Source of the DNA: Catajapyx aquilonaris
Taxonomy: Eukaryota
DNA length: 64,000 nucleotides
Assembly (NCBI GenBank): GCA_000934665.2
Contig: JYFJ02000904.1
Location: forward strand, 1 to 64,000
Reading direction: 5' to 3'
Part shown: positions 1-64,000 of the stretch, piece after piece
Layout: every line of letters starts with the position of its first letter
How positions within the stretch are numbered: the first letter of the stretch is position 1
Translations under genes and position numbers: made by a program
Notes under the pieces: generated by a model
What the model was told of the DNA's origin: nothing
What the model saw: only the letters and a program-made list of their open reading frames with translations
Databases searched by the model: none

Positions 1-12
1 ACCATGAAATAC

Positions 13-498
13 CTCTGTGTTTGCTGATCCGCAATTTCTGCCTGCGAGGTGGTAACTCAAACTTCGGCTTAGCTGCCCGGACACGTTCAGCACGTTTTAA
101 TAGATCATGCTCGAAACGTTTGCAGAGTGCCTCCAACTTCGGAGTTGCTCTCATTATCTTGGTGTTCCTGTAATAATGCAATTGATAATAATTATTATTA
201 CTGGTGTACCGAAGCAGTGGTAGCGGAGGGGATATGGTATCCGATTGCTAATTGGGAGGTATTGGGTTCGAATCCCGGTGGCCGCCGACCCTGACCGTGG
301 TTTTCTGTGGTTTCCCATGGTCTCACCAGGAAAATTTCGGGGTCGTGTCCGTAATTATAGGCCACAGCCGCTTCCTTCCGTCCTTATCCCATCCCCATAT
401 ACGAGAAGTAAAAAACGAAAGCAAGAGTTCCAGATAAAAAAAAATATGGTGGTATCCCACCCCCCTAAGAGGGCCCATGTCTCAAGCACGGGGTACAA

Positions 499-556
<58 letters not shown>

Positions 557-3500
557 ACTGGTGTCAGCAAAACATTATTTGCCAATGTACTGCTTTAGTT
601 GCCAACAAGAACGATGAGTGGAAAGGAATACCACTTACTCTTCATCCCGTATGTAGTGGAGATCAGCAGGTGCAGATCTCACCCAAACCTTCTTCTCCTG
701 CTCAAGCATTTCTTCCGGAGTCAATTTCTGCAGCATTTGTGGCAGCTTGGAAGACTCTCCCTTGGGTTCAGCTGGATCTGTGGCAGCAGAAGTTGATCTG
801 GAAAAAGCAAGGAAATATTATTGCCCTTATTGAATTACACAATCTAGACACACGCATGCCTCGCTAATACAGTGGCTCATGTTCCAGACCACTGACATAA
901 AGTGAATGTCACAATAGCGTGAATCACAGGCTTTTTAAACTTCATAGTCCATATGAAAGCCTCGAAACATGTTTACATTTTATATTTAGTGTGCAGGAGG
1001 GCTGAAGTCAAGTATACGGGACATTCCCCGAATCAATTTGGAAACAGTACCTGCGGCTTGCTGACCCTTTGAATCGTTGTTTTGCTTCTGGGGTTAAAGT
1101 CCGGGAAGTGACCAGGGACCCCGCAATTAATTCCTCAAGTTGTACCAGAATACAGATGGAATCATTGTCATCCTAATTGTTATGTCTCAGTTCGAATCGT
1201 AAGTTGCTAGGTTACGAATAGCCTCTTCTAAATTAATACAGATCGGTACAGATTTTGAGGTGATTATAGCATGGAATAGCCCTTTGTCTGGGTGATGCTG
1301 TATGGCTTTTTGTAACCGCAACAGTACTGTACATTGTTGTGGCCCTGCCAGGCACGGTACGTCGCCTGTGCGTGATATTTTTAGTTCTTGCGGAGCGCTA
1401 GCGGAGCTGGGCGCTTATTGTGGGTTTCTGTATCCGCCTACAATGCGGTCCTCCTTGTGCGCCGCAGGCCAATGAACGTTATTGTGCGCCGCAGGCCAAC
1501 GAACGTTATTGTGGCTTTGTCAAGCGCGAAATTTACCTCCACAGAGTCTGTTAAACCAACTAATGACATGCGACGTCACAATCCGCCCGCATCCACACTA
1601 CTCTCCCCTCCAATCATGTCCACGACTCACTCTGCAGACATACTACTGCTCATGCTCAGAAAACAGGGCTGGTGTGACCTCATGTCGTTCTGCAGCAACC
1701 ATCGTAGCATTTAAATTTGCCACCTCCTGCCCAGCACTCCCAACCCCGCCGCGCCGCGCCTCTAGATGCGGATAAACGATAAGCTTTCCAGATTTTCATT
1801 GTTGCCTAACGCTTTCTTGAGCTGGAGTGTTTCTCCGTAACCCAGCAACTTACGATTCGAACTGAGAGAAACAATGACACCATCTGTATTCTGGTACAAC
1901 TTGAGGAATTAATTGCGGGGTCCCTGGTCACTTCCCGGACTTCAACCCCAGAAGCAAAACGACGATTCAAAGGGTCAGCAAGCCGCAGGTACTGTTTCCA
2001 AACTGATTCGGGGAATGTCCCGTATACTTGATATAAGCCGAAAAGTCTTGCATTATCAAAGCACTTCAAAGCAAAGTGCCATAAAGCAATGTATGATGGT
2101 ATTGGAAAGGGAGCAGCATTCAAACATTTAAAATTTAAAATCTATGGCAACCAAAATTGAAATAATGTCCATTGTGCACCTTCTGTGAAAGCTGGCAATG
2201 TCTTTAACCTCGGCTTTAACATTCACTCAATTACTCAAGCATTCAAGCTTATTTCATCTCAACACTTTAGTCATAATACACAGAGGGGTAACATCATCAA
2301 CCTCATATAATTAATAACTCACGGCTGATCCTCAGGGCTTCTGTGTTCAGATCGTCTTGGTCGATATATACTCTCCTGGCTTCTGCTACTTGATCGCTCT
2401 CTCCTAGGCCTGGGTGGTGACCGTCTGTCCCTACCTCTCTCACGACTGCAGGACTGCCTGTCCCAGGTCCTTGATTCTAATCTCGACCTTCCAGAGTCCT
2501 TCTCACGATCCCTGTCTCGACTAGAAGAATACTTCCTCTCTCTAGACTCACTGCAACAAGAATTCATGTCAGTCAGTTCAGTGGCCCTTGAGATTTACCC
2601 TCACCTTGTCCGATCCCTGACAGGTGTTTGAGAGCGTCTCCTGTCATCTTCACGTTCTCGTGACCCAGACATGGATCTGTATCTATGCCTATGAGACCTC
2701 CTGTGATCAGTCGCTGGGCCGGATGAGTGTGGGTCCCTGGTGCCTGCATCATCCTGCGATTCCCTGACAGCAGAAGCAGAAGCCACTGCTGGTGTCGTAG
2801 CTGAGTTGTTCACCTGAAGCAGTGGGGGTGGGAGATTGACAGGGGGAGGGAAAGGAATTGGCATGTAGCAACAGAGCTGAGTTTGCCCTGGATTTTGAGG
2901 TTGGGTCTGGGGTTGTGGTGGCATGTATGGTACTGGGAGTGGTCCCTGTATGGGCACAACATTTTGGTACATGTTTGGAGGTGGACGCAGGGTCGGTGGC
3001 ACTGGAGACGGGAAGTGGCACTGCATTGCAGGCATGTTGGAGCCTTGCACGTTGAAGCCATGATTTGCTAATGGCATTGCAGGTTGCTGAAACAAGCCAT
3101 ACATTTTAGATATTAAAAGATATGTGCTATTGTACAATCAGAGTTGCCATATTAATTCTGCAGGTGTACGTGCAATGCATTCAGCAAATATACACTGCTG
3201 CTGAAAAGTTTAGCATCAGTGGCATTACGAGCCCAACTTAAAAAGCGATGCCATATGTTGAATACCCGTATACCATTTGTGGTGGTGGCAGTGGTTGTCC
3301 CCATTGCGGGGAGTACATGGAAGGCATGGAGCCCCAAGCAGGCGGCGGCGGGCAGTGCATGCCAGGAGGCATGGGCACACCGGGTGGTCCACCAGGCTGC
3401 ATTCCAGGGGGCGGCCCAGGGGCGAACCCCGGCCCTCCTTGCACCGCGGGTCCCATCGGGCGCGGGCCTCTCCCGAAGAACTCAGGCCCCATGCCGCCCC

Positions 3501-3757
3501 TCATCATGGCCGCCTGGTGCCTGACCGCCCCAGGTGGAGGAGGATCTCGAGGCATCTTCCAGTCCTGCGACGGATGGCCCGTGTGCTCTGCCCTACTCTT
3601 CTTCCCCTTATGTTTGGGCGCGTTGCTACCTCCGCTTCCGAACTGAGGGTCGCATTCGGACGGGTGTGGCTGACTCGGGGCTGGCGCCAACTACGAAAAA
3701 ATGGAGGCAGCAGCTCAACAAAACATCACAAAAATTAGTTAGATCACCAACAACCAT
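13..3757 (-). CDS. drosha: Drosha (class 2 RNase III), N-terminal part: Pro-rich region, RS-rich region and start of the central domain; continues beyond the left edge
   Basis: Exons 3690-3274, 3086-2605, 2550-2323, 797-639 and 167-13 have GT-AG boundaries and compatible phases (0,2,2,2). Translation gives a Pro/Gly-rich segment, an Arg/Ser-rich segment, then 'EKKVWVRSAPADLHYIRDE|ENTKIMRATPKLEALCKRFEHDLLKRAERVRAAKPKFELPPRRQK'. This resembles the conserved start of the Drosha central domain. The start codon is uncertain: GCACCATG|GT at 3757-3755, or an upstream exon at 10706-10605. Confidence 0.85.
205..410 (+). mobile_element. tRNA-derived SINE, degenerate, in a Drosha intron
   Basis: A-box-like TGGTAGCGGAGGGG and B-box GGTTCGAATCCC, followed by a body with 'gtggttttctgtggtttccc' and 'ggccacagccgcttccttcc' of the kind seen in insect SINEs. 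No cloverleaf 3' end. Boundaries approximate. Confidence 0.65.
499..549 (+). repeat. (TTA/ATT)n microsatellite
   Basis: About 16 perfect trinucleotide units; the source of the spurious poly-L and poly-N ORFs. Confidence 0.95.
1008..2031. repeat. Long inverted repeat (arms ~1008-1216 and ~1836-2031) inside Drosha intron 2322-798
   Basis: tcaagtatacgggacattccccgaatc...gttgctaggttacg is the reverse complement of cgtaacccagcaac...gattcggggaatgtcccgtatacttga, apart from a few substitutions and one short indel. Confidence 0.93.
1455..1513 (+). repeat. 27-bp tandem duplication
   Basis: ttgtgcgccgcaggccaa(t/c)gaacgtta twice, plus a partial third copy. Confidence 0.9.
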
Positions 3758-4093
3758 GGTGCATAATACTTGCCAATTTAGAGCCGACGGTATGACACTT
3801 GAGTTGATATGCTCAGTGTCGACGCAGAATTTCCGGAGGGGAAGGGACGTAAAGCCTGAGGGAGGGAAGGAGATAGAGAGAGCTGAACGAACGATAGGTA
3901 AATAAAGTAATTGGGCTTCTTTGAAATATTGAAATATTGTTAAACGGAAACGGAGACTGTCTCAAAGAGAAGATAATACCTTTCCCCCCCCCCCCCCCCC
4001 AATATATGCCTTGAAAAAACGCTATTTTAACTAACTTATGAGTTCGATTTATCGTAAGCCAGCTCTCACAATGGTTCCAGGATTAACATTTGT

Positions 4094-7000
4094 CAGTGGC
4101 GTAGGGAGGGGGGGGGAGGGGGGGGGTTGTAACCCCCCCCCCTCCCCCTTGGACCCAAAAAATATAGTTCAAATGCACTGTCCTCAGAAACCCCTACAAA
4201 ATCCATGCAGTCTTTTCTTGCATTCTTGTACATTTCTTCCCCCATATATGAGAGGCGGGGGTGTCGCAAGATAAGAGCCGCCCGATATCTTACTACAACT
4301 TGATATACCCGATTAAATCACCTGATGACGCGAATATGTGGTTTGTACACTTGATTTTTTTTTGTTGCGAAAAGCAGGGGTTGGTACCCCTACACCTGGG
4401 CCACTATTTTGGAAGGCGCTGACCATCCGGTGTTCACCGCTCATGCAGAATTATTTTGTCGCTCAGGGTTACCAATTCATGTCTACAACATTCCGTTTTG
4501 CCTATCGCTCAATGAGATGACCCCTGACCCCAACCACCATAATGTGAAGGTCACCTGGGCTCGCCTCCCAAAAACGAGGCTTCAATTTTTGCTAGACGTT
4601 TCTCCAAGAGGCTGCTCTTGCTCCAGCAGAAAAATATGTCTTGACCAATCATAAGGACTACTACATTTTGGACTACATCATTGACTCCATTGCGCAATTC
4701 CATGATTATTGTCGAAAATGCGACACTGCAAATAAAATCGTGAAAAAATAATTATTCATATGCGACTCAGCCCCCCCCCCCCCAAGGACGGCGCAGGCTG
4801 TCCAACCCTTCCACCCATGTGATGAACACCGGAGGAAAGGATGCGGCTATCTTTTTTCAACATGGGTATATTGCCTATTTTTGGGTTGCCTTTGCCTTTT
4901 CTAGCATTCTTGGACAGCCTATGTCTTTTCTTCCCCCAGTCGGCTCAAACCTCAAAGAGGTGCCTCCGGGGTGTCCCAAGATAAGAGTCTTAACGAAAGG
5001 GAAAAACAGTAGGCCAGCATGAAAGTGAACGAGTTCTGAATCACACTATTGGTTCGGAAAGGACCGTCTGACTGGAAATATTTGGTGTGAATCATTCTGG
5101 CGACTGAACGGGGCTAGGAAGGTGGTGGGCTTGCTTCTCTTCCGTTGACAGGACTTCTTGGACTGGACAAAGTGTTGATAGCAGTTCACTTGTCCCCTGC
5201 TCTGATGATGGCGGACTACAGATGTCCACTCGTTAAGGTAGCGTACCTCCATACTTCAAGCGGCCGTGCATTCTATGGCCACATTCTTAAGTTTTTGAGT
5301 GCTAGAGCCCAACAAGACCGCTCTCTGGCCGTATACGTACCAGCATGTATAGTTCAAGCCGCGGAAAAAAAGCGAAATGTTCGGCCAGGAGTGCGATTTC
5401 TTAAATATTACTGTGCCCCTTGCCCTCCTGAAAACGACTCTTATGAAAAGATATTTTGAAGAGTGGGCATCTACAAGGGGTGGGAAAAAATGGCCCGTGA
5501 AGTTGCAGTACATCTCCAAACTCTGAAACGTCCCAAACCCATCGAAACCAATTTTTTGCACAATCTGGAGCAACGATATGAATATTTGCACATCAGTTCT
5601 GTATTCAACACATATTTTGGGGGGAGATATGACAGCATAATTATGTCTCAGCATCACACTGCATGCGCCCTGTTGTCATAACATGAGAACAATAGATCAG
5701 TCAAATAATTTCATTTCGTGCCAGATACTGAACTCCAATGCTTGTTGTTGCATGCTTTTCTTCTCCATTTTCAGGATGTGCTGACATTGCAGCATCGTCT
5801 TCACTTTCATAAGATCAATTAATAATCCAACATATTGCCTCCAAATATTTACAATATGATGCCCGCCTATATGCTTGCACCATATGTGCCTATGTTATGG
5901 TCAGTACTGTTATGAGCAGTGAGCTAGTACAGCACATTTACATAATTTATTGCAGTGCAGTTTCCCAAAAGTGCAATATTGGAATCACTCATCCGGGGGC
6001 GGGCTGCCCCGGGCCGGATCCTCCCCAAACTCAAGTCAAGGGAAAGGCAGGATTATCTTCACCCCTCAAAAAATCCAGGGGGCATTCCTCCTAGCAGAGT
6101 TCCTGGGGTTTTCCCGTCTACCCAAAGACCCTATCATCCCCACCACCACCAAAAATGCCCCACTTCCCAACATGCTTAATCCTCAAAAAGGTTTGGTTTG
6201 GTTTGGAAGCGAAACTCTTTTGAGGATTAAGAATTTTGGTGGTGGGAGGGGGGTAGACAGGGAAAACCCCAGGAACCAGGCGGGATTGTTCAAAAAATCA
6301 GTTTCGCTCAAATTCTGGGTTAATTTTGATCTGTTTGCGGGAAGTGCGGGGGCATGATAAGATGTTTTAAAAAATCAACTTGTCAGGTTGCTCGTTTTTT
6401 TACAAAGACCCGTATTTTTCACAGAAAATCAGCATAGATTATTTTTCAAATATTTAACACATAAAATAATGAGATCAATAAAATATATCATTTTTTTCCT
6501 ATCACTACCACGGGCCTATCACTATACTGCTTGTGTCACCATTTTCTTTGCTAGAATCAGATTCCACCGCAGTAAAAGTGCAGCAAAGCAGGTTTTTTCT
6601 GAGTTTTAAAATTAATTCTCATCTTGACCCATTTCTTTTTCCCATGTAATGTAATGTCGAATATGGAGTTTGACTACAACTTGCACTATAATTATATTAT
6701 CCCATGAACACATTTTCTGATATTTTTACCTTTAAAATATTACGCTCTTTGTGTAAATTTCAGTCAATTCCCAAGAGTCTGTTGCGTCATTTGTCAGTTG
6801 TAATGAGCTTGCATTTTGCTGCCTTTTTCAGCATTTTCATTTTTAAAAGAAAATAACTGGCAGATGTCCATAAACTGGATCGTCTGGATGGATATAATGT
6901 TTGGGATGATTTTGGATGTGTAAAATTTGAGCATGCTGACGAAAGGAACCAAGCAGCATGCAAACCAGTTAAAAATAAATAACTAACTGGTCAGTTACAT

Positions 7001-7117
7001 TAACCTTAAGCATGTGTGAACTTGAACAGCAAAGAAAATTTCGCCTGCGGCGGGCCTCTTCGCTCTATGCCCTCACATAACCCCCCTCCCGTTACAAATT
7101 TCCTGGCTACGCTGCTG
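4094..7117. mobile_element. Possible degenerate non-autonomous hAT-like element
   Basis: Left end CAGTGGCGTAGGGAGG...gggggttgtaacccccc and right end ccccctcccgttacaaatttcctggCTACGCTGCTG are imperfect inverted termini, with a subterminal 'aaaattttcgcctgcggcg'. No matching 8-bp TSD is visible, so the two ends may belong to separate insertions. Confidence 0.35.
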
Positions 7118-7455
7118 ATGTAGCCTACAGTAGTATTTGGGCATACGTGGTACGACGGCTGAGAAATTAATTGAAAACTGAATCAGTGCTTTTTTGCTGA
7201 TGCGCCCCTTAACAAAATTAAACATACTGAATATCTACGAAACCTGACATATAAAACGAAGTGACTAATATTGGATATTGAGAAGTGAATAATTCCTATT
7301 TATTTGTAACAACTCATATGGGAACACTTCGAACACACCAGGTGGTTGGGAATATCATTCGCACAAATTGAATGACATAAATGTACGGCCATGGGTAAAA
7401 TTAGTGATTTAATTGTTTCTTTTTCTCCGATCAGGTTGTAACATCTTTAGCACAA

Positions 7456-9067
7456 ATGGCCGTCGGAAGAATGAACATCCAACAGCAAGTGGTAATATTA
7501 TCATGGTTCTCTCACAATAAATTATTATTATAGTAGAAAACTGCATTGCTGGCAGCTACACTTTATCTTGAGCGTTTATTGTAAATTCACAATTACTTGT
7601 ATTGACTTTGCCGTGCCTACCAGATGCATTGTAAATGACAGAAATCCATATACATAAAATATGCATATACAATAACGCATCACAAGCATGCATTTTGCGA
7701 TTAGGATATTGAGGCTACTAAATTTCCTTTCTCTTATCCGAAAACATCCACAGAATTAGGTTACGCGTCCAGGCATGATCGTACTGTACTCATTGCTACG
7801 AAATGGACAGATTTGAAATTTGAAAAAATGATTGCACAATAACATTTGCGTATGTACTGACAGAAATTTCTCATTATTTTAGGCTGTTCACGACCCATTC
7901 TTTGCAATGCCCGACGAGCTTCTTCTCCACATATTTGCTTACTTGACCCCAGACGACCTGGTGAAGAGTGTCCCGTTGGTGTCCAAAAGATGGGCCACTC
8001 TGTCCCGGGATAAAACCCTCTCGATACGGCTACGCATCGACCTGTCCAAGATGGACGTCCAAGAAGCCCTCAGACTGATCCAGATGACCACAAAGTTGCG
8101 CAGTTTGACCGTGGTCGGCTACAACTACAAGTCCTGGTTCAAGTGCGACGACATTCTGGACTCAGTGTCCAAGTTGGACAAGCTGACGTTGTGGGGAGTC
8201 AAAGTAGAGAAGATCTCCACTCTCTCCCGACTAGTCCAACGATGTGGCCACCTTGGAGACGTACAGATCAGTAGGTGTTGGCTTCCAAATTACCTTCCTC
8301 CCCTACTGGACATACTTGCTCCCTGCGGCCACCTGGAGTTCTTATCCCTGAACAATGGGAAATCCAAACGCCCACCGCTGCTGAACTTTACCATAGAACG
8401 TCGCTGGACACGCCTCCAGTGGGTGTATCTCTGGCCTCGTAACCACCCTGCCGACAGTGAACTCGACCTGTTGGCCTCCACTTCCTCAGGACACTTGCGT
8501 TCTCTTTCCATTTGTCTTCAGCATCCAGGGTCCTTCCTTCTCCTTGGCCAGTTCCAGCAGCTGGAGTTCCTGGACCTTTACCACCGCAGAATCACCGACG
8601 ACGGCCTCCTGGAAGGTCTCGGCCAGCTGACCAACCTCCGTCTCCTCACTCTGCAAGGCCCCTGCAGCCTGACCTCTCCAGCGATTCAAGCCTTCTTCTC
8701 CAGACCCCAGATCCAGTTGAAAACTCTGCGACTCGACAGAATCTTCAACATGGACGACTCCTGCCTGGAAGCCATCTCCAGATGCGCGTCGCTTCGTGAT
8801 GTGGTGTTGATCAGGTGTAACCAAATCACTCTTTCTGGACTGATCCAGTTGCGCAAAAAGGTCAGAGTCAGAACATCACTGTGCCTGCAAGTAAAGCTGT
8901 CTGAGACAATAAGACGTAACATACTCCAATTTTTCACACGGTACGGAGTTGTGATGCTGATTGACTTGCTGGATGCGTTTGGGATTGAAGTGATTCCCGG
9001 GCTGTTTGCGTTTCCGGCTGCGACCATATTCATGTTATCACTACTATATGTATTTTCCTGCCAGTAA
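7456..9067 (+). CDS. F-box/leucine-rich-repeat (FBXL-type) protein
   Basis: Exon 1 is 7456-7491 (MAVGRMNIQQQV|GTAATA); exon 2 is 7883-9067, in frame. The F-box motif 'MPDELLLHIFAYLTPDDLVKSVPLVSKRW' is followed by LRRs, e.g. 'LKTLRLDRIFNMDDSCLEAISRCASLRDVVLIRCNQIT'. Confidence 0.9.
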
Positions 9068-9572
9068 TATTCCTGTATTGCAGGAGTGTGCATGGTTCAG
9101 AGGGTTTGCAGAGTTCGGGGAATGGTTTAATGAATCTGAACATTTAGAGTGACTGCTGGAATTAGTCCGTTATTCAGCATTTATGCCAAGTTTTTGTTAG
9201 AGTGTGACAAAATATTCCATTAATCGCCATTGTTTTTGTTACCACCTCATTATTTTTATCCTCATAATTATTGTGTACGGATTGCATGTGTTTGAGGGCA
9301 TAAATAAACCGATATATTTGCAATGGCGATATTTTACGAATCATTATTTCATATTGTGATGAATTATTATTGCTGTGTTCTGAACTTCCAGCAACAGATA
9401 TACCGGCGGTATCGGCAGAGACTCCGCATCTTGGGTTTGTAACATGTGTACTGTGTAGACCTACCTTTATAGAGGTAGTACTATTATTGTTATGAAATTG
9501 ATGTTGTATTTTCGACGTCAATTAACAAGAACTAACAAATAAATTTTTCGAGTTTCCAACTGCTAAAATGAT

Positions 9573-9674
9573 GCGTGACTTTAAATAAATGCTGTCATTT
9601 TCTGATAATATGAACATGTAGGGGCCTACATGTTCATATTATCAGAAAATGACAGCATTTATTTAAAGTCACGC
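9573..9674. repeat. Perfect 50-bp-arm palindrome with a 2-nt spacer
   Basis: gcgtgactttaaataaatgctgtcattttctgataatatgaacatgtagg, then gg, then its exact reverse complement. Confidence 0.97.
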
Positions 9675-10604
9675 GGGGGCTCTTGTGATAAAGGTATAAG
9701 CTTCTGCATAAAGGCCTGTTTACGCCCTCACGATCGATGTGAGCCAACGTGTTTTGACGTGTGGTGTCATTTAGAAAAAAATGCCAACGATTTTGATTTA
9801 AACTTAATTATGTTACCCTGCAAAACCTATTCATTATCTTGAATTTTTCTGGAACGCACTTGCAGGAAAGGGACGGGTTGTCTTACACCGAATGTATTTT
9901 TTCATAGTGCTTGTTTTGATTGTATCCCTTCACTTACTTAGAGTCAGTGCCTCAGTGGCTATAGCCTTTGTTTGATCACTTTGCAGAGGTACAGAATGTA
10001 GCAACAATGCTTCAGTATTTTTTATCCTCAGGGGTGTGTTTGTTGAAGGCCAGGGAAACTAGAATGATTGTTATTTCCTAACGTTCGCAGTTCGCCACTG
10101 CATATTTAGCTTGTCATTTTATACTATCTGTATGTAAAATTGATGACTGTAATATTTAAAATATACTCTATCATGAATGGGCATACTTCTGAGTGTCGCT
10201 TTAAATTATTGATCCTCAAGTCCTATATCAGTTGATCCCACGGTTTCTCAAGTTCATAGCCAAGGTACAGTACACTACATGCTCTCAGTACAGTACAGCT
10301 CTAAGGGTACTTTGTAATAAGTCATACACATTTCTAAAAAGAACTTCTGGGCCACAGAGGATTCTTCTAAGAACATACGGGGTGTTACAAATAAAATGAA
10401 AGCAGAGGTTGCTAATTCAAATATTTTGCCAATTTAGGCATACTGGGCCACTTTTTCTTCATCACAGCCTTCACATGGCTCACGGTCATGTGCTTGTGCT
10501 TCGACATGTGGAAAAACTTCAGGTATAAGTAGGCCTACTAAAGAACTATAGTCTGATCCTAACTCCTCAGCAACCAACTTCGTCTCTCTTCCCAGCAATC
10601 TTAC

Positions 10605-10706
10605 CTTCTCGTTGGAAAGAAGTGGTCGTGGGACTCGACAGTTTCTGGTATATTGCCTTTTCGCATTCGGAGTGCCGACTATCATCCTAGTCACTTCTAT
10701 CGCCAT
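10605..10706 (-). other. Candidate upstream (first) exon of Drosha
   Basis: tcaATGGCG start, 34 codons, ending at a strong donor GAGAAG|GTAAGA in phase 0. This matches the phase-0 acceptor at 3690; no other minus-strand gene was found in between. Confidence 0.35.
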
Positions 10707-11849
10707 TGACTACGCGCCTGGAATTTCCAGTAGCTTGAGACCCAAATAATATGGCGAACCAGCTTGCGGGATCAATGGTAACAACACCTAAATTTCCTTC
10801 CCATTTATCAAGAATCTATACCAGATAGGTTTTGATAGAACCTGTCTTTCCTTTATGAAGATAATATAAACGAATATTGCATAATAAAAATGGCGTTTTC
10901 CAGAAATTAATTTTTGAAATGTGCATGTTGTTGCATAAAAACAAAAATCACCGCTCAGTATTAAATTTGTATCTCACTGAATACAAATATATACCAAATT
11001 TTGATCTAATTTAATAATAGAACGCATTCTACTTCGTTATAGAAAAAATAAAGATTAACAAATAGCTTCAGAAATAAACAAATAAATTAAGTTATTTATA
11101 TTGCGGCCATGTGTCGGTTCAGTGACGGCTACTAAAGATAATTATACAAAAGCCTTAAAGTGGCATTTTAAGCAATCACCATAAAAAACCATTGAATGAG
11201 GCATCCCTATATACCCTCGCCTTTCTCAGAAAGTACTCATGAGTGTACTCATGAGATGTTTTTGCTTCTCAACAGATGATATCAGGGAGCTGCAAAAATA
11301 TGGAGGACAGGGAACAACAAAATAATTTCTCTCTTTTATCTGTTACAACCTTCGCCTAGACTGCCAGGCATTTAATGCACTTCGTCATTATTACACATAT
11401 GTCCGGGAAGAAAACAAACACAGACGCTAAAATAAATAACTCCTTCACTATACAACAACCAGTAAAGTCACATGAAGGGAACCAAATGTTACACCCATTG
11501 TTATTTCAAACGAAATCTAAACCCATGACATTACACAATAATTTTATTAATGCTTCTCCAAACCACCAAACAGATATTATTGACTAGTAATGCAGTGATG
11601 TTATTTATAATTACTTTGTATTTTTTTCGTGTTTTTAAATTTGTTTATACATGTTTCATACATCTACATCGAGTACAGCATTGTGATGTGCACTTATAAC
11701 TACATCAAAAGGTGAAAACATTTGTGTATGGGTGTGGCAAAAGTACAAAAGTCAGCAATGACACACTTTGCAAATTAAAACTCCTGAGCAAAAGCGCATG
11801 TGTGATACTATCATGCACACACATATACACAAGTGTCCACTTCATTTAT

Positions 11850-12010
11850 AGGGTGGCTAGGGGTTGTAGTGGTTATCGCCACAGCCTTCTTCCTCTGAGG
11901 CCGCGCATTCGATACCCAGGTCGGTCAAATTAATTTCTCATGTGGAAAGAGTTCCTATGGGTTCTCTCCGTGTTAGCATGGGTTTTCCCAGTTCCCCCCA
12001 TAATCACGAG
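11850..12010 (+). mobile_element. Degenerate tRNA-derived SINE
   Basis: A-box-like 'gttgtagtggtta', B-box-like 'cattcgatacc', and body 'gggttctctccgtgttagcatgggttttcccagttcccc'. Confidence 0.45.
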
Positions 12011-12273
12011 CTATCAACAGCCTAGTGGGGTAACCTTTTTAAAACATGTGTTCACTTCATTTACGAACTACAGTGACTTTATATCACAGGCAAAAGGCTC
12101 ACCCAAATGCATCACCATCCTGCACATCAAAACCATTTTATTTTGCAATAATTACCATTTTAGAAAGCATCTCCCAAAAAAATGTAAAAAGACAGCTACA
12201 CATGCATACACACATTTACACACACTGGGATATTTCAGAGTGATTATGTACCCTACCTCCAACCCGTTCTAAC

Positions 12274-15200
12274 CTACCCACTAAGAGGGTCATCCCGACA
12301 ATGGATGGCATAAAGAAGCCGCTCAGTCATTACCTCCAGAGATGAATACTGTGGCAGCTGGATCATGAAGAGGCATGTCTCCACTCTTATGTGACGCTCA
12401 TTTGGGTTTCCTGAAAAAGTTGTCACAATGAAGATGACCCAAATGTGATACATGCAAAAACATTACAAACCAGTTGAGTAGAATTATGGTACACTGAAAA
12501 AAGAACCCACAAAGTTCTAAATTTGGCATCAGGCCAGGCTATTCGTAAGTGCCCATGTTCATTCCAAACTGAATAGACTGTACTGTTACATTACACAAGA
12601 AGATTACTCAATAATTTTCTTATTGCCATTTCTGGAATTCTATTGTCTCTTCAAGTGAAAATAGTTGCTCCTTAGGATACACTTTGCTTGCATACCACAT
12701 GCCCTTTCACTTGCACCATGAGTTATTAGTTCTTGCTTGCACAGATTTTTATTTTTCTATTTTACATTATATCCTACATGATTTCCTTATTGAAAATTGG
12801 AATTTATCAGGCAAGGTGAAATGGTTTTTTTTGCTCATTAGACAAGGTTGGTAAATTCAGGTGCCAAGGTCTTGTTTGATAGGATCCTGTTTTCTAGCAA
12901 TGAATAATATAAACAAGTTGTAAAATGTAAAATAAAATAGTTGCATCTCCTTCTACATCTACATCTCATGTCTCCAGCATCCTTGAGAAATGGACCACTA
13001 CAGAGATGCTAATCTTCAAATGGGATGTCCAGTACAGAGAAGCGAGTGCTCATTGTACTAAAGTATTTGCTACGTCTGTGGTCTTGCATCCTAACTATAT
13101 ACTGCAACCCCAGTGTTGTTCCGTGCTTTAATATAATTATAATTGCAGAAGTCACAAAAGCATGGCATAAAAGGAGTAGTTCAAGTGAGGCACCCTGAAG
13201 GTGTGGTTGGCTACATTAAAACAAGGGAGGCAGAAATTCTGAAGATATTCAAGAGTAGTGGTTGGTAAATGGGATAGAGAGATGCAGAAAGATGTACTTG
13301 ACTACATTAAGACAGAGCAGCAAGGTGGTATAGAGGTTAGCCCCACAGCCTTCCACCTCTAAGGTCCTGCGTTTGAGCCCTGAATCAGCCGTAGGTAACT
13401 TATCATGTGAAAAAAGTTTCAATAGTATCTCACCTGGCCTGGTGTCAGGTGGTGCAATCTTCATTGGATATGGCGGCACATGCACAGCATCTGCTGTGCC
13501 ATCCTTGCAAGGGCATGACATGGGTATCCTGTCCTGGTTGCATGCAAACTTCACAAATCGTCTTAGTTCATCCTGTGAGAAGCTCTCCAGTGCGGCCCAA
13601 AACTGCTCAATATGGGCATCTGTCTCCAGTATTCCCACTTGATACAGTGTGTGAGCCTTTAAAAAGTCAAGGTCAACCTCAGGCATTCCACAAAGACGCT
13701 GCTCCACATCCGCAGGAGACGTAAGTGTTGCAAGGCTAGCAAATGGTATCACTGATGCCATTCCTGCCTTTATGGCAGACACCCTTTCTTCAGAGCGCAG
13801 TTCACGCATTCTCAACTCCCGCACTGCATCCACATACTCCAACCTGGAGAAATATTGATAGTGATACCATTAGTTATCACCACTACTGAACATAAATGAA
13901 CTGAAAAAAGTGACCACTAGACATCTGCAAATATGTCAAACCAAATTATTGCTTCATGACATGTCTGCTCACCTGTTTTCCCATGACACTTGAATGCCAC
14001 TTCCACCAGGGCACAATTCCACTTGCTCACCAGAGAGTGTTGAAAACACAAATCGTGGCCACTGGTGTTCAGCTAGTAACTGCTCTAGATCAGCTTTGTT
14101 CTCTACCATGCTGAGCTCTTTGAGGTATGCATATGTCACTGTGTCTGCCTCTTTCAGGTCCTCGGCCACATCTAGTGGCATTCCAAGAACGGCCTTCCAG
14201 GTTACGGGCAGCAAATCCAGTGGTAAAGGTATATCAGCTCGAGCAGTGATCCCAAGCAGCTGACCCAGAAACTGTAACATCCTCTCCTCCCCAAAGGTCA
14301 GAGGACCAGGCTTGAGAAGGTATCGGCCCCTATGCTTTCCAGACGCTGCACTAGGGCAGAGTACCAGGAGGGACAGAAGAGGTCCTTGGAGCTCACGGGT
14401 GGCCTGTGAGAGGAAGTGGCGGAAAGACCCACTGGTTCCTTGCACCTCTTCCCCAGTGAGGCGAACATTGAAAGGGTAGGTTGGGTCTCCACCACTGGCC
14501 AAAGGAACACAGAGCATGCCAGAAGGGACATCTTGCAACTGGGACATAGCCTGACAAAATTGTGTTGACTGGACATCCTCTTGCACTCCTACAAATTATT
14601 AAATAAAAACACACAGTGTGATATAAGCTCTGATAATAATCAACTGATGCTTATTTTGACTCAAAAATATTTTAAATTTATAGGTAGCCTATGCCCAGTA
14701 TCCCTAAAATCACTATCCTCATGAAGGTAGATCCAGTGCTACTGGCCATCTCCTTCGCATCACCTTCCACCTGGCACTCAGCTTGACCATCCCTAAGTGG
14801 GCATTGCCAAATAAAAATCCTACTCACTGCCAATGACTTCAAGAGGGTCCAGAACAATCTCTGGAGATGCCTGATCATGACCTCGCTTAGCTGTGGCATT
14901 GATAAATCGGTTGATCAAGGAGACCTAAAAGAAAAAGAACCATTTTCTCTCTGAAAGGGCAAATATTTAGAAGTCAACAAGAAGGAAGAAGCAGCACTTC
15001 ACCTTGCAGTCATAAAAGATTAGGTTCCTGGCAGCTGAGAGTAGTGCAGCAGTGCTCTGAGTGTGCAGTGGATTGACTTTCAAGTCCATCAAGGGAAGAA
15101 AAAAGGTTTCCAGAGAGTTGTTGAGAGATTGCAGGAAGGCAAAACGAAGCCTGACACTCTCAATAGGAATACCTAACGAAGAAAAAAAAGTGTTTGGAAA

Positions 15201-18200
15201 TTAGTTAATTGTGTTACATATGTAAAAATTGTAACATTATAGAGGTGTATAGTTCACAAAATGCATTTACTCTAAAAACTATCGACAAATAGAGAGTCCA
15301 AGAAAACCCTCTTCAAGTACAGCACTTGATTTTACATTCGGAATATTGAGAAGCAAAGATGACAATACCTTGCAAGACAGAATATTCAGCACTTGCTAGC
15401 TGTGCTTGTGTCAAGTAAACTTCATGGGGATGCAGTCTTGATGGAAGAATCCCAAGGTGTTGACAGAGGCAGTTCACATAACTTACCAATGCACCATCTT
15501 TCTCCACAGTCCACTCATCACACATATGTTGTGCATGATTCATGTCCAGAACTGAACACCTGTTAGGAAACATTCCATGAGCACACACACACATGCACAC
15601 AGGAAATTTAGGTGAGAACTTCTAAAGTCAACACACCTGTCAAGATGCAGGTCAAACCCACACGCAAAGAATCCTGTCCACACAACTCTGATGTCCTGTT
15701 TAGCCATATCGCATACACACTGCAAAAACCCATCCAGAGTGAGGTATTTTTCCTCATACTCGGGACTGCCTTCTTTGCTCTCTGACTTGGTGGCAGATGT
15801 TCCCACTGCAGTGCTGCTATCTTCCGGTGTTGATTTCCCTTGGTCATGAACTTGTGATTTTTCTGGTGCACTCTCATCCATTGCTACTTGCTGCTCCTTT
15901 GAGGGACGTTTTTTGGCTTGCTTCTGAGGCTTTTCTTTATTTTCAGAACTCTCTTTACCTCTGAAATAATGTATTCAGATGTAGAATTCCTGTACGACTT
16001 ATGTGATTATACACAAATGTTAAATCAGAGTGTATCTGGTGACCATTATTAAGTCGTACGCACATCATTAAAAGTACTTGCTTGCTTCATTTCTAACTTA
16101 AATTACATGCTAGCAACTTTAGTCAGTTCTCGCCTATTCCAGCGAAATATTGCAATGTGCAAATATATCAAAATTTGCAATTCTGACTAGATTTGCACTA
16201 TATATTAATCATGGTCTAAGAAGAATAGGTTGGGTCACGCGCCGCCATCTTGCATGCCGTTATCCCTTCCGACAATGGCATGAGTATATCTGCAATGGAA
16301 TCCCGCTGTGGAACTCGCTGCAGTCATAACTACATCAACCCTGACGGCACAACTACGCATTAACACCTGCTAGATGTTAATGCATAGTTGTGCTGTCATA
16401 GTCTCTGTAGCTATGGCTGCAGCGAGTACGACAGCGGGATTCCATTGCAGATGTACTAGCGCCACTGCGGGAAGGGATAATGGCACAGATTTTTCTATTG
16501 GTCTGGGATAGAAGGGACAGGGGACTGATATTAATATTTGCATTATGTATTTTGATAAAAATGTGGGTTGGAGATATGTAATAAGTTGGGCAACTCACTC
16601 ATGCTTGTCTTCAACCTTTGCAAAGCCATATTGCGACAAAACTGTGGTAACTTGCTCTGAAACAGACTTTCTCTGCTGCTTCGTGCTGCTGAAGTAGCTG
16701 TGCAACAGGTTCCCCTGTATCTGTGCTAGTATCTGGGCCCGAGAAAGGTGAATAAACCCTGATTCTTCTCGGGGGGACTCACTTCCCAAATGTAAGTGCT
16801 GGTCAGCTATGAAGCAGGAGTGGTATATATCCGTCAGACCACACAAGGCACTTTCACAGAGCTTGTCACTTGCTGGATCACTGAACAGCTGCAACACACA
16901 TTAATATGAAAGAAGTAACTGTGACTATTACTAGAGTATTATCAAACAAGGGACCCTACAAAACTTTAAAAGTATTGAAGTCAAAGGATACATAATTTCA
17001 CTGAATAGTTACAAGCCAAACTTATGACAGCTCTTATCTCTCATAGCAAATACTTATCAACAATGGCCACAGCTCCAATGCATTTCCTTAACATACGGCA
17101 AAGGGTGGTCAAAGAGGAGATTTTACACAGTGAAAATTACTGCAAGCGTATAACTCTACAGTAGCAAACAAGCATAGTTACCATCAATGTGCATCCACAG
17201 TTATTGCAGAGCACATGATAATGAATCCAACTTATTACCTTTGATGCTAGGTACATCTCCAATGGTCCATTGGCTTCAGCATCTGTGGCTTGAAGGCACG
17301 AGCTGACAGTGCTGACTCCAATGACCTCCTCTGATGGGTCATTTTCTCCTTCTGCCCTGCTGCCTCCCCTCTCTGCTGCCTCTCCATGTCCCCTCAATGC
17401 CTTGCTCTTGTACAGTGCTTTTCTGGCCTGCTCAACTTTGGTTCTAGCCCTCACCTCCACCACTGCCCATCCCTGAATACCTCCTCCAGATGTTGCCTCA
17501 GGCACAAATGCTTCTTCTTTGAAGAGCCCTCCTGCTCCCCTCAGTGCCTTTGTGATGCCCCAATGCACTTGCTGGCAGGTTAACCTGGTTGGAATTCCTG
17601 TTACCACCAAAAGGCGCGAGTGGGCCTTGGGAATACATAAAGACTGGGCTGCATCTGATACTGCATCGGCCGTCACCTGAGCCCCCTTGCGATCACTGAA
17701 GGTCACATAACGAAGAATTTGGGAGAGGGTCAGAGCACGATGGAACCACAATAAGTCTTCTGCCTTGCTGGTAAGTGAGGTTGATGAGTCAGGTGACTCA
17801 GTAGTTGTTGTGGTTGTTGTGGTTGTCGTCAAAATAGTTGCAGTAGAAGAAGAGGATTGAACCACAACAGTGACAGTGCTATTGCGAGGGCTGTTGGACC
17901 CAGAGCGGGACCGCATGGAGCGCCCTTCCCGATCACGGCGGGCAGGAAGCTTGATCTTGCGGCGACTGGGGCCACTGGGGCTTGGAGGTGCCACCAATGG
18001 AGAACCCTCTTTTTCAGAACCTGGTTGCAAAAAAGAAGGAAAAGGAAACAAAATTGCAACCATTATTCTCATTTAGGAAATAACACCTCAAGACTATTTT
18101 AAAACTACTGACTTGATGTGCTGCCAACAAGAGATGGTGAGCTGGGACATAGTGCTAAAGGTGCTGCAACAAGGGGACTGGTGACCTCTGCAATCACCAT

Positions 18201-21200
18201 TGCCACCTCGAGAAGGGCCTTCACGAAATGGTAAATAGATATTAGACATATGCATAAAATATTACTATACATAGTATGCCATTCTACCACACCATAAACT
18301 CCATCATGAATCTACTCCACCTGCAAATATGTAGAAAATCTCCAGCATTCACTTCCACCACTAATAAAACCAGATGACCCACTGCTATGACTTGATGCAG
18401 ATGATGTTGTAAGTGGGGCTCCCTGTGGCTGCTCTCTGGACTCTTCTTCATACAATCGCTTGACTTCCATCTGAAGCTGAAGCATCAGGGCCAAGTGCGG
18501 AAGGAGAAGTTCCTCTTCATGATGGTAGTTCTGCACAGTGCGTAGGAGCTCAGCAAGAAGAAGGAACAAAGGCTCCTGGAAAGCATATATGAACAAGTTT
18601 AGGAAAAGCAGGCTATGGAAAATAACATTCCTATTACCAACTTTCAGTGGGTTAGGATGATACTCATTCTCACCTTGATAACATGTGGAATGTCTGTCCG
18701 CCACATATAACCACAAAGAAGCTCAACTGCATGGAGTAATATCCCTGTTGTGATTAGCAACTGTGATTCCTTATTCTCCAAAACATCACCTGAAGCCATC
18801 TGCTTTGCCGCCAGACTCAAGATTTCCTCAATGTATATGAGGGCCAATGGAAGTTGGGATGGTATGCCATGGAAACACACCACCATACCTGCTTTCACAA
18901 ATGAGCAACATTAACACATGTAAAGCAATTACTGCTAACTTAAAATGTTGCCTTAAACAAATCATTCCTCACCTGGCCAGTTTGTGTCCAGCACCCGCAT
19001 ATGAACCTTGTCAGCAGCCATGATGACAGTTGGGAAGAAGTTGTGTGAGGAACTGCTCATTCCTCTGCAGTCTAAGGGGTAGCTGATGACTTCCTGCCGG
19101 GATATCTGGCCATTTTTCTTAACATGATGCCCATCATATGTATAGAGTCGCACAGCTGCAGGTCTACCATCAGCACTAAAATCCCATAACAAGGTATAAA
19201 TAGTAGCAAATACGTAGAAGCAAAAGTAGCAAAATATCATCAAGTGTATTTTTGTCGTATATAATGATTCATGCTAAGACAAGCCTAGGTGTCAAATTAG
19301 AAATACTGCATGAATATAAAAAGTTGTATCTGAGACTGGCACATATTATGCTTACTCTTTCTTCCTTCCAGGTCCAGGTTCAATCTTGACTGAAACAACT
19401 GTAAATGAAGCTCCAGGCAAATGTATGTCAGTCTTTAGTTTGGATTCACTGACAGACACTTCTTCCACATGGAATCCTTCTGGAGCCAACTGCAAATAAC
19501 ATCAATATTTACTGCCTGCTTCATACACTCTGAAAGTAACACGAGACACATTGCTCACCTGCAGAGGCACACATATTTGATTGCTAAGTTCAATCACATA
19601 GTCCTCTCCCTGTTTGGCAGCCCTCACAATCGCAGACTGTAGCTCCTTTTGCAACTTTCCTTTGGACCTGTAAAAGCATAAATAATTAATGATTGAATAA
19701 ATCCTTACATTGACAGTGTTTCATCTCATATGCTGAAAACTGAACTCGGAGTGACTAAGTTGGCTGATGGTGATTGATCAAAAATAATAAACCAAATTAA
19801 CATTTTAAACCAAAGTTAATGCATCAAGACATATCAATGTAATGGGCATATTGGATGACACAAAGTGAAAATTGGCCTTTGACCCTGCGGGCAGAAGGAC
19901 CTCAAATCTCAGAGAATGAATCTTAAATAATTTTAACTGTAGCCCATTCCCTGTAAGTATTTACCAAAACATTGACTATCCAACAAAAAATTTTAAACTT
20001 CGGTAGCATGATCATGCTTAAAATAACACCCAATGGGTACAGGCTGTAGGGTTAAAATGAGGACCTCAATATTAATTTGTCAGCTAATGGTAACCTATGT
20101 TGTCAGATAATGGTAACCTACGCTATCAGCTTCAAACTTTCAAAAAAGCCTTGACTCACTTGTAGAACAGATCTGATGCTAGTCCACTCCAGGTCCTCAG
20201 GCACCCATCACTGGAGTCAGCAGTGGTCAGATTGGTATCCAGAACATTTCCTCCAGGTGCAGCTGCAGCCAAATACTCATTAGAGAGAAGCTGTAAGTTC
20301 TCCACATCGAGGTCTTGGAGAAGAGCAGCACTTGCAGCAACAGCACTACCAAACCCAACAGCTGGGAGACAATCAGGGCTGTTGCATTGTTCTATAAGCT
20401 CAAGAAGGGCAGTGCGACAGTACATCCGGGACAAAGCATACTCCCAGTTAAGGAGCTCCCGGTGGATCTGTATGTTGTTGGTGTCCAGTATCTGGGCACC
20501 TGTCACTGCTGTCTTGCGAACACCCTGGGGTGGTTTCTCCAGGACATGTAGAGGGTACCAGTAACGAACAAGGACACCCTCACTACGAAGGTAAGTCTCC
20601 ACCTGCACCAGCTCGTGTTGCTGCAAGACAGAGAGAAGACACAAATGAAAAATATTGTACAGTATTCCCTAACTAAAATGAGATGCCTGCATTATTAATA
20701 CTCACAGTGTCAACTTCCAGGACTTCTCCAATAAGCCCACAAGTCTTAAGCATGCTTGATATGGCAAACTTGGGGAGGGCCATTCCTGTAAAGTATTCAC
20801 TTGTCATGTGCACAAAATCCAAACAACAATGAACCACAATGCTTCTCAGATCTTGTTAATGATCTTTATGCTACATTTGTAAGTTTAAAAAGTAGTGTCA
20901 GTAATCAGGATAATGTCTCACAATAGAAACCTTGTAACTTCAGCATTGTATCGAAACACTTTCACTGTTCTATGCAAAGTTTTTCATCCTCTTCAGACTA
21001 AGGCCAGTACCTACTTGCAATAAATTGAAAGAGATATAGCAAAAAAATATTTGTCCTTACCACTTTGTGCATTCCGTATGTAAACAGCAGCACCCTTTTT
21101 GACCTTGTCAATGGTGAATCTGGAGGCTTCCTCTTTGATGTCCTCGATGGTAGGCAGCCTCAAGTCCCCGGGGATTCCTCCATTCTCTTCATACAAAAAT

Positions 21201-24200
21201 TCAACTGTTTGTCTGGCAATGTCAGTCATTCCTAACTGCAGGGCACCCCTAATCTGCTCCAGGCCATCCCTCCTTTCAGCTTCATTTCGAAACCTTCTAC
21301 GAATGATGGGGAACACTTTTGACTCCCAGGCCTTAACCAATAGTGAGTGAAGGTCCTCAGATGCACTCCCACTCCCACTTCCATCTGCCTCACCACTCTC
21401 CTCTAAGTCGCTAAGGTCTGATTCCACTGATGAAGCTGACCCCCCGCCTACTCCACCCACACCTCCTGAAATGGTCCCTGTGCAACTGCACATGTCATTG
21501 CTAACATTAAGTTTGTAGCTTGCAGACGCATCTGGGTTGTATTCTAAACGAGGAAGAAAAAATTGTCACCACCACTGTTGCTTCCAAGTAGCTGTTACAA
21601 ATATTAGCATCTTTACTCCGCATCTAAAAAGAAAAACCCCACTATAATACCTTTGTTTGGCTTAGGAGTAGTTGCAATTCGACATGGCTGCCCTGTGGGA
21701 CTTCTCAGCCCCATCTGAAAGTCAGCATCGCTGGTGCTGCTGCTGAGAGCCATGCTTCCTCCAGCACTAATTTCACTTTCTGAGTCTGATCCATGGAATG
21801 GTAGCAAACCAAAAGTGGCACATATATCTTGGGAGCTGTCAGATGCTTCCAGGGCGGCTCTCTGGTGCATTTGCCCCTCTGCATAGGCAAAGGGCCTGCC
21901 TCCAAAGTTGGCCCTGACACTGGTATTCTTCTTTTGGATGTGCACCACAGGCCACATCCCTCCATGAACCTCTTCTAGGACAGAAGGCTGGCGTATGCCA
22001 TTGTGAGAAAAGAACACTTGCCCCCACACTGGTGTGGAATGGGGTTCACTTGTCCTTTCCCAACCAATGCCTGCCACATCTCCTGGGTTCAGCTGCACAT
22101 CCAGCCGGATTGACTTCCACTGGAGTAGGCTTGAACCATTGTAGTGAACCACACGTCCATTACTGAAAATGTTAAAAGTAAGACATTTCATCTGCAAACA
22201 TATTGTCAAGCATAAATCCAGCAGGGATAGTAAAATCTAATAATGCAGCATGTCCATCATTTTACATTTTGGGTTATACAGCTTTGATTCTGGAGGAAAT
22301 GGGAGAAGAGCGAGCGTCACAGAGTTCATGTGAAAATTTTGTTGTGTGAGTCAGAGCCACAATGGTTCTGCAGGTGAGAGTTTTTGTGTGGACATTTTAT
22401 GTTCATTAGATTTTCTAGCAAATATTTTCCCAGACAACTCACTTGTGAAAAAAGACAGTTCCAACAGGGCTGGTCCATGCACCATCCTTGCGTTCTGCAT
22501 GTGGTGCAAATCCTACTGAAATTACTGGGCCACTTTCATCTTGAGTGTCACCAAATGACAAAATTTCTACTTCCCAATAAAATGATGGCGCTGCAAATAA
22601 AAATATTAGTAGGAAAGTAAATAACAAGTAGCAATTAGTTAAACTTATTTCCTTCAGTAATGAAATTACATCCAAAAGAATTATACTGTAAACCAGTGTG
22701 AACAAACATCACCAACACACCTGTTTGTGGGATAGGAAGAGTGGCATATACAAGTGTTCCCCTGGGCAAGCCTGATCCAACTGCTGGGTCACCCAAGAAA
22801 GTGATACCAGCCAAACCTTGACAAAAGAGGCAAGCCCTGACTGGTGGGAAAGGACGTGTAGGGTCCCAAGTCATCTCTTTGCTCCTCCCTCCGATCTTGC
22901 TGGGTGGTGGTTGTGGTTTTATACAATCCCTGTACAACTGACGAATGCGGTCACACTGAGATTCTACCATGGATGATCTGTCAGATGGGAGGCACTCCTT
23001 TGAGAGAGACTTCAGGATCTCAACCCCTCTCTCACAGTTCTGCAGGAACAGCGATGCAAAAGTAGGTTGCTGCAGGTAGGCAGAGAGCACCATGCATGCT
23101 CTGTGGGATAAAATCAGCAAAATTAGAAATCAGATTTTTCCTAGGGCCCTACTAATGACAGTGGGTGGTTTCTCACCTCACCAAAAGTTAGCACAGCACC
23201 GCAACAGGTAAAATACTGTATATTCAAATCAAATCAAATCAAAAAATACTGTATATTAATACTGTATATTATGAGAAAATCCATTTATACTCAATTACAG
23301 AATAGAAAACACACAGTTAACTAATGATAAGACCCCATCAACAACATTTTAAATTTTAAAATGTTACTAAAGATGTCATAAAACCATGGACAGATGACAT
23401 GCGAACATTTTAATCAACATATACCTAGTTCTGATCTCTGCACACAATCTTGAAAATGCCATAAGAAGAGTGTTTCCATCCCCCTGGGCTGGAAGTGCAG
23501 TCTGCAGGGGACACCTTCCATTGTTCTCTGGCAGTAACAGGTTCTGAATGCCATCAATGATCTGCTCACTCAGAGACAAGCAGTTGCTTATCTGGAACTA
23601 GAAATCCAAACTTCATCAGCATTTACTTCCTATGTTACATATCACAAGCATGAGATAACAACTGTATCACCCATTAGAACAAGGACCCATGTCCACACTG
23701 TTTTAGTCTGGAAGCAGGCCCTTGTTCTATTGGGCGATTCATTATTATGGGCATAAGAAAATCACTTACCCGATTCTTAGCTGGCACAAGCCTGGACAGG
23801 GGAACACTAGTAATCTCACTAGGATGACCAGCCATTCCTTCCTCTGGAGCACACATCCTGAGTGTGACCATGCCAGTTGGTTCCGTGATTCCAAGTACTG
23901 TCCCCCTGCAGTCCTGTATCCCAGGGCCTGTGATACTGACTTCCACACCCGGTTTCACCTTTTCCCTAAACCCTCCCAGGGCTGCTAAAGTGGCAACTGC
24001 CTTCCTACCCATGTTGAAGCTGTGCACCAGATCATACTGGCATGTGCTTGTGCCACTTGATGTTGAAGGAGAAGAGGACAGAGCAGAGAGGTGCTCAGTG
24101 GCCCTGGCTAAATGGGACAAGTGGCCCACTGCAGCTGACAAGACTCTTTCAACTGCCTTTTGCCACACTTGAGCAGAATTGGGGCCCAGCAGACTGTGAA

Positions 24201-27200
24201 TAAGGGCTATCACCTCTGCAGCCATGCTGTTTGAAACTTGACCACTTATGAATGGACGGACTGGGTCACTCCTAAGACAAAGGCAGTAAGCATTTAGTTT
24301 TGAAACTGAGAGAAATCCAATGCTTCTATTCAAAATATACTGTGACAGCACACTAACTTTGCCAGCTCAACATTCCTCTCCTTGCAGATAATGTCAGTAC
24401 TCTTCTTCTTATCAGCTTGGTCTACGTGTGAACTACCACCTTCCTGTGGAGGGCCCACAGACACAACCAGCCCACTCTGAGCCAGCTTTGTAGCCCTCTT
24501 CAGAGCAGTTGTGGAATCCTCAGTTATTATTTCTGCCTTGTTTTTCTGCAAGTATCAAAAGGTCGAGAAATATTCTCTGTAACACTAGAAGTATTAATTT
24601 TGATTCCACAAAGCTCTCAGTCACATGAGTTTTATGTGTTGACAACTTATTGTAAAGAACACCTGCGTACACTTCAAGCTGAATAAATACTAAAGCAATG
24701 GAAACCTTTGTCATCTCCCTGTCAAGGTTTTCCAGATTAGTCCCACGTCCAAATCGAAGCAGCCTCATCTCTGCGCTGGCATTGAGAAGCTGCTGAAGAA
24801 TCTCTCTTGCATTCTGATCTTCTCTCTTATGCAGATAGATGGAGAGCTTGCCTAGTGGAGGCTTGAGGTCACTTGAAGAAGCCCTGGCCAGGGACATTCC
24901 AGGATCTGTGCTGATCGCCTGAACCTCAGATGATGAGGCAACACACTTGTCCACAGAAGATTGGGGTGATACTGTTGTCTGGCAACCTATACATAATGCA
25001 CATTTTGGGTTAGAAATAATAATAGGTCAAATGTTGTCACAAATCATTGTGGTAACACAAATAATTCACTGATTCCACAAAAAATCATACCACACCAAAT
25101 AGACTCTAACAGTGCTACGTATTGCAGATGGCTCACCTGGCACCAAATAGTCAGCAAGTTTGGCCAACAACAGTGCTGCAATGGATGCTGCCGGATCATC
25201 TGCATCTGGCTTGTACATCTCATTACCAACAGTCCATTGTGGAAGCTCAACCTGGGCACATTCCTGAGCAGCCATTAAAGGAAGTGCCACCTGGCACAGC
25301 TGTAGCAGAACAAGGACAAGCTTTGGGGAAAGACGTGGGTCGAGCAGCAGTGAAAGCAGCTTGGAGACGCATGCTGGTTGGCTCAAAATGGCCTTTCCCA
25401 TTCTGCTCTTTGCCAGGCTGTTCAGTAGGCCTAGCACCTCTTGGAGGGCCTCATTCCCTGCTGCCTCATCCCCAGGACAGTTTGTGGCTCTGGCCAGGTA
25501 GTTTGAAAGAAGCTGTGATACTTGCCTAGCCAGGCCAGAACTCTCAAGATTATCTGGTGATGTTGATGGTGGTAGTTCTTCACCATCTTCTTCCCATTGG
25601 ACGCACCGGTTGGCCAGTACCTGAAATCCAGCCCATGCCAGGAGGGAAAGCTGATGTGCTTTGGCTGCAGCAGGATTGTTTCCACTAGTCCCTGCTGTCT
25701 GTCCTCTGCTTATTTCCCCACTGCGACTTTTCACTCCCCACTGACTGCAGAGGCGATCCAGAAGATTAACCAATCCACTTCTCACTAGGCATTTTTCTTC
25801 ACTCCTGAAAATGCAGAAATATTACCTTGCAGTTAAGATTTAATATCAGTCATTATGTTTCTCTCATGGGAGAAGAAGGCAGGTCTAAAAGAACAAAATC
25901 CCCTCTGAATTACTTTAAACTGTGTTTCTATCCTCCTGTCCATGCTGGGAGAGATTACTAGTGGCATGCCAATGAATATGCAATGTTGTCATGTTAGGTT
26001 GCAGGCCACAAAATTGTCCAAATATTTTGTGACATGTAATAAACAATTATAATTCAATAATGATATGAATTTAACAATTTTTCTGCAAATGTTTCATTAC
26101 CTAAATGAGTCAACATGAATATTACTTTGTGCATATTCCTTGCAGCATCAATACATTGTTCCCACTGTCATGTTGATGCAACAGTAGTGCAGCAGCTGCG
26201 AATAACCTTTCAGCTAGTTGTAACAAATAACAACATCCGGGCATCACAAAGCTCGATATACTTTTTTTTTACTCGGAGATCTTGGTCATTGACCTTCTCA
26301 TAGGTGTTCTTTTTCATGATGAGCATCATTAATTGGAAAATTGGGATCTGGGATTGTTGCTACTCGGACAGGTGCATGGTTTAATGGTTTTATGGCAGCA
26401 GCTACAGTTCACTCAAGAAGTCCGGCGATAAAAGAAGTCCTGGACAGAAGTGTGTGCCCACATTTTTTATACATAGGATTTTGGGCGTTTGGTGGGTGAA
26501 CCAATGTGCCAGGACAGGCTAGTTCATGCCCATTGGTGGAGAGCAAAAGTGAAGGAAGGAGGGGGTGATGACAACAAAGAGAAAAGAGAAGGGGGAGATG
26601 GGGTGGGGAACTCGTGGCCATGCCTTTTGTCCCCTGACTTCTTGAGCGAACTGTACATACAGTTACATGAATTGAATATGTTCAAGACATGGTTTTTTCA
26701 TTATACACAAACAGCATAAATTAATAGGTTACTCATAATGTTTTGTAAATCAGTCGGTTTGGTACATTTGTCTGCAATATCTGCTGCTATTCTCTCTTTG
26801 CGAAAACAGTATTTCATTATTTGTCAGCCACATGATCTTAACATATCCAAATCAGTTATCATCCACTCAAGCAATTATTTCCCAAGAATGCACTAGTTCT
26901 CAAATAATAATGCCCATGTGAAGAGTCACTTACAACAGCCAAATTCATGTGACATGGCAGGTAAGAGATGTCACTGCTGAATCACAAGTTTATTCGTAAT
27001 ATAATCTAAGACTAATGTCAATTTGCTTGTCTGAGTGAGATGAGCATGTCCTTCCATTATAAGTAGCACAATTTATCATGTAACAACATGCAACAGCATA
27101 CCTTGAGTAAGGTATGACGCACAGGAGTCCAATGCTGTTACGGCAAGCTAAGGGATATCTGGAGGCAAGTTGCACAACAGATGTCATGGTCTCCACAAAT

Positions 27201-30200
27201 GCCTCCCTCACTTTATCAGTCATGCCCCCACAGGTCAATTCCTCGATGCGGGGCCCCTTCTAGAAAATAAAATCATTAGCAAAAATACTTTGAGAGCTTG
27301 GTGGTATCTTGCCTGTAGGACAGAGGTGACTGCAGCCACTAGGTGAGTGCCTCCCCCTACTCTTGAAGCAGCCATCAGTAGTTCCTTCATGTGGACCAAA
27401 GCTTGCTTGCGAGTCTCACCACGACGATACCGCACCTTGGCACAATTCAGGAAGCTCTGGCATGATACCTGAAAGCATATAATCTTGCTAGAATCCCAGC
27501 CCAAAACAACATAAGAGATTCCTTACAGCCTTTTCTGGATGGCTTCCTATAAAGGAGAAGAGCTGTGCCAACAAGGGGCCATGAGGTTTTTCTGTACCAC
27601 TGGCTTGAGACTCCGCTCCCATCATGTCTTGCAAGATGGAGTCACATCCCTGCCATTTGCGGTGGAGTCTCTTGCGCTTCATCCATGGGATCTGGAGTAT
27701 CGAATCATCTGCTGAACCCTCAAGCTCAACTGGGAGGGAGAAGCGATGGCTCACACCTCCATGGGACTTGCCTTAAATCATGATAAAAAGAACACTTTGA
27801 TGACAAAAGTGCTCCCTAAGCATTTCACATCAACGTAACAGATGCAGCCTTTCGATTTGGCGAGCATCAACAATTTACAAGTTCTCAATGTTTAAGTTTA
27901 TTATGTGAAATGCAACTTTTAATAAGTTAATAATACTGGAACCAATTAAAAGTCACTACCACCTTCATTTCCTGGCCATCCAGAGCAGCTCCTGGTCATA
28001 GTCATAAGTGACTGTGATTGGTTGACAAACTTAATGCTAATGGTAACGGTGGCCAGAAGCTCTGCTCTCTCAAGTATCCCTTGCACTAGAGTCCGAGTCT
28101 TCCCCATGGCAGCTGATTTCCCTGGAGATTCATTGTCCTCTACCCACTTTGTGTTGTCTGCTTCATTTTTAAGTCTCTCACTGTTAAGAATGATAGAATA
28201 AAGTAAGTACACTGAAATATTTTGTGTTGAAGGCATGAAATTACCTCAGTTCATTTACAGCTGCTTCCATATTGAGCGGATTAAACTGCACATCTTTCAG
28301 ATAGCATAAAAGAGACAGTTCTTGCAGCTTGGTGTCTGAAAGATGGTAGTCTGCAAAGAATGAGGAGCTGGGTTTTGAAGTTCCCTGCTGGATGTCTAAA
28401 ACTTCATCTTTCCATTTGCATTCCAGCTCTGCCAAAAACTGAAGCCTTCTCACCAGTGCATCCAGTTTCCTGTAATAATTTTTAAGTTTCAAGTTTCAAG
28501 AAAATAACAACTTCAATCAGCCACGGTCAATGAATAACAGCCATTTCTTCCCAGATATTCATTATTCATCCTGACGCGACCCTTGATCATGGTGTTTACA
28601 CTGCAAAGTGATGAAGTTTCTGGTCCTGCCTCTTTAGGTACCACCCATTCAATTTCATATACAGATATTTTTCCTAGGAGTACCCATGTCCCATGAAAAC
28701 TGTTGCTACACTCTGGCAATGTTGGCCAAATGTTGCAAAAAAAAAAAAGTTTCGCCTCCTAGAAACAACCATTTCCATCACAGTGCACACCAATATCAAT
28801 GCTACCCATCACTATTTGCACAGTTGTGCCTCTCTAAAAGCTTGTCAAAAGGCCAGCAATATTACTCTAGAATGTCTAGATTAAATTGTGCATGAATAGA
28901 ACAGCTTAACTAATTCAGGTAATTAGTGTGCATAATTACAAATTAATTTACTAACCTGTATGCCTCTGTGACAACATCTACAAGCAGAAAGTACTCTGGG
29001 GTCCCCCTGTCCTGGTGTTGGCTGAGATCCCTGACAACATCCAGGAGTGAGAAATGTTTCAGAATGGCATATATCACACTCTCTTCTAGTGCCTCAGCTT
29101 GCAACATCTGTGCAATGCTCGCCCGGATCTTGGGTGGCTGAGAGGAGGTCATGTCCCTGAGATGCCTAAGCTGTTCAGCCAGAAGCTTGATCCTAGGCAG
29201 TATTGGGGATGCAGGCCTGCTGGGAGACTTGCTGGCTTCTCCATTTTCTCTGATTGCTGTGGGCTGGTTGGAGTGTGCCCCACCTGACTGCCACTCACAC
29301 CGCTGGAGCAGCTTTGACTGCAGCAGATGGCCACATGCCTCCTCCTCACTTGATATATGTGGGCCTTCATATAAAATATGCAGCATGCAGCATGCCAATA
29401 CAGACAAACCCAGTGCAAGGTCTGCCAGGAAAGGGAGCCCAACAGACACTTCTTCTGCTGATTCCTGTCAATGTAAACAGTGGTTACTGTCCTCATGCGA
29501 ACCATAAAGTGGGGAAAAAAAATTGATACACTTTTCACTGGGCAATAAATTAAGTTCATTACTCATGTAATCCAATTCAGTGCAATGTCTTTTCTACTGC
29601 ATCTAGCAGATTAACAAGTGATCTTGATTTAAACAGTGTTGTTCAAGTATAAGGAGACCAACAATAAAGCACATTGCAAAATAATTTGGCTGTATGAACA
29701 CAAATACACACAAATGAAAGTCGATTTCCCAAAACAGATTCACATTCCAATTGACAATGCTAACCTGTGCTCTGACAGTGACAAGAAAGCCCCACATGGC
29801 TCTGTCTGGTGTGTTGTGCTCTCGCCCACTTCTCATCTCAAAGGAGAAAGTGACTGTGTCACCATCAACTCTTACGAGATCCTTGGGCCATCCAGCCCCA
29901 AGAACACTCCTGCTCCCAAACCCCATGGTGTTGCCTCCATACTCGGCTGCCTTGGTTGAACCTGCATTTGGACCAGCATAAACAACCAATTTATCGTAGT
30001 CGTACTGTGATGAGCAGCGTGGGTCAAAACGCAGATACAGGCACCGGGCACCAGGTATTTGCACCGTCTCCTTGAACTTGTAGTTGTCACGTACTGGATG
30101 AATCGACTCTACTGTCTTGCCAGTTGACCATGGCGCTGGAATCTTTAAACCAGACAGGAATCCAGGCTCCTCCTCCTCAGTGGTTGTGATCTTTGACCCC

Positions 30201-33200
30201 TGCTCAGGAGCCTCAGTTTGTTGCATCTTCAGCACCAATGACGCCTGACTAGTAAGTATCACCAGTTGGACCAACTGTGGCATTAGTTGTTCTGAAGTTG
30301 CGAGGCACTGAAGCCGTGGGTGTGTCATTGAAGTCAGGGTTGTAGGAAGCAGATAGCCAAGCAATGTAGACCTTGATACTTGTTCAAGTGCTTGTAAGCG
30401 TTGCTCACTCTCAGGACCATTCATCACCATGTGTGACACTTTCAGCAGTTCTTCCAGAACCTCAAATGCAGATTCAAAAACATGTGCCACAAATGCAGAC
30501 ACCACATGATGGTACTGTTCTGAGATATCTTCTGCCAATGGACGAGCTAACATACGGCATTGCACAGAACGTAAGTACCGTACACACACTGATGCTGCAG
30601 GCTGCAATGCCAGTGCTTGTTCTAGTTCATTCCAGCTTAGTTGTCCACAGTCAGTAATGGTCATGCATGCTTCTTTGACTGCAACCTTGGGAAGAAAGCA
30701 TACATTTCAAGAAAATTAAGGGCGTTTCGATTAGTAGGAATAGTGATTTTTTTGTTTACTGTATTATAAATACAGAATATTATAAAATTGAAACAAATAT
30801 GAGAAAGCCTTGGCTTTTCAAGGTTTTAATGAAAATTCATTTGTGCATTCATTGGTGGCTTCAGGAAGAAAAAACAAATGAGACCCAAAAGTTGTCCACC
30901 ATTGAGATCTCACTACTATAGTAGATTGTAATTGGCTACATATTATGCAAATGACTTCTAACATATTTTTAAAATAAATATTTGTTTAAATCTAATATGT
31001 TGCTATTCATTTTAGATCTCATATTGATCTATTAATGCTAGGAATTGATATGGCAATTTAATGATCAATTACCTTGAACAGAAAGTGTAATAGATCATCT
31101 GGAACGTCCGTTGGAATTTCACTGGCAGGTGCAGTCAAGGCAAGGCGGTCCGAGTAATCAATTAGCACCAAATCACGTAGATAGGTGACTGTCCCAGATT
31201 CCTTCCCTCCAACAAGCCTCTGAAGAAGCCATGCTTGATCCTGCACCCCAGGGTACAAAACTCCTAACCCTGCTGAAATGCATCTGCAAGCCTCAGCCTT
31301 GGTGCCCATCAGGATACCAAATGCTTCAGAAAGCTCAGCACATTCTGTGTCACACTCTCCCTCAATCAATTTCCACAGCAGCACCTTCAATCGACTTATC
31401 AACTCGGATGAGTTGGCCCCAAATACAGTTGTCTTAAATGTTGCCTGCACTAGCACCAGAATGCATCGGCACTCAACCCATTTAGAGTGCTGGATTGCAT
31501 GTTCCAGTATGTCAAGCACATGTACAAAATGAGACGTGTCAACAAGTTGTACATCCCTAGATGACTCTAATGCCATTTGATGGCAGCTGCTTAAACCAAC
31601 ATGCCGCAACAGGACTGAGCACACTTCAGCTACATCAATGGCCCCTTCTGACACATTCTCATCTCTGATTCCAAGCCTGGCACGAACATATGCTGGAACC
31701 TGATGCCCGGGATTGTGAAACTGGTCTACCCAATCCCCTGATGCAACCCAAATGAAGTTGTTAGCTGGGTCATATGCTGTGCCTATCTGTTGCTGGGCTG
31801 CCCCACGAGCCAGAGCACAGCCAGGAGCATCCAAGAGATCGCATCGACCATGAAACTGTCCATCCTGTGCATAAAAGCTGAAGTTGGACAGAAGGGTGCG
31901 AGAGGAAGCACACATACCACCCGACACCCCAAAAAGGGTGCGTGCAGCAGCTCCTCCAGACTGTCCAGGAGCAGTGGTCAGTATTGTCACATAGGTCCCA
32001 CAGATCAGGATTGGGCTATTGACTAGTGACTTGAAGGAAAGGCCACAACTGGTGGCAGATGCTGGCTCCTGGCTGTTGTTATTGTTGTTATTGGAAGAAC
32101 CTGAAGAGGAGGAGGGGCCACCTCCACCAGTTGAGCCAGTTAAAGCCACCAGAGTGGAAGTGGCCGACCGATAGGGTCGCAGACGAGACAGCAGACTCTC
32201 CCCTGATCCTTTTGGCTGAATGCCATCATCTTTCCGGGTCAGAATTACACGATTTTTGGTGGATCTTGCCTGCCATTCCTCTCCCTGCCAAGAGAAAAAA
32301 ATGTCAGTGAACACTTCCATAATCTGAAAAACGAAAGCACTACAGCTTTCACACGTGAAATGTCATTTATATGCATTTCTGGTATAAAATCTGGCTAACC
32401 AGGTCTTGTATATGCTACAGACATTTCCAACTTGGTGTTTGCTCAGATTAGAAATGTGCACTAACCTTTATCACTTGAAATGAGTCTAAGTAGACTGGTA
32501 GAAGCGCATTCTTTGCTCCCTTATCAACCACAGTTGTGCAGCATCGAATCAAATGAAAGCACATCCCATCTGAGCACAGCTGCACAGTGCAGTGTGGCGC
32601 ATCCATCCTCAGTATTTCTTCACCAGGCGCTTCCACAACACGTCCAATTCTTTGCAAGGTTAGGGGATCCACCACGTTGGCCAAGACAGTGGATTCACCC
32701 TCTCCCTCTCTCAAATCAAAATCATAAGGACGGTGGAGTAGCACACCTTTAGCCCATGCCACAAATCCAGGAGGAAGGGCCAGGTTTTTAGCATAAACAT
32801 ATCCTCTCAGAGTTCCACATAGCCCAGTCCCAATCTTGGACAGGCCACATCCAATCCCATTGGTGGTGTAGAGGTATCGTCCGTCACAAGCAAGGCTGCG
32901 CTTGCATGGCTCTGGATCCTTGTCTTTAGGTTTGGATTCGTCCTTGTCATTCCCACCACCTGCTGCATTTATCATGTCGTCGTAACCCCAGCAAAGGATA
33001 TGCTTGGCACCCAGCAATGCAGGAGGGGTTCCAACACCCCCATCCAGTTGTGTTAATCGTGCTAGGGTGTCACCCACAGGCAGCTTACCTAGGGGCACAT
33101 TCCTTTCACCCTGTAGCAGATGGACTGTCCGGACAAATGTGGGCACTGTTCCTCTGGCACATGCAAGGACCACAAGTGCAGATGCTACTTCATCTACCTG

Positions 33201-34079
33201 ACTTGCACCAGCATCAATCCAAGAGCACAGCAGCCCTTCGAGTCCTTGTAAACAGTCTGGTGGCTCACGGCTCAGGCTCAATGGTGCACAGTCCCGCAGG
33301 CATTGGACTAATAGAGCAGTAGCCACACCACGGAGTTCAGGGTCCCGTTGAGCTTGGGACTGTAGAAGCGGGAATACCAGGAGAAGTGAAACTCTTGAGC
33401 TGAAGTTGATTTGTTCTCCTGGTGGCAGCCCCAAGGCCTTCCGTGACTCATCTGGCAAAGTCGAGTCACTATTCTGACGTCCCCAAAGAGCCTGCGCCTT
33501 CCACAACCCATGAAGTGCATTCAATCTGCAAAACCAAAACGTGAAACATGCGTCAAGTTTGTCCACAGCACAAAGTTCAGAGCTGTCCCCTTGCAGAATA
33601 TGTATATTATTCTACACGTCATTTGAGTATACATTTGATATAGATAAGATTGTACACCTTTATACATACACACTAACACCTATTTGCGTTTACTTGCATC
33701 ATCTAGTGCAATTGAGCTCCCCTGTTCATATCCAGACCCACTGCACATTGCTGTTGAAAACTACCAACCTGTACTCCAGCAGACGTGCATATTCATTGCT
33801 TTGTCGCCGACAAAGCGTGGCTATCCTATTGCACAGTTCCTCCGGTGTCTGTGAGTCCAGGCTGAGCAGCATCTCCTCCAGCTCGTCCCCCAGGTCCCCC
33901 AACTCACAACCTTTGCCGCCCTGTCCGGTAGCCTTCTGCACATCGTGTGGCAACTCCACAAGGTCTGTGACCCGGATGAGTCCATCGTGTAGGAACAGAG
34001 AGTCCTCACTGAGGGACAGCCACTGGGAGGCGGACAGAGGCGAGGGGCATCCCTCCAGTGACGACGGCAGGGTCGACAT
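12274..34079 (-). CDS. HECTD4: Probable E3 ubiquitin-protein ligase HECTD4, multi-exon, with SPRY-like region and C-terminal HECT domain
   Basis: Start MSTLPSS...'QWLSLSEDSLFLHDGLIRVTDLVELP' (exon 34079-33769). Internal motifs 'VESIHPVRDNYKFKETVQIPGARCLYLRFDPRCSSQYDYDKL', 'KVFPIIRRRFRNEAERRDGLEQIRGALQLG' and SPRY-like 'FYWEVEILSFGD'. Last exon 12410-12274 reads 'NPNERHIRVETCLFMIQLPQYSSLEVMTERLLYAIHCRDDPLSG*', containing the HECT catalytic Cys. Not every internal exon boundary was resolved. Confidence 0.95.
16256..16484. repeat. Imperfect inverted repeat (~110-bp arms, ~9-nt loop) in a HECTD4 intron
   Basis: gccgttatcccttcc...tctgcaatggaatcccgctgt...gcattaaca pairs with tgttaatgc...acagcgggattccattgcaga...ggaagggataatggc. 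Confidence 0.9.
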
Positions 34080-35885
34080 CCTCTCTCGTCCCTCACCCCC
34101 AGCCCCAGTACTGCCCTTAGATCCAGTTGGCCGACACAACTGAGGCGATGGGGGGCCGGGGCGAAGGCGGGGGTTCCTACAACACACTCATGTCCACGGG
34201 AGGTATGGAACGACGTACGTCGCACCAGGAGATTGTCAATTGTCGATTTTTTGGAGAGGGAGAAAACAGCTGAGTGCTTCCCAAATCGGGAGTGTTCGGA
34301 ATCTGGCGGACCAACAGGGTGCGTTCGAAAGCCGGATATTTCCATATTTGTGGACCCTGTTGCCGGTTGCAAGTTGCGGTGATGCCAAACTTTGGCTGGT
34401 GCTGATTGGACGGGACTTGAGCGGTTTTTATGACTTGCCTCATAGAGCCATCAAGTGACGTGGTGCTGTCACTGGCTGCTGCTGAAGGCTGAAATCTAAT
34501 TTCAAACCTGGCAAAGTTGCAAAGCCGTTTTGGGTATGCTTCAGGTACAAGGATTCAGATATCATAACTGACATCAGTGCTTCAAAAAATAACCTATCAA
34601 ATTCCCTTGATCATATCTGTATTACATTATTGCATGGAAAACTAAATCATTATCTCTGCATGATTTTTGCATTCAATGTTGGGTCCTTGGTATCATGGCA
34701 AATACCCTGCCCACCCGTATTATTAGTAGCAACTTCCACTACAATGACAGAAATCAAGGCTGAAACCTACCTTTGTGCAATACACACATGGACCATGGAC
34801 CATATAAGCTTTGACATATTCCACCTGGAGAAGGAGAGTGCACCTGTGGCAACATACCACATATGCCCACAAACCAGCTCTCCTCTGCCGTCATATCATG
34901 CCGAGTTGGGTTGCTCTAGCTTCATCACTCCTAGCAGCCATCATGTTGTCTGACATTGTGTTTGTGTAAATGTGAAATTGCTCACTCATTCTGGATTCAT
35001 AACATGAAATCAAAACATAAGTTCAGTCACTGGTGCCTCCAGGCTTGATGTTGCTTTGCAATTATTCCCGTAAGTATCCCATCCCAAATGAAAATCTCTG
35101 ATGAACAGAGTTACATTAATTTCCCCTGAAGCACTCAGATGACTGACCAAGTAAGTTAACTCCCAAAATATCTGAAATATTAAAAAATAATGATGTGTTG
35201 GAAATGAATAACAACATATGGATTTAGATCTACTCAGAAAAATACAACAAAAGCTGTTATTTACAGCTACACACTTGCACTCCTGGTACATTGATTTGTT
35301 TCTGGGATAGAGGCTACATGATTTTTTCGCTGCAAAGCTGGAATGATGTACGTACTGCAGGATATGAATAACATGTATTATGATAATTTCTTTGTCTCTC
35401 TCAGTTATATACAGCCAGAAAAGGGGGAATCCTGATTCACATTCTTTTCAACAAATGGACAACACTGGCATTTCATTCTGAAAATAATGTAACAACCGTA
35501 TGATAACAATGCTTCCACTCACACTTACATGCACACACAGGTCATGATAATTCAAGCACCAAGACAGACATAAAAGTTACAGCAATAAAAAACAGAACAT
35601 ATAAACATCACTAGAAAAAAATATAGCGCCTTTGGTTTCAGAAGTGGACGTGAGGAGTACATAAATTCTGGGTATCAGTTCCAGTTCAAGTTTCCAGACC
35701 AACTGAGAAGCACCAATACATAAACACCCTTCAAAATGTAAATGAAGGATGCCACAAAAAAACACATTACCTCATACTGAACACAGAACAATGAAAATGA
35801 CTGCTCACTTGGGTGCATGTGGAGAAAAAAAGAAGTCTTGGAAAGAGCAGATGATTAGGAAGGAACTAAGAGAACGAATGACAAT

Positions 35886-38800
35886 TCAATCTGGAGTGTG
35901 TGGGATCTCCGTGCTGAAGTAAGGGGGGGTGTCCTTAACAAGAAGGGTGTGACACACATCACACACCCTGGCAGATCGTTTGTTGGGTCCACTCTCCACC
36001 GTGTGGGACAGGCACTCAGTACAGAATATGCGTCCACAATGCCGACAGTGGTGCTGCAAAAAAACACATTTTATATTGAAGCTGGACAAGCACATGTTTG
36101 AGAGACCCCATCAAAAGTTGTTCCACCACCAAAAAGGCAAAATGTTCTGCTTGCTTCATGAAGCAGGGACAAGTAATGAATCACTGGTAATCATAATAAT
36201 CTGTGAAGTTGTAAATCACTTGTACCCACATGACAAATATATAACTTTCATAAAATTCTACAGTATGCCTTTAATCTAATCTCTTGACACTTTAGCCTTG
36301 GAACTCTTTAGGTGAAACAGTCTTACCTTCCTTCGTGTGACATTAAATGCAGACTTGCAGTTGTTGCATTCTTCCACATCATCTTCATGCTGCCACCTAA
36401 GCTCCTTCTCTTCCTCTCGGAGCTTCTCCAGCTGCATTTGCAGGGTCTGGGACAAGCGGACAAAGTCCTTCTGGACAGCCTCGCTGTTGTCCAATTCCTT
36501 TTGCAAGGTGGCTGCCTGGGCCCTCAGTTCTACTATCTCGTTATTTAGTTTTGCCTAGGTACAAGCAAAAATTAAAAGCAATTCTCATAAGAACCAAAAA
36601 ATTAGCTGTATAATCCACTATTTTTCCTCGTGGACTTACAAATCTAATGGGTCGGTAACTTGGGGGGAGAGGGAAGCAAATGCTTCTACTAATCTAATGG
36701 ATTATATGAACCTATGGATCGAAACGCTGTAATTAGATTGAGTACCCACTGAAAGAGATTATATCATAGGCATGCAAGAAAAACACACTAACAAGAAGTA
36801 CAGTATTTTAAAAAATAAAACCATTTCAAGATAATCCAAGGCAAAGATGTGACCTTGCACTTGCATACAGGCTAGACAAGGCAGGATATCCTTGCCCTCT
36901 GACTCATTATGAATCATTATCACTAAATAGACTTCACCAGGTGATACAGCAGTAAAAATGCTAAATTATCAAAACCGGGCTTGGTGAAACCGGCCATGAG
37001 TGTATTTAACTTGCATGCCAAAGTTTTATTCCGCTCTCTCTATCACACACAGTTACCCATTCACTGTGCGTATTGTGCACAGGGTGTATCAGAGTAGGCC
37101 TAACGGGTCAACTTCATATCATGCCTATTTGGCTCACGTAGTACGAGTGTCACACCTCATATTCATAATTATTATACACTGCCAAGTGCATTTACCAACC
37201 TGCTGGTGTCTATGGTCTTCCAGCTGTCTCTGTAGCTCAGCAACAATTTGTTTGTGACGTGACTCCGTGTTTGACAAGCATGACGAGAGTTCCTTGTTGC
37301 TGCTCTCAACTTGCTGCCTTTGCTGCTGCTCATCATCCATTTGTGACCTGATGGACTGCAGAATCCCAACTTCATCTCTGTAAAATTAAAAAAAGTGTCT
37401 TCCAGAACTGAACAATCCATGCAAGTGAGATTGTACTATGGGCGCCAAAAGAATTGACCGGATTTGATGGGTATATGGCGCTATATACCCATCAACTCCG
37501 GTCAATTCTTTTGGCGCCCATAGTACTAGAAGCAGGAGGCCACTCTAAAATGATTTTCCAAGTACATTACTAGAAATTTCCACATTTACATTGGATTACT
37601 GTGCTGCAAAACTTGATCAAATAAATTAAGTATTAATTATACCTCAAGCGATCGATTTCATTGGAGAGCTCCTCCTTCTCTTGGCGTTCCATTATCACTT
37701 GGGACTGGAGCATATAGTTGTCATTGGACATAGTTTCCTTGCAGTGCTCCTTGGCTATCTTCGCAGTTATCAGCTCCTCGCGGTATTTTAGAACCAGCAC
37801 TTGGAGATCCTCCACTGAGTTGGGCAGGTCTATGACTTCATTCTGAAGCTCCTCTGCAGATATCGTGTGCTTTCCTATCAGCATGTCATTTTCTTTCTGC
37901 AACCTGAAAACAAGATGTTTACTTTAACATATCCACTCTCACACTGCATGCAATGAAACACACCTGTCCAGATCTTTCTGCACTTTCTCTCTCTCATAAC
38001 TCAGCTTCTGAACTTGTTTTTGTACTTCGGAAATGGCTTGTGAAGACTCCTGCTGGCATATTTTGAGCAACTTCTCTGCCTCTTCCATACTTCGGCACAA
38101 TTCACTCACCTGCATCAATGCAAAAAAGTACAAGTGAAGGCTTCACATTCCCTGCACAAATATTCCACGATTCACAGCACAACAAATTATCACCTCTTTC
38201 TTGTACTCTTCACCCATGCCATTCCACTTTTCCTCCATCTCTTTCCTGTAGTCCCACTCCTTCACCAGGTCCTCCTTGTACCGATCAACATTATTCTGGA
38301 GCACTTTTCTCTCCTTCTCACTCTCCTTGAGAGCACCGTTGGCCTTATGCAGTTGGCTCTCCCATGATGCACAAGCAACACACCTTTGCCCCACCTTTTC
38401 TCTGGCTCGCCTCACTTCCTCCTGAAGGAGCATCCACTCCCTCTCACTCACCAGGCGCTTGCCTGTTGGGATGCTAAAACTGGAGTAGGAGTTCCGAGCC
38501 AGGTCCATTGTGGCTTTTCGGGCATCCAACTCTGGAGTCATATCTGGAAATTGTAGGTGATAAAAGTCACATCCACAAATTAACAAGACAAAATATTTCA
38601 AGAAAAGAATACTTATTTGCAGCACCTACATACAAATGACAACTAAAAATCTACTGAAAATCTACCTGAAAGAGCTCTATATTGTGCTTCAGTGAGTCCT
38701 GGTAGCTTTTCAGGGCTCCACCTTTGGTGTCCTAAGGAGAGATCCCCTGCTGCCAGTCGTTGTGTAGGATCCTGGAGGCTATCCAAGCTTGGTGGATCTG

Positions 38801-41800
38801 GTATAAAAATATACTCATGAGATGTACAGTCAAACCTCATTAATTCAACATGAATGGGACAAACAAATGTCATGCTGAATTATATTACTTTGAATTATCT
38901 ACAGGTGCCACTGTCACCCCCCATTCCTCTATTCCCATTGTAATGGCCAGAAAACAAAAATGATCACTATCAGCTTGTTTTTTCATATCTGCAGTATTGG
39001 TAGATGATAAAAATTAATATGCCACCCATATAATGCACTTATCACTTCAATTCAGTCCCGATGGTTAAAAACTACATGAATTTGGGAGTACATCATCACA
39101 ATTTGGCCAAGTTACCACCGATAATGTGACACTTTCAGTTTCACATGGAAATACCATGAAAAGCATTCAGCTTGTAAGGACTAGACTGTTCAAACACAAT
39201 ATGCAACATTGGGGCTAATTAGAAGAGACAAAGGTTGATATGGTGCCAAATGGTAATGCTGAAAAATAGTTGCTTCTACGTAGTTGAGCAAATGCATAAT
39301 AAACGCACTGGTCGTCTATTTAAAATTACATGTACAGCTGAATCCGGATATAACAGCCTCGGCTATAACAGACTCGAAAGGCAGGTCCTTGCATACTTCC
39401 ATGCATGGTTTGTGTATTCGGCTATAACAGACCTAGGTTATAACAGACTGATTTCCATGGTTCCTTGAACTCGGTTACATCCAGATTCAACTGTATTTTG
39501 AAGTAAACAAAAATAAATTGTATAACATTGTATTACTGTTGTATTCTTATCGCTACTGATGGGAGGGGAATGGAAATCCCTTCGATTTAAAATGCATTTT
39601 GAATTATCCAATTATTATTAAATGATAATGTTTTATTGCATTATGTTTATAAACATGTAATAAATTGCCAACCTTGTGTTTCTCCAGGTGTCTTTTCCAG
39701 AGCCCCTAAATCTATGGACATCATGGGATCATCAGATGTGAGCAAGTCTAGTGAAGCTGGTGCAATGTCACTAACATCTGCCCCACTCTTCTGAAATAAG
39801 GACAGCAGAAAAATAAACCATTAATATTTAAAAATTTCATTTTGGAAACATTCCAAACATATTTTTGTCATGGCTATCTTAGGCGGTTTTAAATATTTTG
39901 GTCATTGTTAGGATGCATCATCACATTACTTTTACATTTCACACCACATCAGCATAAAGCACAACCACAAAAATGAAATATGATAGCATTGTAAATTATA
40001 AGGTAAATTTTTTTTAAAGACACCACCTCCTTGTTCTCTTGCTCAACCATAGGTATCGGGGAAGTTCTTGCTGGTGATAGTCGTCCAAAAATGGGCGAGA
40101 GTCCCCTTTTCAGTTTGTCCCCCTCTTTATCAGACGTTGGAACCAGCTGCCGTTTGTCCTGAGCCCGCTTCTTGCTCAACTCCTCCTCATCCTTCTGCTT
40201 CATTTCTGACAAAGTAGCAGACTCGTTATTGCAAAACATAAGCTTACTGCAACAGATTTAGCACATAAACAGGTGCACTTTATAGGGATCACACCTGCCA
40301 AGGTCTTGACTTGGTCTGCTGTCAAAAGACCCTGCATCCGGTGCATATCTTGAATCTGCAGCCTCTGTGCTTCTAGAAACTGATCGTTGGCACGCTGCCA
40401 AGTGTGTTTTAGCTCACTATGAGCTCGCCTCTCTTCTTCTAAATGCCGACACATTTCCTTTAATTCAGTTCTGAGGGGGTGGAACAAGCATGTCAATGGC
40501 AAATGTATTTGTCCTCTGCTAAAATTCATACCTAAGGCGATCACAGTCTTCTTGTAGGACTGTTTTCTGTGTGTTAAGGATGGCAACATACATTTCCAGG
40601 TCTGCTCTAGATGCTTTTTCGACTTCTAAATCACTGCTGACTTCCCTCAACTACAAAAGAAAAGTTTTATGATGTTTTCATACAACAGAGAAATCTTCAA
40701 ATAGAATAATTACCTTGTCGTCTAATTCACTGACTACTTCTGATAGTGGCTTTCCTTTTAGCAAATCTCCCACTACTTGTGAGCTTTTGATTATTTTTGA
40801 CTAAAAAAGATGTTCTTGTTAAAAAAATGTCAACAAAAAAACATATGCATGCAAAAATTCTTAGCTCACTTGTGTATTTTCATACATCCGGAGTTGATCA
40901 TCCGCAGCCCTCAACTTATCCTTGAGGGCTTTGATTTCTTCCTCTAAAGGTACAACCAAAGAGCGTAAAACCTCTGCATCTTCTTGAGCCTAGGTGTGGG
41001 GCAGACAAGAAAAGTATTTAAGACTACAAAATTAAATGTCACTGACATACAGTTGCATAAAAATTGATAAATGAGTAATATGCAAAAAGTAGCATGACAT
41101 GAGTCACATTTACGTGGCCAATCATTGAAATTGCAAGATCATAGAAATGCTGTGTATTCCAGAATTGATTAATCACTCTTGTATCTGGGCAAATTCTGCT
41201 GCTCCTGTGATCTTACAACTTAGTCGTTAATAAGTCCCACTATTGTCAAAAAAAATAATTAAATGGGTCTTGCAAGTGTGCATGTAAATTACTGCCACAC
41301 TCTTGGCCACACATGAAGGTGACAGGAGCAACTGAAAATGGGAGCTTGCAAGATTGTGACCAATGTGGATCAAAATAAAATTCTACAGCACAGAGAAAGT
41401 TTTCAACAACTTTTGTAACCAACAAGTAGCAAAGTTTTGGCATCTGCTGTGAACGGGCACTTTTACATAGGAGCAATTCGCTCAGTAATGAGTGAATCGC
41501 TCATATGTAAATGCAGCCTAAGGAATGCACTAGATGGCTAGACGCATGACTTCAGCACTGAGTTAAGATTGCAGTTAATTGAACTACTTAAAAAATTACA
41601 TTGGTATACCATGTGTTTCAAAAATAAGCTTACAATAAAGATGTCAACGATGCTCCTGCATCAAATTGGTATTTCTGAGCCCTATAGTTTGAGTCAGAAG
41701 ACTAACAAAGGTAAGCTTAATTGAATCAGTTGTTTCGAAAACATCCAGAGGGCCATCCCATATTGATTTACAATTTGTCTTTTTGCCACAAAGACAAGGC

Positions 41801-44800
41801 CCTACAGGTCAGCAGATAGGCACACATTATCGCCAGAATCCTCCTGGAGATGAATGCAAAGGAGTAATGGATGCGCCAACGCCTGCAGGCCCTCCAGGAA
41901 CCCCTTTTTTGTGGTGCGGCGCAATGTGTGCCATCCACTCCCGGAACCGCCCCTAATTGAATCAGTTGTTTCGAAAAAACGGGGGCTGTACCATATTGAT
42001 TTACTATTTATTTCTTTGCCACAAATACAGTGCCCTTACAGGTCAGCAGATAGGCACACATTATGGATATGATTATATCAATAATGTATGCCTATCTGCT
42101 GACCTGTGAGGGCACTGTATTTGTGGAAACATAATTGTAAATCAATATGGTTCGGCCATCTGGACTTAAGTCCTTGTCGAAACAACTGATTCAATTATGA
42201 AACACATTGTATATTTAGGGCCCAGGGTGTTCCAATCAAAAGATCAGTTTCAGTTAGAACATTTTTGGCACTAAGGTGTTCATTTTTAAGCAGTTACACT
42301 GGAGTAGTCACTTTCAATGAACATAGAAAGTATCAGCTGTTAATATGGTCAAAATTAACCATCCACCCTAGCTCAGAATTGTAATGATTTCCAATTGGGC
42401 ACATCCCATTGGAGTAATGGCCCTGAACATCATTAACTGAACCTATTTTTTGGAGGTCAGATCCCTGTGCAGGCATTAGCAAGATTGGCTCTAGATGGGT
42501 TCATGCAATATATTATCATAAACTAAGGGCCGTATTTTCAACATCCTAGCAAAAGTGGACGTTCTGGTCGCTAGTTGCCGCTGGTGCTGCTCGAGGCAGC
42601 AGGAACGAGATTTTGACAGTCTGTCTTGCACCCTACAACCCGCTAGCAAGGGTAAGGCTCCTTCCCAGTCGTCCCTCAAGCCAATGGGGGCTGTGCAGGC
42701 AAGTTTTCAAAATTCCCCACGGTAGGAGGTCGTATATCTACAGCGTTCACTCATCCAGCCTCTCTGACCGTCACCCAGTGCTCCTCTGTCCCCTTTGTTT
42801 CCTCGATGAAATCCACATCCCCCTCCTCTGCAGTACACTGTACTCCCGATTATCTGTGCTAATTGATGCAATGGTGTGCCCGGAATACCAAAAAACGCTG
42901 ATAACCTGAAAATGGGTCGATATATCGTAAAAATTAGCTATTCAGAGGTGGTTAATGAACTACATAAGCTATTGACTGCTGCTTTAAATAATGTCTAATC
43001 AAGATAATACAATGTATACTCCCAATTATCCGGTGCAGAATATCTGTGTTGCAGATCTTTTTCAATTGCGGAGTCAGCCAGTGCCTCGAATGCAACGTGC
43101 TTTTCAGCTGCAGCAATTAGCCTAGCTTATCACATAATAAAACCACAGCATCTTTAGGCATCCGGCAACCCTAAATAAAGCATCTCGCCTGTCCTGCATT
43201 ATTAGGCTCCTAGGGAAATGGACCTTCCCTAGCCAGGACGTGAACTGCTACCATCCCTGTCCCCGCGAACTCAGCCATATTGAGCTAGCTAGCAACTTGT
43301 GGAGACCCCTGAGCTGGTTGCAGCGGGCAGGAGGGTAGCTAGCAAGATACCCACCCCATCGCAGCTTACCAGGACATTTAAAATCCGGCCCTAATACATT
43401 TGACAACCACTAGTAACTATGTCAAAGTAACTGCTTAAAATTAACAGCTTAGTGTCAAAAATTGCTAACTGAAGATGGCACTGCTATTGCAGCACCTTCT
43501 ACATTATGAAATCTGTCTGTAGTGAAATCACAGTGTTCTGCACAAATTTTCTGTAGTGCCAAGGTATTACAGTTTCCATGATACTCAACAGAATTACAGT
43601 ACATTGAAAATCCAGCATCACCATCAAGCAACATTCCCATAATGAGCCAGTTTTATCTGTATTAAAATTATGTTAGAAACAGATTTCACTGGGTACTTCT
43701 TCTTAAGTACTCTACAGTTAGTGTAATAACATTGAGAAGCACAGATTATGTTGTAAAATCCAACAGTTATAACAGTTAAAACAAATATATTCGCTAGTTA
43801 TTAAACCTCCAGCTTAACATGTGAATGATGAAATCATGCATAAGAATATCAGTATCACCCCATCACAGCAACAAGTCCACTGAAAAGTAAGCTGAAAAAG
43901 GGTCCACCTGGTTTACATTTTCACATTCACATTTCAAGTTACACTTTCAACAAGTGATATCTTACTTGTTTGTGTGTGTCTGTTACTAAAATCCCAGTTA
44001 TTCCAAGTTAGACATAATAGCAAAGAGCACATAATATGCGAGATTTGAAGCCCCGAAAGTCACAAGTTAAAATGGCTCAAGGCCATTCTTGTTGGAACAG
44101 CATACACTTGTATAGTTGTATACAATGCAATTTCTCTCTGCACAAAAATTATGTCCCACTTGTGACATCAACATATTACATGCTAGTGAGCCGTAACTAA
44201 CACAGCTGCACTGAGCAAATTGAATTCTTTAAAATTATCACTCAGCTTGTCACCCCTTCTTCCAACAAGATTCACCTCCATTATATTAGTCACAACACAC
44301 CCTAAAGTGCTTCGACCAAGTCATTACAGCATTAACATAACCCTTACAGACCCTAAACTTGGAATTTCCATGCCCAAGAAACATATTCAAGCATATTGAA
44401 CATTAAAAAAAAATCCTTGCAAGATCTCTTCAACTGACTCATGTGACAGGCTTCTTTTCTTTGCCTTATAGAGAATTACAAGCTGATTTTAGGCCCTTCT
44501 CTTATCATTCACTGACCCTTTACTTCTTCCTACCATTGAGTTTATTTCAATGACATTGTATGGTATCTGATTCTGTGTCTCATTTAAATCTCTATCAAAC
44601 TGTACCATTATAAATTAAACAACCACTAATATTCCCATTTAGTTTAAAAGAATTATATTGCACACAAAATAATTTTCTACTCCATAGGATTACAAACCAA
44701 TACATAATAAAAATAAATTGCTGGAGAACATGACAAGAGGCCCCTTGGTTATTACAAAATTGGTCCCAAGTTCAGACCCAAGCATTACAATGCAGCGTGA

Positions 44801-47800
44801 TTGCTTTAAGGTGTGGTACTGTGGTTTTTCATCTGATAGTATAAAAGTACAATTTCAAGTATTAACTATTGGGGCAGTGACCATTTATGTTGTGTTCGCT
44901 AGAATGTGACAGACCAAAACAGAGTAATAACTGGCACTTGCGTCTTGTGTTTCTAGGCCTGGGGTGTTGGTATTGCATGTCTCAAAAGAACAAGTGGTTT
45001 TATTCAACCTTGGTCAGCTTAATACAATGGGTTAACTCTCTTATATTCACCTGCTTACCAGCATGCCTGTGTATATTCAAATTAGTTCCAGTTTGGATTG
45101 CCTCACATTTGTTGCTATTATTATTGCCCCTTGGCTAGTAATGGCATCATTGGTGATACAAGTCAGACCTTATCTGGCATACAAGTGCATACAACTATTA
45201 GTATACAATAGCATACAAGAGTGAGTACCCCCTTGAGTTAATATGAAAAAAGTTAATGTATGAAATACATAAGTCAGTGACTATAATATTTCTGATGCAA
45301 AATATTGCAGCCACAATGCAAGCCTGGCAAATATGCATAGTAAAAAATGGAAAAACCTCTTTTGATAACAAGTGTTCATGTGTTAATAGTTATGCAGCCC
45401 CTCCAGTTGAATTCAACTCATTTCAAGACTCGGAGTTTCATGTAATTCCTAAAGTTTTGCAAAATGTAGTTAACAGATCCATAAGAGCTTCAGGCCACTA
45501 AAATTACTTTTGACATGCATCAATTTTTTGTTAGTGTGAGAACTTTGTTCATCCTAAATGGGAGCAAGGTAATATCATCTAATTATTAGCCAATAGAATT
45601 ACACAACCAACAGAGATGGTCTTCCCTATATTGAATTGAAATGTTGAATATATTTCCTCAAGCATACACAAAGACTACCACCTTGTACTTTCCTACATAA
45701 TAACAACCTTCTGCTGTATGTTATAAAAATAATATAGTGTATCAACATCCATAAACTCACGTCAACTCATACCTGTTCATTTGCATGTACGTGTGTGTTA
45801 TGCACAATCAAGCACCACATGTAGATGTCAGCAGCATCGGCAGCGTCACAAATGATCATGCATTCATGCACACACGGAAGTAGAAGAAGAAGAGGAAGTG
45901 CTTGGGTAGTGAATAAAAGTGAAAAGGGTTAACACCTACGTATTTGTTTACCTTCCGCATACTGTCCTCCAGATTCTCCTGCAGGCTCTCGGTGGATGAA
46001 GAAACTCCCCCTCCTCCCCCCATCAGAGTGGCCCCAATGCCACTACTTCCTCCTCCCCCTGCAGGAGTCAACCCACCCACTTTCCTGGCCAAGGTCTTGG
46101 TGACTACAGACAAAACATTGGGTCCCAGAAGAGTCTCCTTGGGGTCTCCTGCTCCACTCCCACCACCAACTGCCCCTCCCCCACCACTCCCAGCCAATGA
46201 CCGGACCTCCTGCAGCTCAGCCTCCAGCTTGTTGTTAGCTGCTAGGAGTCGCTTTATCTCAGAGTAGTATTTGTTACGGGTCATTATATTTGCTTCTTCC
46301 ACAGATTCTGAAATGGACGGAACAAGTATTGTGCATTAAGCCTCCCTAGCCCCATCAAGCCCCCCCATCAAGACTTAGAATAAGAAGCAGGTCCCAGCAC
46401 CATTTGTGGCCATTTTCAAACCTGATTTTCACAACACACGAAACACAGGGAGAAACTTTGTTTCACTTTTTAGCAAATTATAATTGTGAACAAGAAATAT
46501 TGATCTTTGAACAAATCCTTTCTTTTCTACATGCAGGGTGTTCAAAGTTCGTGGGGCGTGTTAGTTATAAGGAATTTCACTTAAAGTTGGGTTTTTTTTT
46601 GTAGCTTGTTGCACCGCTAACCAGGTGCCATATTCTATAACCACTGCTACATTTGACCACCTGATAGTACTGAGGAACCTGGATTGAGGCACAACAAGCT
46701 ACACAAAAATAACTACGTTGGGCGATATTAGTGATACATAAAGTGACCCACAAACTTGGAACACCCTGTATAAATGATTTCAAGACAACAAGACACACTA
46801 CACCTTTCTATTAGCCTTCTAGTTCTCAATTGCCCCAAGTATTGACCTACTCATGCAACATCATCATTCTCCTGACTAAAGTTGGATAAAGCTGAACTGA
46901 CAAGTGAGTCATACCTTATCATATTTCAAATATTCCACTGTGCAGTTCAACTCAAAGTCATAACTGTTCTCGTATCTAGATTGGAAACACAAATAACCTC
47001 AAACTGATATCTTTGTAAGTCACATGCTCATTTTTCAATTTGGAGATGTCTTGATTTATTTTTGCTTCGTTGACCCATTCATGGATTCCTCAGATTACCT
47101 TTCAAGAGCTGGTTAAGCGTAGCCACCTCCTCCCTGCACTTTCTTCTCTCTGCCTCAATTTCATTTTCCTTAGTGCACTCAGTTATCATGATCTGGCTGC
47201 GAGCTTCGTCCAATTCATCCCTCAGTTTCTTTAGCTCTTCTTCAATTTGGCTCTTCACCTCGTCAGATGAGCACCTCAGCTCACGCTCCTGCTTCAGCTC
47301 CTCTGTGGTTACAAAATAAAGCAGTCAATCAAGGCATGTGACATCCCAACATACTTGCATGGTTAACTGTGCAAACATGCATACAGATGTGAGGAAAGTT
47401 TGAGTGAAAAGGAAAAAAGGACCAAAGCATGTTAAAAATAATTTTATAAAGAAATAAACAGGATGCCTTTACTTTGACACTAATCACTCTAATTTCTTCT
47501 ACTTGACAAACTAGCAGGTTAAGGCGCAAAAACTCATGATTATTGAAAATTCACTTGCCTTCCTTCTGCAAGAACAATCCTTTTAATTGTGCTCGTTTTA
47601 ATCCAAAATCTTCCTCCAATTCTTGTTTTTCTCTGCTCAAGATGTTTAGCTTTTCTGTCAATTCACTAACATGTGCTTTCATATCTGTAAAATTGCGATT
47701 CAAAAGCCTGGAACTAATCAGCGGGAAAGAAAAGGTAGGTGGAAGAGAAAACTCTACGAGAGTGTGAAGAGATCAACAAATGATCACCTGCATGCACCAA

Positions 47801-48084
47801 CCACAAGCACAGTTCTGAATTAGCTTGAAGTTGATATATCCCAAGAATTGCAAATGCCCATGTATTAGAAGCAGCAGTGCAATTCACAAACCTCACTGTC
47901 ATTCAGTAAATAGTTACATATCAAAAGTTCACAAGTAACTATTAATAATAAATATATTAAGACAGTCAAGTTTGTGAATATCTGCACATAGCATAGAGAA
48001 ATGTGGTACGCTACCTTCAACTGATGTAGATTCAGGTGGCATCTCAACCTCCGCTGCTTCATTTTCCACTTCACTGTTTTCCAT
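35886..48084 (-). CDS. RABEP1: Rabaptin-5 / Rab GTPase-binding effector protein 1 homolog, coiled coils plus C-terminal FYVE finger
   Basis: ATG at 48084 (MENSEVENE). Motifs 'EEDFGLKRAQLKGLFLQKE', 'LEDSMRK|AQEDAEVLRSLVVPLEEEIKALKDKL', 'ELKHTWQRANDQFLEAQ' and 'ELDNSEAVQKDFVRLSQTLQMQLE'. FYVE signature 'WQHEDDVEECNNC...RRK|HHCRHCGRIFC...RVCDVC'. About 17 coding exons. Confidence 0.93.
37433..37526. repeat. Near-perfect palindrome (~45-bp arms) in a Rabaptin intron; possible tiny TA-flanked MITE
   Basis: gtactatgggcgccaaaagaattgaccggatttgatgggtatat / atatacccatcaactccggtcaattcttttggcgcccatagtac, with one arm mismatch. Confidence 0.93.
39335..39493. mobile_element. pogo/Tc1-mariner-type MITE
   Basis: TA|cagctgaatccggatataac ... 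gttacatccagattcaactg|TA, with internal repeats of 'ctataacag'. Confidence 0.8.
41609..42209. mobile_element. Tc1/mariner-type MITE with ~110-bp subterminal repeats
   Basis: TA|ccatgtgtttca ... tgaaacacattg|TA termini. An internal unit (taattgaatcagttgtttcga...caggtcagcagataggcacacattat) occurs at 41718-41830 and 41954-42064, and inverted at 42081-42197. Confidence 0.75.
42527..43391. mobile_element. PIF/Harbinger-type non-autonomous element
   Basis: TAA|gggccgtattttcaacatcct ... aggacatttaaaatccggccc|TAA: 3-bp TAA TSD and GGGCC termini. Confidence 0.75.
46534..46768. mobile_element. Mariner-type MITE
   Basis: TIRs cagggtgttcaaagttcgtggg / cccacaaacttggaacaccctg. Right flank is TA; left flank is TG, consistent with a mutated TA. 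Confidence 0.75.
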
Positions 48085-48280
48085 GACTGAAAAGTAGAGA
48101 ACCATTACTAACATGTAATCCACCATTAACTACATGCCCTCATTTCCAATTACTTTAATGCCGAGCTTCTGGACCAAAATGCATCAGATCACAACCACGA
48201 CAGACTCCTCTCCAACACTAATGATGTAGTCCCATTTTTGCAGTAAAACCTGAAACAAGAGTTCAATGATTAGAGTAGAG

Positions 48281-48458
48281 TGGCGTTTCTCAACAGGGGT
48301 TCCGCGAGAAATAGTGATGAATAGGCTTAATCATATGAAAATGTATTTTGAGTCGTTAATTGATAGGTCTACAACATAGTAATTTTTGTGTCAGGTTCCC
48401 TGCGACATGAATATTATTTCAAGAGTTGCGCATGGGTAAAATAGGTTGAGAAACGCTG
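48281..48458. mobile_element. hAT (Charlie-like) MITE
   Basis: Exact 8-bp TSD gagtagag on both sides (48273-48280 and 48459-48466); TIRs tggcgtttctcaac / gttgagaaacgctg. Confidence 0.85.
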
Positions 48459-48899
48459 GAGTAGAGTATTACAGTCTTATCCTTCCCTTGTGACTCTCAG
48501 GGTATATTCATCAAATGTCGTTAGTCAAATTTTCGTCGTAGGCGGTAGTAACCATAGTTACTAATAATTAACTAACTATGGCTACGACCGTTTACAACAA
48601 AATTTTGACTGACAACATTTGATGAATGCACCCCGTTTTGGCTGTGGACATAGTTCTCCAAGCTCCAAGTATCATTCTCTTCACAAACTATTAGTTACAC
48701 ACCTTACGAAAGGTAAATCTCTAATTATGGATACATTCACAATACAAAATAAGATTTTCTTTTCATTTGAGTTGATACAACTGGCCCTAACACATGAAAA
48801 GTGTGATGACATGACTAGCTATAGTTACAATAGCACCCAAGACTGTAGAGCCCAGTGGCATCATGTGAGTCACATGACCCTTCCCTTAAATGCCTATAC

Positions 48900-49475
48900 A
48901 CACCCAATATCAAAAAGCGCGTCGTCAGAGTGGGCACGAAAAGAAAGAGGCCAAAACCGGGGCCGTAGGCATCTCCCAACTCGACAACCAAACACCACAT
49001 CTAGGCCTGGGAGACGACAGCTCACGGACCCAGCCTTTGGAGCGACCGGTATTGCCCTTGTCCACGTCCCTTCCTTCCCACCCCATCCCGGACAGTCCCG
49101 AGCCTCGACAAGTAGTGGAAATGACGACGAACCTCGTCCGATCGGTTTCACATCTTTTGTCGGAGAAGCAGCAGCATAATGTCCCTCTTTCCTGCGTTGC
49201 TAGTGCTGCACTGCTGGACACGGGTGTCCTGGACACTCCCGGTTTACAACCAAACTCGGAAGGCGGACGTGTTATATTCCTGCGATGCCACCTGCGACGA
49301 TATATCCATCTAAAAACCGGTCTGGCGGAGACTGCCTCCGACCCACTGCGATGAAGGCCACCCTGTGTGCCGTCACAAACATGGCGGATTGATCTGGTCT
49401 GCTGTTGTGTTCTTGCTCGTCATTCCTTTTGAGGGTCGCGGACAAGTGACCGTACAGTCACAGCACTTGCAGGTA
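48900..49475. promoter_or_regulatory. Likely bidirectional promoter and non-coding first exons shared by Rabaptin-5 (-) and UBE4A (+)
   Basis: CpG-rich segment between two divergent genes whose ATGs each follow an acceptor. A + strand donor GCAG|GTACGG lies at ~49473 and a YY1-like AACATGGCG at ~49378. Confidence 0.55.
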
Positions 49476-49795
49476 CGGAGTTAGGAACAGTTATTCTCAC
49501 ATTTTTTGGTTGATGTCAGATGGAAAACACTGTGCAAGGTGCCCATGTCGATTGGAATATGTGTTGTACCAGATGGATTTCAGTTCTTTTTGGGTCACGG
49601 CTGACCTTGATGGCACACACCTCTGGGGTGTAAATGAGTTGAAAAGGTACGAATGTTTACATATATAAACAGTGAACTGTACGTGGGTCATACTGGAAGG
49701 AAAAGTGTCGACACTACATATCGTAATGCAAATGTGCTAGGTTGTAACTTATTGAGCTTCTAGTAATACCAGATTTTGTGTTTCAGATATACAAA

Positions 49796-52700
49796 ATGGA
49801 AAGAAACATTACTCCAGGCAACCCGTTTGCAGCTCTCTTTGAGGGGCAACCCAGGCAGGAGAAAGTTCCACTAATGGAGGAGAGTTCGCCAGGGCCACCA
49901 ACAACCGAGTGCCTGGAACGTATTTTTGGCATAACGTTAAACAAGAATGGGCAGTCTGGAGTGCTGCGAGTTTACCTAGAAGATGTTGCTGGATCAAGTC
50001 AAGGGCAGCTGGACATGGACAACCTGGACCAGGCTCTGTTTGAGCGGCTCACTCTACCTGACCCAGAAAAGCACGCAGTTGGTTCCTCGGCAGATGGAGT
50101 AACCAGAAGGCACATCCTTGAAAAACAGGTTGCATCGTATCTATATGAGGCATACACACGTTGTGTTACATCAGAAGCACCACACCTGGGTCCTCGTGGT
50201 GTTGAGAGTGTGACCCAGACTGTGGCTCGGTATGTGGTCATGGGCCTGCAATCTGAGGTGTTTGACCAGCCTGTGCATTCAGACTTTTTGCATGTTGCAT
50301 CCAATTCAGTTCACTCTCCTGAGGTATTGCTTCGCCTTCTTCGAGACATAGTCAGAGAGGTTAGAAGTCAAGAGGGTGATGAGGCCCCTAGTACAATAAC
50401 GATCATGTTTTATCCATTACTTGACCTGCTTCGTGACAGTGCAAAAACATACACCCTGACTGGGCTCAATCTAGCGCACATCACATTGCTGCAGGTGATG
50501 GCAACTGTCCCCCTTATATCGACAGCCATTGTGCTGCATAGTATGCCTTCCAGTGCATCTTCTGGGGTCAGCTGGTCTGACACACTGATTGGTAATCTGC
50601 TGTCAGTGTCATGCTTGCCCAGGTCAGACCTAGGGCCAGATCGGTACTTTGAGAATCCTGGGCACCAGCAACTAGCTGCTATATCATCGGAGGAGGGTGC
50701 TGTGTGGAATGCTAGTAAGATTTTAATTGAGGCTCTTCACACTCTCTTCTTACACATGTTGAAGTGTTCAAAGGAGAGCAAGCAGGCAGTGATGAAGTGG
50801 CTCGGTGGGTGTGTAGAATCCAATTCAGCTCGAGCCAAGATGTGGAATGTGCAGCTGGGTGGAATTCTTGGGGCTGCCCATGTTGGAGATGGATTTGCTC
50901 TAAACTTGTCTGCTCTTCTGCTGCGTCTATGCCACCCATTTTGCGGCAGACCAGACCATCCCACATTGCAAAAGGTCAGTCCACAATTTGTTGATGACAC
51001 AATTCTGCTGCCAAGCCTACATGATTCAGCACGCCTGATTCCACATGAGCTGTCAAGTCAGCCAGAGAAACAGTATGGCTTTGTCACAGAGCTATTTTTT
51101 TTGACGCACCGAACCTTTGAGACATGTGTTCGTGTCGCTTATGATAAGCTAGCCAAGCTTAGCCAGGAGCTTGGTCGCATCCAACGACTATACCAGGAAG
51201 CTGTATCTCAAGGTGCTGATTCCGAAGCAGCTCAGCAGATACAGAAGAGGATGAATGCTGGGATGACACGGTACCTGTGTCTCAAAGCAGCCCTACTTGC
51301 CCCAGACTTCTTATCGGACTCAATCAGCTTTGCAGTGGCAACGGCATCATGGTTGACTCACCTGGCAACTGGATCCGATCCAGTGTTTCCTCTCCCAACC
51401 AATGTGCCACCTGAGCTGTCATGTGTGCCTGAATCAGTTGCAGAGAATGTTGGAGAACTTGTCGTCTTTTTGTGCCGCTTCAGTCCCCAGAGCCTTGAAG
51501 AGAGTGGATTATTGGATCACATCCTCACCTTCATATTAGTATTTATGGGCAGCCCCGAGAGGATGCGCAACCCTCATCTGCGTGCAAAGATGGCCGAGTG
51601 CATGGAATCACTCCTCCCAAATTCAGATGAGCGGGATGGGCGCTCCTCCCTGCAGCCCCGGCCCATGTTTAGCACCTTTCAGCGTGATCTTCTGTTCCGG
51701 GAGCACTCACACCGCATACACATTGTACCAACACTCCTGCATGTGTTTGTGAGTATTGAGATGACTGGCCAAAGTGTGGCTTTCGAGCAAAAGTTCAACT
51801 ACCGGCGCCCTATGTATGCTGTCATGAACCATCTCTGGACCCTAGAGGAGCACCGTGATCGCTTTGCAGATCTAGCTGCTCAGGCTGAAGCTGATATGGA
51901 GGCAGTAGACCCACCATTGTTTTTGCGGTTTGTGAACTTGTTGGTGAATGATGCCATCTTCCTTTTGGATGAGGCCCTTGGGTACATGTCACAGCTGCGT
52001 GATCAACAGGCTTCAAGGGAATCAGAAGAATGGAACCAGATGCCTCCGCAAGAACGCCAGCAAGCTGAATCAAACATGGCCCACATGGAGATGATAGCCC
52101 GATTCCACAATGTGTTGGGTCGTGATACCATCAGAACCCTTGAGATGTTGACAGCACATGTGCAGAGGGTGTTCACTCATCCTACCATGGTAGACCGAGT
52201 TGCTGCCATGCTCAACTACTTCTTACTCCATCTGGTGGGTCCCAAGAAGAAAAACTTTAAGGTGAAGGATATGGACCGGTATGAGTTCCGCCCAGCAGAG
52301 ACGGTCACTGACATATGTCGAATATATGTGAATCTGAGTGGAAATAGGGACTTCTGCAGGGCAGTGGCATCTGATGGAAGGTCATACAGCCCACAGCTGT
52401 TTGAGCAGGCTGAGGTGGTGCTGGAAAAGATTGGCAGAGCAGCCATGGTTGGAGAACTAAGGGAAATGGCTGCTAAGGTAGGGGAGGCTGCCACCAGGGA
52501 GCAGAGCCAGGAGGAGTTGCTGGCCGGAGCACCTGAAGAATTCTTGGACCCCATCATGAACACAGTGATGAGCAACCCAGTGGTGCTTCCCACCTCCAGG
52601 ATAACTGTTGACAGATCAACCATAGCCAGGTAAGCGGCATTTACATAAGGTGACAGTCATGAAGCCAGTTGGTGCAAGTGACTAACCGACAGGAAGAACC

Positions 52701-52881
52701 ATTAAGAATCAGTGTTGCTGTCAACTCATATCATTGCAATTTGTTTTACAGACACCTGCTGAGTGACCAGACGGATCCATTCAACCGAATGCCTCTGACT
52801 ATGGACATGGTAGAGCCTAATGATGAACTGAAACAACGCATTGAGGCTTGGGTGCTTGCAAAAAGAGAGAAGGAGCTTTGA
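49796..52881 (+). CDS. UBE4A: Ubiquitin conjugation factor E4 A (Ufd2 core plus U-box)
   Basis: ATG at 49796 ('[15 protein letters not shown]'); exons 49796-52629 and 52752-52881. Motifs '[10 protein letters not shown]', '[21 protein letters not shown]', '[21 protein letters not shown]', and U-box '[48 protein letters not shown]'. Confidence 0.96.
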
Positions 52882-53568
52882 ACAGGAGTCGGTGGTATAA
52901 CCGCACTGAATGAATGGGCAGTGTCTGTGGTTCCTTGACTGTATTTTTTATTGATGTCATTACCATTGCTTTTATCATGCGATTGGTTTTAAAACAATGT
53001 TACCTGTTGCACTTTTCAAGTGAAGACCTTTAGATCAACAATTATGGGCAGGTGTGTGGACGGGTCAATTGTTGCATAGCCGATTGTTGTAGCCTGCCAT
53101 TTGTATCAAAAAAAGGTAGGGCTAAGGCACAGACTAGATGAACTACATAAGCTCACTGGAAGAATAAATATGTACAAAGTGGGGAAGGGAAGGCAATAAA
53201 ACCTGTGTACTGGCAACTTCTACTATTAAAACTGGGGACTCCTGAAAAAAATGTTGCTCTGATCAGGAGTGCAGATGCAACGTTAAAAGAAGAAAAAAAA
53301 AAATCTCTATGTACACCTGAAGTTGCATTGTCACTTCCCATATCAGAGTTAGCCCCCCTACTGTTGCATAGCTGCATCACCGGAATTGTTATTCAGTCAG
53401 AAAGGTGGAGAAGGGGCAAGGGAATAAATATGTACACTTGATTTTAGGGTGATGGTGTGGGGGCAAAAAAGTTCTTGCATAACAATGGTTCCCTGACGTA
53501 CACAGTAATACATGGCTGCCACATCATTGCACTTTCGGAGCTGCCATTATTTTTCAACAACACTTTTG

Positions 53569-54407
53569 TCATTTCCCACCAATCAGTGACCTGACTTTGT
53601 TAACGCACCGGTCCATGAAGCCTCTTTTACGCTGCTTTGGCTCAGTCAAAGGCAGCATCGACACTGAGCGACGCATTGGAGTGGCAGTGTCACTGACAAT
53701 GTTCCCAACAGAGTTGCCTGTGTCCAAGACTTCCTGAGTCTTGTCCTGCTGCACTTGCTTTTCTTCAGGCTGAAGCTGCAAATACTCCTCACATGATGTC
53801 ACCATCTCTTCTGTGTCCTCCAGCTCCTGTGAAAACAGCAGGTTTAATAACATTGTTCCAACTGCAGTCACCTTGCTGTTATCTTACACTGGCATCTTGG
53901 AGGATGGTGTCAAGGCTGCGGGCTCTTCGGAAAGAACCGGAGCTTTGCAGTTTTCCTGCAGGAACATTGTTAGTGTTGGTCCTTGGCGGAGGCAGTGGCA
54001 CTTTTGCACTGTTGGGGTTGTTGAGGTTGTTAAGGCTCTTGATCCTCCAGGTGCGAGGCGAGTTCCTTGGTCGTGACTGTGGGCTCAAGGGAGGCTTCTG
54101 ATGGGCGGGGCTGCAGGATCGACGGCGCTGCTGCTGAATTGTTGGAAGGTGGCCTATAGAGCCTCTCTTATGTGGCCTGATGATGAAAATGGTAAATTAT
54201 GTTACATAGGTTGTTGTAGTTGTTAATTTGTTTATTTGCTAAATCAAGCACTAGTTAGTCTCACTATACCTACAGTATATACAAAGAAATTATGCGGAAG
54301 TCACATGGAAGAAGTATGGCGTGTCATACATTTTATAAAAAATTTAGCCGTTATGTTGTATCAGAAAAAGATGCTCACCTGCCGTGTTTGGCCAGGGATC
54401 CGTCTAG
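53569..54407 (-). CDS. SARM1: In-frame C-terminal extension of SARM1 beyond UGA-CUAG (segments 54407-54379, 54176-53888, 53826-53569)
   Basis: After GAT TGA CTA G the frame is open to donor AG|GTGAGC. It splices in phase to a stop-free 289-nt exon, then via AGT|GTAAGA to a final exon ending 'RGFMDRCVNKVRSLIGGK*'. Confidence 0.7.
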
Positions 54408-57400
54408 TCAATCTTTACCACCCCCATTCTGTGTTGCATTGTTGGAACCACCACCATTGTTGTTTTCCTTGTCTGAGCAGGAGGATCCCTTCCCACTCTC
54501 AGTACTCTGTGTCCGCTGGTAGACAGGGTGCCTCCCTAGTGGGGGTGCTGAGCTCGGACCCACAACAGAGGCAGTGCTGGGAGTGCCTGGAGTCGCATCT
54601 CCCCTTCCCCCTACTACAGACCCACCCCCAAGCCCACTACCTCCAACATACCTCCCAAGAGGCCCATCTGCTCGGACATTCATCTCCCCACGCATGAACC
54701 TCTCTAACTTGTCCACACAAGCATCCTGATAGTCATGGATCCAGCGGACACCATTAAAGTAGCACACTGCACGCATGTCTTCTGGGAGAGCCTCTGGCTC
54801 TGGCCATTGAAAATTGTCAATTATGGGTATGATGTTGCACTGGGACTGAAGTGCAGCCACAATCTCCTGTAATAGCCCAATGCATAATTATTGTACAAAA
54901 CTATACAGGATATATTTCAGTTTATCTTCAAGGATAACTCACCCTATGGACCCAATCCTTGCATTCTACGTCTGCAATACATCGATCTAGTGCCTCGGGT
55001 GTGAGTACAAGTAGGAAGTGCTTTGCCTGACGAATGCTCTGCAGGAGGTTGTTGTCAAACTTGCCAGCCTCCAGCCTCTCCACATCAATAAAGACAGTGA
55101 ACCCACGAAGTTGCAAGTGCACCTTAAGCAAGCTAGCAAGCTGAGATCCATTGGAGCGACGATAGCTCACAAACACGTCCAGAGACTTGTCCAGGTTCTC
55201 GTCAGAGGCCGTTGACAGGCCAGAATCAGCTGATAAAACATAACATATCATTGTAAAGCAACAAGAAGGCCTAGACTTGTCAAAAACTCGTGGGATTTGA
55301 TGTCTGACTCACCTCTGAGAGCCTCTGCAATCTTGAGCCTGTGAATGGAACTGTCAATTCCACATTCTGTGAGAAGTTGCTCTTCATGCAAGCAGCGCAG
55401 CACATCCTTATCTACCCCTGCATTTAGCATGGAGTATGTATAGATGGAATATTCTACACTGATGTTGAGCAGGAAAGCATTGAGGTTGCTAGTGTCACAG
55501 CTGCTGTAGTCAGCCATCTTCTTCAAGTTACGCAGTTCCCTCATGAAGCGCTTGCGCAAAATGCCATTCTTCATTGTAATATCATCTCTTAGCATGTCCT
55601 CAGTCAGTTGCAAGAGGAGATCTCCATCCACTCGACTCTCCACAAAATCCCCAGCATACTGGGAAAATCCAATCTGTTTGACCCACTCACGGACGTCCTC
55701 AATGGACCACAGAGGCACCTGCTGGCTCAGCTTGTGTGGAACTTCCTCCCCAATCAGCTGCAGTGCCTGGGCTGCATACTTGGATGCAATGGCATTGGGA
55801 GAGGAAGCTACTTTCTTCAATGGCTCAACTGCTCCAATATCCCGGAATATCTCAGTGTTGCCCTGCTTACGCCGGATTCCAGCCTCCATGCAAAAGTGGA
55901 AGGAGGCCAGATTACGTGCTTCCTCTCGCTTTGAACTCAGTACAGGCACAAGTCGCTGGAGCCAGTTTTTAGACTGTCCGTGGGCATGGGCCTGGTTTGA
56001 TGCAGCAAACTCAGATGGAGAGTGTGTCGTCACAAAGGGTTCCACCAGCTCCAAGGTGCCTGATCTGAGGACAGCTGCTTCAATCTCCTTATTGGCCACC
56101 AGCACAGCAATGGCCAGGCAGGCATAGTACTTGATGTTGTCATCCTGGTTGAATGCCAGGGGGAACAACCACATGGGTACCTTCCTCTTGATCATTGCCT
56201 CTTGGTTCTCAGCTCCACCATACAGTGAAAGGTTAGCCAGGGCCCCAGCGCAGTGTCGCAGTGTCTGGATGTCGTTTCTCCTACATTCAAACAGAACAGC
56301 ATCCAAGCCTCCCAGCCGAATTACATCTGAGCAGGTACCCTCACTGTGCTTGAACAGGTGTTCCAGGATCCCAGTACCAACTCGTGACTGCTCGGCACAT
56401 CTGATGCTGTTGGCAGTACACATGCAGGCAACTTGTACAACTGTTTCCAGTCCAGTCTCAACCACATGTGCTCTGTTTTCAGTTGTGAGGCATTGTTCCA
56501 GAAGGCGTGCACTAGAGAACTGAAGGTCCATGTTCCGTGACCGGCAATTTTGGATGAGTACGTCAAGGCCACCAGTATTCCTGACCACATTGCACAGGGA
56601 ATAGCCTAGCTCATGACCATGTGTAGCTACAGCCCATGCCTTGCACATCATCTCGCTAACTCCATTGAGAAACTGTGGGGCCTCTTCTTCCCTAACCCGC
56701 TTCAGGTGTTCCATGCAATTGGACATAACAGCTGAGTACTTGGTGATGGCCTGTTCCACCTCACGGGAACTGGAGTCTGCATTTAGCATTTCCAGGTCTT
56801 CAAATGATGGTAGGGCAGAAGACGAGTCAGAACCAATCAGAGCTTCAGTAACTGCTTGGCTCATGTGAGATGCTGAAGATGCTGAGGAAGAAGACACCAT
56901 GGAGGAAGAATGGGCTTTGGTGCACACTCCCTTTGCAGTGATGGTCAGTTTGGATTGGGATGAGGCAGCCATGTGTTTCTCTTGGTTGAAGATGCCTGAT
57001 GACGTCACAGTCTGCCTCTGCTGCTGTGCTGCCATCGCCATCTGGAAAGGATGTTTTATTGGGTCAGGACACTTCAGCCATCTTCCAATTATCTAATTAA
57101 TTACTCCAGATCCCATTATAGTAGATGGTTCCCCACAGTTTGCCCCAGGTCATGTCAGGCTGTGAGAACTATCAGTAATGGGGCTATATACACTTGGAAG
57201 GTTTCTATTGCCTCCTCCCTAAGTTCCAGTGTAAGTGACAGTAATGCTCAGAATTGTTGATGATGATGACCAATGATGCACACCAAAGGAATCTTATGAA
57301 GAAGATTGCTCTAAATTATTTTTACATCATGATATCACCCATGCGAGGCTCTTTATGCCAAGATACAAGTGTGTACAAAAAATCTGACATTCTTCTTCCT

Positions 57401-60400
57401 AGCGCACAACTACTGCATTCACATGAGTCTTTCACAGTAATATTTAAGCCTAGTAAAATAATATCTGGTAAACAAAAACCAACACATTTTCTTTCAACAA
57501 AACTATTGAAATTCACATTCGACTTGAAACTTTGCACTGTCACTTTTACACTTGCCACTTGATAGCACCAATTCCTATCATCATGACATAGTTGGATCTC
57601 TGCCAAAACGCATCTAATTTCTAAGGAATAGTCACAAAAGGTCATTCTTCTATTATTGAAGTGGGAAATTAAATTAATTAATAAATAAAGCATACGTCCA
57701 AAGAATAGAAACATCCGGAAGCTTCAACTCTCTGATTAGTATCGACATGCAACAATCACACAAGTCCATAGAGAAAAAATATCTAGTTATCTGTTGCCAT
57801 TGAATCAATGCCTAGATCTACAACACTGTAATGAGAACAACTGCAGTTCCACCAACGAGAAAGAACAACTCACCTTTTCTGCACTGAAAGAATCAGACTG
57901 AAGTTTCATGCTGGATGCTGCAGAAGTTCTCATCTCCTGCTGGGAAATGTCACCTGCCTTCAAGGTCCTCTGCTCCTATAAAAAAATCAAGTCTTAACAA
58001 ATTGACTCAACACTCACCACATGTGACAAGTCATACCGTAATCCTCATGTTGCCCATCACACTCCCCCACTCACAAAAAAAACTATTTCCTCAGTGCAAT
58101 GTAACTGAACTGAACTCTTCAAGACCAACCACGCAAATGTGGCGTAAGAGGTTCGTCTGCTGACTAACCCTCCTCTAATAGCTTAAGCCAACGCATAAAA
58201 TCCTCACCTTTGCCAAGAATCAGTAGGAGTTTTGCAATGCCAAGTTCAACTCAGAAAGTAATCCATATGCTTTCATATGATTTTATCCCCTCAAGGTTTT
58301 CTATTTTCCATTCTTTCCTTTAGTTATGGAAATGCATCTCATTTAAGACTCCCACATTTGCCCTGAGGTATCACCAAACGCATAATTGATGTTTGTTCCC
58401 GTCTAACTAGTTACCTAATTAATGTCTCCTCTTGATGACCTCTACCTTGTAAGGAAAGACCACCTTCTGTTGCATGACTGCCATATACAGATTCAGTTAT
58501 TCCAGAGCCTTCCAGAAGGTCGCCAATCTTTACTTTTAGAAACTGGCGTGTCTATGACCCCCAAGGTTCTCCACATTTTACCAATTGTTTTAAGCTTAAC
58601 CTGACAACAATCCATCTAATCAGAATTCAATATCAGAACTCATACAATTCACTGAAAAAGCACAGGATCAAGACCCAGCTCCCCTTGGCATTCCACATGC
58701 CGAGGGCAAATTTCTGGACTACCTTCAACTATTCCACTTGAATATAAATTACGCAGCTCTATTATTATGCACTTCAGTAGGAATTCCTAAAAAAGCACAG
58801 CTTCATATTGGGTACGGTATTCCTATATGTAGTGGCATGCGACAAAAGTGACGTGGGGATCGCCGGGTGACAATCTCTTCTTTTCTGTAGACATTGATTA
58901 GTTACATTAGTTATTATTAGCATATGAAATTGTTGCTTCCTGCAACCTTCACAGAAATTCATCCAGAATTCAGTACAGAGCCTCCCGTTTTTTCGCACTC
59001 GATTAAATAGGAAAAATGGCTCATAAATTGCACCCTACAGCTCTGGACCACCCCGCAGGCGTGACACATTTGCATAATTAACCGGTGGTCCAGCAAAGCC
59101 GGCTGCCAAGGGCTAAGTCTCTGACAGTGTCCGTCCTTGGCTTCAGAAAGTGCCAGACTTCTTCCTAAACATTTTGGTTGGTCACTTTGGTGCGTGGGTT
59201 TGGCCCACCAGGTGACTCACAGTTCTTTCCTACAAATCCCAAACAACATGTATGGCGTCATACTACATACCTGTCTCTAATTCTAAGCTTACTAACAACT
59301 CTTGCTGCCAACTGACGTCTGCCTCTTTTTTTTCGTCTTTCTTTCTTGTAATGGCTCCCAGCATCCGGGAAGCAAAATAACTTGATCAAAAGAGAGCTTT
59401 ACAAAAAGTGAAGCTGGTTTCTTCTCACACTGCCTAATTAGGCTTTTATTATCTGGTGCCTGAGAAATGGCCACTAGACGCCTCTGCCTCTTTTGACAAA
59501 TGGTCCTTCAATGGCGCGCCTTTAGCACCTCCATTGTCTGTCTTGCAAGCTCTCAAATGATTGCCTTTCTTCTTGCCGCGTGTGATTAAGCCAAGGTTAC
59601 TAATTACTCGGAGGGGGTCAAACTTCGTGATGCTTCAATACAATACCTTCTAATATACTGAGCAGTTGTGGGGAAATACCCAGTTTTCTACTAATCTGAT
59701 TAGAATTCGGAGTAGGCACTTTCAGGTCGGTTTATTGATGCTCAGCACGTCAAATGGCAGACCAATTAGTAGAATGGGCTTCTTGGTTACACCCCTACGA
59801 GAACCGCCTGGTGCGAGCCACATGCAAAGCTTAAAAACATGTCAACCCGAGGTCATCCACCTGGAAGGCACCTGTTGTATGACCCTACCCTATGGCCCAC
59901 TCTTTGCATCTTTCCCCTGGAGGGATGTGCTTGTTGGAATGTCACTTCACCTCTCTCTCAACTGATGCATTCATCACCAGTATCCCATTCGTGTCACCCC
60001 AAGGCGCATTGTGAGGTTGAAGACTGAATATTTTATGAAGGATGATGCATGAACTTGTCATGCCAATTTTATATTATCTTTGACACCATCTCAAGATTCG
60101 TAAAAAAAAAAGAAAAAAGAATCGCTACTACAGTATTTACAGATACACAGCAGCATACAGGGTAATTAGCATTTCTGCATGACTATGCTGCGGCAGTGAC
60201 ATCATTCGGAAGGCAACTGGTTTGCACGATTTATTTCCGCTTGAGTCTAATTGACTGGTTTTTTGCCTTTTGCAGGGGTAATGATGTGGAACAAATTGAA
60301 AAATTATTATATTCAATGTCCCATATACGAGTGGCTACTGAATGCGACCGAACCGGATCCCTCACAATCAGAGGGATAAGTAAACATCAGGTAATGAGTA

Positions 60401-61983
60401 TTTATGGCCCGTTATTCATTGTTTTGCCACCGGCTTGACAGTGACAGGACTCTACATCATCGCTGCCTTTCTTACCCGAGGTTCTCAATATTTCACATCT
60501 TTTTGCAAGTGAATGTTGATATCAAGTACTGTGCAAGGTTATGTTTTAAAAACTTGTCCAGATTAAAGGAATGCTTTTTGAAATTGCAAATCATGTGACT
60601 GTCAATTCCTGCTTTTGTTGGTCAACTGATTGGAATGATAAGAGGCAAGTAGATAAAAAAGTGCCAACCTGCTTGAGAGCTGTAGCCTTCTCAGCTGTGA
60701 CACCATCCATCTCGAGTGTGGCCCTCATTGCTGCAGCTGCACTTTTCTCTTCATAGCTCATGTCACCTGCCTGCACCCGCTTCACCTCTGCTGCATTTGC
60801 AGTTGCCTTTTCAGCACTAAACTTGTCAGTCATGATTTTTGTCTTGGAAGCCTGAGTCATTCTCTTCTGCTCAAACTTCATCTCACAATTGTTGGCATTG
60901 CACGCATTGACTGTCGCAGATGTTATTGGTGAGACAGCGGAATTGGAGGAAACTAGGCCAACATTGTTCACCAAGTTGGGGGAAGACAGGCCAACCAAGG
61001 CCCTTGAGTTGGTCTCGTCTTCATCTAGGTCTAAATTTTCCAGAGAGCAACTCTGCAATGGAACAGTACAAGACGAATAAGCAAATAACACTGCATTAAC
61101 TTATTTCGTAGCTCATTTCATATCGTGCAAAATTACCTTGAGGAATATTGGATTAGAGTTGTTTGCAGCAGTAGCTGCAGTAACAGACATTCCTCGACTA
61201 AAGTTTCGTGCTTCGCTACTGCTCTGCTGCGTCGTGAACTGGTGAGCTGCACTCTTCATCTCTGAGATACTAGACTTCAATTCAGAAAGATTCGATTTGA
61301 GCTCCTGTGAGCTCATGGACGACGAAGATGTGGCAGAGGATGTGGAAGAAGATGAGGAAGACTTAACCTCACTGCTGCTGGATACCGAGTGCTGCATCAT
61401 CTGTGACCGCTTTGCAACCCGTGAACTGGCAGTGCTCAATACCTACATGAGAAAAAAACGGTCCTTTACTTATGCATTCAGTGAGTCTTCACTCAAGTGT
61501 GTACACAGTCAGCACCACGACTTATTATTATGCTTCTCCCCACCCCATCCCTCCCCTTCAAACCCGGCCCTCATCAAGGTGTGCTCCCCACCCTCCAACC
61601 AGTTTCCATGTAAGGATTGGATTTTCCTCTTGGAATGAGAGAGACAGCAAAGTCCACCCCGCCCTGGCAACAACCTCCACCTGCAAGACTGCTGGCCCCA
61701 ACACAAGTACACTCCCTTAACCGCTAAAAAATTAATGGATATTTTAGCAGGTTACCTGAGCTGCTCCCATCTTATCATTAGTGAATGCGGCTTGGGCGCT
61801 ATTCAGGCGGTTCAGCACTGGTCCATGGGTCTTCTTCGGGTGGAAGTGTGGTGCGGTGCCTACTACACCACTCCCTCCTCCACTGCCTTCTAGGATGGGC
61901 GACATGTCACCGTTAGCTACTGGTGATGACGGGGTGCCAGGAAGCTCAGTGATGCTGACACCGTCAGAGGGGAATTCGGCCAT
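54408..61983 (-). CDS. SARM1: NAD(+) hydrolase SARM1/Ect4 (ARM - 2xSAM - TIR), up to the first in-frame stop
   Basis: Exons 61983-61756, 61442-61137, 61052-60669, 57975-57874, 57041-55313, 55229-54943 and 54866-54408 are phase-compatible. ARM '[15 protein letters not shown]...WLFPLAF'; SAM '[18 protein letters not shown]'; TIR '[27 protein letters not shown]...DWVHR|EIVAAL' with the catalytic Glu. Further 5' exons may lie upstream. Confidence 0.96.
58200..58800 (-). pseudogene. Highly degraded LINE (CR1/L2-like) reverse transcriptase fragment in a SARM1 intron
   Basis: Minus-strand 'tggaatgccaaggggagctgggtcttgatcctgtgcttttt' resembles a decayed GVPQGSVLGPLLF motif; a later 'LGV'-like patch; many stops and frameshifts. 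Confidence 0.3.
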
Positions 61984-62579
61984 CTGCAAAAATTGTGTAC
62001 ATTAGAATCAATGTTGTTATTTACTAAGAGCCACACTTGAGTCAGGCAGGGGGGTCATTCAGAAGGCGAGTCATATTCGAAGAGGGCTGTCCCAGGCGAG
62101 GGAGTAGCCAAAAGCCGCCAAAGGGGACCCAATGAAGGGGTGAACATTTCAGAGAGGAATCTTCCTTCCTTTCCCCTCCGCCCCAGCATCAGGGCCATCC
62201 TAAGACCGCCCCACCCTCTCAACCCGTCCGAGCCTTGGCTCCTCAAGGATGACCACTCTGAAACACACTTCCTTCCCCTTACACATGCACACATTCATAC
62301 TCGCACATACGAGCCAGCACGCATGTTCCTTTCACATGCTGCAGGCCTTGATTCAAATGACAATACAACTGTCACAATGCTCCATGTCAAGCGCCTGTCA
62401 ATATGATTTTATGTTGAATCACTCTTTCACCTGCATGTTACAATATAATTATTATACATCACGCATAAGGTGACTCAGCGAATATTTCCAAATTTGCCAT
62501 TATCATGTATGCCATACATGTTCACATGAATTCTCAGGTGTTAAAACTAGCTTTCATATTGCCAATACTATGTATCATT

Positions 62580-63900
62580 AGCACATTCATTAGTCGGTGT
62601 CCGTACCCAAGGTTCTTCTAGGTGTGTCGCTCGCGACGCTCTTAAATCATACAGTGTAAGTTTTCAACAGGCACTGGCTAATTAACGAGCAGCAATTCGC
62701 CTGTAGCTGTTTCTTTGACTGATTGGCAGTAAAAGTGTGGATAGATTGGCTCAACTGACCGACTTGAGGAAGGCCAGCCGGGCTCGGTCCAAACCGTTGC
62801 CAACACCAGTCGGTGAAGTTGGTGGTGGTCGGCGACGCCGATTTCTGGGTGGTGCCACCGGCATCAGCAACCAGATGCACTTGGGCCTGGCACTAAAGCT
62901 CACTTTCTTCACCATCTATTCCACAAACCTCGCCCAAAAAATATATCCGATGACATCAGAGCTGACCAAACCCTTCCGCATGTCAACTCGTGTCTTCCTC
63001 AAGGGTGTAGATGTCTCAACCCCGGATAAGATCGCCACTTGTCTTATTCTTCGACCCACGTTTCCACCAGACGAGATGATTAGGATCCTCTGACATCATA
63101 CCACTATCAGCACAAAAAAAGTTGTTGTATCCACCACAGAATCCTCCGAAAAGCTTCCCCTTTCAAATTCGAGATGGTCTTTGGTCAGCATCACTTTCCC
63201 TTCGGCAGAAGCTCCCCACACGAGGTCACAACCGGACCTGCTAGCTCTTGGCCGACTACTAGACTAGCCCAGACCAGAGGCAACAAGTTCGTTTGGCCAA
63301 ACAGCCTCCCACGCACATCAACCGTCCCAAACTCCTCCTCATGTATCCTGACGTCAATAGCTCCTGGTAAACAATTCTGTGCGTCGTTTTGTGACTGAGG
63401 CGTGAAGGTCGGTATGTAATATGCACCTATTGTTTTATTCCAAGCCCAGACAATATCTGCAATCGCGCTGTATATTTTAGTAACACATCTGAGAGTCACT
63501 CGGGTTACTAGGTGCAAGTCCGTTGCCCTTTAGTCCGAGGTAGAGGATCGACGTACTGGGGTGCCCTGTTCCATCAGCTCTTTTCACGCCCTTCAACCAC
63601 GCCCATCTCTCTGCAAGCTCACCGGATGTTGGGTAATAACTCACCCAGGGCCCGTGTGGCACTTGTTCATCAGTAAGTGCTCGAAAACGCCCTTTTTCGG
63701 AGAGCACGGTCTGACCTTCAAGACTGATTTGAATTTCGTTATATAGGCAGGTTAGGTGGCAATATACAGAATTTTTACACTAATAGCAGCCTCCTTCAAC
63801 TGAACTTTTAAAAGCCATCAACGCAATCAGCATCCACATGTGCTGACCTTTCCCGTTACTAAACAAACATACAAGGAAGACGTCAACATTACTCACTCAA
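62580..63900 (-). pseudogene. Possible degraded non-LTR retrotransposon of the restriction-like-endonuclease (R2/NeSL-like) type
   Basis: Fragments 'STSILYLGLKGNGL' (similar to the post-RT LY.P...GGLG motif) and 'HLEEPWVRTP' (similar to the EP motif before the endonuclease PD); no intact ORF. Confidence 0.25.
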
Positions 63901-64000
63901 TGCCGCGTAATCCTGCCATGAATCATACTGATCGCTGATAAATCACGTGGCAACATAGTTGTATACACAAAACGGTGTACGGAAAACCCAACCCAACCCC

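Follow-up and report, generated by a model that had tools for sequence, protein, structure and literature searches.

A conserved UGA-CUAG stop codon and a spliced in-frame tail suggest programmed readthrough of SARM1 in arthropods

In a window of 64,000 nucleotides from Catajapyx aquilonaris (contig JYFJ02000904.1), a SARM1 (Sarm/Ect4) gene was found to end at a UGA followed directly by CUAG. This UGA-CUAG is likely to be a site of conserved programmed stop-codon readthrough, by which an isoform with a long tail would be made past the stop. The structure of the gene, a spliced transcript that retains the stop, and the conservation of the stop, its context, the reading frame and the tail in many lineages were all observed. 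Because a leak-prone UGA context is kept together with a conserved in-frame tail of 191 residues, a longer SARM1 is probably made by readthrough. The first-pass annotation had already proposed a long readthrough isoform, and this interpretation was supported by the kept TGA-C(TAG), the conserved post-stop peptide and the long open frame in frame 0. What we infer is the route of translation and how often it is taken.

The SARM1 gene, its stop codon and the spliced tail

Judged by its sequence, the gene is an arthropod SARM1 of the insect-plus-crustacean type, and its 3′ end lies on the minus strand of the window. The first-pass annotation had referred to insect neuronal genes; the type seen here is wider, and insect alone is not established. 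The ARM, tandem SAM and TIR domains were located by Pfam on consecutive exons, and these exons are joined in the transcript contig described below. Pfam matches on the exons before the stop were SAM_2 (2.1e-19, in two stretches), SAM_1 (1.1e-16), Arm (2.4e-4) and TIR_2 (4.3e-9). These domains, together with SARM1-named protein matches, bore out the earlier naming of this ARM/SAM/TIR gene as SARM1. The 152-aa last exon of the short form gave 536 arthropod SARM1 protein matches. The best of them, at 60-76% identity and 88-96% coverage of the query, carry the name 'NAD(+) hydrolase sarm1' and come from spiders, decapods, ticks and insects. Among the matches listed, 71 of 120 SARM1 homologues have [KR][DE]-stop as the protein end at the same position. 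Given the 536 SARM1 matches and the 71 of 120 among the matches listed that end in [KR][DE], the segment before the stop is coding.

A 6408-nt contig from the public run X1 showed no letter differences from the window and retained the TGA. Its joints at 54379-54176, 53888-53826, 54943-54866, 55313-55229 and 57874-57041 are all GT..AG on the minus strand, and the stop and both tail exons lie within this one spliced contig. X1 is a run of unrecorded kind, and its RNA origin was deduced from six GT..AG joints. The transcript evidence is this single assembled contig, and assembly drops minor isoforms and variants.

Read on the minus strand, the SARM1 frame ends ...GGT AAA GAT TGA, with the TGA at 54410-54408 and CTAG directly 3′ of it; every coordinate previously given for this stop and its context was confirmed by the minus-strand read and the translation. 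A donor, CAG/GTGAGC (the slash marks the exon border), lies 29 nt past the stop, the exon ending at 54379 and the intron starting at 54378. The acceptor, ...CATCATCAG/G, leads to the next exon from 54176. The first tail exon ends at 53888 with the donor AGT/GTAAGA, and the final exon runs from 53826 to a TGA at 53571-53569. The frame is kept through both post-stop splices, leaving 191 stop-free codons after the TGA. The first-pass annotation had claimed about 190, and its donor at 54379/54378 and its in-frame exons 54176-53888 and 53826-53569 proved correct. The 54379 to 54176 route that it proposed is the same joint as in X1, the only spliced contig available. When the spliced 191-codon post-stop sequence was shuffled with dinucleotides preserved, an open frame was found in 5 of 5000 shuffles. 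As a heptamer, TGACTAG is not scarce: the window contains 7 copies where 8.2 are expected. What stands above chance is its position at this stop, combined with an open tail in the same frame and with conservation elsewhere. The features are collected in Table 1.

Table 1. Features of the SARM1 gene around its stop codon and in the tail, in window positions
Feature	Position	Strand	Basis
SARM1 exon, ARM repeats and tandem SAM domains	55313..57041	-	Pfam SAM_2, SAM_1, Arm; contig joints, splice sites
SARM1 exon, first part of TIR domain	54943..55229	-	Pfam TIR_2 4.3e-9; contig joints
Last exon of the short form: remaining TIR domain and Gly/Ser-rich C-terminus ending Lys-Asp	54411..54866	-	152 aa, protein matches
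Candidate in-phase upstream donor GAG/GTATGT	54646..54654	-	splice-site scan
Putative leaky stop TGA (54410-54408) and CTAG context (54407-54404)	54404..54410	-	sequence, translation; orthologous stops
Post-stop segment, 9 codons and 2 bases, peptide LDGSLAKHG..., phase-2 donor at end	54379..54407	-	sequence
Intron, 202 nt, GT..AG, spliced out in contig	54177..54378	-	joint 54379/54176; CAG/GTGAGC, CATCAG/G
Tail exon 1, basic Pro/Ser-rich part	53888..54176	-	in frame, stop-free, contig-covered
RRARSLD motif, conserved R-x-x-S-L-D element resembling a basophilic site	53909..53929	-	sequence
Intron, 61 nt, GT..AG, spliced out in contig	53827..53887	-	joint 53888/53826; splice sites
Tail exon 2, acidic part and basic C-terminus, final TGA 53571-53569	53569..53826	-	phmmer, blastp
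Conserved C-terminal basic helix, predicted (..KRKRGFMDRCVNKVRSLI..)	53578..53640	-	invariant columns in alignment A2; AlphaFold2

The layout described earlier for the tail, a basic Pro/Ser-rich part, then an acidic part and a basic C-terminus, was seen in the translated tail exons. Motifs of tail exon 1 are common to the tails of the gene models P0072, P0092, P0096 and P0099, and counterparts of RRARSLD in related proteins and loci read RTHSLD, RSRSLD, RSHSLD and KSLDD. Tail exon 2 had six relatives by phmmer; P0121 showed 82% identity (E 2.2e-27), and the C-terminal block is common to the other five. By blastp, tail exon 2 and the C-terminus of P0072 were 39% identical over 88 aa. A helix was predicted by AlphaFold2 at residues 63-83 of tail exon 2 (block pLDDT 67-90), in a model whose mean pLDDT of 63.9 is low overall and of which only two helices were used. 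Pfam gave no domain in the tail exons, and word-index protein searches with tail exon 1 or tail exon 2 alone gave no match to longer proteins. The tail relatives were recovered only by local blastp and full phmmer.

Conservation of the stop, its context and the tail among arthropods

Related metagenome loci were compared at the orthologous stop. From 76 such loci, 43 reach the conserved block with the stop and give 34 distinct stop neighbourhoods; several loci share a lineage, and the window has no close relative among them. TGA-C was found in 20 of the 34 distinct neighbourhoods and TGA-CTAG in 14. Judged by the nearest named protein, these include leafhopper-, cladoceran-, mayfly-, midge-, phylloxera- and termite-like sequences, and several further lineages are distant from every named one.

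The frame of the tail is kept as well. Wherever the post-stop frame is contiguous, which is the case in 16 loci, frame 0 is open for 118-514 codons, while the other two frames are open for at most 19 codons, with the exception of the L036 group (147-148). A C-terminal motif of the GF[VM][DN][KR]CV.K type, like that of the window, ends 15 of these 16 open frames, and the remaining one, L004, runs off its contig. Nine loci belong to another C-terminal class, with TAA, TAG or TGA-G as the stop, and their post-stop frame is open for 0-16 codons. Two loci depart from the pattern: in L038 an A-run is one base longer, which puts the tail in frame +1, and in L006 a second in-frame TGA lies 22 codons past the first.

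Directly past the stop, the peptide L[DE]G[PQL]AS.. is homologous in termite-like, mayfly-like and other loci, as seen in a nucleotide view of 18 loci and the window, and within this conserved peptide glycine is encoded synonymously by GGA, GGC or GGG. A phase-2 intron after the stop has the same position in termite-like, mayfly-like and other loci, and in several lineages the intron between stop and tail is absent. The dN/dS of the post-stop open frame was 0.05-0.22 in seven close pairs from two lineages, values that derive from few changes (Sd 8-25, Nd 2-16). Conservation of TGACTAG and of the downstream frame in related species had been named as a check on the readthrough proposal; a TGA-C(TAG) stop and the frame are kept in many arthropod lineages, and dN/dS is low. 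Taken at the level of sequence comparison, a conserved readthrough of SARM1 was probably ancestral to insects and crustaceans.

Readthrough and the other routes to the tail

Under readthrough, most ribosomes would probably stop at the UGA and produce the ordinary ARM-SAM-TIR NADase ending in Lys-Asp. Some ribosomes would probably decode the UGA by means of a near-cognate tRNA and then cross two exon junctions. The tail of the resulting long isoform would be mostly disordered, with a basic Pro/Ser-rich part carrying R-x-x-S motifs. Further on it would form an acidic helix and then the conserved basic C-terminal helix. This tail may regulate the localisation or the activity of SARM1.

To our knowledge, mammalian UGA-CUAG readthrough does not need a large RNA structure. 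No stimulatory RNA structure was found past the stop of the window gene when 60, 100 and 150 nt of the spliced RNA were folded (z -0.21, +0.77 and +1.06, respectively). Readthrough stimulated by a stem-loop or pseudoknot was rejected on these folds of the spliced message.

A bolder form of the readthrough reading was also formulated. It holds that the SARM1 UGA-CUAG dates from the ancestor of insects and crustaceans and switches between two forms of the NADase, with splicing coupled to recoding through the phase-2 intron. The rate of readthrough would be tuned by an exon-junction complex deposited shortly past the stop or by which 5′ splice site is used there. We regard this as a speculative proposal that is unlikely to hold. 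Its coupling part covers the lineages with a phase-2 intron 20-35 nt past the stop, namely the window and the termite-, mayfly- and phylloxera-like loci.

The tail might instead be reached by alternative splicing only, through a minor isoform that uses the 54652 donor or another one and skips the TGA, in which case the tail exons joined behind the TGA here would be a spliced 3′ UTR. This we consider improbable, though the donor itself is good. GAG/GTATGT at 54652/54651 lies 273 nt (91 codons) upstream of the 54379 donor, with which it shares its phase, and could be spliced in frame to the acceptor at 54176. It is the sole upstream in-phase GT with seven of nine consensus positions. Moreover, the gene model P0116 departs from the common sequence ahead of the stop, and the absence of a minor isoform cannot be read from contigs. 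However, the stretch from this donor to the stop is conserved coding sequence among arthropod SARM1s, and 81 codons of it would be skipped. Use of the donor was not seen in the X1 contig (one contig, in which minor isoforms could be lost), and the 'GPLGR' position was joined to the tail in 0 of 120 SARM1 proteins among the matches listed. The first-pass caveat of a second route thus held as far as the donor and its phase are concerned, but the route itself is without support in the contig and the proteins, because the skipped stretch is coding and conserved among SARM1s, and none of the proteins and contigs examined reaches the tail from the 54652 donor. Three further observations speak against splicing alone. 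The stop is kept in all mRNA-like loci and the tails are in frame 0 with it in 16 of 16, which this model does not need. The 9-12 codons right past the stop, conserved with synonymous changes, are translatable only when the stop is in the message. And several lineages lack an intron between stop and tail.

A separate downstream cistron, translated by reinitiation or internal initiation, or tail exons that are untranslated in this species, would be a distinctly less probable account. It is true that ORF callers of the databases give pieces of the tail as small proteins starting at an internal Met, P0121 being one of them. In the window, however, the first Met of the post-stop frame falls past its halfway point and conserved motifs precede it. 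An independent cistron would also not need frame 0 to be open directly from the stop, as it is in 16 of 16 loci. The dN/dS range given above and the 82% identity to P0121 speak against an untranslated tail.

RNA editing is common in arthropod neuronal transcripts, and A-to-I editing of UGA to UGG (Trp) in some transcripts would give the extension without ribosomal readthrough, an explanation to which we attach very little weight. In the minimum free energy fold, the 3′ end of the next intron pairs with the 14 nt that immediately precede the stop, but the predicted helix falls short of the UGA and the pre-mRNA folds no more stably than shuffled sequence (z +1.37); a duplex for editing across the stop was dismissed on these grounds. 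ADARs disfavour a 5′ G neighbour, and the A of the UGA has one. The X1 contig matches the window letter for letter, although assembly loses minor variants, and editing leaves the conservation of CUAG after the stop unexplained.

Decoding of the UGA as selenocysteine, which would fit an in-frame UGA and a downstream frame that are both conserved, is the least probable of all. No SECIS or other Rfam match was found at E<=1 in window positions 52600-55000, and none at the gathering score in 44210 nt from 10 related loci; the candidate was rejected for want of a SECIS in the 3′ region of the window or in those loci. In addition, many annotated short proteins terminate exactly at this codon, and the CUAG at +4 to +7 is a readthrough context and no selenocysteine signal. 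A micro-intron that uses the AG of CTAG as its 3′ splice site and removes the stop was considered from the Ephemera model P0072, which leaves out exactly 12 residues around the stop. It was rejected for the window, where CTAG is preceded by purine-rich sequence that lacks a pyrimidine tract, the intron would be about 36 nt long and the contig keeps the stop.

Known readthrough systems and meaning for SARM1 biology

The mammalian genes with UGA-CUAG readthrough reportedly include AQP4, MAPK10, OPRK1 and OPRL1. Such mammalian genes have been described by Loughran et al. (2014, Nucleic Acids Res, PMC4132726), and their stop and four-base context are identical to those of the window gene. Their extensions are short and vertebrate, whereas that of the window gene has 191 residues, is spliced and is conserved among arthropods.

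Jungreis et al. (2011, 2016) and Dunn et al. (2013, eLife, PMC3840789) have reported abundant conserved readthrough in insects and crustaceans. The window SARM1 resembles that set in being a neuronal gene whose stop is kept, in the TGA-C enrichment and in the protein-like evolution of the sequence past the stop. SARM1 is absent from the main texts found, whereas here one stop was traced over many lineages. Jungreis et al. (2016, Mol Biol Evol, PMC5100048) give Anopheles gambiae AGAP005901-RB, paired with Drosophila Ect4 (FBgn0262579), as a readthrough candidate in file 2 of their supplement. Its row gives the context TGA-C and an interval of 1152 nt (384 codons) and carries the tag 'Preliminary', and in the same row Drosophila melanogaster Ect4-RE (FBtr0304994) is marked 'Non-RT'. 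The first-pass annotation had asked whether readthrough is already annotated for Drosophila Sarm/Ect4; by this row it is not for Ect4-RE, but the Anopheles orthologue is listed as a TGA-C candidate. According to the row, AGAP005901-RB resembles the window gene: it is an orthologue, its TGA is followed by a +4 C, and a long extension continues in frame. It differs in that its extension is one contiguous interval, while that of the window crosses two introns and has 191 codons. The row records no conservation beyond the paired 'Non-RT' Drosophila orthologue; Drosophila melanogaster Sarm/Ect4 belongs to the same gene family as the window SARM1 and is 'Non-RT' there. In our literature search, readthrough of SARM1, Sarm, dSarm, Ect4 or AGAP005901 was not found, and supplementary tables may record more. 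That the Anopheles orthologue is a TGA-C candidate for readthrough was already on record; what is added here is that the same stop was followed through many arthropod lineages.

SARM1 is the executor of injury-induced axon degeneration and also takes part in innate immunity; arthropod models have supplied much of what is understood of its biology. Its role in axon death was reportedly found in Drosophila melanogaster. Annotation pipelines mishandle the SARM1 stop: most models end at the UGA, and at least one gene model bridges it with an impossible gap. If the readthrough interpretation is true, the tail would be a conserved, unstudied module of SARM1 that offers candidate sites of phosphorylation and ends in a basic helix. 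The kept UGA-CUAG would then be older than the divergence of crustaceans from insects, which would place it with the oldest readthrough events followed at the level of single genes. SARM1 would offer a clean test case, outside vertebrates, for readthrough that depends on context only, that is, on UGA-CUAG without RNA structure.

Structure and transcript of the SARM1 3′ end

Arm, tandem SAM and TIR_2 matches were found in one minus-strand gene of the window. With the last common exon (54866-54379) as query, 536 arthropod proteins were retrieved, the best-scoring of which are named NAD(+) hydrolase sarm1. The SARM1 frame ends ...GGT AAA GAT TGA, with the stop at 54410-54408 and CTAG directly 3′ of it. 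After splicing, the frame beyond the stop comprises 191 stop-free codons; 5 of 5000 dinucleotide shuffles of this frame remained open. The minus-strand read, the translation and the splice sites reproduced every coordinate of the first-pass annotation.

Splice sites that carry the frame beyond the SARM1 stop
Feature	Position	Strand	Remark
Donor CAG/GTGAGC	54379/54378	-	9 codons + 2 bases past stop
Acceptor	54177/54176	-	Frame carried on through exon 54176-53888
Donor AGT/GTAAGA	end of exon 54176-53888	-	In frame with next acceptor
Acceptor	53827/53826	-	Frame runs from 53826 to stop 53571-53569

The stretch is covered by one public sequencing run (X1), which consists of contigs only and whose kind is unrecorded. 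A single X1 contig of 6408 nt, letter-for-letter identical to the window where aligned, omits five SARM1 GT..AG introns, among them 54378-54177 and 53887-53827, and retains the TGA-bearing segment. Because an intron of the plus-strand convergent neighbour was also spliced out, we infer that this contig is assembled cDNA of two overlapping transcripts. Its joints indicate that the route to the tail from donor 54379, as first proposed, exists as a spliced form, and the UGA-CUAG stop with its spliced in-frame extension was confirmed by sequence, splice sites and contig together.

The neighbour is a UFD2/UBE4-type E4 ubiquitin ligase gene (49748-52881 (+); Ufd2P_core 1.7e-168, U-box) that converges on SARM1. 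Since the X1 contig spans the 3′ ends of the two genes in spliced form (52600-53825), the two transcripts appear to share 3′ UTR sequence in a tail-to-tail arrangement. The WldS axon-protection protein includes a piece of Ube4b, which makes this adjacency a curious coincidence.

Conservation of the stop, its context and the frame beyond it

The best matches spanned 88-96% of the 152-aa query, far beyond the in-phase upstream donor at 54652, and these alignments, with their ends in register, indicate that the segment ahead of the stop is coding and that the stop position is old. Among the 120 proteins listed, 71 end in [KR][DE], as in the window, 22 in H[CIV] (chelicerate) and 7 in [SV][DE] (dipteran-type); 14 have other or aberrant ends, and 6, all gene models, extend into a long tail. 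The SARM1 proteins of chelicerates (spiders, ticks, horseshoe crab; among P0001-P0036) also have the Gly/Ser-rich C-terminal segment but end in ..SHC or similar, not [KR][DE]. No chelicerate SARM1 among the proteins listed carried the tail, and from these comparisons the leaky stop and tail look specific to the insect-plus-crustacean type. Compared with metagenome locus L003, the Ephemera danica model P0072 is missing precisely the 12 residues that flank the stop and picks up again with the post-stop peptide DGPAS... Its gene predictor apparently jumped the stop by means of a gap too short to be plausible, and the same may hold for the tail-bearing models P0092, P0096, P0099, P0101 and P0109.

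Metagenome contigs were scanned with an alignment of C-terminal fragments, giving 76 loci. In 43 of them the match extends to the conserved near-C-terminal block and then a stop, and these represent 34 distinct 81-nt stop neighbourhoods (TGA 22, TAG 9, TAA 3). TGA-C accounts for 20 of the 34: TGA-CTAG 14, TGA-CAAC 2, TGA-CTCC 2, TGA-CTGG 1 and TGA-CTAA 1. Judged by the named protein closest to each, the TGA-CTAG loci comprise leafhopper-like (91%), cladoceran-like, mayfly-like (85%), midge-like, phylloxera-like (87%) and termite-like (95-99%) ones, with six more lineages just 40-58% identical to any named protein.

The post-stop frame was compared across 16 loci in which it is contiguous, as is the upstream ORF (72-1230 codons). 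Frame 0 was open for 118-514 codons in 16/16, and the other two frames for at most 19, save in the L036 group (147-148). The window's type of C-terminal motif, GF[VM][DN][KR]CV.K.., ends 15 of the 16 ORFs; L004 leaves its contig first. In nine control loci of another C-terminal class, frame 0 was open for 0-16 codons. These controls (L014, L017, L026, L027, L029, L031-L033, L049) are contigs resembling SARM1, with 42-57% identity to named arthropod proteins; they end in ..SIDSAIGS.. or ..ESGI[FY]F.., their stops are TAA, TAG or TGA-G, and they have no post-stop frame.

The peptide directly after the stop is kept as L[DE]G[PQL]AS.. across loci (LDGSLAKHG in the window), while its Gly codon varies synonymously (GGA, GGC, GGG). 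As in the window, a phase-2 donor lies 20-35 nt past the stop in termite-like, mayfly-like, L056 and phylloxera-like genomic loci. Nei-Gojobori dN/dS of the post-stop ORFs was 0.05-0.22 (seven close pairs, two lineages; Sd 8-25, Nd 2-16), and where close pairs differ in length they do so by whole codons. There were two exceptions. The contigs L038 (3576-3700) and L035 (459-720), from one lineage, are set apart by a 3-nt deletion and by an A-run one base longer in L038, which places its otherwise intact tail ORF in frame +1; the additional base may be a homopolymer assembly error or a real variant. In the cladoceran-like L006 (2017-2900), another in-frame TGA stands 22 codons beyond the conserved TGA-CTAG, and frame 0 runs on past it as far as the conserved C-terminal motif; the explanation is either an intron left unspliced, of a length that is a multiple of three, or double readthrough.

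Other routes to the tail

One alternative is that the tail is reached by alternative splicing only, from the 54652 donor (GAG/GTATGT), the sole good in-phase GT upstream. This route would lose conserved coding sequence, and it leaves the frame-0 rule and the conserved post-stop codons unexplained. None of the 120 listed proteins joins the 54652 position to the tail, and no contig uses this donor, although contigs drop minor forms; the second route raised in the first-pass annotation therefore found no support. Were the tail an independent cistron, the opening of frame 0 from the stop onward would be unexplained. Editing of the stop is disfavoured by a pre-mRNA fold not better than shuffles (z +1.37), whose sole local helix stops before the UGA. 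In that fold, the MFE and centroid structures alike pair 54414-54427 (-), the 14 nt just before the last sense codon, with 54184-54197 (-), the pyrimidine tract that closes the following intron. Decoding of UGA as selenocysteine is opposed by the absence of a SECIS or any Rfam match (E<=1) in the window 3′ region and of such matches at gathering score in 10 related loci.

For readthrough itself, no stimulatory RNA structure was found after the stop (z -0.21 to +1.06 versus shuffles), and the signal would be context alone.

The tail and its significance

The last tail exon matched the C-terminus of P0072 (39% over 88 aa, E 3e-9, 120-protein set). A phmmer search over 1.84 billion representatives gave 6 matches: P0121 (82% identical, E 2.2e-27) and five others with a near-invariant end, ..KRKRNFMDRCVNKVRSLI.K, in common. 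AlphaFold2 on the tail-exon-2 alignment predicted two helices (residues 3-17 and 63-83), with low confidence elsewhere (mean pLDDT 63.9). The 191-residue tail would be mostly disordered, with conserved R-x-x-S-L-D and basic-helix motifs, and its function is presumptive.

Main-text literature searches for readthrough of Ect4, dSarm, Sarm or SARM1 returned nothing relevant. One row of supplement file 2 of Jungreis et al. 2016 (PMC5100048) lists Anopheles gambiae AGAP005901-RB, the same gene in a TGA-C context, as a readthrough candidate (1152-nt interval, tag 'Preliminary') and pairs it with Drosophila Ect4-RE, marked 'Non-RT'. By that row, SARM1 readthrough already stands as a candidate for one mosquito. 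New here is the spliced instance in the window; new also is that one and the same stop, with its context, frame and tail, was followed through many insect- and crustacean-type lineages, with chelicerate proteins ending differently.

The readthrough reading of the first-pass annotation was supported by the conserved stop, context, frame and tail; its second route was not, nor was the 'insect' status borne out. Ribosomes passing UGA-CUAG would produce a longer SARM1 isoform bearing the tail, and we consider it probable that this readthrough is programmed and conserved. Its interest rests on the importance of the gene and the depth of conservation.
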